A DNA stretch of 59,724 nt, filler included, from Platydemus manokwari (taxonomy: Eukaryota), in NCBI GenBank assembly GCA_037951405.1. It is 6 parts of 6 records of this genome, joined end to end, with 100 filler letters (N's around TTAATTAATTAA, not from the genome) between each part and the next. Parts side by side here need not be neighbours in the genome. Positions count along the whole stretch, not along the records: positions 50,881 to 59,724 come from JBBMOY011340538.1; 5 more parts are not named here. One strand, given 5' to 3'. The position numbers and the translations under genes are program-made. Below the pieces are notes generated by a model that made no database searches, was not told the DNA's origin, and saw only the letters and a program-made list of their open reading frames with translations. Shown in pieces: positions 1 through 59,724 of this stretch; within the stretch, counting starts at the first letter, position 1, and every line of letters starts with the position of its first letter.

Positions 1-510
1 CTTCCGATGGACATTACTTTGGATAACAGAATTGTACAAGATTTTCTTTAATAAACACTCAATTGTTCTAAAAAATTTTAAGTTATAGACCCAATACTTA
101 CATTTGCAAACCCATAAATTTACTTACAAGCTCTACAGCCACAAAGCCCAGTATATACAGCAATTGAACATTATCAAGTCTAGTTGTGTAAATAAATAAT
201 GCAAGCACGCAAGCACTTACCCAATAAGATAACACAATAAACAACACCTTGATTATGGATAACAAATCCGAGCGTCAATGACATCAACACCGATCAAGCC
301 ATTGATATGTAACAATAATCCGATGAGTGATCATCTTAACAAATCTTAACAATAACAGTGATATTGTGCCCTTTGTGTAAAAATGATATTGTGGTTTATT
401 AATTTAGTTTTTGTATTGTAGCCTTTTATGTGACTTTAATCATTTTACTGTACGATCAATAATTTATGAAAACATTATATTTTAATTATATTTTAATGGT
501 ATATTTTGTA

Positions 511-1316
511 TGTAAGGAAAGTAGAATAAATGAATCAACATTAAGAAATAATTATCGACACTGAGAAATCATTAATCAATAAAAATAAAACATAAATAAA
601 TGAGACGGGACAATTATATAAATTGTAAATATCAGAAATAAGGAAATATACATGGTAAAAATAAATAAATATACAAAAGAGATGAAAAGGTTATTAATTA
701 TAAGCGATAAGCATGAAATAATTATCATAATTATATGAAATAATTTCGGAATAAAGAAAGTTAAAATGTTTAATAGGTTGTAACTCGGGTTTTGTCAGAA
801 TCACGCGATGTTGATAAGATAACATTGATCTATCCCAGGAATAAGAATAAAATCCGAGACTGATAATTAAAACAAAAACAACAAACCCAAAACACATCAG
901 AAATATAATTACACAGTAATGAAAGTAATGCGACATATATATATATTATTTTGGCCTATGTAGAAACAGAAATACATCAATTTAGTAAAACAGGAGGGAA
1001 TTTTTCTTTCAAAAATAAAATTGATTTGTTTACTCCACAATGCTGCAAGTAAACCGCTATAAATAGGGAGGAAATCCGATTAAGATTGTCATTAAATAGA
1101 ATTTCGTAATCAGACAAGATAGTTTGATTACTGACTTGAACAAGAAGAAAAAAATACGAAAGTTAATTGGTCTACGAAGTGAAAATTTAACTGACGAAAT
1201 TTCAGAAAACAATAGAAACTATTAAAAACGAATTACAAAATAAAAGAATTTTACAGACAAGGACTTTTAGGTATGTATTTTTATATATCTGAAGTATATT
1301 TACGAATACCGGTACA
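511..1316 (+). mobile_element. Possible solo LTR, followed by a partial copy of its own 5' end
   Basis: Begins TGTA (511) and ends TACA (1316), with an internal TATAAATA near 1058. About 50 bp at its start (aggaaa..agaataaatgaatcaacattaagaaataattatcgacactgag) recurs at 1317-1367. No TSD identified. Confidence 0.3.
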
Positions 1317-1369
1317 AGGAAATCAGAATAAATGAATCAACATTAAGAAATAATTATCGACACTGAGGA

Positions 1370-1760
1370 ATAATTATAAATAATGATAGAACGATTAAGC
1401 CTCACGTGATTATTAATTCGAATCTATAATATTTCAGAAAAAAGAGATGAGAAAAGTGTGAATCACACGGTATAAATACAGAAGCGAAAATATTTGCAGC
1501 TAATCGAATTTGGGGGTGAGGATAATTTCATTTAAACTGAATAAACATGAGATCTTTAATAACCACTATCTGAAAGAGTAGCTAAGCTTGAACTCTAACT
1601 TTGGGAATTGTACTGCACAATTACCCCTTGAATATCAAACATAGCAATATTGAATTAACTGATAAGGTTTTAACAAAGCATCATCCAATGAAATGTGAAT
1701 ATTCAATGTATTCTGGTGGAATCGATATATATGATTTTAATTCGCTGTGACATTTGAACT
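1370..1760 (+). repeat. Dispersed degenerate repeat, copy 1 (inverted copy at ~6520-6940); probable TE relic
   Basis: Colinear similarity to the reverse complement of 6520-6940. Shared blocks include cgaatctataatatttcagaaa, gctaagcttgaactct and ccccttgaatat. Confidence 0.75.
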
Positions 1761-2119
1761 TACTGTTTTTTATTATTTTATTATTCATTTGTGCTAATAA
1801 ATATTAATATTTAAAGAAATATGTTTATTTCAGTGGAAAATGTGCATAAAAAAATAATATAAAATATCTCTATAAAACAATTTAATAATAATAAGATGAA
1901 ATTGATTTGATAATAATTTATCGAATAATAATCAATAAAAAACCCGATAATTATAAATGAGAAAGTGAAATCATTAATAATATAAAAGCAATCTATGAAT
2001 ATTTGATGGCAATAAATAAACAGCGAAATAGATCAGCATTAACAGCGCATAAGTCTCAAGAGAATGACAATAAAATAATTCAACACTCACATCTAGATAT
2101 GTGATCAATAAAATCAATA

Positions 2120-2460
2120 TTAGAGTTGTAAACTTTCGACAAAACCATTAATTCTGATTTGTTTTTTATAAATAAAAAGCAGAGAATTTGCAAAATATTA
2201 TGAAAATCCCCAGTCTAGATCACGGTAGACTCAAAATTTTTAAAAGTAAAAACACAATAGTAAGCGCAATGAACACAATCCAACAGCTTCATCAAGATTC
2301 GAATTTGGACAACAATCATTGATTCATATCAGTTAACAATTCCTCAATTTACCAACCAGGTTGAGATACCGAAAACATTAGCCAGGATTGGAAGATCGTT
2401 TAAGAAGATCAACCTTGAAAGTATACGCCAACTACCATACAGATTATTGGTCTAAGTAAG
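2120..2460 (+). mobile_element. Highly decayed C-terminal fragment of an RLE-type non-LTR retrotransposon
   Basis: Broken frames give DLFFINK.., DSNLDN.. and a PGLED/RPDW-like segment that parallel the better-preserved copy at 41950-42850. Many stops and indels. Confidence 0.3.
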
Positions 2461-4095
2461 CGACTCCTATTTGTAATACATATCGAAATCTATGTTTGGT
2501 ATTTCATTTAAAAAATTTTGACCAGAAGATCAATAATTTTGCTTTCATTTTGCTCCAATGAAACTTAGGAGTGTTATAAACCACAGCTTTCCTGGATACT
2601 TCTATATTTGTTCAAGTCTAAGTTGTCATTTAAAAGTGTATTGTAATATCAAATAAAATTGTATAAAATCAACGAGGTTGTTTTGTTTTAATACAGTGTT
2701 ACCGATATCATTAATCGATCATAATCATTATTATTTCACTACATTATTGATCTTGGAATCGTTGTCAGTTTATAGAAAAACAATAAATAATCATTATCTA
2801 TATACAAGAGCTTGACAGTTTGTGGGGAAGAAATACACATAAGAAATAAGTCTATTGATGCCTCGAGATTTCAGAACTTCGAGACTGATTTAAGATATCA
2901 TATTGTTTCAATGAATACAATATTACTTTGAATAAGAAACAAGCAACAACCCCAAAATCTATCGTAACATCAAGCGCAGATATTTTTAATATTTATAAAC
3001 ATATATAAATTCGAAAATATCTCTAAGGCAATGCTGTTATCTACAAGTTACCTCACTGTTTTTCTCACGATATCATTTTTCAGAGATAAACTGTTTAAGA
3101 ATTTTAGTTCTACTTATTGTTGGAAATCTACATCAATACAACAATCAAAAAGGCAATCAAAGTCACAGAAATGTATTAATGAAATATCGTGAAATAATAA
3201 TTAAATGATAAATGTGATTTGATAAATATGAATCGATGTGATCCATAATAATAAATGAACTCCACATTTCGGAAAGAAACAAGGTAACAATTTCATTTAA
3301 TTCAAGATAAATAAAGCTTTCACGTAAGAAGAGGACATCACAAAGAAGATTAAACAGCTAATTTCTGTCACAGGAAACATTTCAAGAAGAAAATAAGAAA
3401 TCTTATTTACTTTGAAAGGCAACCTTAGATTAAATAAAAAACAAATTCTAATACCAACAGATAAACAGATCAGTAACAAATCGAATATGGAACTCGAATT
3501 CCGAGCAAACGATAAATGTAAAATCATTATGATTATTATTTTTGCTAACCAGGATCAATGGTTAATACTAAATAAACTTGTTGGATGGCACACAAATCAA
3601 TATCTCTTTGCATTCAAATCAAAATTCTAAATCAATTTCTTAGTGCATCTGAATCAATCTTTCTACAAATTCTTACATATCTAAAATCACCAAAAAATCC
3701 CCTCATCCAATTCCTACATTTTTCTGAAATTTTCAATTTCGCAAATCTTCAATCTTCATCACCCTACAAAAATTTTTAATCAACTATTGAAGAAATTTGA
3801 ACTAATTTGCTCTTTATTTTTTATTCTTTGTCATTGAGTTATGTCTCTATTTTTATTTTTTGTCCTAAATAATTGTATCTTGTGATTGAATGGAATCTTT
3901 GTGTATGGAATTCTTTTAGATTGTAAATCGGTGAGGATATCAATAAGAGGCGACAAAAGTTTAATAAATTCTTTAAACAACAAATTATAATTTAAAAGAA
4001 AAACTAAATAAATAACGATAGTGGGCTGATGAATAATGTCACCAAATAATAATATCAATAGAATGAAATGTTAAACAATAATAAGTAATGTAGTA

Positions 4096-4098
<3 letters not shown>

Positions 4099-4135
<37 letters not shown>

Positions 4136-4165
4136 TAATAATAACAATAATAATAACAATAATAA
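4099..4165. repeat. (AAT)n/(AAC) microsatellite
   Basis: Direct reading. It explains the spurious poly-Ile ORF 4071-4253. Confidence 0.95.
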
Positions 4166-4859
4166 AAGCACTAATAATAGTACAAATTCTGAGAAAAATC
4201 AAAAATTGACAGGTTACAGCAAGAAAATAGCAATGATAGTAAAATAATAACAAAATAAGTGCTTATCTGGTCTAAAAAATGTGTGAGAAACATAAGTTAG
4301 AAAAAATTGTCACGCACTTTTTAAGTAAACAAAATTAGTGACGGCATTGAGCCAGAAAAAATCGAAAAAAATAAAATTAAAAAAATATTTGAGCTCAAAA
4401 TAAATTTTTGGTAATAAAACACAAAAAACAAATTCTAATTCAGAAGAGATTTTCGTGGAAGGTTCCAACAACAACAAAAATGACATTTGCCGAAGGTTTA
4501 TTCTCTAGCCACAGTTCGCATTTGCTACAACGAGACAGTCAAAATTTTTGTTGTAACAATTAATTAATAAGATTAACCTTTAGATTTCTTCAGCAGATTT
4601 TCCGTTAGCTTCGTTCTCATACGAGCTACTGAAGCCCTCTAGGACCAGGTTAAGCAGTCGAATGAACAATCAACCACATAATTAATAAACTGTAAAGTCT
4701 TAATGAATATGGAACTCAAGCTCCTAACGAACGGTATATGCAAAATCATATTAATAATAATTTTCACTAACCAGTACTGTTAATTTGTAGCAAATAAATT
4801 GTAAAAACTTGGGGGGAGATATACTTCGCCGTTTTCAGACTTTATACTATGAAATGATC

Positions 4860-5340
4860 AAAGCATTCACAAATGACATTCAGGAAACAACTCTTTTACT
4901 TAACAGGGATGCTGTTGAATAAGATAACTACGAAATTAAAGTGGATACATATAGTTGAATAATATTGGTTGAAACTATATGTCAAAAGTTCATGTACGCA
5001 GCTATCATAACAACGCACTAAACACAAAGAGGAAATCGTTGGATAATTCAATTTTCAACAACTTAAATTACTTGGAAGGGGTAGAGAAATACTTTAGGGA
5101 AAGCAAGATTATTACTTCAATCTAAATATATAATTAATTCACCCTTCACAATTAAAAAGATCACACCAACAACCTTACAACTTAAATTAAAGGAACCATC
5201 ATTACCACTAAAAGCTGCAAAAATTTCACCTAACTGGAATAGATTTACCACATCGAATAGATATAAACATGAAAAGTGGTATGCAATGTGTGTTACAAGT
5301 ATAAAAATCCATAACGTTACCAGAGGATTGAAAAAGGAAG
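4860..5340 (+). mobile_element. Decayed Gypsy integrase C-terminal (GPY/F) fragment
   Basis: One frame reads SPFTIKKITPTTLQLKL, resembling the GPF.I.K....TY.L.L motif. Surrounded by stops. Confidence 0.35.
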
Positions 5341-5754
5341 AGATTATGTTTCTTTTAAAATATTTTATCATTGAAACTAGTGCTGTTACAGTGATTTTTG
5401 GTTACAAATGCGCAGCATTTAAATAATCTGTTTTTAATAAATTTTATTCTATTTTTAGAATCAACAAATTATTACATGGGCAGCCATTTTAGAATTACCA
5501 ACAAAATGCGAGCATGTTTCGAATTGAGACGAAATATCGATACCAATTTGGATAAATATAAAGAAACATCTCAATCCATACACACTTGCTAGCAAGATTT
5601 GAAATGAAAACTTATCAAGGTGACATCTTAGATTTGCCAACAATTTTTTGGATCAATAATTCAATTGAATAAATTCATTTTTAAAATTAAAAAACAAATT
5701 TCGAAATGAAAAATCAATAAATGTGAAACAATAATAAATAATGTTTATATATAA

Positions 5755-5960
5755 CTCACGTGTTTGGTACACAATCAAATCAACCAAAATGTTGGCCACA
5801 GCATATCTGAATATCATCATCAACATTATTCCAATAAATCCATCCCGTTGTCTTTGTAAAACTTAGAAGCTTCCTTCAGATGCACTGCTTTACAAATGAA
5901 AAATAAATCTTTAAAATTGAAATAAGTTGACAAAATATAATTTCGAAAAAATCCTTACTT
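5755..5960 (-). pseudogene. C-type lectin relic, head-to-head with the intact lectin
   Basis: Minus strand gives LKEASKFYKDNGMDLLE* and IFRYAVAN, matching domain 4 of the 7533-9956 gene (FEDAGNFCKDKEMELV; VFKYAKSQ). It keeps tttgtcaacttatt from the signal exon and a gtgag donor. Carries stops and deletions. Confidence 0.6.
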
Positions 5961-6519
5961 TCTATCATCGATATATTGGAAAATTATCGAGTTGTTCATG
6001 TGTTAAACATGCAAGTGATTTCACAAGTCATGACAAGCGTGATTATTGAATGACTCTGTCATGAAACATTCAATTGTTTATTTCTAATTTTCTATTGGAG
6101 CATTGAAGTGATGAGTCAATTTGCTGTCAATCGGACATGGAGTGCAATGGAAATAACGTGAAATATATTATATTGAGTATTGTTTCTGGATTTAATCACC
6201 AATCAATAATATTTGAAAGGAGGATGTTTGGCAACTAATAGCGTTTAATGTTGAGGATATTTGCAAAACAAATGTATTTCAATTCAAGTAGATGGGAGGT
6301 TAATAAGTAGTGCATTGAAATACATTGAATCGATAATTTTCATTTCTGAAATATTTATCCAATGAGAGATGATAATAATAATTAGACACTGTACGAATGT
6401 CAATACTCTATGATTGTGAAGGAATACATGGAGCGTTTATCCAGGGGACTATTTATCAATAATGCTCATTGCTAATTGCACTATAGATTTAAAACTGATC
6501 AATATTTTGGCTTTCAAAT

Positions 6520-6940
6520 ATTTCAAATTCCCAAGAGAATTAAAATCATATAAACCGATTCTGACATACACATTGAATATTTATATTTTCATTGGATAAT
6601 GCTTTGTTGATACTTTAGCAGATAATTCAATATGGTTTATCGATGCCAGGTTCCATATTCAAGGGGTGATAATGCAGTACAATTTCCATTGACAGAGTTC
6701 AAGCTTAGCCACTCATTCAGGTAGTGCATATTAAAGATCTTATGTTTATTCAGCTTAAATGCAATTATCCTTACCCACGAGATTGATTAGGTGCAAATAT
6801 TTGTTTCTGCCTCTTTTCATTTTCGCTTCTCTATTTATAATGTGTGATCCAAACTTGTCTCATCTCATTTCTGAAATATTATAGATTCGTATTGGTAATC
6901 ACATTTGTTTAGTAGTTCGATCATTGTTTGAAATTATTCT
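6520..6940 (-). repeat. Dispersed degenerate repeat, copy 2 (see 1370-1760)
   Basis: Reverse-complement similarity to 1370-1760. Confidence 0.75.
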
Positions 6941-7453
6941 TTATTGATTTGGTTGAATTTATTTCAAGATTTGACTTGTGAACCAATATTTACTTGATCT
7001 CTTTTATTGTAGCGTTCTGAATAAAATTATTTCAATAATATTTATAGTTTATGGACTAATGTTTAATAATATTACTCAACGGAACTCATTTTTCCCAATG
7101 TTCCGCTCTTATTCAGCTCTATCAATCGATATTTCTTTTCATTCCTTCAAAAATAATGTTCCTAATATTCTAGGCATCTTGCTTGATAGCTTCATTATCC
7201 CATTGATTTCCTATAAGTTATTGAAGATTTTTTCGTCATTGAATGAATTAATTTATAATTTTTAATATTTGCACTTTTATAAAATATTTAAAAGTAATTT
7301 CATATAACATTCCACATTGTTTTCAATTCAAAACTTGACTAAGATTGTGACTTATTCTGATTCACATTAACTTCACTAACTAATTCAAAAATTTAATAAA
7401 AGATTCGAAATGTCCAATTGATTTTTCACGACATCAGTTAAATCACAGTTCTA

Positions 7454-7476
7454 ATGACCTGTGAAATCACTTGCAT
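7454..7476 (+). promoter_or_regulatory. Conserved upstream element of the C-type lectin gene
   Basis: ATGACCTGTGAAATCACTTGCAT lies 57-79 bp upstream of the ATG. A 22/23 match lies upstream of the lectin relic (6009-6031, minus strand). Confidence 0.5.
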
Positions 7477-7532
7477 ATTATTATTTAATATAAAAACAAA
7501 TCGATATTTTTTCAATCCATCAATAGTAAACA

Positions 7533-9956
7533 ATGACAATTCTTGTTCAAATATTTTTCATTGTTTCTGTTTGTCAACTTATTCAAGGTAAATCAATTAT
7601 TGAATATTGATTTTGATAAATATTTATAATCGATATTTGTTTGTAATCAATCAATCAATCAATTTGTTTTGATTATTTATATTTAGCTAACGTATCCTTT
7701 GAACATGCTGCAGAAAAACTATCTTTCTATGACGCGGTTAATTTCTGCAAAACACGATTCAAGACTCTACCGAGAATCAACAATGCTGAGAAAAATGTAA
7801 AATTTTATTACTTCTAGTCATCGATTAAAATTCAATGTAATGTTTGTTAAGAACTTAGTTCTCCAGTATGCAAGAGATAACAATTTAATATTGTATTGGA
7901 TCGATGGAAACGACATTTCAGTAGAACGCAGATGGGTGGATTCGAATCACAAAGAAATTTCGTACACGTAATACGATTTTCTTATATTTTAAGACATTTA
8001 AAATTGATTGTTTCCATAGAAACTGGAACAATAAGCAACCTGATGGTGGTCGAAATGAAAATTGTTTGAATGGTGATAGAAATCAAAACGGATTATGGAA
8101 TGATCTTGCTTGCAGTAAAATGATTCACGTAATATGTGAAAAAGATTACGAAATCACAGGTAATACAAATCGCTAAACATTGTGATGCATTTTCAGTTTT
8201 GAATATTGAATTTAATAATTATTTGTAATCAATATTTATTTGTAATCAATCAATAAATTAGTTTGTTTTGATTATTTATAATTAGCTAAGATGCCCTTTG
8301 AACACGCCCCAATAAAACTATCATACAACAGTGCTGTTAATTTCTGCAAATCACGATTCAAGACTCTACCGCGAATAAATGATGTTGATAAAAATGTAAA
8401 ATTTCATTTGTTCTAATCATCAATAAAAATTCAATTTTCGTTAAGAATTTAGTCCACCAATATGCAAGTGACAACAAATTAGTATTGTATTGGATCGATG
8501 GGAACGATATTGCAGTAGAAGGCAAATGGGTGGATTCGAATCACAAAGAACTTTCGTACACGTAAAACGATTTTCGTATATTTTAAGACATTTAAAAGTG
8601 ATTGTTTCCATAGAAACTGGAATAGTAAGCAACCTGATGGTGGTCGAAATGAAAATTGTTTGAATGGTGATAGCAATCAAAACGGATTATGGAATGATCT
8701 TGCTTGCAGTCAAATGATTCACGTAATATGTGAAAAAGATTACGAAATCATAGGTAATACGATTCGCTAAACATTGTGATGCATTTTCAGTTTTGAATAT
8801 TGAATTTAATAATTATTTGTAATCAATCAATAAATTAGTTTGTTTTGATTATTTATATTTAGCTAAGATGCCCTTTGAACACGCCGCAATAAAACTATCT
8901 TTCAACAACGCTGTTAATTTCTGCAAATCACGATTCAAGACTCTACCGAGAATAAATGATGTTGATAAAAATGTAAAATTTCATTTGTTCTAATTATCAA
9001 TAAAAATTCAATTTTCGATAAGAACTTAGTCCATCAATATGCAAGAGATAACAATTTAATATTGTATTGGATCGATGGAAACGACATTGCAGTAGAACGC
9101 AGATGGGTGGATTCGAATAACAAAGAACTTTCGTACACGTAAAACGATTTTCGTATATTTTAAGAAATTTAAAAGTGATTGTTTCCATAGAAACTGGGAC
9201 AGTAAGCAACCTGATGGTGGTCGAAAGGAAAATTGTTTGAATGGAAATAAGAATCAAAATGGTTTATGGAATGACCTTGCTTGTAGTGAAATGATTCACG
9301 TTATTTGTGAACAAGATTATGTAATCACAGGTAAAACAAATCGTTGAATATTGTGATTGATTTTCATTTTTGTGATTGATTCGATATTTGAAATTGAGAT
9401 AACACTTTCGATTATTTTCAGAGAACCAATTTGGAATCAATTACTTATCAACTCGAAATAAAATGGACTTTGAAGATGCTGGTAATTTTTGTAAAGACAA
9501 AGAAATGGAATTAGTAAAGATCGATAATGCGGATACCAATGTTTGCAAATAATTACAATTTTTATTTTTAGATTTATTGGAATTAATTTTTAGACGGCGG
9601 TATTTAAATATGCTAAAAGCCAAAATCTGGGACGGTTTTGGATCAATGCTAACGATATTGCTAAAGAAGGCAGTTGGGTAGATTTAGATAATAATTGTGT
9701 TCCATTCAGGTGAGTTATATAATTGCCAATAATTTAATAATCACGATCTGTAATTGAATACAGGAATTGGAATAATTTACAACCGGATAATTCAAATGTG
9801 GAGAATTGTGCTGAAGGAGGATTCGATAACACTGAATTTTGGAACGATATAGCTTGCAGTATGGGTCATTCTGTGATTTGTCAAGAAAAACCAAGAGAAT
9901 GCCAATTTTATCCATTCCAAGCTTTAACTACATCTGACTATGTTGATGAGAAATAA
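7533..9956 (+). CDS. Secreted C-type lectin with four tandem CTLDs, 13 exons
   Basis: Signal exon 7533-7587 (MTILVQIFFIVSVCQLIQA). Each CTLD is encoded by 3 exons with GT-AG introns; domains start at 7687, 8286, 8863 and 9422. Motifs A.NFC, WIDGND/WINAND, NW...QPD, ENC, WNDLAC/WNDIAC, VICE/VICQ. The spliced frame is open to TAA at 9954-9956. No transmembrane segment. Confidence 0.93.
7590..9350 (+). repeat. Three-unit tandem repeat (periods 599 and 577 bp) covering exons and introns of CTLD1-3
   Basis: Near-identical exons and introns recur. This explains the duplicated antisense ORFs at 8441-8680 and 8997-9257. Confidence 0.95.
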
Positions 9957-10199
9957 ATTTTGTTCATTGACAAATGTTAGAAAACATTAAGCCCTTCCTT
10001 TCATTTGATTCATCTGGATTTCACAATTATTTCAAGTTCGTCGAGATATTTTACAAATGAGGTGATTAATGATTATTTTTATTGTATTTAGAAAATTTAT
10101 TAAGCGACAATTTTGCGCCCATATGAAATTATGTCTTGAACACATTGACTTTTATAAATCAATATCGACCGTTAACATTTGAAGGCTAAAACCAGAACT

Positions 10200-10640
10200 A
10201 TCAATATTATATAGTAATGATAGTGTTATTCCAAAAAAAATCGAAGGTTGGAACACAGCTGACTCCAAAGCTCATCAAAACACCCTATAAATCGAATACA
10301 AACACAGTAATATTCAGCTTTCAACTTAAAAGTATAACATTGTAATAATATAAAATTTCAATTGGGACTTTTAGATGAAAACATTATATTATTATATGGA
10401 GTGGAATATAATAAATTTGAGGACAAATGCTTGTTTTTACAAAGTGATTTGGAATATATTATCATCTTACAGCAGACAGTGAAGGCCTTCAGTTCAGTTG
10501 AGCAAGGAAATTACTGTTATGAAGTGTCAACATTGAGGAGGGTGATTGATAGAATGTCCATATAGAACTCGAAACCAGTGAATTTACTCGCGTAATTATT
10601 CGAGCATTATGTATGAACAGCTGTAATACTTTTGTAAAAG
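10200..10640 (+). mobile_element. Possible hAT transposase relic
   Basis: VIPKKIEGWNT (cf. P..TRWNS) followed by LEYIIILQQTVKAF..EQGNY (cf. EY..IL.P..A...LQGE). Degenerate. Confidence 0.3.
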
Positions 10641-10685
10641 TTTTTGAATCATAATTTTTTCTAAGATGCTGCATTAAATTATTTG

Positions 10686-10687
<2 letters not shown>

Positions 10688-10742
<55 letters not shown>
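10688..10742. repeat. Compound (TA)n(TG)n microsatellite
   Basis: Direct reading. Confidence 0.95.
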
Positions 10743-10789
10743 TTGCACATAATTTATTATAGATCCAATATATAAAATTACATCCTATA

Positions 10790-10889
10790 NNNNNNNNNNN
10801 NNNNNNNNNNNNNNNNNNNNNNNNNNNNNNNNNTTAATTAATTAANNNNNNNNNNNNNNNNNNNNNNNNNNNNNNNNNNNNNNNNNNNN
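10790..10889. other. Artificial contig spacer (44N-TTAATTAATTAA-44N)
   Basis: Exactly 100 bp. The 12-mer has stops in all six frames. Identical spacer occurs five times. Confidence 0.97.
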
Positions 10890-10985
10890 GAAGAAAATCA
10901 ATCATTGAGAAATCAACAACGACGAGTGATGGAATCTTCTAGAAGAATTGATATGCAGAAAAGACGGAATGACTTTTTCAATTAA
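10890..10985 (+). CDS. Orphan small-protein family, copy A (3' end only; cut by spacer)
   Basis: EENQSLRNQQRRVMESSRRIDMQKRRNDFFN*. Nearly identical to the end of 14031-14396, including the 3' flank. Confidence 0.6.
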   Translation, partial: EENQSLRNQQRRVMESSRRIDMQKRRNDFFN

Positions 10986-13124
10986 AGAAGATATATTTTA
11001 TTTTCAATTCGTCACAAATAAATATTTATTATGTTTTTAATAAATCAAATGAGATATCAAAATTGATCCATCTTTTATGTTTTTCAATTCGATTGTTTGA
11101 ATGTATGTCAGTATTGTTTGAGGTGATTCGTACATTTTTTATTTCAAATCTTACGAGATATATTTAAGCCTGGTCGATATGGTTATCATCCTTTTATGAC
11201 AACTTACAAGTTCTAATTAGATTTGTATATAATTCATCCATATCTATATAAATGAAAAACGTTCACCTCAATGCAAATATCTGAGCAAATTTCTAAAATG
11301 CCATAATTCAGAATAATTACATTAAAACATTTTAAGAAATCTAAATAAAAATTTTTTTTTGAAAAACCGATACCAACAATCTTATAAGGCAATTTATAAC
11401 AACGAATAATAGCTAGTATTAATCTGTCTTATTTTCACTTCAAATTTGTTTAATTTGTAAACGAAATAATCAACAAAATGAAAACACAACATTTAAATAA
11501 ATAAGTTCAAATTATTTGGCTAAAGTTAAAAGTCAAAAAAGAGTATTTAATTAAATTCTTTAATAACATTTTGAATTTTTTTTAAGTACTTGTGTAAAAT
11601 TTTTAGTTATTTAGAATCAAAAAATACATGCACAGGATTTTTAAAATCTCTTAAAAATAATTTATTTGAAAAACGGATCAAAGTAGGTCAAAATGCATTT
11701 AATTGAAAATTAGCGAGGACCACTTCTTTCAACATTAGAGGCAATCGGAATGATTTATAAGATTTTTAGAGTTATTTTTATAAAAAAGTGACTTCGAAGG
11801 ATTGAAAGGAACAAGGTACTTGTGTCACAAATATATAAGTTTCGGAATTTAAATAGGGACTTGTTTCAAGAATTCAGCCTGTCCCTTTTCGACATTCTAA
11901 ATAAAGTATTTTTGGTGCACGGTGCTTACACAAAAAATTATATTTACATAATGATTTCCATTAGAAAACTAACAATCAACAAATAATGACAATTTTTGTT
12001 AAAATAAAATCAACAATTTAAAATTATTTGTAGATTTCTCGTCATTAAAGAAATATCTTGGCATAAAAATATAATTCTAGTTCTAAATATCGTCATAGAA
12101 ATTGACGATAAATGTTTTGAAAGTGCCAAATATAGTATTAGGCATCGAAGACTTGGTTTTTAATTGTTAGAGTTGAGTTTTGGTTTTTAATTTCATTAAA
12201 ATATGATTACAAATAAATGTTAATATCAACTAACTCACGAGGAATCATTACTTTATAATTTGGTCAAAGGACCTTTTTTCTTAACTTAAGCCAATTATTT
12301 ATAAGAATCTAATTTAAATAAAAGACAAAACAAAAATTATTTTAACAGAAATATTATTCACTTAAGTAATCATTTTGACATGAAATTTAATTTTTAATAT
12401 ATTGGTAATTAAATTAATTTAAATTTCTATAATTTTTAATAATGTTTGAATCTTGTGTTCGACATAACCATAAACATAATTGTCAATTCATTCAATCCCT
12501 AGTTCTTGAATCATCTGATCCTTGATTTTATTCAATAATAATATTAATATATTTGAACACAATTTAACCGAGTTTCGTTAAATTATTACATTTTTTGTAT
12601 AACCTTATATTTATTTACAGAGAAAAAATATAACAGCCGTTGAAATCAGACACGAAAATATAAATACAGATATAGGATATAAAGATACTGAGTTAATCAA
12701 ACATGTTTTAGAAAATGATGTAAACCGGGATAAATTAATTCAGAAATATTTAACCTAGCATATAAGGACTTAATCCAAAACCTATTACCCAAAAATGGAA
12801 TTAAAAGCATCAAATAACAAGTATCTTCAAATTTTAATAATATAAATGCTAACATTTTAATAGCATAGTCGGGAGAATAAAATGTATTTTTTTAATTGAT
12901 GGTGATAGATCAAAATTAATGAAACTAATTACTGAAGACCTTGATACATCAGATTTCGACATGATCCCGTGGTACATTAAAAGATATCCTCTCTGAACCC
13001 CAAACGTATAATTCAATTGTGATAGCATGCCATATAGCTGAAGTAAATATAAAAATGAATTTGCTTTACCAAATGACAATCAAAATAATACGGTTGAATT
13101 ATAATGTAAGTGTTGAATTACTTA

Positions 13125-13875
13125 CCGTAATCACCCAAGTATAATGCTCCATTTTCGTCTCAAATTTCAACATTAAAATGGGGGGAGTATTATTCTTGAG
13201 TATGTAAGAAAGATCAATTTATGTAATGATTGTGTAACAAGATAAGTATGTTTATTAACAATTTTTAAACGACAATCATTTTGATCACCCAACAAGCATG
13301 ACTGACACGCAAGAATTTAAAAGAAAGAGATCTTATTATGAAGCTTCCTTCAAGCTTATAGTCATAAAATGTGCAGAAACAAATGGTAACTGGGCTGCTT
13401 CCAGAGAATTTACAATTCCGCAGACAAATGTCAGGTTGTGGAGAAAGCAGAAAGAATGTCTTATTGAGCTGCCAAAAACTAAAAACGCTTGCAGGGACTT
13501 TACAGACAAGTACCCGGACTTGAAAAAGAGCTCGTGGAGTGGGTAACCGACCAGAGATGCAATGGCTACATTGTCACGATACTTCATATCCAGCGAGAGG
13601 CTCTCAAAAGGAAGAGAGATTCAAGTTTCAAGGCTTCTCTAAATTGGGTCCATATGTTCATGAAGAAAAATGGCCTAAGCCTAAGGCAGAAGACAAAAAT
13701 CGCTCAAAAGCTACCTTTAGACCTTGATAACAAAATTATTTCTGATTGAATTGCAGAAAATGAAATTGTCTGAAATGAAATTCTATTCACAAAAAATCTT
13801 AATTTTTTAACAGAAAAATTTGAAAAGTATGGAGAGCATTATACTTGGGTAGGTATTATACTTGGGTGATTACAG
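13125..13875 (+). mobile_element. Internally deleted pogo-family (Tc1/mariner-pogo) DNA transposon
   Basis: TA flanks at 13123-24 and 13876-77. TIRs ccgtaatcacccaagtataat / attatacttgggtgattacag. Frameshifted ORFs 13298-13546 and 13489-13749 encode a Brinker-like HTH (RSYYEASFKL..GNWAASREF..VRLWRKQ) and a CENP-B-type HTH (YPDLEKELVEWV..R..G..V..FKASLNWVHMFMKKNGLSLRQKTKIAQKLP). The DDE domain is absent. Confidence 0.92.
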
Positions 13876-14030
13876 TAATAATCAATTAATAATTCAAGAC
13901 ATAAACATTTCCTTGACCAGTTATAAATATATGCCATTTCTTGATTAAAAAATGAAATAATACCAAATAAAATAAAGAGAATTAAAATAAATTTTTATTT
14001 GTGATGAATTGAAAATAAAATATATCTTCT

Positions 14031-14396
14031 TTAATTGAAAAAGTCATTTCGTCTTTTCTTCATATCAATTCTTCTAGAAGATTCCATCACTCGTCGTTGT
14101 TGATTTCTCAATGATTGATTTTCTTCATCATATTTATGAAATAGTGATGTCATTCTTTGATTTTCTGTTTCAGTTTTAAATGTTTTGTGAAAATTGTGTA
14201 TGCGAGGTGCAATTGATTGTCGAGGTCGATTACGTGATTCAAATATATTCCAATTTTCTATTTGTGACCTAGTAGTGGTCTTTGATTGAGTAGATGCCTG
14301 ATGTGCGATATCTTCAAATTTTTGAACAAAATTTGCAACTTTAGGAAACTTATTATTGATTTGATTGATTTTATTAATTTGATTGTTTTGATTCAT
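14031..14396 (-). CDS. Orphan small-protein family, copy B (intact, intronless, 121 aa)
   Basis: ATG at 14396 (MNQNNQINKINQINNKFPKVANFVQKFED...RRIDMKKRRNDFFN*). The start aligns with the Met of paralog D. Upstream ATTGCGTAAT and a TATA-like element; AATAAA downstream. Confidence 0.7.
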   Translation of the reverse strand: MNQNNQINKINQINNKFPKVANFVQKFEDIAHQASTQSKTTTRSQIENWNIFESRNRPRQSIAPRIHNFHKTFKTETENQRMTSLFHKYDEENQSLRNQQRRVMESSRRIDMKKRRNDFFN

Positions 14397-15140
14397 GACG
14401 TTTGAGAGATAAATTATACTTTCTATATGATTTCTTAAATAGTAATGATTACGCAATAATTGGCTGATTTTTTTAATGAGGAATAGTTTTAAAAAAAATT
14501 GAGGAATTAGTTTTGTAGATTTATCAAATATGATTAATTTTATTAATGGGAGCAAATCATTAATTTAATAACTTTTAGCTTTAAAATTTCAACTGTTATT
14601 TATTACTTTTACGAAATCAGTTTCAAAAATATTATTATTATTATTTATTTTATTTAATTAATTAATATCACTTTAAATATAAGATTGAAATAGAATTTCC
14701 CAATAAAACTAATGATTACTTTCTATATTAACTAATTCTTCATTTTCAAATTCTAAAATTTAAATATTTTAATATCTGAGATATAAATATTTTAAAAGTG
14801 TTTCATTAAATATGTCTTCTGGTATGTTGTAAGGTGATGATAACGAAATGTTTTTGAATAGCTGATACATTGATATAATAACGATTTAGAAACGACTTTT
14901 TCCGTGTTTTGTTTCGTGTTATATCAAACAAGATTAAGATATCTCTCCACAAAAGAAAGATCGTAATACGAGGACTGTATATTGAATACAATTACAATAA
15001 TGATTATTGGAAAAAATAAAATAATCTGCACTTAATTACAACAAAAAGGTGAGTTATGTGAAAAATTATTATTATGTTTTATATATTTAAAATAATAATT
15101 TATATTTTTATGGTATTATTGAAAATATAATTGACCTTTA

Positions 15141-15337
15141 AAATTTTCACAAACACTTTAAAACCGAAACAGAAACTCACAAAATGACATCACTATTTCA
15201 TAAATATGATGAAGAAAATCAGTCATTGAGAAATCAAAACCTTTGAGTAATCGAATCTTTTAAAAGAATTGATATGCAGAAAAAACGGAATGAATTCTTC
15301 AATTACAGATATATTTTATTTTCAATTCATCACAAAT
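15141..15337 (+). pseudogene. Orphan small-protein family, copy C (5'-truncated)
   Basis: FKTETETHKMTSLFHKYDEENQSLRNQNL*VIESFKRIDMQKKRNEFFN. Internal stop and lost terminal stop. Same 3' flank as copies A and B. Confidence 0.75.
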
Positions 15338-16389
15338 AGTTAATACTAATAGGTTTTACAATGGTTTATCATTCATTTATAAATCAGATTTTTACCTAGA
15401 GTTAGGGTAATATGTGATATAATGTAATATAATTGTAAATAATAGTTTAAATTTGGATAAAATTGTTGAGAATATGATTGGCCTTCACGATTTTTAAATT
15501 AAAATGAAGCAATATGTGTTAAACAATTCATCAGATAATACAGTTTCTTTAAACCAACATTGTAAAATGTTAATTAAAGATGTCAAGAAAAATGTTTTCA
15601 TAGAAACGGTAACTTTGTTATGATTAAATCACTACTGATGATGAATAAAATTGGCTTTGCGTAAATTTTATAAAATTTATTTTGAATCCCAAGATAAAGT
15701 AACAGTAGATTCGTTATGATTAAATTACTATTGATAATAAATCTAGTTAAGTTTCATTAAGAAAAAATTTATAATATTTATTTTGATTTTAATGATGTTT
15801 TATGAGAAATTTAACAAAAATATTTACTGTAAATATCAATAACGACTATGAATACAAATTATTTGTGAAATTAGAAAAAAATGAGAATTATATGCGAAAC
15901 GTTTAGTTTTCAAACTTCCGTCACGTCAGCCCACGTAAATATTTCTGCATCGAACCAAACATTTTCTGGCGTTGTTTCGACATATACGTACACATCAACC
16001 AGTTATCCTATTACATCGTCGTATACAAACTGTCCTAATTATTCGGCACACTCTCACACAACGACGAATGACAGATTTACATCATATAAAGCATTGTCTC
16101 GCCCCCCCTTGCATCTGCGTATACATTGGCCAGTTCTGATATTGCAATGTCTTCTAAAGATCACAACATCGGCACGGCACACTTTCACACAATGTCGATT
16201 GTCAAATAAATATTTATATATCAATTAATATTGAGACAGCAATCAAATGATCACAATAATAATCTGCTTATAAACAATTTAAAGTGATGAAAAGTTTAAA
16301 ATAATAATGATCACATCAAGTGAAATAATAATAATGATAATATACCAATGAAAATAATCAAAGCATCAATTAATATTTATAATAAAGGC

Positions 16390-17960
16390 CAAACCATTTG
16401 AATCATCTCTTCTATTTGGTGGTAATTTTAAAATATAAATTAATTTAATCTTTTATTTATATGATTAACTATTGCAAAAATGACCAGCATATTTTACCGA
16501 TTTGATCTTTTAAATCAACAAAATATATTTAGATTTGAATTTGTTTACCCAAACGGTTGTAATTAATTTGTTTTGGTCTATCATTGAGAAATGGCAAACC
16601 AGTATTTTTTAAACTCTTATCCGGAAAATCAGGAAAATTGATGGAAGAAATGTAAATTCGATCTTTTGTAGAATCGGATTCAATTGACGTTCCTGTAGTT
16701 ATTGTTTGAGAATGAAATTTTTGTAAATATAATATTTATTGCGCTTATGATTTTCGTGGAAAGCATTTTAATAGTATGTCAATCGTATACTAAATTCAAT
16801 CCTTTAGTTACCGATCATCAATATTGTATGAGAGAATTGCAGAATGTTTATATTTATTAATTCAAAAAGTCATACAAATATATGACATTGAAACAAGTAT
16901 ATATAAAATAAAACTCATTATTTGGCTATTAATGTGGATTGAAAATTTGTTCCGTTGTAAGAATGGATACATTCTGCAGCTCTAAATTTGCTTATTCACT
17001 CTTTCCACAGGGCCTTGGCTTCAGTTTCTGAAGTGATATGGTTTAATGGATTAACCCATTCATATTTGGAAAAATAAAATCTATTATATCTAGTATAAAC
17101 CAGTTTCTTTGCTTCTTTTCAGAATATGGTCCTATTTTTCGATAGAAACCTCATGAAGTTAATCTTTTCTTCGGGATTCAGTTTATCATCTAAGTTCTGT
17201 TCAATGTTTTTTAATATCTAATTTAATCCACTTTCTCTATTCTCATATACAAGCCAATTGCATTTCCAACGCCGTCCTCGTTAATTTCATCAATCTTCTA
17301 ACCAAAATTTCAATATATAAACGTTCATGGTACCATTCTCAATTTGCTTCAAATTTACAACAATATATCCGTTATTTTATTTTTGCAATTTATAGGTTAT
17401 AATAAAATTTCTTTTTACTATGTTTGTCTTATCTGCTACAAAAAATAATTCATTATCCAATTTAAACTATTTTCGTCAACAACCATCGTTTAAAAAGTAA
17501 TTTATATCTGCTAGAAGCACATCATCAGCTGTTATTAGTCGTAAATTATTCTGGATCTCCGTTTCTACTTCTGTTTGCTTTCTTAAACATCAAACATATT
17601 AAAAACTTTATCTGAGCTTTAGAAAAAACCGGTATTTAATCTCTTTTAAGTTAATGCAATCATTAATACGTACGATGTAATTTCCATTTTTTTTCATATA
17701 AATTATTCTAATAAAACATTCTAAGAATAGTTTTGATACTACATCAAAATATTGAAATAACTCTTCAATGCTAATTAGACCTAATGAATGAATAAACATG
17801 TCTGGAGGTTTAATTATTATCCATTTGCACAATATTTCTGTTAGAAGATCTCGACCTGCTTATTGAATCATCATTTGTCATTAGTATGTTGAAAATTTTT
17901 TTGCTTATTACATCACGTTCAGCTCCCGTCTCAAAGAGAATATTTACATTCTCATATTGA
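16390..17960 (-). mobile_element. Decayed Gypsy element: retropepsin followed by integrase, with no recognisable RT/RNase H between them
   Basis: Protease ENVNILFETGAERDVISKKIF (~17890-17955). Integrase GPYS..FILDIID..KYEWVNPLNHITSETEAKALWKE*ISKFRAAECIHSYNGTNFQS (~16935-17135). A KWFG/GPY-like tail near 16390. Confidence 0.7.
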
Positions 17961-19116
17961 ACCTTGCAATCGGTTTATTTTTTACTTTTCTGGTCTTCTG
18001 TTCGTTATAACCGTATTTCCTTTTGTTAGTATTCCTCTTGAATTAGTTCTGGTTTCACTTGAATATATTGCGCCCTGACTAATTTTATTTTCAGTCATCT
18101 TTATACAACATATTACAATTTTTCTCGGAAAGCGTATCTATGTTTGAGATATTTCCCCTATAATGCGATGATTCATTTCATAATTAGAACTCGTATTGTG
18201 ATATGCTTATCAAATATTCAAATTTTTTAATTTGTTGAGAAATTTTTCTCATTTTCAAATACTGAATTTGAGGTTGTTATAAACTCTTATGTTATATAAA
18301 TTTTGTTTTAATTCTTAATTTTAATAATTCTTAATAAAATTAACAATTCACCGTACTAGTGAACGCACCCACATTCAATGATATAACATATTATCGTGAG
18401 AAAGATTTAAATTATATGAAGTTATAATTACAATAATTAAATAATAGTTAACCACTAATTAAAATTTAATATATTAAAATAAAACTTTTTTTATAAAGCA
18501 ACTGCTTCAATATTTAACATTTTGTACTGCTTCTTCAAATATTTTGCCATTGAGTTCTTCTATATACAATTTACTATTGCCACCTTTTTCAGACACCACT
18601 AAAAAACTCTACTTATGTATTTGAGTGCGTTATAGGGCAATGTAATGACAACGTGGCTCTGAGTAATTTAATCATGTTCATGTTAGAATTTTTGAGGTCA
18701 TTTTTTGAAATTGGATTCCTTTTGTGAATCTAATAATGTCATCTTATATTTGATGATTTTGAAAAAAGCTTTTAAATCTTAATTGTTATAGATATGACAT
18801 TCGCTCATTATCTTAATTTGTTCTAATAAATTGATTAAACAAGAACATCTTGGAAATTACAACACGAACACAACAAATAATAATCATAACTTATGATTCA
18901 ACAATCATACTGTACATAATCATCGGCAATTTCAATAATAATAATTCCAATGAGAGATATCTAGTAATTATTAAAAATTCATTATAGTAATTACATATTA
19001 TTTTACTTCAATTAAGTGTAGAGACGATATTAATTTGTTTTATTAAAATATTAAAAACAAAATTTTTAATTTAAAATGTGTTTCTATTTCTGTTAAATTT
19101 AAAATTGAAATGAGAT

Positions 19117-19491
19117 TCAATTGAAGAATTCATTTCGTTTCTTCTGAACATCAATTCTTCTTGAAGATTCCATTAATTGTCTTTGTTGATCGCTCAATGA
19201 TTGATTTTCGTCATCGAATTTATGGAATAGCGATGTCATTCTTTGAATGTCTTTTTCGGATTCAGAGGTTTTGTGAAAATTGTGAATGCAAGGAGCCATT
19301 GATCGTCGAGATCGATTTCGTTATCCAAAAACATTGTTATTTTCATTATATGACCTGGTATTGACTTTTGAGTCAATATAAGCCAGATAAGCAAAATTAT
19401 TAAATTTTTGAACTAAATTTGATACATTTGGAATCTTATTGTTGTTGTCATTGATTTGTTTGATTTTATTGATTTTATTGCTTCGATTCAT
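19117..19491 (-). pseudogene. Orphan small-protein family, copy D (diverged; one in-frame stop)
   Basis: ORFs 19321-19548 and 19117-19299 are in one frame. TAA at 19321-23 replaces the TCA (Ser) of copy B. Upstream TATAAAA and ATTGCATAAT. Confidence 0.75.
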
Positions 19492-20379
19492 ATTTATTGA
19501 CTGATAAAATGTAATTTGAATCAAGTTTTTATAATGAAAGTAAGGCAAGAATTATGCAATCAATGAAACCGCAAAAAATATATTTGCGGATATCATTGTC
19601 AATATTTATGAGGTAAACATGAATTTTATTTGTCTGGGTTCTCTTCGTTTGGTTTTTTTACAGTTATTAATAATATTTATATGGAGTAATGAAACCTTTT
19701 CTTTGTCAATAAATAATACCTTTCAAATCATTTTATCATACATAAATATTGATTTTGTTGGCAATGTGATTAATAAGATTTTTTTTACAGAAAATAGTTA
19801 TTTTTTTCTAAAATATGAATTATGAGTAATACAACGCAGAAACTGAATTTAATTATGGCAATTTATGTTATTGATGAAATCACGACTTAAGTATTTGATT
19901 TGTAAGTGAAAATAAGTAGCTAAATTGAAATATGTTCAGACATGTTTGTTCACTTAATTGATAACATCCAATAGAAATAAATAAATGCTGTATGCTGTTA
20001 GAAAAAAACTCAGTCGATTATTCGTAAACTTCAGTGGTATTAAGGATCAATAAATGAGCACAGACCCTACAATGAGCAAAGACTCCAGCAAAAAATATGT
20101 ATAATTTAAAAAGACTAATTTTTGATTAAAAAAGTTTGCAAAAGTAAAGAGAATGGATAAAATTCATTGATTATATTAATTTAGATTTATTGATTATCCG
20201 ATATTTTTTACATTCGTTTAGTTATCATTGACAAAATCGGTTCAGATTATTGTTCTCTGAGCTCCACGTGTTTTTGAAACATTTTTAAATGTATTATATC
20301 ATGTCTTATATGCACTGCAAATTCATTTATTGTGTCTACACAATTGAATCACTTAATAAACCACAATTGGTTAGACTAA

Positions 20380-20880
20380 TAATGATAAAAGATGTGAAAC
20401 TGACCTGAAACTGAACATACTGTTTAAACATTCTCTATTTGATGCCTATGAATAAACTACACAATACACAAAAACTACTTCTCGAAAATTCTACTTCTAA
20501 AAGACTTTTACTTCGTGCAAAATAGAACCAGAAGCAATTTATAGAGTCATTTGAATAAAGGACCTAAATGTTTCAGGAAAAAAACAAGATCAACTATAAA
20601 TAAATTCTACATGCAGAACTAGACAAAAATCATAAACAAGATTTTCACAAATGACCTAATAAATAACTAAGAAATACTTGAGAAATTAAAAACATATGCA
20701 ACAGTTATGATACCGAAACCAATGAAAGAAGACCACCATCATGAAGTCAGCGTCTGGTGAACTATTTCTGTGCGTGACTCAAGCTATAAAATTTTCACAA
20801 CTATTTTGTCAGAGCAACGGAAAAATTGGATTGATGAAAACAACTTTAAACATCTATTCCAAAAAAGCCTAAATCCAAAT
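20380..20880 (+). mobile_element. Decayed non-LTR retrotransposon RT fragment (domains 0-2)
   Basis: ATVMIPKP...VW*TISV..SSYKIFTTILSE...WIDENN..FQKS matches the LIPK..WRPIS..YK.F..IL..QKGF signature. Confidence 0.75.
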
Positions 20881-21449
20881 ATTATATATAAAGCTCATAA
20901 ATAATTTTATATTTCCATATAATTTTTGTTTAATTTATAGTAATGGTTTTGGTTTCCTTCTTTAATAATTTAGTGTTCAAAAGTTTTCAGATTTTTTTTA
21001 AAATGAGCGTATAAGCTCTTATTCTTATCACAACACTTCTATATGACTATCTTAGTTTTTAAATTTAAATCTTTAAAAAATAAATCGAGTTAGTTATTGT
21101 AAAAATTAAATATATATATCTCAATTTGCTTCTTATGTAAAAAAATGAGGTTCTCCCTAATGTTGAATAAATTGCAATTCGACCTCATTTGATCGTTTAT
21201 TAAATAACCAAATTTTAGGAGATTTTGAAGCTCCAGTTTGTTTAATATTTGATTTCAAATCACTAAAATTCCTGAAAGAAAAATTCAAAATAATTTAAAT
21301 GTACATAATTAAGTGAACTATTTAGAATTTTTTAAACAAATTTTAATTCCAGAAAGTAGTTACAAGATTTTTTAAAATACAAATTTGGATTGTTCTGCTA
21401 AGATTGATTTTGACCTGCAAGGCTTGGATTTGTGACGTCATCGGCGTAG

Positions 21450-22033
21450 TTATTGGATAAAACCGATCAAAGTCAAGTGGAAATGACAAATTTTCGCTGA
21501 ATGGTCAATATTTGAAATTGCGCATCGTTTGACCAGGTTTCTGATTTTATTCTTTGGCACGCCAATCTTCGCCAAAATGGCTTCTGTTGAGACTGGAACT
21601 GTACTGAGTGAGTCAATAATACAAGTAAGAAGCTCAATATTGAAATCTGGTTTCAATTGAGCAAGCTCATTTCTAAAATTGGTATAGTGCATAATATTAT
21701 TTTTGTCTGACCGCTCAAAGTTTAGAAATGTATCCATGGGAAATTTCATGTTTACATCGGCCACCATTAAATCGATACGCTCTCTTCTATCTGCTATTAG
21801 GGAACACATTTGGTTGACAACCACAATAAGTCCTTTAGATCTAAGACATTCAACAATTTGACTTAAACATGTATCATAACGAGCAGTGTGTAACTTTTTG
21901 TTTGGGTTGCAACACTGTAGGACATGTGACATGGTTTCAGGAAAACTGTGGCAACGTCTGCACTTTTGGCTTTCTTCATTTGTCTTCCAAGGCGATGCAT
22001 TAATTGCTAGAGTATTTGTTCTAGCTCGATGAA
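21450..22033 (-). mobile_element. 3' end of an RLE-type (NeSL/R2-like) non-LTR retrotransposon: CCHC knuckle + restriction-like endonuclease
   Basis: FIHRARTNTL..CRRC...ETMSHVLQCC..ARYD..RERIDLMV..IIDSLST. The frame is open up to the spacer. Confidence 0.85.
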
Positions 22034-22133
22034 NNNNNNNNNNNNNNNNNNNNNNNNNNNNNNNNNNNNNNNNNNNNTTAATTAATTAANNNNNNNNNNN
22101 NNNNNNNNNNNNNNNNNNNNNNNNNNNNNNNNN
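22034..22133. other. Artificial contig spacer
   Basis: 44N-TTAATTAATTAA-44N. Confidence 0.97.
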
Positions 22134-22849
22134 ATGAACTGAAAAGTCAAGACACCAAAAATCTATTTAAATACAAATATTTAAAGAAAAAAATTTAATT
22201 TTATATAAATTTGATTTTATATAAAATAGAAATAAATTTGTATTCAATTTGTTTTAAAATTTAATTCTTTTAAAATATCTCACAATTTTAAAATCTATTA
22301 TATAATAATTGATAATCTTTTTGATAAAGAATAATTAATAATAATCTAAAGTACGTTTAGTTTATTATGTTTTTTTTGCAATAAATAAATTTAGTATTAT
22401 ATTGTCTTCTATTTATCCAGCATAATTCATTTATCAATATGAAAAAAAGGGGTAAACATTTTTGTGAGAACCACTGCCGTGTAAGTTTGATAAAAAATTT
22501 CAAATGTGATAAATAAAACTCACGAGAAAATAAACAAATGATGCGAATGCGAGTGAAATGAAATTGCAAATGAAAGTTAGAATAATGTGGGATATTGAAA
22601 ATTAAAGTGTTTTGTTTGATAGAATAATTGTAACATGAAAAAATATTTTCCGTATTTCAAAAATAGAACATCTATTTGTTTTACAAGACTAACATATTGC
22701 TGACTTAAAATTATACTTCGTGTGGACAATAGTTCATATAGGAGTATTAACCACTCAATCTTTTAAAATGTACACACTTTCGATATTATCAAAACGTGAT
22801 AAAAATGAAATGAAATTTTGAACTACAGTTTATTTAAAACAGCTTTAAC

Positions 22850-23460
22850 AAATAACTTTCAACTTAATTTTACATGCAAGTCAATTGAATTTGTTGTGAG
22901 CTTTTAGGAATATTCTCTTGATAATAATATGTAACAATAGAATGGACCCTTTATATAATGCATACAGCTAGAAATGATGAAATAATATTTTGATTGTTTT
23001 GCATAGTAGTAGTTGCAACAAAATGTTATGTAGAATATTTCAGTAAATAATTTTCTGCTATCCAAACACGCAAAAAACGAAATGTTGAATGTGTTGAGCT
23101 AGACAAATGTCATTCAATTTTATTATGAATGCAAGTCGATTGTTTGTATTTTAATGGTGTTTAAATATTCTCAAGACAATTACATTCATTGAACATTTAG
23201 AAATTTCATTCAACTGACAAATATTTATTGTATTTAGAACGATATTTAATAAAATGTCTTAACACGAACCAATTTGTAGAATAACTTTTTTTTACTTTAC
23301 TGTAAGATATGACCAAATGAAAAAAAAATTCCGATATTGATTTCGAAAATAAAATTATTTCACTAAAAGGCTTCTCAATTTTATTTTGAATGTAAGCTAA
23401 TTGTATTGATTTTGAATGAACTTTTATGTTATGGGAATATTCTTTTGGTAATCATTATTG
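22850..23460 (+). repeat. Dispersed repeat, copy 1 (diverged direct copy at ~30805-31310)
   Basis: Shared blocks aaataactttc..tgcaagtcaattgaa..ggaatattct, aatgttgaatg and atgaatgcaagtc. Confidence 0.75.
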
Positions 23461-24446
23461 TTTTACTATTTTAACAATTGATACACGGGAATAAACCGAT
23501 AAGCAGTCTTCTGTAATTCAAAAAGAAAATTTAATTATAAAGTTTGGTACAAGCTAAGCTATTCATGACGAAAATTGTAGACAGCTAATATAGCACTTCG
23601 ATAAATAGCTTCATTGTAATTAAAAATGAAAGTTGATAAAAATTAATCTAAAAACGAAAAATAGAATTTTTAAATTAATGATAGTCTTATTAGTCTTTTT
23701 TTGAAGAGTAATTTATTCTGAAGGAAATACATTCTAAGTTCTAATACATTGATCTATAAATTTATATTTTTAACAATTATAAAAACATCTTGCTTTTGCT
23801 TTCGAAATATTTCGTATTTAGGTATCGTTCTTATGCATCATTGAATAGAAACGTGTTGTTAAATCAATTATAAAAAGAACTTTCGTTGATAATGAAGAAA
23901 AATAATAATTTTTGTCATTCAATAAATTGAATTTTTATTAAAATGATATAATTTTGACATATAAATTCATAAAGAAGCAATGAAATTTGCATCGAATATT
24001 TTGAATAAATTTCTTCTCTAGACATGCTCGTAGCTCATTTGAACCTCACTGATCGCTCTACATTATGAAATTTTAATACAAGATTTACATAATATAAATC
24101 TCTTCACAACAAAAGAAATAAATTTAAGTTAGATACCGGAAAAGATATAATATCAACATTATATTAATAAAGTAAAAGAAAAATTTATAAACGTTGGTCA
24201 TTATATCACTTTATTAATTAATTTCTTTTATAATTTATATGATTCTTTCAGATCAAAATACAAAACTGAATATGTTATTGAAATATCTTTTATTTTACAT
24301 TATTAAAAGTTAAATCTGAGAAAAAAAATCTATAATTTATTGGTTGGATTCTTAATAAAACTAAAAAAGATTATAAAATATATTATTATTGGTTTGAAAA
24401 AATTATGTTGAATGTGTAGTTATGTGTAATAGCAAATTGCCTAGCA

Positions 24447-25466
24447 TCAATGTGCATCAATTCCACTTTCAATGGCTTTACATTTTAACAATAATAATAA
24501 TAAAATATTGATAAATGATATTTTACATGACATGTACAATTCAGACTATAATTGTTTTCAAACATATCAGGCAATTAGATATTTCTCACTTCTACAGAAA
24601 AAGAGATACATATGGATTTTTCCAAGCACACCATTGCACATTCAATCTTCGATCTAACATTTGATCTTTCAGAAAAACTCTTGTTCGCATAAGTAGTAGG
24701 TGATCCATAGAAACGATCTTAAATAAATATTTAAAACAATTATTTAATATGAACTTGTTGTTACAAATAAAAGAATTTGGTTTGTCAAATTTGTATCCGA
24801 AAATGTCCACTTCACAAAAATTTATTGCTTCATCTTTAAATGGTTTAAAAATGACAAAAGTTCTTGACACCTGAAATATTATTATATTTGATAAACATGT
24901 TAAAATTATCAGATTTAAAAATGATACAAATATTTTGAAAATGTGGTGGTGGACCGCGGTAATATGAAACGTTGTAATACTCTGTAACATTAGTGTCAAA
25001 TAAATTTTGATTATCATAACTTCCATAGAGGGACAGTTTCTCAGTTCGATAACTTGAAACGTTGATTTACAAAATAAAAAAAATCGGAAATCACAAACCG
25101 CAACAATCTAATCTATTGTACAAATCGGCTTTAGTAATAACAGAAAATTGATCTAAAATAATCATCAACCATTTGATGCTATTGACGTGAGGGCTGTGAA
25201 AACAAGAATCTGAGTGATGATCAGTAAAAGTTCATTATTATGAAAATTATTTACTATAGGAAATGTTGCCATTATAATTCCCATCGACAACCTTATGTGA
25301 TGTAAGTAAAGAATAATTTCTTGATTGAAACGTGGTTCTATTTCTAGATAACAGTATATCTGAACGAAATGCAAAATTAAAACAAAATATAAACCAGATA
25401 ACCTTGTTGAGTAATGACCATTGGTTTAAAAGGACAAATTATATCCAATAAGAGAAATCTCTTTAT
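24447..25466 (-). pseudogene. F-type lectin (fucolectin-like) + PAN/apple gene, paralog of 28044-28991; possibly disrupted
   Basis: Spliced exons give LLSRNRTTFQS..HKVVDGNYNG..SCFHS..KWLMIILD..LYNRLDCCGFYR..NFCEVDIFGY..SKIECAMVCLEKSICISFS. Intron positions match the paralog. The expected ATG reads ATA, and one splice phase (~24935) could not be reconciled. The 3' end is uncertain (24575 or 24447). Confidence 0.7.
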
Positions 25467-26199
25467 GCTATTACTATATTATAAGTTTTGCACAATCCTA
25501 TTAGTTAATGCATTTTATTCATTCACTGTATGCATCAATAAAGCAAATGTTAAAAACCGCTAAGTATGCAAGTATGTTGATTTGATTTCAATGCTTAGTA
25601 AATACCTGATGAATTACTGTTATAAGAAAATATATTCAATCATTGAGAGTTTGAAAGTTTTGCGGTTTATAAAATTTAAAAGGATTTACAAAATAAAATA
25701 AATATAATATTTGATGAATTTTAATTTAGAACAATAAATGTCAATAAATATTATTGGTGATAGATAGAGCAAAAAGGAAGTTTAATAAATCCAAATAGGT
25801 TATCCAATACAGAGTATTCAAATTAAATTATAAGATATACAAGTAAAATTTACAACAACAGTGTAAAATATAAAGGAAATTTAGAGTGATAAAAAAATCT
25901 TTTTAAAACAAATTGCCTCATTATGGACATAGAAATTATTAAAAATAAATCAATACAGTTGAAATATTAAGGGTAATTTAGGTCTTTTGATCTTGAGATA
26001 GTTGTAAGCGCGATTTGAAAACTGCTTGTTTGAGAGTCGATCTATTCGATTACCTGTTGTGGAAATTTATATTGAATAACTTTTCTTCGTTATTTAAAAT
26101 TCCATTGTCCATTTACTTGCTTATTGTTTGTCTTGCAATGTTGCTAAATTTGTTTCTTCTTTCTATAAATAAACTAACATTTTAATATATATATATTGA

Positions 26200-26670
26200 T
26201 CTTTTTAAATCTTGGTTTTCTTCTTAATGAGGCCATTTATCACTCCGTATATTATTTCAAGTAAATCTATTGACACTTCTACTACAAGCTAATTTGTGTT
26301 TTCTTGAATCTGCTTATAATTTATTACCTCTTAAGTTTTAATTTCATCTAATATGCTTTGATTATCGTAGAGCATTATTTAGAGAGAATCACATTTCATG
26401 GTTGATGCTTTGATTTTGTATTTTTTCTTAACTTTCGATATGTGAAGATTAGTTGATGCCTGCAATTAATTCATTTGCACATTCAACGTCACCAGTGATT
26501 ATTGTCAGAGGAAATTCGATTTCTTCATCTCCTAATAAGCCCATTGCTGATTCGTATGATGCCTTTCATTTATATGATGATAACACAATTAATTTGTTAA
26601 ACATTTATTTAAAATTACTATATATATTCAAAACATATGATGAACATAAAATAAAATTTTGACCTACTGT
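26200..26670 (-). mobile_element. Decayed Gypsy integrase C-terminal fragment (homologous copy at 30330-30790)
   Basis: Colinear DNA similarity between the two copies. The other copy reads GYVLVGNYK..KW..DVI*RVI..K.KI. Confidence 0.5.
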
Positions 26671-28043
26671 TAGATTTGAATGGTTTTTTATATTCTGGAA
26701 GTATTTCAAAGATAATCAGTAAAGTTTTACCATATTAAAAATTCATACATCGAGGATTGAGCTGGCAACTATTCTTCAAATAAATATTCTTAAGAAAATC
26801 TTATAATAAAATCCCATACAAGGAGGTAAACTATGCTATAACAAACGGAGACTGTAGATAATTTGCATAGCATTTTTAAATAGATTCTTTTAATTTTACA
26901 AGTTAAAATGGATTTGAATTAATGTAAGGAGGATGAAATAAAAAGAATTTCAATTGTGACTATTTATAGATTTATTTATAAATTATTCAAAGGCTGTCGT
27001 TCTTCGATGTTTCAATCCTAGGTGCTGCAAAATGGTTCCGGTTAAATAAAGATTTCGCAGAATGTAACCAAATAAAATTGTCATTTATAATTGGCTAGAT
27101 ATTGACAGTTGGCTTCAAATAGATTTGGAGAGAATTCAGAAAATTCAATGGAACTATTTCAAATGAAGATATAGAAAAATCGTTTTTGGAAACTTTCTCA
27201 AATACCAAGACAGTGTATGACAAGTTTCCGGATGTAGCAGTCATGCGGTAAATAAAAGATGAAAATTACCTTAGATGTTTAATATGAAGAACACTATTGA
27301 AGAAATTTAAAGACTATTTATTCTGCAATGTCTACGTAATATTTACTCTAAACCATACAATGTCCAATGATAGAAAAAGAAAGCTGGCTGTAAATTTAGA
27401 AGAGTTAACTCTGACATGTAATCTTCAAAGAATACTACGACAAACAAGATCAAGGAAAGTTGTTGCGTCTAAATTTTAAAACGATTGTAGAATGAAACAC
27501 ACAATACGTAGTGATTATTTAAAACCATAAGCTTGCATTCGCTGTGATTAGATAGAACACAAGAGGTTTGAATACCCACTGCGGAATAAATGTTTAATAA
27601 GCAGTAAAGAATAAACATAAAAATAAAGCAGTAAAAATAATATAAAAAGGTGATTTGATAAAAATAGAATTGAAAGTCAAAGTGAAATTCGAGACATCGT
27701 TTGATAAACTAATTTAATAATGTCTTTGAAAATCTCCATTTACATTTAGAAATAGTAGCTATGATTTCGAACTGATAATTTAGATTAAATTGCATACCCA
27801 CATTAAAACAACAATACCTTCGAAACTTGATGGTGAAATAAGGCAGATAAACATAGATAAAATATTGAAAAAGGTCAACTAACCAATACAAGATGAAAAC
27901 AAAATACAGTCCCTGTAAGAACAGGTAAATAAAAATTTTAAATCATTTTGATTGGTTATTAGTTTACAACAAAGTCATTATTAATTTTATGTAAAGCAAC
28001 ATCATTTCATTTCATTTCTCATCTAATTTTAAATAAATTTAAA

Positions 28044-28991
28044 ATGATTTACTTATCGTTAGATTTAGTATCGTTCTTGATTAATTTTTTCTGTTTAATA
28101 TCGCAAATCAATGCTGGCAATGGTGATATGTTTATGTTGCTGTTTATATATGAACATCTTTTAGTTACACTGATTTCAAGAAAAAGACCGACGTTTGCCG
28201 CAAACGCCTACAATACAGAATGGTCAGCAGATAAAGTTGTTGATGGAAATTATAATGGCGACATATTCAACAGTAAATATATCAAAGCAATTTTTATTTT
28301 TTTCTGTTATTTCAGATTCATGTTACCATAGTTATAGTGAAGAAGAACCAAAATGGTTGATAATAATACTTCATCGTGTTTCAGTCATTACAAAAGTTCA
28401 AATATATACTCGAAATGATCACATAAACTTTAGTAAATATTAATTCAATATATCTATCATTTCATTATGTTACAGTGGCCCGCACTGCACAACTTACATT
28501 TTACGGTAGTTATAATGATTACACGACATTCATTATGAATTCTTCGCAATTCTATAAAATCAATAACTTTGAAGGGCCTGCTACAACTAAAATGATTGAA
28601 ATTGCATTTGATAGATTTGTAAAGACTTATAAATATTTTAATCAATAAATTTGTTCAGGTGTCAAGGATATTGGTTATTTCTAAACCTTTTGAACGCTCA
28701 TCACTAAATCTCTGTGAAGTTGATATATTCGGTTATGAGTTCCTCAAAGGGAATTCCATGATTTGTTTATTTATTTATTTGATTGCGATAATTGATCAAT
28801 AGATTTTAGATAGCTTAATGGGTCAAAACAAAAATTATGAAAATGTGCAACATTTTATGGAGGCAAAAATCGAATCAGAAGTGGAATGTGGAATACTATG
28901 TTTGGAAATTACAAGATGCATTTCATTCTCTCTCAATATTGAAAGACAATGTGTTCTTTATGATCACGCAGGTGGAAATTATTTTGTCTGA
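28044..28991 (+). CDS. Secreted F-type lectin (fucolectin-like) domain + C-terminal PAN/apple domain protein, 6 exons
   Basis: Signal peptide, then SADKVVDGN, SCYHS..PKWL, IYTRND..R and LNLCEVDIFG, then SEVECGILCLEITRCISFS...QCVLY. Five short GT-AG introns (first 28123-28164). The spliced frame is open to TGA at 28989-28991. Confidence 0.88.
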
Positions 28992-29677
28992 GCCAATACT
29001 GAATAAGATTTGAAGATAATTCATATTTTTTATAACTCTTTACAAACAATAAATGTAGTTAGATTGCAAACTCATTTAATTGGGCTCTTTAATTGGATCG
29101 TGTACTTTGGATTTTCTGGACACAATTATTAAATCATTACTGATATTTTTTTGAGTTCTGATTACTTCTTTCGTTTGTTTTGATGTGTTTATATATATGA
29201 AATTTTCCTAACAATATGCACATTACCTACGTACTTTTTTACCATAGTCACAATGATATTATTAGTACGATTATTATTTATGTGATTATTATCTCGTTCG
29301 ATTAATAAAAATTGCTTCATTGTATGCATCCTTATAAAATGAATTCAATGAATTATAAAGTTTGAAATATGCATTATGGTTTTAAAATAATAGTTATTTA
29401 TATGAAAATCGACCGCAGTATTATTATCGATAATCAATAACCATATCAGAATATTCAATAAAATCGATAACATAAAAACCGTTACATAACAAAACCAGTA
29501 TAAAATTTTTAAATGAAAATTCAAAATAATATTAATATATAAAATCAAATGAAAGAAATTAATTTGAAAATTATTCTACTGGGTCTGAGTTCATTGTTTT
29601 GCTTGTTATCCTAGTCAGTCGTTATTTAAATTGAGTTTTTATTTTTAATAATTTTGATATTCTTGTCAATGATATCT

Positions 29678-29860
29678 TCACTTGAAGATCTTTGCAATAT
29701 TGTAGAAAAGATCTATTATACACTTGCTGTTTTTATCTGGCCAGTTAGCTATCTTGAGAGTTACTTCTCTATCCGAAAAAAATTCTTCACCTTTCTTTGG
29801 TCTGTGAGTCTTATAGACCTCTCTAAATAATAGTAAGAAAGATTCTAACACAAATCCAAG
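29678..29860 (-). mobile_element. Probable LTR-retrotransposon Gag relic
   Basis: GEEFFSDREVTLKIANWPDKNSK...IAKIF resembles the EEFL..FE....NW.D..K...A..W/F Gag pattern. Confidence 0.35.
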
Positions 29861-30329
29861 ATTTTGTATGTTTATCATTATTTTTAATATATTTTTTAAC
29901 ATTTAATGAGGTAATTACGCCTTTTTGTTTATAATATTATATTTTATGCATGTGTGACATGGCATTTAAAACTATTCAAGATTGAATAGTATATAAATCA
30001 AAAAATCATATAGGAAAATATAATATTAATAATAAAAATAATAATAACACTAATACTACTACTACTACTAATAATAATAATAGTTAGTTCTTCTACTAAG
30101 TTTTTAATATCTATACTATTTTGATTATTACTGGTTCATCCTTCAAAATACTAGTTATGATATTCTCTTGTTGACATGCTAAATAATTGAAAAAATCATC
30201 GTGTGGTTTATTTAAATTTTTATAGTTTTCTAAAAATTACAATACTTTCATAATTTTTATTTCTAATAGTTTGTGTTCTCTACTTTAATTCACACCATTC
30301 TATTTTGTCTCCTTATTGATATTTTTATA

Positions 30330-30790
30330 TCTTGGTTTTTGATTTACTAACTTCATTTATCACTCTTTATATTACATCATGTAAATCAACTGAGAACTTC
30401 CACTTCATGTAAACTTTTGCTATTTGACTTTGCTTGTAATTTCCTACCAAGACATATCCCTTAACTTTAAATTTTATCCATTAACACTTTTTATGGTAGA
30501 AAGTTATGTAAAGAGCATTACATTTTGTGGTTGTTGATTCGATTCTGTATATGTTCTTTGAATCGTATTAGCTTCCAATATTTGTAGACTAGTTGTTACT
30601 CGTTCAAAAATATTTTTATATTCACTGACATCGAAATTTCTTCGTCACCTATCATGCTGATCTTTTAGTAATATGATGAAAACGTAACTACTTTTTTAGA
30701 ACATTTAGAGTTATTGATTACCTTCATCTTTCGAATAAAAAATATCAAAGCATGTGAGAAACATAAAATAAATTGTGAACTACTGCCCAA
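30330..30790 (-). mobile_element. Decayed Gypsy integrase C-terminal fragment, copy 2
   Basis: See 26200-26670. Confidence 0.5.
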
Positions 30791-30804
30791 TTAAATTACC
30801 CAAA

Positions 30805-31310
30805 TAAATAACTTTCAAACTTATTCTAAGTGCAAGTCAATTGAACATTATTTAAGGTTTTTGGAATATTCTTTTGGCAATGATGTTTAATAAAAGATTT
30901 AACCATTGCTACCTAAACACACGATAATCGTAATGTTGAATGACCTTAGCTTGGCAAATATCATTCAGTTTTATCATGAATGCAAGTCAATCGTTTGTAT
31001 ATTAGTGCAATGTAAATGTTTGGAAATATTCTTGTAATAATTAGATCCAATAATAAATTTAGAAAATTACATTCACCTAGTAGATATTCTTTGTATTTAA
31101 AACAATAATCGTACAACTTTGTAGAATAACATTTTTGCTATTCTTTTGAAATAAATGACTAAGGGAAAAATAAAATTTTGAGTGACAGCTTCTAAACAAT
31201 TATTTCACTCAATAGTTTCTGAATTTTATTTCCAATGCAAAATAATTGCATCAAATTTGAATGGTATTTTATGTTCTTGGAAAATACCCAAAGTAATCAG
31301 CAATGTTTTA
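30805..31310 (+). repeat. Dispersed repeat, copy 2 (see 22850-23460)
   Basis: Colinear similarity with an internal deletion. Confidence 0.75.
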
Positions 31311-32027
31311 TCATTTGAATCATTTTCGAATTTCTATGTGACAATCAATCATAGCGAAATTTCCTTTACTATATTAGCATACATTGCTATATGTTAATCT
31401 TGTTCGATAACCTACTAAATTAGAAAATTCTTCCTATTTTTATTTTTAAAAATGATTAAATTAACCTGTAATTATTAAGTAATTCTTTTACATATTTATT
31501 TATTTTTCATTTTTACTTAATATCTTTTTTTATCAATAATAATTTTATTTAGAAATTGTTATCCTATTTTAATTTCTTTTTTAGAATATTACAGTTTAAT
31601 TTTAGCAATTATCATTTCATCAGTAATTTCTCTCTTTCAATTTGTTATTTTAAATAATTTTAAACGTTTAACTTTAAACTTTCAGATTTTACTAATTATT
31701 GAGCTCTTTCAAAGGGACTAGTGAGAGATAATCAAGAAACCACTTCTGGAACTGATTTTGTAAGTAAAATTATTCACGAACAGATTTTCACATTTATGTG
31801 GTCAGTAAAATAATTAAGATATTTCATTGATTAAGATATTTATTAGAAGTTAAAAAATTGGAGTAATAATAATATTTTTATTTAATAATCAGTATGTCAT
31901 TAAATATCGAAAGAAGAAATTAATTTTTTTGAATAAATTATTATGTAGAACTGGTTGACAGTGACTAACCTGTAGTTCACGTGACGACTCTGTTTAATCT
32001 TTGCGTAAAGCAAGGCAATGATATATA

Positions 32028-32127
32028 NNNNNNNNNNNNNNNNNNNNNNNNNNNNNNNNNNNNNNNNNNNNTTAATTAATTAANNNNNNNNNNNNNNNNN
32101 NNNNNNNNNNNNNNNNNNNNNNNNNNN
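32028..32127. other. Artificial contig spacer
   Basis: 44N-TTAATTAATTAA-44N. Confidence 0.97.
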
Positions 32128-32620
32128 TATGCCCGTTTAAACTGACGAATGCACCAGTAGCATTTCAACGTATATTATAACTCATGTATGACATGTTTTG
32201 GTATATATGAATAACATTTTGATCTACTCAACTACGTTCAAAGTATACATATCTTATGTACTGAAAGAGTTTCTCCTGCTTCATTATGCAAAATGAAGTT
32301 AGAGCCCGTTGAAGCACATGGGCACATCAAATAGTTTGATCAAATTGGTATTTAATCAAAAACATTTTAATCTATGGATAGCATATCGATCATGGAAAGC
32401 CAACACTAATGCGTATGTGTTATAAGGTTGACTACACCTTCCAAATTAACTTAACTGTGTCATGAAAGTTATGGATCTTCATCTATAAACTGCAAAAGCA
32501 TGCAAGACATATTGATGTTCAAGGATTATTTTACAAAGTATACTGAGGCACTCGCTCCAAATACCAGAAGGTAGCTACAATGGCGAAACTATTGCTTACA
32601 GATAAGTGTACAAATATCTT
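32128..32620 (+). mobile_element. Collapsed Gypsy pol relic (RT core + integrase start)
   Basis: CPFKLTNAPVAFQR..VLVYMNNILIYSTTF (cf. MPFGLTNAPATFQR..VYLDDILIYS), then ILMFKDYFTKYTEA. Confidence 0.8.
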
Positions 32621-33689
32621 AAGCGAAGTGTATTAATATATCATGGGTGTGTGGTTTATTTTAAAAAATACGATAAGATTAAAATTATAAAAATTTTAAT
32701 TAAAAGCTATTTTTAAAAAAATAATATTAAGAATATTTATACGATATCGATATTTATAAAATGATCTTGCTTAAAAAATTACTGTTAACTTCTCGATTTT
32801 AAAAAATTATTAAAATTAGTAAAATTAAGAAAAGTAATTTTAAATAAAAAATAAAAATGTAACATAAAAATATGAGCATTTATATTAAAAAAAAGAAGAC
32901 AAATCAGATGGAAATAAATTTTAAATATTTTAAAAGTTGTTTGAAATGGATGTATTATAAAACAAAAGACATTTTGTCAACAGAACAATGTATATTTTGT
33001 TATGATGAAAACATGTCCTTTGTTTTGAATATTCAAGACGAAGAAATTTCAGCGACTAACAATGGGAATTTTTTATATTAAAAAACTTGTCAAAATAGAA
33101 TACCATTCCACAAATGGTGAAACGATGTGACTAGAAATTCTATGGATTACTAGCAGTAGAGGAAATAAGAGTAAAATTGGTTGAAAATTCTATGTGAAAT
33201 ATATATCCATGGGTAAAAGTTAGATAGGCCATTGTGCTCGAATTGTAGATAATATCTCACTGATCATCAATCAAGTTAGTAGTTCAGTTTCTAATTACAT
33301 ATGAATTATTTTACCAGTTCTAGCCTGCCATAAATAATGCTTAATTATTTATTGCTTATCATAATTTTTGTTATTCAAAATCTTCAATTTTAAATTTATT
33401 TACTTATATCTGGCAGCAATTTAAGATACTGATTATTCTTAAAAATCTCTTTTGTTTTATATGTGCTTGTACAGTTATAGGAACGAAGACTGTAGATAGT
33501 CAGATTATATTTGTTAATAACGTTTTAAAAAGTTCGAAAAAGTGGTTTTTATGGTATTATATTTCATTTTTTTAATGTTTATAAAATATAATTAGATAAG
33601 AAAAACGGTTGTATGATGTAATCAGAATAACACCTCTTCAATGGAAGAGAAAATCGACTTCTAATAACACAGTCTTTATCTTTGAAACT

Positions 33690-33862
33690 AATTAAATATA
33701 TACAAATTAAATTAAAGATTGATTAAATATTAATTAAAAATTAATTAGAAATTAATTAAATTTATAAAAATTACATTAAAAATTAATTAAATATTAATCA
33801 AATATTAATTAAAATTTAATAAAAATTAATTAAATATATAAAAAATATTTAAAATATTTAAA
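33690..33862. repeat. AT-only low-complexity tract built from attaattaaa-like units
   Basis: Direct reading. Confidence 0.85.
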
Positions 33863-33963
33863 ATCCTAACAACAGAGTTGAGACAGTGTAAGAATTAAAC
33901 ATTTCAACTAACCCGACTTACAAATACTTAAGTTGAGCTGGTATTTAGTTTCCAAATAAAGAT

Positions 33964-34758
33964 TTACCAACATTGTCGGGAACAACCGAGTAAACAAATG
34001 GATTGAGTCGGTTGTTTCACCTCAAACAAAGAATAGTTTTTTGTTCTGCATCTATTAGCACTCAGTGATTTATTATTAAATGAATTATATCGAGGGTTAT
34101 TTAAATTTTTAGAATCCTCATTATCAATAATCGAAGTTTGCGGAAATAGGTGTTGTCTTGGAATTCTCAGAGAAAATTTATCAAAACCGACAATACCAAA
34201 TGAGTTTGAATTATTGTTCCTTCGAGATTTGGTTTGAAAACCTAATGGTCTTGTTGAGTTGTTGGAATTTAAATTATTACCTATTGTCTGTATACCACTT
34301 TGAAATTTCTTCTGTTCAGCGAATAATGGTCTAGTACATTGCTGTGGGCAACAAAATAAACAAGTAGCCCGGATTGATTGATTGGTTCCGAACACAGATT
34401 TATTCGTCGTACTAGTCTTCGTGTCAATTTTATGCAATTGGTTATTATAAAAATCAAGTGTAGAATGTGTATTCGAGTGAGGTTTTCGGTTTTTGTTTAA
34501 ATTGTTTGTTTGACTATATCGAAGAGATAATGGTTGAGCATTTGGATTTTGTGTTGTATTATTTAATTGTACTCCATGACTTGGGGTTTCTCCCAGTCGA
34601 CTGGAACCGATATTTGGTTTTTCAAATAATAGATTGCAATTTATTGGATAATTGGTTTGATTTGTAAATTTTGAAGTGTGATTATTGCGATCAAATATTT
34701 TCGATGTTTCAGAAATTGGATCCAATCGATTCTCTCGGTGCTTATATCCGTAAATCAT
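33964..34758 (-). CDS. Intronless orphan protein (264 aa, N/S/T/Q-rich) with two CLxxCxxQC motifs
   Basis: A 795-nt open frame in stop-rich DNA with ATG at 34758. TCLFCCPQQC is internal and ICLLGCSRQCW is at the C-terminus. No recognised domain. Confidence 0.7.
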   Translation of the reverse strand: MIYGYKHRENRLDPISETSKIFDRNNHTSKFTNQTNYPINCNLLFEKPNIGSSRLGETPSHGVQLNNTTQNPNAQPLSLRYSQTNNLNKNRKPHSNTHSTLDFYNNQLHKIDTKTSTTNKSVFGTNQSIRATCLFCCPQQCTRPLFAEQKKFQSGIQTIGNNLNSNNSTRPLGFQTKSRRNNNSNSFGIVGFDKFSLRIPRQHLFPQTSIIDNEDSKNLNNPRYNSFNNKSLSANRCRTKNYSLFEVKQPTQSICLLGCSRQCW

Positions 34759-34843
34759 CAATAATAAAAGCGAAATATTTTCAGAAATGATTTATATTTC
34801 AATAAAAATTTAAACAAATTTAATTTATTTTTGAATGACCTAA

Positions 34844-34856
34844 TGACGTCACCAAT
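34844..34856. promoter_or_regulatory. Perfect CRE (TGACGTCA) abutting CCAAT in a divergent promoter region
   Basis: 86 bp upstream of the orphan ATG and ~410 bp upstream of the GPCR ATG. Confidence 0.5.
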
Positions 34857-35264
34857 AACGGAATAATTAATAATTGTATAAATTAAAAATAATATATTTA
34901 TATAAAGTCATTATATTTCAATATATTTATATACCGCTGGTTTTCATTGATTCCCGTGAGAATTATACCGTGTGAATCTGCAAATTTTTGAAAACTTTCA
35001 GACGTTTCTATAGTAACGCAGATTGTAGTGATCGTTTTTTAGATTAATCGATAAAATATTATTGATATCATCCAATTAGATAATAGTCGTAAAATATTTG
35101 AGTTATTACCGTATAAAAATTTATCTCCTTAGTATATGATTATTGACATTAAAGCCCTCACAAATCAATCATCCATAGTACCCTGTTAATCGCTTATATA
35201 AGTCTTCATTGGATTGATAAATTTATTCTTCTCAAATCATTCGATTCAACATTTTTCCCACGAG

Positions 35265-36905
35265 ATGGCTTCGATCAAACTTATTATCGTTTTGGTTTCA
35301 ATTTCACTTCTCAAATGCCTCGAGAATTGTAAAAAAATTGATGAATTTTGTCATTGTGATTCATCATGTCGTTATTACGGAGATTGTTGTCCAGGACACG
35401 CTAAATTCAATCATCCCGGCACATATTCTGATATTTTGACATGTAACAGTTTCTGGATGGTTGATAAATGTGGAAATAAGAAAAAAGTTGTCGATTTCAA
35501 ACAAAAAACATCGGATAAATTTCAGGAATTAATGAAACCTTTCCCCGTCAAATCAAAGGAGGGTTTGATTTTTCGCAATTCATCCTATGCGCTTTGTAAT
35601 CAAATAACGAGTTTCACTTCATTGAAATGGACTCTTAGATGTATGAACCAAACGACTGAGGACAAAAAGAGAGCAATCCAGCTGATTAACAGATATCATA
35701 GACGATGTCAAATGACAATAACTTTCAAAAAGGATGAAAGGCGTTTATGTCAAAATAATTACATTAGATCATGTCCAATCGGATCGAATGAGATGGCAAA
35801 GGATATTAAAGCGAATTGTGAAAATGGTACCTTAAAACTATTCAGGCTTCAAGATAAAATTTATCGAAATAAGTTTTGTTGCCAGTGTTGGAAAGTGAAT
35901 TGTGAGGAAACTGTTACAGAAACACCATCTGTCGATGATTATGAAGTTACCCATAAATACCATAAATTCTCCTACTTTCTCGATTTTTCGCAATTCGATC
36001 AAAAAAATGGATCAAATTTCGATCATACACTGTTGAAAGACGTTATTTATTACGCGTCGTTTTTATTCACGTGTCTGTCAATGATTTCTCTCGCCAGTTT
36101 AATTTTATTATTCACAACAAAGACCGTATTTCATAATTTCGGAGGTTATCTCACAATTTGTATGTGTTTGTGTTTATTGTTGATGAACTTCTTCTCGTTA
36201 TTAGTTAGTAATCCTAATGTGACACAATCATCATTTTGTAAATATCTTGCCATGATACAGCATTTCATATCGTTGAGCAATTTCGTTTGGATGGCGATCT
36301 ATTCTTTGGATTTATTTCAAACTTTTGTCATTAAATCGATGAATCTCGATAAGACTAAGAATTGGAAAACATTCTGTATTTATTTCACAATAGGATTCAG
36401 CTGTGTTGGTGGATTCGTTGGAATATCGACAATCGTAGAATTTTCTGCTAACACAAATTCCACTTATCGGCCACGATATGGAGGAAATCATTGTTGGTTT
36501 GGAAGTCGATTTGCATTGGTGATTTGGTATTTCATTCCAGTTTGCTTGTTACTGTTGTGGAATTTGTGTGCGTGCATTGCGTTATTTTATAAATTGATGA
36601 AGACATCGAAAGAATGTCAAATGGTAACACTAAAAAAGTCCAAGTCGACGTTGTGGATTTGCTTGAGACTGACGGCAATTTTTGGAATGGGTTACATTTT
36701 TCAAATAATTGCTATTTCGATCGATCAAAATATTTTTGTTGCTATAGTAACCATGTTCATTTGTTTACAAGGTTGCTTTCTGACGTTGTGTTTTATATGG
36801 ACGAAACGCGTGAGATCGATTATTATTAAAATATTTTTCGTATCAATGGGCAGAATGTGTGTTCGAAATTCTAATCCCAACGACACCATTAATGAAATGG
36901 GATGA
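35265..36905 (+). CDS. Intronless class-B-like (adhesion/Methuselah-like) GPCR with Cys-rich, somatomedin-B-like ectodomain
   Basis: TATA-like element ~35195 and ATG at 35265. Signal peptide; CHCDSSCRYYGDCC; PV...IFRN..YALCN and YRNKFCCQC repeats. Seven hydrophobic helices with CKYLAMIQHFISLSNFVWM, RPRYGGNHCWF and LQGCFL. No GPS motif seen. Confidence 0.9.
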   Translation: MASIKLIIVLVSISLLKCLENCKKIDEFCHCDSSCRYYGDCCPGHAKFNHPGTYSDILTCNSFWMVDKCGNKKKVVDFKQKTSDKFQELMKPFPVKSKEGLIFRNSSYALCNQITSFTSLKWTLRCMNQTTEDKKRAIQLINRYHRRCQMTITFKKDERRLCQNNYIRSCPIGSNEMAKDIKANCENGTLKLFRLQDKIYRNKFCCQCWKVNCEETVTETPSVDDYEVTHKYHKFSYFLDFSQFDQKNGSNFDHTLLKDVIYYASFLFTCLSMISLASLILLFTTKTVFHNFGGYLTICMCLCLLLMNFFSLLVSNPNVTQSSFCKYLAMIQHFISLSNFVWMAIYSLDLFQTFVIKSMNLDKTKNWKTFCIYFTIGFSCVGGFVGISTIVEFSANTNSTYRPRYGGNHCWFGSRFALVIWYFIPVCLLLLWNLCACIALFYKLMKTSKECQMVTLKKSKSTLWICLRLTAIFGMGYIFQIIAISIDQNIFVAIVTMFICLQGCFLTLCFIWTKRVRSIIIKIFFVSMGRMCVRNSNPNDTINEMG

Positions 36906-39520
36906 AAATCGGTATATTTCAACTTCATCAAATATAGAGAAATTAGATAAACTTCATTGGGAAATGGTAGTGAGTTACATTTATAGTGTGTTGAATTACA
37001 ATAGCATTTGATGTTTTCAACTGGACATTGATTCGTTGGCATATATTCGTTGAAGAATATTCAATCGATATCCCAATAATCATTCTTCACATTTATCATC
37101 TGTCATTTTTAGATTTGAATAAAATATCATTAGAATATTCTTTAATGGTTTATTCCTTATGTTGTTGCTCACCGTTGTATTGAATTAAATTAAAATTTAA
37201 TTTCAGTATTCTGATTCTAATTGGAATTTAATTATTCAAATAACTGTTGTCAAAAGTGGGGGGAGGGGCACTGATCCGATATCAAGTGTCGAATTTATGG
37301 ACATTAATCCGCTTGAATTATTCATGAGTAATTTATCAATTATATTTTCAGGCGTTTTACTTGAAATCTTAATTTTAAATATTAATTCCAATATCTCTTT
37401 AATACTTATACAAATAATTCAAATACTCTCCGTAAGGATTTTCAAATAAATTAATATTTAAAAGATTTTATTTAAATTTGTCAAAATAGTTGTATTTGAA
37501 AACATAAACTTGTGCCTGTGGCCTTTCCGTTACTTGACAATGCGTGGTTTATTAAATAGTAATGGCTTGCAATCTCAATACAGAAAAATTTGTTTAGAAT
37601 AACCTTTATTTTTTACTTAATTTGACTATGATTGCACTTTATTAGTCATTACCGATTTTTATTTTATGATTATATAATTGTTTAGTTATTAATTAATTAA
37701 TTAATTGTTATAAAAATAAACAAAACAACAACAAATAGTGAAAATATATGAAATGAAATATCAGTTAAGTTACTTTTTGTATCTATTTTATTTTATCCGG
37801 TTACAATGCAACAAGTAATATCAATTTCAATTTTGAATGTCTAGTAACTTAAAAATAAAGCACCCATTTTCAGATTCAATTTACATGGAGACGTTATATT
37901 ATATGACTTATGTAGACGAAGGAGCACTTTGTTTTAATTTATTTCATTTCAATTTTTCATTTCATGATTTATTTCTTCTGTTGTATTCAGAAAATAATAA
38001 ATTGGTAAAGATGCCCATATTTGATTACAAACAATGAAACGTATATTCTCTCATTTAGTAATTTGTTCGAATTATTTTTAGATATTTTCAATAATTTTTA
38101 TTTAAAAATTACACGGATAAATTTACAGTATTTCTAAAATGAGTTCTCATTGATGTCTAAAAACCAAGATCGAATTGAAGATAATTTTCGAATTGATTCA
38201 TTTTTTTGTGATACTGTTTAGTAGAAAGAAGGGAGATATTATTAAAGATATTATTGTACTGATTATTTTTAATAATATGAAATTTAAGTATCTATCAAAT
38301 ATTTCAATGTAATTTTATTGTTACCATTAACTATATATTCAATCCAATTTCTCATTTTTGTCCACTCCGAGCTAATTGAAGCTAATACATTTTATTAATA
38401 ACTTTGTATAATTTTGATAAAGGGGGTCAAATACCTCTAAATAATTTAAAATTTTAAGAAACTAATGAAATAAAATGTAGTCCAAGAATTTGATTTACAA
38501 TCTACTATCAAAGAATTATTTCTTGTATTCTAATATTTTATCTGACTTAAAGTGTACGACGTCACAGTATTGTAATAACAACTGGTCTGAACTACTACCC
38601 TGTAAGGACAATTTTGAGTTCCAAAAGAACCGAAGGCTGCATCTGCATTTGGTGAACACGTACTAAACGGTGTCACACAAGCTCCTCCGAAACTTGACAA
38701 AATATTTCATAAAACAGAATCTAAAAATTGACTTCCAATTGATAGTTGAACATCTTTACTTCAGTATTTATACTTAAGATTTGTGTATAATTTTTCTATC
38801 ACATTTATATCCCTTTTTAATTGAATTTATTGATTTAGTGCGCTGCGGATTGGTCAATCCCTATGTGTATAACTGTTCCTATAAAAATAATAAATTTTAA
38901 TTTAAATATGCTGTGATTGGTTCATTGCTAATTCTGTATGGTTGGGTAGGCTGTAAATGCTTAAAGTGCTAAAAGAAGAATTTCTATGTGGAGAATCGTT
39001 TTTCTTTCATCAGATTTCATCTCTACTCAACGAGACATCAAGTATCATTTAAAAGAAATAATAAACAATTCTTAGGTAATTTGAATTTCTAATCATTCGA
39101 ATTTCAGAATCTTTAAATAACATTTTTCGGTATTCCTATTATTTTAATACACATATATCAAATGCATGTACGTTTTCTAGTTAAGTCTATAAATTATGTT
39201 TTTGATAAAATTTGACTTGAAAAATTTGGCCGAAGTAACTTAATACATTAATCTATAAATTTAAATACTAATTTAATGACTTGACAATTGCAATTAAATT
39301 TAATCAATATAAATTGTTTCATACAGAAACTAGAAATACACTGAACAATCTCTTCTACTTCAAATAGAAAGAAAATGCCCGTTAATAAAAGAAACAAAGA
39401 AATTTAATCATGCAAGTACTCGTTGGAAAAATGTTTCCAATTTGTAAAACAATATAAATCTATCATTTAAATTTAATTCAATATAAAAATAATGAAATAA
39501 TGTCAATGAAGATTCTGAAT

Positions 39521-40459
39521 TCACAATTGTGAAGTCTTTATTAATATTGAGGCCATTCTATTCTTAATCAGCGTTCGCACACGCTTTGGCCAGGTAAGAC
39601 ATATTGCCAAAAACAATCCTTGTAAACAATTGATTGCCATTATAATTTTAAAAAGCATAAATGATGAGGCATAATATACAATTATTTGAACAATATATCC
39701 AATTCCCAAAATCACCGTCAATCTCAAACAGATCCCCAATGTTAAATGGGATTTTTTGAGTCTAAATTGTTGGGAATTGGTATTAGTTTTGATCAATCTA
39801 TGAAAAATAAAGACAGATGCACAGAAATTCCATAATAAGAGAAGACAAATCGGAACTAAATACCAAACATACATTGCTAAGCTATTTTGGAACCAACAAA
39901 GCGTTCCACCGAATTTGGGATTAATAGACGAATTTTCACCAACAGTGAATTCCAGAATCGATGATGTACCAACAATTACAGTAACAAAACTCATTCCTAT
40001 CAGAAAATACATACCGAATGATTTGCGACTTTTCTCAATTTTGATTTCCGCAGGTTTAATAACCAATGTTTGAAACAAGTGCAGAGCATAAATCGACATC
40101 CATGTAAATTTAGACAAAACAGCAAAGTGTTCCATTATAGCAAAATATTTGCAAAATCTGTCATCATAAAATGAATTTATTCCTAAGACAAAAAATATAT
40201 TTTCCAATAAACTGGAACAACTTAGACACAAAATTATATAACCGGTGAAATTGTGGAGTGCCTTTTGAGTTGAATATAGAATTATTAGCAATAAAAGTGA
40301 TATTATTGATAAGGCGGTAAATATTGTAATGATTAAGGTTTCAATGTTGAAAGACTCGTTATTCTTTTCCTTGGAATTTTGTGAATGAGTAGTTTCATGG
40401 CATAAAATCACATTTTTTGCAGTAATGATAATGAAAATCGTGAAAAAAATGAAATTCAT
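39521..40459 (-). CDS. Intronless class-B-like GPCR paralog with minimal ectodomain
   Basis: Signal peptide (MNFIFFTIFIIITAKNVILC; alternative upstream ATG at 40501), ~20-aa N-terminus, then a 7TM region clearly paralogous to 35265-36905 (FCKYFAIMEHFAVLSKFTWM, PKFGGTLCWF, WYLVPICLLLLWN, CLQGLFL..WPKRVR). Confidence 0.88.
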   Translation of the reverse strand: MNFIFFTIFIIITAKNVILCHETTHSQNSKEKNNESFNIETLIITIFTALSIISLLLLIILYSTQKALHNFTGYIILCLSCSSLLENIFFVLGINSFYDDRFCKYFAIMEHFAVLSKFTWMSIYALHLFQTLVIKPAEIKIEKSRKSFGMYFLIGMSFVTVIVGTSSILEFTVGENSSINPKFGGTLCWFQNSLAMYVWYLVPICLLLLWNFCASVFIFHRLIKTNTNSQQFRLKKSHLTLGICLRLTVILGIGYIVQIIVYYASSFMLFKIIMAINCLQGLFLAICLTWPKRVRTLIKNRMASILIKTSQL

Positions 40460-41025
40460 TTCGATTACTTCTGATGAGACCAGCTTAATAAATGAAAACA
40501 AAATAAATTTACTAAATATCGGTAAGTGAAAAACAAGTCATTATAATTACTAATAGAAAGTGTTGTCTAGAATTGAAGACAAATGACACTAAAATAGATT
40601 TAAATGTGTTTTATAGAGTTAATTAGTTATTATTATTATCTTTGAATTACAAAATTGTTTCACTAAAAGTTGTATACAAGGAAAAAATCACCGTGAGCTT
40701 AATATCAACATAGTCAAAAATTTATTCGCCATTTCCTAGGAGATTTGTGTACAGTGTAAATTAGCAAGAGAGTTGTAAAGCAACTCTAAGATTGACTGAA
40801 GCAGTTCTATGATAATGAGTATAGATTTATCTGCGAAAAAATATGTTCATTATATACTTTGAAACTACTCTTATTAAATGATACTTTGGTATTTTTTTAG
40901 ATAGTTTCCCAAACTTGATGATGCCACGTTGTAGTAATATCTAATCTAATAGAGATATTTGAAGTTACTAATAAAATGTATTAGCTCTGATTAACAAAGA
41001 GCAAATCAAAGGACCACATTTTCAC

Positions 41026-41175
41026 GTCTGTTGGCCTATTTTGTATATGGTGCTCACCCAAAATTTTATAGAGCAGTTGGCGATGGGACGGGTGTGTCGT
41101 CAGTATCACATAGACTGCCCTTACTTGGCAGGACCTTTCCTGCCATTCAACTTAGGCTGGATCAGCCTAGCAGAC
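41026..41175 (+). other. GC-rich multi-hairpin element of unknown class, truncated by spacer
   Basis: Hairpins tggcagga/tcctgcca and taggctg/cagccta; a longer stem gagcagtt..gactgccc; terminal pairing gtctgttgg/ctagcagac. Confidence 0.35.
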
Positions 41176-41275
41176 NNNNNNNNNNNNNNNNNNNNNNNNN
41201 NNNNNNNNNNNNNNNNNNNTTAATTAATTAANNNNNNNNNNNNNNNNNNNNNNNNNNNNNNNNNNNNNNNNNNNN
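41176..41275. other. Artificial contig spacer
   Basis: 44N-TTAATTAATTAA-44N. Confidence 0.97.
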
Positions 41276-41949
41276 GATTATCATCGCAATTATTTTCTAA
41301 TTTCAATCTATAAATACTCATAAATTTCAATAATTTTTTATGGTTACTTGTTATTTTTATCATTTATAATTTTCTAAGTCAGACTTGTTTCGCGTATCAT
41401 GACTATTTATGATTTTTTTTGTAATTTTAGGTCCTCGATGAATCTTTTAGTTATCCTTAAATTTTAAATGTTCTAAGTGTTTACTATAACGTTAGTTCGT
41501 CTTTTTTTCGCTTTGTAAAATTGTTTGAGTTTTACTTTTTTTTACTTGATAAAATTTTCAATTCAATTTTGTGGATCCTATCTTAAATTTACATTGCCGA
41601 TACGTTATGTTTGTTTTTCGGATATTTGTAAGTCTGAGAATGTGGAACTTGAGAATTTCTATTTCGTTTCTTGGTTAATTGGTTTTTTGAATCTTTTGAC
41701 ATTTTTACTAATTTGTTGATAGTTTTTCTTTCTTTTGTTATTGAAAATTAAAAATTAATTATCTAGTATGTATCTTTTATGGTAATGACTAATATTTAAT
41801 ACATTTACAAGTTATAATTGTTCTGATTCACTATATTTTTGCGTGTATTTCATTGTGATATTGCTAACTATCATTGTTTGGTTCTTTTATTTACAATCCA
41901 GTTAGTTCGACTGAATCAATGCCGAATTTCGTCATCCTGGGAGTAGGCC

Positions 41950-43410
41950 CACGCGTCGTCCTAGATGTCGATTTCTGTTTGGTTGCATGCCATTTACTGG
42001 TTTTTGGATTCCATGTTTTGGTGATAGTCTTACTGGTCTTTTGCATAATTTATGTGTGCTAGAATTAATTTGTATGTGACTGTTTCCACAAGATCATTTT
42101 TGTAACCTAATTTTGATTGTATTTTGTTTTTTGTGTAGCCCATAGTCCAAGGAGTCTAAATACAAATTTATGTAGTATATCTATCCATTTGAGTCTTACT
42201 TTTCTTATCTCATGTTTCAGGGCTTCATCTCTGTTGAGATTGGCTTCATCAGCATTTCGTTTCAATCTTGGTTCATCTATTCTGTATTTGATATCTATAA
42301 GTATGATGAGATTCTTGCGTTCAATGATAATTTGAAAATCTATTCGGAGACTTGATCCAGTGAACTAGCTGGCTTTCTCTCGGTGTACAATGTTGTCCGA
42401 GTGCTGATTGATAAATTTTCGAGAATACGTACAATATTCACATGACTATTTTAGTCGTATGAATGGGAGACATAACAAATTGTAAATAGGTGAGTGTGGG
42501 ATTTGGCTTCGTATAGACATTTCCGGCATTGATGGCCTTTAATATATTCCCAGTTTATCCTAGGTAGGGAATTCGATCTTACTTTGTTAATAAATACAAA
42601 ATCAGTGATGGTTAGAACATCGCTGAAAACGATTTTCTTCCGAATTGGGCACACTTTTGGTATTAGATTTGTATACCTGTCAGATCTGATTTGTTTTATC
42701 CGCAGTAACTGATAGGAGTTTCGGAAGCTTTGGCTTGGCAATTTAGGGATTCCTACGATAATAATACGATTATAATATCTTAAATTATCTCGCTGTCCTC
42801 GGTATTGATGTTCTATCATACTTGGATACCGATTTCTCCGTCAATTAATTCGAAGATAACGGTTGTGAATAGCTTGTTGTTTGCATGATTAACTGCTTCA
42901 CGAATTTCCTCCCGCCATGTTTAACTCTTCTTGGTGCTGTTTTGTAATGCATCCGTTATGGCTTGTTTATCATCTACAGATCTCATTAAAGATTCTCGGG
43001 CTATGGATCTTGTTGATTCTTGATTTATATACAGCGACTAAATGAGCATTGTGAATGGAAATTGTAGACTTCAATCTTTGTCGAATGAAATCAAAGAATG
43101 ACTTTTTATCATTGTTATCAATGATATCAATGGGCCAGATTGGCCAGTTTTCTTTTGTCAAATAATCACAAATTATTTCGTTACAAATGTTTTCCATGAA
43201 AAATATTTCATGATCTGGTTGGTTGTTTTCATGAAGATAAATGAGAAACGGTTTCATATTATGTGGACTATTAGCAAGATTGCTACGAAAGGCTAGTTCG
43301 AAACCACATTTCAACAATTCCGGAGTTCTCATTTGTTGATGAAATGTATTTTGTAAATAATTAAAAAATTTATCATTGATATTTTCAAATATTTCACTCA
43401 TGATTATCAA
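41950..43410 (-). mobile_element. Decayed RLE-type (NeSL/R2-like) non-LTR element: CCHC + endonuclease, preceded by an unassigned 146-aa ORF; RT missing
   Basis: DFVFINKVRSNSLP..CRKC...SHTHLFTIC, then SLRIDFQI..IILIDIKY..FVFRLLGLW..KWHAT. Multiple frameshifts. Confidence 0.75.
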
Positions 43411-45595
43411 TAACTATATCAATGTCAATAAACAATCAATTTAAACATCAAGCCAACATCTTTGATTATTGGGTATCCGTCCCTCCTCTTTGTATATTTT
43501 TTTCTTTTTAACATTTTCTGTCTTATTTTAGTTAATTACTAAATTTAGCAAAAACCAATAGGTTTTGTTTGTTTTTTGCTAATCCTGAATTGTCGATTAT
43601 TAATAATTATGATATTTTTGGATCACTTCTTATTTTGTTGATAGCTATTCTTCCGTTTTTATCAGTCTCTATGACCAGTGTTCAGTACCTAAGTGTACTG
43701 TTTCTATTGTTACCGTTACATTTAATTAAACTCTGACTCCAAAATAGAGTGCAATTAATATATTTTTTCTTGTGTACTATTCTGTACAAAATTGGTCATT
43801 TTTCATCAATTTTTATATTTGCGACCTGTATGTAATTTTTGAGTAGTGTTGTATCATATTTTGATCAAATATTTGCTATTCTATGTTCCTATTGGATTTT
43901 TAAGTTTTTGCATGAGTGGGATTGGTCCATTCCTATGTGCGTGTATTGTTATGTGGGTATGTCCCTTTTCCAATTGTCGTTTACCATCTAACTTCACTAT
44001 GTTTCGCTGATCGCTATGCTTGTATGGTTGTGTTTAAAGAATTTAAACAAGGGTTCCAAAGTGCAAAAAAGTTTTTCTTTTTGCATAATTCAATTTTACT
44101 CAACATTACAAAATATTTTTTCACCTCGCACTCAACCTATAATATGATGATTGTTATACTAAATTCCCTATTCGTCTTAATTTAATGCAAAGCCTAATAT
44201 TTATCACTTTGACAATGAAAAGGTGATATCGCTACAAATGATTCTCTTGCTATTACAAATGAAATTATTCTAACGATCTAATTAATTACAAAATAACACG
44301 TTTGGTTGCAAATACATTATATTCTTTGATAACAAATACTCTGAAGGCAAATACTCAAATAATCAGTTTAACATGAAATTAAAATTACAAAGTCCATACA
44401 TTATAGTGATTTATAAGACTCTTCTTCTATAAAACGGAAATGTATGAGTTATCTATAAATCACAAATAGGATTTTTACAGAACGATATAGTCACTTTAAC
44501 TTTATTTGATTAAGAGTCGGGTTTTTATTCATAGAATTAATGAACTGGACATATTAGTTCTTATAAATTCCTTCAAATCTGTCTGTAGTGGTTTGGGTAA
44601 GAAGATGAGGCTATTAGGTTTTCCAAACCTATTTATATTGTTCCATATTACATCAAAACATATTTTTGTTTGAGGTATTTAATTATTTAATTTGGGTGAT
44701 TTTTATTTTATCCATTGTTATTTGACAAATATTTTTGACACTGTGAATTATGGGGAAATATGTGAGTGATTTTATGGTTGACTAAGTTGGTTAAGAATGG
44801 GCTTTCTTAAAAACTATTTATGTAATAATATTAAAGATTCCAACCAAAATATATAAATAAAAATAATTTAATAGAGAACTCTTAGCTAAAATAAATGTAT
44901 TAAAATGAAACTTAATATTTTTAGAATTAAATACAAATAGACAATATTAAAATAAAATAACAATTGTTGAATTAAAATAATTATTGATCAAAAAATATAT
45001 ATTAAAATAAAATAATAATAATAAAATAAGATAAAATTAAATAATCTAACAAATTGTTGCACGCAAAATAGTATATAAAGCCATGACAGTCAGTTGTTGA
45101 CTGCCATTTAAGAAAAAATACAAAAGTGAAACTGCGATATCCAGGTAAATTTTAATTTTTTATCTACAATGAATCGATTTGTAAAAATATTAACAAATAT
45201 CAGTGGAATTTTTTGTGCATTATACACTTAACAGATTTTTTAAACTATTCGATCCTTTATTTATTCACAATTTGGACTTTAAAAGTTGTATACTGTGATA
45301 TAAAATATCATTAATTGATCAACTTATTGCATATTGGAGTCAGATCATGTAATTATAGATATAATCCAATTAATATCAAGATTTTTGGCAGCAAATCAAT
45401 AACTCTTGATTTATTTAATAATCAAATTGGTACAGAAAACATTTTCAAAATTAGTTTCTTTCTTTAAATTGTTAAAATTGTAAATACATGCCATTCCAAA
45501 ATCTTAACCATAGAAAATAACAAATAGAAACGAAAACAGAAAAATACTTAAAAAGAATAAATAAACAATTTTTTAATCAAAACAAAATGTTATTA

Positions 45596-48500
45596 TCAAT
45601 TGGTTAATATTTTTGCAAACCATAGCCCATAGATCGTCCACTTCAAATCACTTTGTTTATCACGATGAATAACCTCATCTGATGTATTCGCTGATACAAC
45701 TAGAAACCAACCAAAATCTTTTAATGCATTTATAATTGCCATTAAAGCTATGTGGAAAATTAGAGCACTAGCGTCATTTCCTTGAAAAGGATCTCCTTCA
45801 AAATCAATTGAATTGGCTACACCGAAAATTGACCTCTAGAAAATACATCAATAAATGATAAAATCTGATAAAGTTAAATATGGCATATATACAATCCAAT
45901 CTAATTTCATTTAATAAAATGATATATCAATACCCTAATAACATAAATTAGTTCAGAATATGCTTTGATCCAATTAGTTGGTTGATTTATTATATGTGAA
46001 TTTATAGTATTTGTCAGCCGTTACTATTTTATAAAACAAATTAATATAATTTTATATAAAACCTGAATAACATCTTTAAAAATTTTATTCGTTTAAAGAT
46101 TTTCAGATGCCCCTTTTTTTAAAATTTTGATTTTCTTTATTTTCTTATTTGACTTTGTATCGAATACTCTACATATTCATCTACATAAAAATCTCTAATT
46201 CTTCTATCTTCTCTACATCTTTATATATTCTCAATATCTTCCACTTCTCTTCCATAATTTTCAGTCATTGATCGCCTCAGAATCGTATCCATGTGGGTGG
46301 TCTCTATGTCAATAGCGTCAATTTTATAAATCTCGCTTTGAAAACGGACTGAAAAGTCAAGAAAACAAATAATATATTTAAATATCATTATATAAACAAA
46401 TGGATATAATTTTATATAAAACCTGAATTACATCTTCAAAAATTTTATTCGATAAAAAATTCTAACAATATTAATAATTTTATAATCTAAAATAAGAATA
46501 GCTAAGTACTCTTTCAATACAAAACCATATTATAACATTATTAACATGATCATAGATTTAAAAAAATCAAGCAAGAATTATTGAATATCAAAATTTCCTT
46601 ATAGATTCAAAAGATTTTCCTCATTGATCCATTGTAAATATTTCCAGAATGAGTTATATTTCGATGAGGCTTATATAGAATATAATTTTAAGCTGGTAAC
46701 CAATTAGGAAAGTTCGGCATATTTGTCTATCCTTACAATATTGACAATATAACACATCTCTAGTTTACGGAATTTAATTTTATTGAAAATATATTAAGCG
46801 ATTCAGTATTTAATAATTCTTTATATTATTTTCAAAATCTGTAATTGTATATTTGTAATCATAAATATTATATTTAATTTATAAGCTAACCGCATTCATA
46901 TTCCAAACATTCAATGATATCAGTCTCCAACAGAATTATTTTAAATCTAATATATTTAAAACTCGATAAAAATAAATGTTTTTAATTAAAAGGCTATTTT
47001 AAAATTGTTTAGAAATTTCATTATCTCGTGTTTTTTTAATTAATCTTTCTAATAATCTTCACATCACTTATATACTAAAAATCTTTGATTTCTTAGACAT
47101 CTCGTGTTATCGGCATATCTTTTCGCATGAGACAGGTAACCCGTTTTATTTTTATTCCTCTTACTTTATTTGAACCTTTATATTTCTATTAGTCTTTATT
47201 TCGAACTATTCACTTTATCAACATTCTGTCGCCTATTTTTCAATTGGATTATCTTCATTTCCACATTTATTTTAATTAATTTGTAATCTCAATTTTTCTT
47301 TGGAATTATTCTTCATGAGCATGCCATTGTAATCAGAATATTTTGCTTCCAAATAAATCACATTCACTGATTAAAAAGAATATCATCAGAGAGGTTTAAA
47401 AATGTAGGCTTCAATCAGGATAATATTTCATGATAATCGATTTTAATATTCAATGAATATTTTTATAGGAACAATTATGAATGTTTTAATTAATTGATTA
47501 TTATAATAAACATTTTTTCATTTTGAAAACCTCTTCTTTTAACAAGACCAAATCGAAGTCTATAATGGCCAAAGGTTATCACTGATAAATTATAATGGTA
47601 AATCTGTGTAACTATTACATAACCACATATAAACAATTGGAATATCAATTACTAATCAAATCAATATTTAATAAATATAATGCTTTCATACCCTTATCGA
47701 TTGTCGATTTATTGCATAGTTTTCAATGAAGGATTTCTCGACGATATTTATCACTTCCTCATTAGCATTAATTAAGCAAATACTTTTATATTTTCGTGGA
47801 CAAAGGCAGAAATATTGCATTCTAACTGGAGGAATTCTAACAAACGCAATACTGCTCATATCTCGAACATCTCTGGTACAATCTATTGATTCGATAGGTA
47901 ACCAACCAATCGTAGCTAAGTCCTGATAATAAATAATATACACATACACACACATATACACATTTGTAAAATATTTATTTTATTCGCATTGTACTCGCAT
48001 TTATTTAGCACTTTTAGATGACAATTTATTACTAATATTTTTTAAAACTGTTAAATTACTATTGAACGTTGATATAGAATAGTTTCACCAGAAATGATTT
48101 ATTCATGAGATAATTTATATTGAGATATTCACCTATCCAACACAAAATAACTTCACACAATAACTTGCTCGGCTGACAAATTTAAATCAACAGAAAAGTT
48201 TTTTAATGTTAATGTTTAAATTTGTCAAAATTATCGTCTATGAATATCGGACTAATGATCGCAGATTTTACAAAAATAAAATATTTTTCAAATCTAATCG
48301 TCATTACAACATCTTCAAGTTTATAACATGGATGTGCCACTTCAAATGTAATACATATATGAAGATGTAATGGAATCACTATATTGATTGCAAATAAGCC
48401 ATGTAACCTAATAAAAAACATTAAAATAAATTAAAATGGATTAGAAAGGTATCTCTGATGTTAATGTACTTCACCGTGTTAAATTCTTAACAATAACCAG

Positions 48501-50501
48501 ATATATAAAAATATTTGAGGTTTAAAAATTCTTTGGATAAAATAATCAATAAATAAACAAACTTGAAATATTATAGTCATTAATCTTCGGGTTTCCATCT
48601 CTTTCTCACCACGTCGACTCCAAATATGACTAACAAGCTTGACAGCAGGAAAATTATGTTTGACTTTAACTAATTGCACTCCTTTCCTTTCATGTGCGCT
48701 ACATGATTTGGCAATTGTATTTGTTATCACTTTTATAAAATAAGAAAATAATATGCATCCATAACATATGTTCATTCATACTATCATCGCCTCCTAATAT
48801 GGAAAAATAATTGGTTCCCATTAGAGCTAACATGAAATAATATTCTGGCATCGTATCTGGACATGTCATATCGAAAGAATTAGCAAAATAACGAAAAAAC
48901 AATGTATCTGATGCATCAGATTTCATGGCAGTCGAATTAACCAATCTCCAATTATGATGGCTCATGAATCTGATAACACATAGAACAAGATATCTTGCAT
49001 ACAAACTCTCGATACCTTCATTAATCTATTAATGAAACATATCTTCAAATTAAACTGTACCATAACATTGCCATGGATAACCATTTAATTTTACAGACCA
49101 CGAACGCTCAGAGTGTGGAGTTTCTATGTCCTGTATACCTCTAGGCCAACTTTTTCGTATGCATTCAATAATGGAAGTTTCCAATACTTTAGGGAAATCA
49201 ATAAACTGAAATCTATAATAGATTTTGATTTGAAAGAAATGAATATGAATTTTTGTTATAAATTTGCATTATCATCTTTCATTATTTTAATTGGATATTT
49301 TCGAACATTTGATTTGAATAATGATGGGGTTTATGAGATATTTTGTCAACCCAGAAAATCCAATAATGAAAATATCTTGACAGATTTGAACTTTTATAAA
49401 GACTATCTGAATGTTTAATGATTCATCTTTAACTCATTTGATTTCAATCAGGATTGAGGTTTTGTTTAAAATATCGACAAATAATAAATAATAAAATTAT
49501 TATTTAGTTTATAAATTGATGAAATATGCCATTAAATAGATAACATTGGGACAACACGGTACAATTTTATTCAATTAATTAAATCAATTTAGACGTTTTT
49601 AATGTTTTAATAGGTTAATGTAAAATGCTAGATATTCAAATATATCAGAATTATCTAATAAGTACGATAAGAAGCCTTTTCAATAAAAAATAAAAGCGAG
49701 ATATATAAAGAGAATTTCTATCTATTTAGTGTTTATGGAATAATATTGAAATAGCAATAAAATGCTCTAAATAATTCTGTCATTTACAATCAACTCTTAA
49801 CAGTCGTTCTAATTTCACATTTAAAAATTTCAATTATTTCTGCTAATGAGTAACTCAACAACAAATTAAACATAGATATTGAACTCTATCTTTAATTTTC
49901 ATAATTCATAAATGTATTTTGTAACATAACTTGTGTTCATATATTCATGATGCAATCAATTATCTTGCCTTCGTTTAAAATAATATTCAGCAGATTCCAA
50001 ACAAAAATCATAAAATAATCATATATTGTTTATTAGTTAGATAATCATAAATAACAGCATATTGTATTGGGTATGAGGGTTAATAATATTTTATAAATTT
50101 AGAGGGGCTGAATCCAATTTCTAATTATTTATATATCATTTATAATTATATTCAAATAAAGCTAAAAATATTAAAAATCAAACAATGACATAATAATAAT
50201 AAATTATCAATTATTATATTTACCTATCATATGTGCTTAATCCTATCGCACAGAAATCATTTTCAATAGTTCCACAACTGATCATGAAAGGATTGATTTG
50301 CTTATAAAAAAACCAAGTAGACAAAGAACCTTGATAGGTCAAAGTTGGTGAATTAATTAAGCTCCATCCAAAACTACAAAATGTTTTATGAAATCTACAA
50401 AACATCTGCTTTATCTGGCCAGTTTTTTTATCATTATTGAAATGACTCGACATCCATGATTGTAGTTTGAATTTAACAACGACAGGACAATACTGTTCAA
50501 C
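45596..50501 (-). CDS. Multi-exon uncharacterised protein with three internal alpha/beta repeats (5' end probably beyond ~50700 or the spacer)
   Basis: Exons ~50501-50224, ~49215-49063, ~49017-48770, ~48735-48563, ~47922-47692 and 45835-45596 give a recurring pattern [WPRGIQ..VKLNGYPW..AR.L..(G/N)W.L..S..DTLFF / STWFF / GLWF]. GT-AG junctions. One internal junction and the start are unresolved. Confidence 0.8.
46028..46460 (+). repeat. Intronic ~70-bp direct repeat pair (46028-46100, 46390-46460)
   Basis: atataattttatataaaacctgaat.acatctt.aaaaattttattcg occurs twice. The adjacent actgaaaagtcaaga also occurs at 22138. Confidence 0.8.
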
Positions 50502-50780
50502 CTATCAATAAACAACCCATATTGTTCATAATTCATTATTGTTGTTTATTTGGCATCAATGATTTATTAATTACTTATTGACAAATTATATTTGATTATT
50601 TTAATACTTATATAGAAATCTTCATTAATTGAAGCACTCAAATGAAATAAGATTTAGTTTCATCGCCAGCAATGCATCAATACTGTCAAGACTGGACCTA
50701 TATGAAGTAGTTAGCATGTGTATTATAAAATATTTTATTTTAAAATTTCATAAATAATACAGTTGTAAGAGTAGATTTGA

Positions 50781-50880
50781 NNNNNNNNNNNNNNNNNNNN
50801 NNNNNNNNNNNNNNNNNNNNNNNNTTAATTAATTAANNNNNNNNNNNNNNNNNNNNNNNNNNNNNNNNNNNNNNNNNNNN
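50781..50880. other. Artificial contig spacer
   Basis: 44N-TTAATTAATTAA-44N. Confidence 0.97.
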
Positions 50881-52018
50881 AGGTACAAAGTACCGAATCT
50901 CAGCATCTATATAAGCTGATGGATTTCCATCACAATTCACTCTCTAAAAATTCGATAAAAAAACTAAGTGATTCGAGCTGATCTTACTAGTAATAGGAAA
51001 TAATTATCGGTTTAAATAATAATTTTTATTAATCCTATTAATATATTTGAACTCTAAAGGATCTCTTTTGGAGTTAGTAATATCAATAACAAAAATCTAT
51101 AATAAAGTTTTGGGTTCTCACGGTCTCTGTGAAACATTTGTATTGTTTGTTTTTGTGTAATATATAAATTGCTTAATACAAGTTTTTAACAACTCTGATT
51201 GTTATCCTTTTATATAAGAATTTAAACATAAAGCAAATGAACTCACACTGTTGAGTTGACCTAACAACTTTTAACATCCATCATAACCCAACAGAATACA
51301 AATAAATATTATAAAGTGGACTCAAATAACAAAAAAATGTAAAAAATTCAGACTATCATTTCGGCAGGAAAGATTGTCTCAGTTGCAATTTTGACATGAC
51401 AATCAAAAATAGTTACGCGAGTCTAAACATCAAACTATTCGAGTAGATGTCATTTGAAACTTGTAAATTAATCCTGATTAATCTCACCACAAAATAAAAA
51501 TTATTTATTTACCACTAGTATTCAATTATTATTCTACGATTTCGAATTACGAAACAATTCAAGAAACATCACGATAAACCATTTTGCGGTACACTAGTAG
51601 GTAGAATCAGATTTTTAAAGTAAATTCCACTCTCTCTTTGGTAAATTAATAATATCGGCTTGATTCTTGGTGTTTATTAAATAGTGTATATTTATGTTAA
51701 TTAAATATATCTTTAAGATAGCAAAGCGATTTATTTATTACACAACCAGTATTGTATTAGTTTATTATCGATGTAAAAATATTTGTCATTAGCTAAAAAA
51801 ATTGAATTTTAATTATTTATCAACATGGAGAATTGGAAAATTCCATCTGAATATTTTTATTTTTGTCTGTAAGCCTTGGAGAAAGTTAGTTGATGAAATA
51901 ATTCATTAAAGTCAAAGGCTTATACAAAAATATGCATTGAACACAGGGGCAAATATTTTTTAGTAAAGAACTCAAATAATAAATAAATCAGAATCAGTGA
52001 TTAGAAATTAGAGTCACG

Positions 52019-52800
52019 CTAAGTATCTTGCTTCTGTTTTCTCATTTTTGGCATAATCATGTTTTTTTCGACATTGAAAACACTAAATTTTGCCAATTCG
52101 AGGAAATCCAACAGGATACTATGCTGCTCACTTATCCGATATCGTAGTTGAAAGTTGTATTCCGATACGTTGATCATCCATGATTGAAACTGAAAACCAA
52201 TTCGTAAAAGACCAAAAAGCTCTTTCTTTGTCACACAGTAATTCTTTAGTGGCTCATCAACAACTGCGACTAATAAATTATCACTACTTCTAATTCATCT
52301 TTTGTAATCTGACTTAACTCTGCATGAATTATTGCATAAACTTGTGTTAAAATCCATAATAAATGCTTGGTTTTCTTGAGAATAATCCAGAATGAATGTT
52401 TCACACAAAATTGACTTCAATTTCATAAACCTTTCTCGGAATACTTCTGTCCATTATGGACCTCTAGTATTTCAAGATATCTTTGCATAGTTCTTGATGA
52501 ATCTTTTGTAGTAATTTGAAAGACACAAAAATAATTTTAACTTTGAGAAAGCATTTTAGTTCTTGAACATATTTCATTTGAACAAATTTATCAGCTCTTG
52601 TTCTTACTTTGTCTTTGCTTACAACTTGACCTAAGAATTTAATGTCGTCACTTAAGAAAAAATATTTATCTGGATTGATCTTATATACTTCCTATACGCA
52701 ACAGATCGAAAACTAATTCGTCAATTTTCTTCTCCATAATCAACATTGTCTTCTCGGATTTTGAAATTTTGGACATCAGTAGCTTTGAACTTGCGCGATA
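52019..52800 (-). mobile_element. Decayed Gypsy RT-RNase H fragment
   Basis: KINPDKYFFLSDDIKFLGQVVSKD (RT end) and KNYCVTKKELFG (RNase H). Confidence 0.8.
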
Positions 52801-54999
52801 CAGTCCCTTTATACTTCCAAAATCAAATTTTGACACCATTATTATCCTAGCACATTCCTAGATTAATTTAACAAGTTCACTGCCTTAGTCCAACTGAAAT
52901 GCTCGAATAACATTACCTGAGGTAATTATCTGGAAATACTCCATTTAGTTCCGACTAATCGATTGTATTTTATATAAGAGTTGCACCAGAACTATTTCTG
53001 TAATGTTTTCTTGTAATTCGTCATACGAATAAGGATCTGTAAGCTGATAGGGATCGGGTTTGGCCATAGAAATGCAACAAGAGCGTGAGTGGAGATCTAG
53101 AATAAAAAATGAGCAATATTATCGAATGATGTGCTTATGGAAGATGGTAAAACTAGATGTGAACTGTACAAACTTCGGGATTAATGAATCATTCTTTAAT
53201 TTAATGATAATATCAATTATTGGGTTGAATGGATAAAAATCCATTTTTAAAAGCTGCACGATAATTTAATATCTTTCTCAATTACTATGCACATTAATTG
53301 TTAATTAACAAATTCCGGGGATTACAGTTTTTCAAGTGCATAGAATATTAATTTATTATAATGAAGTTTAATATAATTAAATAATATATTAATTAATTAA
53401 GATAATATTTATAAATAATTGACTTCCCTATATTAAGGTTTGATAAATAAATAATATATTAAATTACAAATCAATTGCTCAAACAACGTGATAAAATCTA
53501 AATCTTCAATTTTTAATATTGAAATAATTTTATTTCAAAATTTGATTCCAGCTGGTATTGGAAATTATGACAATAACAACAATAATATTAATAATAATTA
53601 TTATTATGTTTCGTTTCGGGCTCACTACTTTTATTTCTTTTATTAATTATTATTTGATTTGACTGAATTCAACATCTTGATCAGTTCTCAGAGTGAGCTT
53701 GGACCCTCAGATATTAATATGACCTATATTCTTTGTTTTTTCAAATTATATGGAGATAAGCGGAACGGCGTAGAAATCGATTTATTTGACTTAAGCCGTA
53801 TCAATGTTCTTATTATTGTTTCATCGATGTTCTTGATTTTACTATTAGTTTCAATTCATTTAATAATGCAACGAGATCCTTCGTGAATATTGGGCAAGTG
53901 ACCTTTTCAAGAGGGTTTTCCGATAAATAGAGAGAATATGCGATATAAATATTAATATGATTTAAAATGTATTATAGTACTGTTTGTTGTTCCAAAAGAA
54001 AACACTGGGAATATTGTTGGAGCCCAAGGCTCACTGAACTTCACGTCCCAAAATCCCATCAAATAAACACCGCAGAATTACACTTAAACCAAATTAAAAT
54101 AAAAAAATCAAAATCAACAACTACATTAAAACCACTTTACTCCAAATCCCATAATATATGCACATACACACCTGAAAAAACACAACCTCTGATTATGTAG
54201 TGCTGCGGAAATCTAACCATCATTCTTAGCAATTAACAATTATCCTGCTGCTGACTTGACGTGACAATTAACAATCATCCTATCACTGTTAGAGCAACAT
54301 TATCTTGGTATAAATTGATCTTGATATTTAATCATCAACAACAATTAATATCTAACAATTATCCATCATTCTGTCGTTATCTTATTTTTGTATTATTTAT
54401 TGTTATTGTATAAACGCGGAGGAAAAGGAAAGAGTTGCCAAGTAATAAACAATTTAAAATAAATATAACAATATGACTAAAAATATAATTAGAAAGAATA
54501 ATATAGAAATAATTAAAATAATTTAGATTCAATATAGTCAAGTAAATTTAAAAGTACAAACAAATAATAAAAATCACTTCGATAAACAGCCAACGAAAAC
54601 GGCCAAAAAAGTCATCTCAAATTCTTTTAGTTCCATCAATATATAATGATACAACAGATTTATAATTATAGCAAATTAACCGACCTATATAATTGGCTAA
54701 AATTATTGTTACATAACTACTTAAATTTTATTGAATTGTACTAAAATTTTATTTGGGTTTCATTGTAAGTATTTTGTGTAGTAACAATAATATTATTTAA
54801 ATAAAATTATTTATTTTATTATTTATCTGTAATATAACATTCTTTTCATAATATACTTAAACCTTTTGGAATCAGATGCACTTATTAAAAAATATTCATA
54901 AAAATAAATTACTGCTCAAAATATTTAATATCATAAAATTTTCAATTAATTCTGATTTATATTATATTAAATCAAAAGCCTAGTAAACCCAAGAAATAG

Positions 55000-55440
55000 A
55001 AAATTTTTCTTCATACTGACCATGTTACACATGACAAGTTCAATAAGTTAATTTTGTGATCGAATTCTCTATTATCTGCCCCATCTTTTATAGTTCTAGT
55101 AATCTTAACATCTTGTAATGATTTTATGAATTTTTTATTTTTAAATTGAGTATGTTATAAAACTATACAAAATAGTCACGGGAACTACGTAAAAAACTCT
55201 CACACAGATTCAATAAGCGCACGTACAAATAACCTATGAGAAACTTCATTTCTTGATTATAATATCAAAACTCAATAATGAATTTTTTCGAGTTACACAA
55301 TAATTACAGCCAATTCTGACAATAATGCTCAGCATAATAATTTTGGAGTTATGCGTATCAAAGAATAAAAGTCGCATTTATAAATGATAAAATCATCCAA
55401 ATGTCTACAATAAGCGAATTAATAATTGTAAAATTTTCGT
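55000..55440 (-). mobile_element. Collapsed Gypsy pol relic
   Basis: HLDDFIIY and NYCVTRK motifs lie ~120 nt apart. Confidence 0.5.
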
Positions 55441-55568
55441 AATGTAATTCACTTTTAAAATATGTTTCATTAGATGATGAGTACTTTCAATAAAATCAAT
55501 AATATAACACATTCAGTTTTATATTAATAAATCTATTCATGAATATTAAAAATATATATATACATTGA

Positions 55569-57654
55569 TTATCTGAACCGAGACATTTCCTCCAAATACG
55601 ACTTCCTGCGTTTCGGAATTGAAAAGAACTTCCAAATATAAATGATGCCCTCATTATCAACAGTGGCCATTCTTTCACCACTAGCACTATTTCCCATACA
55701 CATAAATTTTGCTGTTTCTAAATAATTATTATGTTATCAAATGTCTTTTTAATCTAATTCCGTTGACAAATACCTGAAATTTCTTTTTCCTTATCGAGAT
55801 ATTCTTCATCGTAAAATGTGAATTTCGAAATACTTTCATCGCAAGTTAAAGCAACCAACATCCTTTTCAAATTGCTCCAATAAAGAAATGTGATCTAGAA
55901 TAATCAATGACAGACATCAATTTCCACAATTCCTTTGTCGATCAATATGTTTTACTTCTGATTTTGTAGTGACAGATCTGATATTGGTTTTCGTTTCCAT
56001 ATCAAAGATTTTTATTTTATTATTCTCATCGCCGGTGGTGATGGCCAAATGGTTCGGATTTTTTGGATTCCACGAAATGGCATTTATGCCACAACCGTTT
56101 TCAACGAAATGTGCAACCGGTTTCGATTGTAAACAATTATACAACCATATCGAAACACTTCCATCACACGATGCCACTGCCAAGTATTTCGAATTCGGTG
56201 ACGGTTCCATCTTCCAGATTTCCTAACAACCAATGAAACGATGAAAAATCCAAAATTTCAATTATCATTATATGATCACAAATAAAATGGCGGGATTTAA
56301 ATCAATATATGCTGGTACCAGAATTGTAATTACAAAACGAAACCAGACATGTGACTGTGGTATTTATAGTCTGATTTTTGATTGGTTCGTTTAATCAATG
56401 TAAAATTTAATCGATACAATACAACTAACTTAACATGTCATACCTGTTGATGAAATTCTGTGCATCCGATCAATGTTTTAATCAAATTCGTGTCATGATG
56501 TTCCATTTTACCGATTGCCGTTCCAACAGTCAATATTTTATTACAATAACTCATAGCTCTGATTCGCTTGTCATGTTCAACATCGGTATATGTCACATTG
56601 AGTTTTCTGACGATTTTTCTCTGGCAATAAATATATGATTCATTGTTCTCGACAGTCACTACCATGTCACCAATTTCCCAAATATCTATCTCACCATAAC
56701 TTGTCCCAACGGCAAGCATGTTTTTCCCGTAATTATTATCGAGCCATTTCACAGAATAAAATGATTTATCATTGCTATCATCGATATTATAGCTATTATC
56801 GCTGTCATCATCGATGGAACACAGTATGATAGAACATTTATTGATTTCATGCCATAACACCACCAAACTATCCAATACAATCGCCAGAAAGCCCTTACAA
56901 CTCCAATCAACGCAAATCACCTCATCACCGGTAAGTTCTTCTATACACGAATCCAATTTTCTTTCTGGTTTCTACAGATATAAATCAATAATTTTACGTC
57001 AGGGATTACAAAATCTTATACCGAGGAACATTCGAATAAACTGCCTTTGCGTTTCAATTTTCTGACTTTTAAGAAAGATTGCAACCTGTCGCCCATTGAT
57101 GGGGACTTTTGATTCATGTTATGTTTGATCATTCTGTTTCTGTTTTTTAATACAACTTTATCCACTAAATTGTCTGTATTACCCGAACGATCAGTGTGAT
57201 CATACGATTGATTCCAATTCATTTGATCATCAAACTCATCGTCTAATTTATTAAAATTCATTGCTCCTCTGTGTCCTATGAATCTTAACCGATACCAAAT
57301 GGATGAATAGCCAAAGTAACGTATTGAAAATCACCTATCACCAATATATCCACGCTGTCTTCTGATTGGATGATTTTGAATTACTCGTCTCGCATTTCTA
57401 ATTAATTCGATACTTTTTCGACGATTAAAAGAAGCACTGCAACCAACTATTAAACGATTTACTAAAGTTAAATAAATAGAACCGTGGTGTTTTATTGAAT
57501 GACTTTTCGGTTAAAACTATAGAATCATCTTTTTTACTATAAAATAAAAGATTTAAATGCTTTTTTATTTTTAATTGCTCTGGCTAAAACATTACCATTT
57601 GCTAGATGATTTTCGACGAGGAGTTTTTGGTTTCTGAAAAATGTCAATATACAT
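55569..57654 (-). CDS. CDC20: Divergent Cdc20/Fizzy-family WD40 APC/C co-activator, paralog 1 (orthology uncertain)
   Basis: Spliced model: KPKTPRRK..GDR|FIGHRGAMNF (C-box-like)..KPERKLD..VDWSCKGFLAIVLDSLVVLW..LAVGTSYGEIDIW..HDKRIRAM..EHHD..FHQQ|EIWKMEPSPNSKYLAVASCDGSVSIW..AISWNP..|ITFLYWS..MATVDNEGIIYIWKFF..EEMSRFR*. All introns are GT-AG and the frame is open. The start codon is tentative. Confidence 0.85.
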
Positions 57655-58522
57655 TAACAAATATTTTTATTAAAAATAGTCCAAAATTTAAAACAAATTA
57701 AAAGGTTTTTAATATATTTTCATATTTTAATTTAATTTCTTTAAGATAAACATTCTCAGCAATAGTTTATAAATAAATAAATTGGCAATGTATAAAACTA
57801 TTAAATTATGGAATGATTAATAACACTTATAAAATTTAATTCTAGAAAAATTTATTATATTATTGATGCTTTGCTAGAGTTTTTGTTCTAGTTAATAGAT
57901 TTAAAATTTATTTTACTGAGATATAATTTTAAAATTACTTCACAAACATATTTATGTCGAAAAAATAAAATCCCTAATCCCTACTTGATTTTTATTACTT
58001 TATTTCTGGTTGATAAATTACATAACCTCATCCAAGTTCATACACGAATTTACTATAATTGCTAACCAACAACTATTATATTTCAGTAAAACACACTACA
58101 TTCTATTTCATATATTTATAAAATTCAAACTTTTTGTTACACTTGAAAATAATAGTCTTACATAATGAAATTAAAAATTACATTTTATCTAAATCACAAC
58201 ATGAAATCCAAATGTTATTAATTTTCTAATTACATGAAAGTAATATTCGCAATTACAAATATCAGTCTAATTTCTAATAAAAACAGTATTTTTAAAATAA
58301 AAACATTAGGAAAGACAAGATAGAATTGACTGATAACATTAACATAGATATTCAATTAGTTATAAATAAAAACAAAATTCATTTTCCATGGTATTATTTA
58401 TTTTATAATACAATAAGGCTTATAACAATGATGACCAATCGAATAGAGTAAACAATATTTTCAAAAATGTAGAGATCGCCGTGATCAAATCAATTACATC
58501 TTAATAATTAAATCGAAAAAAT

Positions 58523-59128
58523 TCATCGCCAATTTTCTAAACTTTTTAGAAAACTAAGTTCATGATTTCGCCTATTTTTCAATTTCTTGATTTCGTTGCT
58601 CTTGAAACAGGTCCATAATCGAAGGAGTTCATCATGACCAATAGTTGCTACTATTTCACCAGTCGGACTCGGTACCATGTTGATGATTGGTCCTTTGTGG
58701 CCAGCTAAATCAAACATTAATGAAAAATTGCTTTCATGTAATATTTTAATGCGACAAGTTTCATTATCTTCCAAAGAAGCTATAGCGATCTCATCATATA
58801 TATCACTCCAATAGAGACATATTATCTGAATGTTGACCGAATCAAATTAATTAAATCACTGAGTGTGACTTACCTGATTTGCTGTGTTAATGGATTTTAT
58901 GCACGATTTCTTGCTGATATCAAACAATTTCAACACATCACTGTTATCAATGCAACACAACAAAATGTTGGGATGTTTTGGACTCCATACAAAATCATTA
59001 ATTTCTTCTTGATAAACGACGGTTGGTGACGATTCTAATTTATTCAACGACCAAACTGAAAGGCAATTATTTTGAGACAGAATTCCGAGTTCTTTCAGAT
59101 TTGATGACCATTTCAAATGACGAATACT
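58523..59128 (-). CDS. Divergent Cdc20/Fizzy-family protein, paralog 2 (last two exons; 5' part not found in window)
   Basis: SIRHLKWS..FVWSPKHPNILL..LKLFDI..CIKSINTANQ|IICLYWS..LAGHKGPIINMVPSPTGEIVATIGHDELLRLWTCF..LKSLENWR*. Two phase-0 introns fall at the same positions as in paralog 1. Confidence 0.85.
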
Positions 59129-59724
59129 CTGTGATAATTGTTTTAATTGACAAATTTACAAAAATGAAATTATTTTCTTTCATAAATACATAAAATTCAA
59201 TTACATCATTCATTTCATATTTTATTGATATTATTTGATCATATTTATACAAATATCATTGTTTTTAGTTATTTTTGTATGGATTTGGAGTTCAGATAAT
59301 AATGGGAAATGCAAACCGAATGATTCGACAATTACAAATGTGATAACAAAGACATATATATAGATTGGGTCACACTATTTTGTGCAATATTAGACCATAT
59401 AGACCAATGTCTTCATAACAATGTTGGAAATAATTATTTAAAATTTATACAGAGAATTTTAAACTCAAAATTCTATCTCACCATTTAGCTTGTATCCTCT
59501 ATATGCAATATAATCATATTATTACAAATATTATTTTTGCTCATGTCAATGACGTATTTCTAATATATGTTTAGAATAACATTAGCAAGAGCTTCAGATA
59601 AAAAATTAACAAATCTAATAAAATAATAAATAATCGAATTAATACTAAAAATAAAATCATAAAATGTTCGAATATCAGAAAAGTTCACAAATAAACAGCT
59701 ATCAATATTGGATTGGGATTTGGA

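Follow-up and report, generated by a model that had tools for sequence, protein, structure and literature searches.

Cdc20 switches on the APC/C, the cell-division ubiquitin ligase. Co-activators beyond Cdc20 and Cdh1 all arose by lineage-specific duplication (PMC3195147), and those that are known are lineage-specific offshoots that retarget the APC/C in meiosis or development. Cortex in arthropods and Ama1 and Mfr1 in fungi are divergent extra copies of this kind: they are meiosis-restricted, derive from Cdc20 or Cdh1, and retain the APC/C docking elements in proteins whose sequences are far from that of Cdc20. The rotifer Brachionus calyciflorus has three Fizzy-clade copies, CDC20A-C, one of which is specific to the sexual cycle (PMC3701536). 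The anchors for docking are the R(F/Y)I of the C-box, which binds Apc8B, and the IR tail, which binds Apc3; an MR tail, as found in Nek2A, works too (PMC5717348).

The window studied here is a stretch of 59,724 nucleotides of Platydemus manokwari DNA (filler included), within which our analysis covered one 8.8-kb piece of genome. On the minus strand of that piece, two Cdc20/Fizzy-family WD40 genes with introns follow one another head to tail, separated by 868 bp, in agreement with an earlier reading of this DNA (the original prediction), which had placed a same-strand WD40 pair about 870 bp apart. Both genes are probably highly diverged Cdc20/Fizzy APC/C co-activators, most likely stemming from an old lineage-specific duplication, and gene 1 would have kept docking while changing how it reads substrates. 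By analogy, the pair is best read as paralogues that specialised as APC/C co-activators within one lineage, much as Cortex or Ama1 did. This likeness, which extends to Mfr1, is one of description, not of sequence: the Cortex and Ama1 duplications are restricted to other lineages (PMC3195147), so orthology to the genes described here is not expected, and a germline, stem-cell or meiotic role for our two genes, like the restriction of Cortex, Ama1 and Mfr1 to meiosis, would be a conjecture. The rotifer case is likewise comparable by description, in that a single invertebrate genome holds several copies of the Fizzy clade and both genomes are AT-rich and compact. The features of the two genes are listed below, where slashes within sequences mark exon boundaries and profile positions refer to Pfam family PF24807 (CDC20/Fizzy WD40).

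55569-57654, minus strand: gene 1, a complete, divergent Cdc20-family protein; ATG 57654-57652, stop TAA 55571-55569
57596-57654, minus strand: gene 1 exon 1 (MYIDIFQKPKTPRRKSSSK), beginning at the first ATG after in-frame stops and ending in phase 2; donor TG/gtaatg
57335-57436, minus strand: gene 1 exon 2, ending in ...YIGD plus the AG of the C-box Arg; acceptor ttgcag/T, donor AG/gtgatt
57268-57339, minus strand: gene 1 C-box DRFIGHR (aa 53-59), interrupted by a 51-bp intron at 57284-57334
57022-57283, minus strand: gene 1 exon 3, the linker from C-box to propeller
57073-57090, minus strand: DRLQSF (aa 119-124) within exon 3, at the KILR position
56444-56971, minus strand: gene 1 exon 4, N-terminal propeller blades; profile positions 14-135
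55956-56222, minus strand: gene 1 exon 5, middle propeller blades; profile positions 137-227
55774-55894, minus strand: gene 1 exon 6, from the splice model
55569-55717, minus strand: gene 1 exon 7, comprising the last blade plus the C-terminal tail; F-R at 55572-55577, then TAA
57655-58522, no strand: AT-rich spacer of 868 bp, from gene 2 stop to gene 1 ATG in splice-model coordinates
58523-59128, minus strand: gene 2, visible part (its last two exons), 185 aa, ending in -NWR
58874-59128, minus strand: gene 2 first visible exon (exon A), 85 aa; profile positions 130-226; acceptor cacag/AGT, phase 0
58523-58825, minus strand: gene 2 last exon (exon B), 100 aa, last blades and tail; profile positions 220-292; W-R at 58526-58531, then TGA
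59129-59724, minus strand: 596 bp between the first visible gene 2 exon and the edge of the piece, with no recognisable gene 2 exon

Gene 1 is predicted to be intact and to have the full layout of a Cdc20/Fizzy co-activator: a short N-terminal region, a C-box, a linker, a seven-blade WD40 propeller and a hydrophobic-Arg tail, here FR. The splice model comprises seven exons and six introns (all GT-AG, 50-221 bp), which yield an in-frame CDS of 1488 nt encoding 495 aa, and a further exon may lie upstream of exon 1. Each of the motifs that had been singled out for this paralogue (an intron-split GDRFIGHR, DRLQSF, and an -FR end) is present in the model: the C-box is split as GDR/FIGHR inside the Arg codon (AG/A), and the last residues are R-F-R, which align to the terminal IR of canonical Cdc20. 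Exon 4 differs from Cdc20 in its second blade, where IWEIG is followed by an insertion specific to this clade. We also considered a single gene that would span both propellers, but rejected it given that gene 2 has its own stop and a tail of normal length and that gene 1 starts afresh with an ATG, N-terminus and C-box of its own.

The two genes had been described as sharing intron positions but little residue identity, and both halves of that description hold. They are 25.6% identical over 172 aligned residues, so that the distance between them appears about equal to that of each one to canonical Cdc20 (25-27% identity), and both of the introns that can be compared match: the gene 2 boundaries are identical in codon and phase to gene 1 introns 4 and 5, with exon A beginning at the counterpart of the first codon of gene 1 exon 5 and the 5′ boundary of gene 1 exon 6 coinciding with the gene 2 intron (ITFLYWS in one, IICLYWS in the other). 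Gene 1 has one additional intron, which is absent from gene 2.

To place the genes in a family, Pfam and PDB comparisons were made exon by exon, with the spliced proteins used in local computations only. PF24807 matches four exons colinearly: gene 1 exon 4 (45 bits, E 9e-12) and exon 5 (56 bits, E 6e-15), and gene 2 exon A (36 bits, E 8e-9) and exon B (40 bits, E 4e-10). The curated cut-off for this family is 200 bits for the whole protein, and the summed exon scores lie below it. PF24807 is the top-scoring Pfam family for three of the four exons, THOC3 ranking slightly above it for exon A (4e-10). When gene 1 exon 4 was compared with PDB sequences, human Cdc20 took the first six places (E 2e-5 to 7e-5, covering residues 173-302), followed by S. 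pombe Slp1. Cdc20/Fizzy is the closest Pfam family and the source of the best solved-structure matches. The shorter exons retrieve generic WD40 proteins first and do not discriminate subfamilies, and in the ESM Atlas only generic WD40 clusters were matched. Single exons also match WD40 families and structures of a generic kind (WDR5, THOC3 and WDR24 among them), as they might if the ORFs were chance open frames or generic WD40 repeats from outside the Cdc20 family. We find that explanation hardly credible: it is effectively refuted by the colinear coverage of the CDC20/Fz profile across exons, by a gene 1 C-box that lies 94 residues before the propeller start LD(A/S), as in Cdc20, by the hydrophobic-Arg tail, and by orthologues with identical introns in other organisms (see below).

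Membership in the family comes with extreme divergence, as had been claimed. The near-invariant columns of Cdc20 are kept at 41/99 positions in gene 1 and 25/54 in gene 2, and in a tree of Cdc20 and Cdh1 members, where the median end branch is 0.2, those of the two genes reach 5.2-5.5 substitutions per site. In that tree, which besides the pair was built from Cdc20 and Cdh1 sequences only and whose backbone among the Cdc20s lacks resolution, gene 1 and gene 2 are sisters (97/89 support), on the Cdc20 side and outside the Cdh1 clade (100/100). Although gene 1 resembles Cdh1/Fizzy-related in family, in layout and in having no Mad2-interaction motif, the Cdh1 signatures GTADRCIRFWN and DETLRFWNVF are also absent from the pair. 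The pairing of two such long branches may reflect long-branch attraction; in a tree with gene 1 only, it again falls on the Cdc20 side, beside flatworm Cdc20, without support. With branches this long, their position relative to Cdc20 is tentative.

The C-box of gene 1 agrees with the consensus DR(F/Y)IPxR at six of seven positions, keeping the R-F-I anchor and replacing the Pro by Gly. That Pro is found in 105/107 Cdc20 C-boxes, the other two being canonical ones without it, and its loss may weaken Apc8 binding. The canonical IR tail is replaced by FR in gene 1 and by WR in gene 2, which terminates in N-W-R and TGA, the -WR end having been noted before. In about 240 canonical family members an Arg follows I, L, M, F or V at the end of the protein: MR and LR are common in canonical Cdc20 and Cdh1, FR ends the canonical Cdc20 of three flatworms (Hymenolepis, Anoplocephala and Calicophoron), and WR is found in none of these roughly 240 proteins. 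Both the FR and the WR tail seem functionally plausible. To call the docking motifs "rewritten", as the original prediction did, was an overstatement, since the C-box keeps its D, R, F, I and last R, and FR, MR and LR tails occur canonically; as judged from these comparisons, what appears unusual is limited to the WR tail and the change of Pro to Gly.

The degron pockets, which had also been described as altered, do bear that description out. We mapped the positions that are conserved in 95-96 of 96 canonical Cdc20s (for the roles of the receptor residues see PMC12401543 and PMC9926468). The KEN-receptor residues Y207, N329, N331, T377, Q401 and R445 of Cdc20 are all replaced in gene 1 (Y207V, N329C, N331G, T377D, Q401E and R445K), which also carries E465G and P179E; it keeps R174, L176 and D177 of the D-box receptor and D184 of the KEN receptor. 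In gene 2, N329Q, T377N and R445P are changed, and N331, Q401, D464 and E465 are kept. These changes concern substrate reading, not family descent. Aligned to Cdc20, gene 1 also lacks KILR, the Pro downstream of it and RYIP (DRLQSFLKVRKLKRKG and LFECSSKPERKLD stand at those places), and hence has neither a recognisable Mad2-interaction motif (KILRxxxxP) nor a CRY box; its linker has a conserved RL.(S/T)FLK segment where Cdc20 carries KILR.

These observations bear on whether the genes could simply be ordinary mitotic Cdc20, duplicated recently or anciently in a lineage with very fast protein evolution. Our view is limited to the 8.8-kb piece, with any other Cdc20 or Cdh1 in the rest of the genome outside it, the best matches of exon 4 beyond its own clade are canonical Cdc20 proteins from a tapeworm and a horsehair worm (both long-branch animals), and the gene-1-only tree puts gene 1 on the Cdc20 side. 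We nonetheless regard this explanation as quite unlikely: the KEN-receptor positions replaced here are kept in 95-96 of the 96 canonical proteins, fast-evolving tapeworms and flukes included, fewer than half of the near-invariant columns survive in gene 1, the Mad2-interaction motif is missing, and the two genes, whose end branches are longer and follow a shared stem, have diverged further than even the Cdc20 of Gordionus (end branch 3.9).

Gene 1 also has relatives elsewhere. Related contigs were found in one Logan run and one ENA metagenome assembly. Genomic contigs from two other samples, L001 (39.5% GC) and L002 (35% GC), carry orthologue-like genes that are 40-41% identical to gene 1 over exon 4 and 53% identical to each other, and for the orthologues P0001 and P0002 the identity over this exon is that same 40-41%. 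When exon 4 was searched exhaustively with HMMER, only five matches came back, and a scan of JGI metagenomes with a three-sequence alignment revealed no further relatives. In L001, both 5′ intron positions and phases match those of gene 1 (exon 2 acceptor phase and donor position). Its C-box, DR/FMGHR, is interrupted at the same position and in the same phase, and 18/20 residues of the surrounding sequence, YIGDR/FMGHRGAMNFDKLDD, are shared with gene 1, against about 40% identity elsewhere in the proteins. L002 has the orthologous start of exon 5, EILQMERSPDSKYLAM..., and P0001 shares with exon 3 the conserved blocks MNF(N/D)KLDD, NLVDK, IKH.MNQ.SPS and RL.(S/T)FLK. In these comparisons dN is 0.38-0.50, with dS saturated or 2.0.

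Such a pattern invites a bolder proposal, which we put forward only tentatively and would not expect to hold: that gene 1 and the orthologues known from two or more other organisms form a conserved, so far unannotated third co-activator clade, marked by a Gly C-box, a dismantled KEN receptor, a blade insertion and linker motifs of its own. If that were true, there would be a co-activator that reads a different class of degron and does not answer to the spindle checkpoint. The same features can also be turned against co-activator function altogether. A dismantled KEN receptor, an incomplete D-box receptor, the lost C-box Pro, the insertion after IWEIG and conserved linker motifs foreign to Cdc20 could all belong to a protein that docks without delivering substrates, as a decoy or inhibitor, or to one that has left the APC/C and reuses its propeller. 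We think this improbable. Nowhere are gene 1 and L001 more alike than in the C-box region, which argues for retained Apc8 docking, the propeller is constrained across three organisms, as expected if ligands are still bound, and the known divergent members of the family are activators (PMC3195147).

If gene 1 is instead a specialised co-activator, as we prefer, the R-F-I of its C-box would dock on Apc8 and its FR tail would bind Apc3, in the way that Cdc20 and Cdh1 dock, and the docked protein would still bind and activate the APC/C. A propeller without the canonical KEN-box receptor and with the D-box receptor only partly kept would be expected to select a different set of substrates, and the lack of a Mad2-interaction motif and CRY box would let the protein escape spindle-checkpoint control. 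This route to specialisation would resemble that of the known lineage-specific co-activators Cortex, Ama1 and Mfr1. Because the clade is conserved and the docking motifs are kept while near-invariant KEN-receptor residues are lost, these genes may serve as a natural experiment, both in which features are needed for APC/C docking (R-F-I without the Pro; FR or WR replacing IR) and in how substrate choice can be rewired.

Gene 2 looks like another gene of this kind, visible as its C-terminal half, with its WR tail and a last blade that is somewhat more canonical (HDELLRLWTCF, matching the DE.LRLW.CF of Cdc20/Fizzy). The second paralogue had been put forward as a gene in its own right; its WD40 exons and WR tail are indeed there, but the piece holds only the C-terminal 185 aa. 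Searches by tblastn with gene 1 and five relatives found no similarity to the N-terminal half in 59135-59724 (best E about 7), nor anything Cdc20-like in the spacer, and a three-frame reading of the 596 bp upstream showed no recognisable gene 2 exon. WD-like snippets at 59129-59420 were considered as upstream exons and set aside, as they lie in differing frames, have no AG acceptor between them and receive no tblastn support. The missing exons are one reason to ask whether, instead of a working gene, gene 2 is a pseudogene or a truncated partial copy, given that the seven other introns at the locus are only 48-221 bp long; in addition, a word search found no relatives of its last exon, and its WR tail is without precedent. 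We consider this a possibility to be kept in mind, though not the likelier outcome. The piece simply stops 596 bp upstream of exon A, and what is visible looks well maintained: two exons that stay open over 85 and 100 codons in DNA of 28% GC, an intact GT-AG intron, a tail of normal length that ends in Arg, and a seventh blade that retains its canonical residues, D464 and E465 among them.

Gene 1, the complete member of the Cdc20-family tandem pair, was modeled by three-frame reading and splice-site inspection as seven exons, and its neighbor, gene 2, is visible as its last two exons on the same strand:

57654-57596, minus, gene 1 exon 1
57436-57335, minus, gene 1 exon 2
57283-57022, minus, gene 1 exon 3
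56971-56444, minus, gene 1 exon 4
56222-55956, minus, gene 1 exon 5
55894-55774, minus, gene 1 exon 6
55717-55569, minus, gene 1 exon 7
59128-58874, minus, gene 2 exon A (85 codons, stop-free)
58825-58523, minus, gene 2 exon B (100 codons, stop-free)

Gene 1 starts at the first ATG downstream of in-frame stops, all six of its introns (158, 51, 50, 221, 61 and 56 bp) are GT-AG, and the spliced coding sequence of 1488 nt is in frame and encodes 495 aa ending ...EEMSRFR before a TAA. Its C-box reads G-D-R-F-I-G-H-R, with the Arg codon split AG/A by the 51-bp intron, and the segment DRLQSF occupies aa 119-124. The visible 185-aa product of gene 2 ends ...SLENWR, followed by a TGA that lies 868 bp from the gene 1 ATG. 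The original prediction of a same-strand pair ~870 bp apart, with an intron-interrupted GDRFIGHR, a DRLQSF segment and an -FR end in gene 1 and a -WR end in gene 2, is correct in all these particulars. Gene 1 also carries an acidic low-complexity loop early in the propeller (DDDSDNSYNIDDSND, 56770-56830, minus; aa ~193-208) found neither in its best relatives, the ORFs P0001 and P0002, nor in canonical Cdc20.

Searched exon by exon, Pfam matched four exons to the CDC20/Fizzy WD40 domain (PF24807) in an order colinear with the profile, at 36-56 bits each, well under the 200-bit whole-protein cut-off: gene 1 exons 4 (E 9e-12, profile positions 14-135) and 5 (6e-15, 137-227), and gene 2 exons A (8e-9, 130-226) and B (4e-10, 220-292). 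PF24807 was the top family for three of the four; for exon A it was outranked by THOC3 (4e-10). Among solved structures, the six distinct sequences that gene 1 exon 4 matched best are all human Cdc20 (E 2e-5 to 7e-5, residues 173-302), with S. pombe Slp1 next, while the top matches of the shorter exons were generic WD40 proteins, which do not discriminate subfamilies.

When aligned to 96 canonical animal Cdc20 proteins, the two genes are as far from one another (25.6% identity over 172 positions) as from canonical Cdc20 (mean identity 25.5% for gene 1 and 27.0% for gene 2), and of the columns at least 95% invariant in the canonical proteins gene 1 keeps 41/99 and gene 2 25/54. They nevertheless have derived motifs in common: W(N/S)PK(N/H)PN where canonical proteins have WCPWQxN, (I/L)K(I/L)FD where they have IRxWN, and LYWS, which the canonical proteins lack. 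As had been proposed, intron positions are common to both despite the low identity: introns 4 and 5 of gene 1 coincide in codon and phase with the two exon boundaries of gene 2 (...HQQ/EIWKME versus /SIRHLKW, and ...KSE/ITFLYW versus ...ANQ/IICLYW), and one additional intron occurs in gene 1 but not in gene 2. In a careful maximum-likelihood tree that included 25 Cdc20 and 14 Cdh1 sequences, the two genes were sisters (ultrafast bootstrap 97, SH-aLRT 89) and fell outside the Cdh1 clade (support 100/100); the tree did not fix where they sit within Cdc20. The median end branch is 0.2 substitutions per site, whereas gene 1 has 5.5 and gene 2 has 5.2, and because long branches meet here, as the tree program warned, the pairing could be partly artefactual, although the derived motifs and introns that the two have in common speak for a real one. 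When gene 2 is omitted, gene 1 joins flatworm Cdc20, without support; that it is simply a fast-evolving sole Cdc20 orthologue of the organism seems to us improbable.

With exon 4 as query, exhaustive HMMER searching of 1.84 billion representative proteins returned only five matches, the best two being P0001 and P0002, ORFs from short genomic contigs. Their identity to gene 1 exon 4 is 40-41%, and to each other 53%, and all three have in common a clade-specific insertion after IWEIGxM and blocks such as VEHHD and FH(K/Q)(K/Q). The two contigs, from two other organisms, carry gene 1 orthologues: L001 (Logan assembly, SRR33002330, 1298 bp, 39.5% GC) and L002 (ENA metagenome assembly, ERZ27257134, 619 bp, 35% GC). 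L001 holds both upstream exons with the acceptor phase and donor position of gene 1, an intron interrupts its C-box at the corresponding point (GAT AG/gt...ag/A TTT ATG GGA CAC CGA), and its C-box stretch, YIGDRFMGHRGAMNFDKLDD, is identical to gene 1 at 18/20 residues; L002 has the start of exon 5, preceded by an intron at gene 1's position. Introns therefore match wherever they can be compared (two 5′ introns in L001, the pre-exon-5 intron in L002), which is the best support available for the gene 1 splice model. Pairwise dN is 0.38-0.50; dS is 2.0 for one pair and too saturated to correct for the other two. On the dN/dS check proposed earlier, the gene 1 type has therefore long been under purifying selection. 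We found no relative with the last exon of gene 2 as query, nor any in JGI metagenomes. The gene 1 type adds a very divergent new member, probably a small clade, to a known kind of gene.

The C-box, DR[F/Y]IPxR, binds Apc8B through R[F/Y]I in the way that the IR tail binds Apc3, and Nek2A has an MR tail (PMC5717348). Gene 1 retains D, R, F, I and the last R, and its sole change is Pro to Gly at position 5, which is Pro in 105 of 107 Cdc20 C-boxes (the others being one Ala and one Ser). In a first survey of 125 stored sequences, mostly canonical Cdc20, tails were IR in 99, MR in 11, LR in 4 and FR in 3; those of Cdh1 were IR (96), LR (18) and VR (1), and WR occurred in neither subfamily surveyed. 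The FR-ending canonical Cdc20s are from the flatworms Anoplocephala perfoliata (P0003), Hymenolepis microstoma (P0007) and Calicophoron daubneyi (P0018), so that FR is a natural variant of flatworm Cdc20 orthologues and no hallmark of these paralogues. Other tapeworm and fluke Cdc20s end in MR or LR rather than IR, and IR has therefore relaxed to hydrophobic-Arg across parasitic flatworms. "Rewritten" docking motifs was thus too strong a description, with the C-box anchor kept; the truly unusual features are the Gly C-box, kept in L001, and the WR tail.

Asp177 and Glu465 of human Cdc20 bind the D-box Arg, with contacts also from Arg174 and Tyr207 (PMC12401543), and Cdh1 contacts the KEN box through Asp187, Asn333, Asn335, Thr377, Gln401 and Arg445 (PMC9926468). 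The script-mapped receptor positions are conserved in 95-96 of the 96 canonical Cdc20s, except R174 (R in 78, K in 12). We take the Cdc20 equivalents of the KEN contacts to be D184, N329, N331, T377, Q401 and R445, a numbering also reached by counting off Lys485/Lys490 and from the alignment of exon 4 with human Cdc20.

Degron-receptor residues (Cdc20 numbering): degron; gene 1; gene 2
R174: D-box; kept; not visible
L176: D-box; kept; not visible
D177: D-box; kept; not visible
P179: D-box; E; not visible
D184: KEN; kept; not visible
Y207: KEN/D-box; V; not visible
N329: KEN; C; Q
N331: KEN; G; kept
T377: KEN; D; N
Q401: KEN; E; kept
R445: KEN; K; P
D464: D-box; E; kept
E465: D-box; G; kept

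The expectation of altered degron pockets holds, with near-invariant positions replaced in gene 1 at Y207, N329, N331, T377, Q401, R445 and E465. Both KEN-receptor Asn are also gone in L002 (ASSDGS), implying that their loss is old within the clade. Aligned with canonical Cdc20, gene 1 has neither the KILRxxxxP (Mad2-interaction) motif nor a CRY box; at the KILR position it reads RLQSFLK, conserved as RLETFLK in P0001.

These sequences are read most economically as specialised co-activators of the APC/C, forming a lineage-specific pair. In such a pair docking to Apc8 and Apc3 would be retained, as argued by hydrophobic-Arg tails and a C-box region that is extremely conserved; substrate reading would be changed and checkpoint control probably lost. 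Of the specialised-activator proposal, Cdc20-family descent and changed receptors thus stand, and rewritten docking does not. A decoy, or a protein no longer working with the APC/C, is an alternative that we consider unlikely; that the pair binds the APC/C, has altered substrates or plays any part in the germline or meiosis is our inference. Cdc20 and Cdh1 alone are ancestral, whereas separate duplications gave rise to Cortex, Ama1, Mfr1 and Rap (PMC3195147), a pattern that the pair matches; of three Fizzy-clade copies in the rotifer Brachionus, one is specific to the sexual cycle (PMC3701536).

Three-frame reading of the 596 bp from 59128 to the edge of the piece (50881-59724) gave no defensible exon, and tblastn there, queried with gene 1, both of its relatives and four canonical Cdc20s, reached a best E of only ~7. 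WD-like snippets upstream of gene 2 were rejected as exons, being in differing frames and without acceptor sites. Because the seven other introns at the locus span just 48-221 bp, gene 2 either has its 5′ half off the piece, past an unusually long intron, or lacks it. In the latter case gene 2 might be a truncated pseudogene, which is doubtful but carries some weight; arguing against long-standing decay are two exons free of stops over 85 and 100 codons where the DNA is very AT-rich, a last blade that keeps its canonical signature (HDELLRLWTCF) and a normal-length tail.

The piece as a whole is 28% GC with no N, and contains neither Rfam families nor tRNAs nor tandem repeats. No gene was recognized between gene 1 and a decayed retroelement remnant (~52022-52860, minus), and the ~1.5 kb of very AT-rich DNA at 53400-54900 has short ORFs with no family match. 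The remnant consists of short open frames in shifting frames resembling Ty3/Gypsy-type pol; one fragment (52298-52453) weakly matches RT_RNaseH_2 (E 0.005, under cut-off), and others show, by eye, Ty3-like patterns such as ...FLGQVVSKDKV.... Separately, P0022, a 683-aa Phthorimaea operculella protein named 'FIZZY-RELATED 2', repeats one ~50-residue Cdh1 segment ~seven times, most likely an assembly or annotation artefact.
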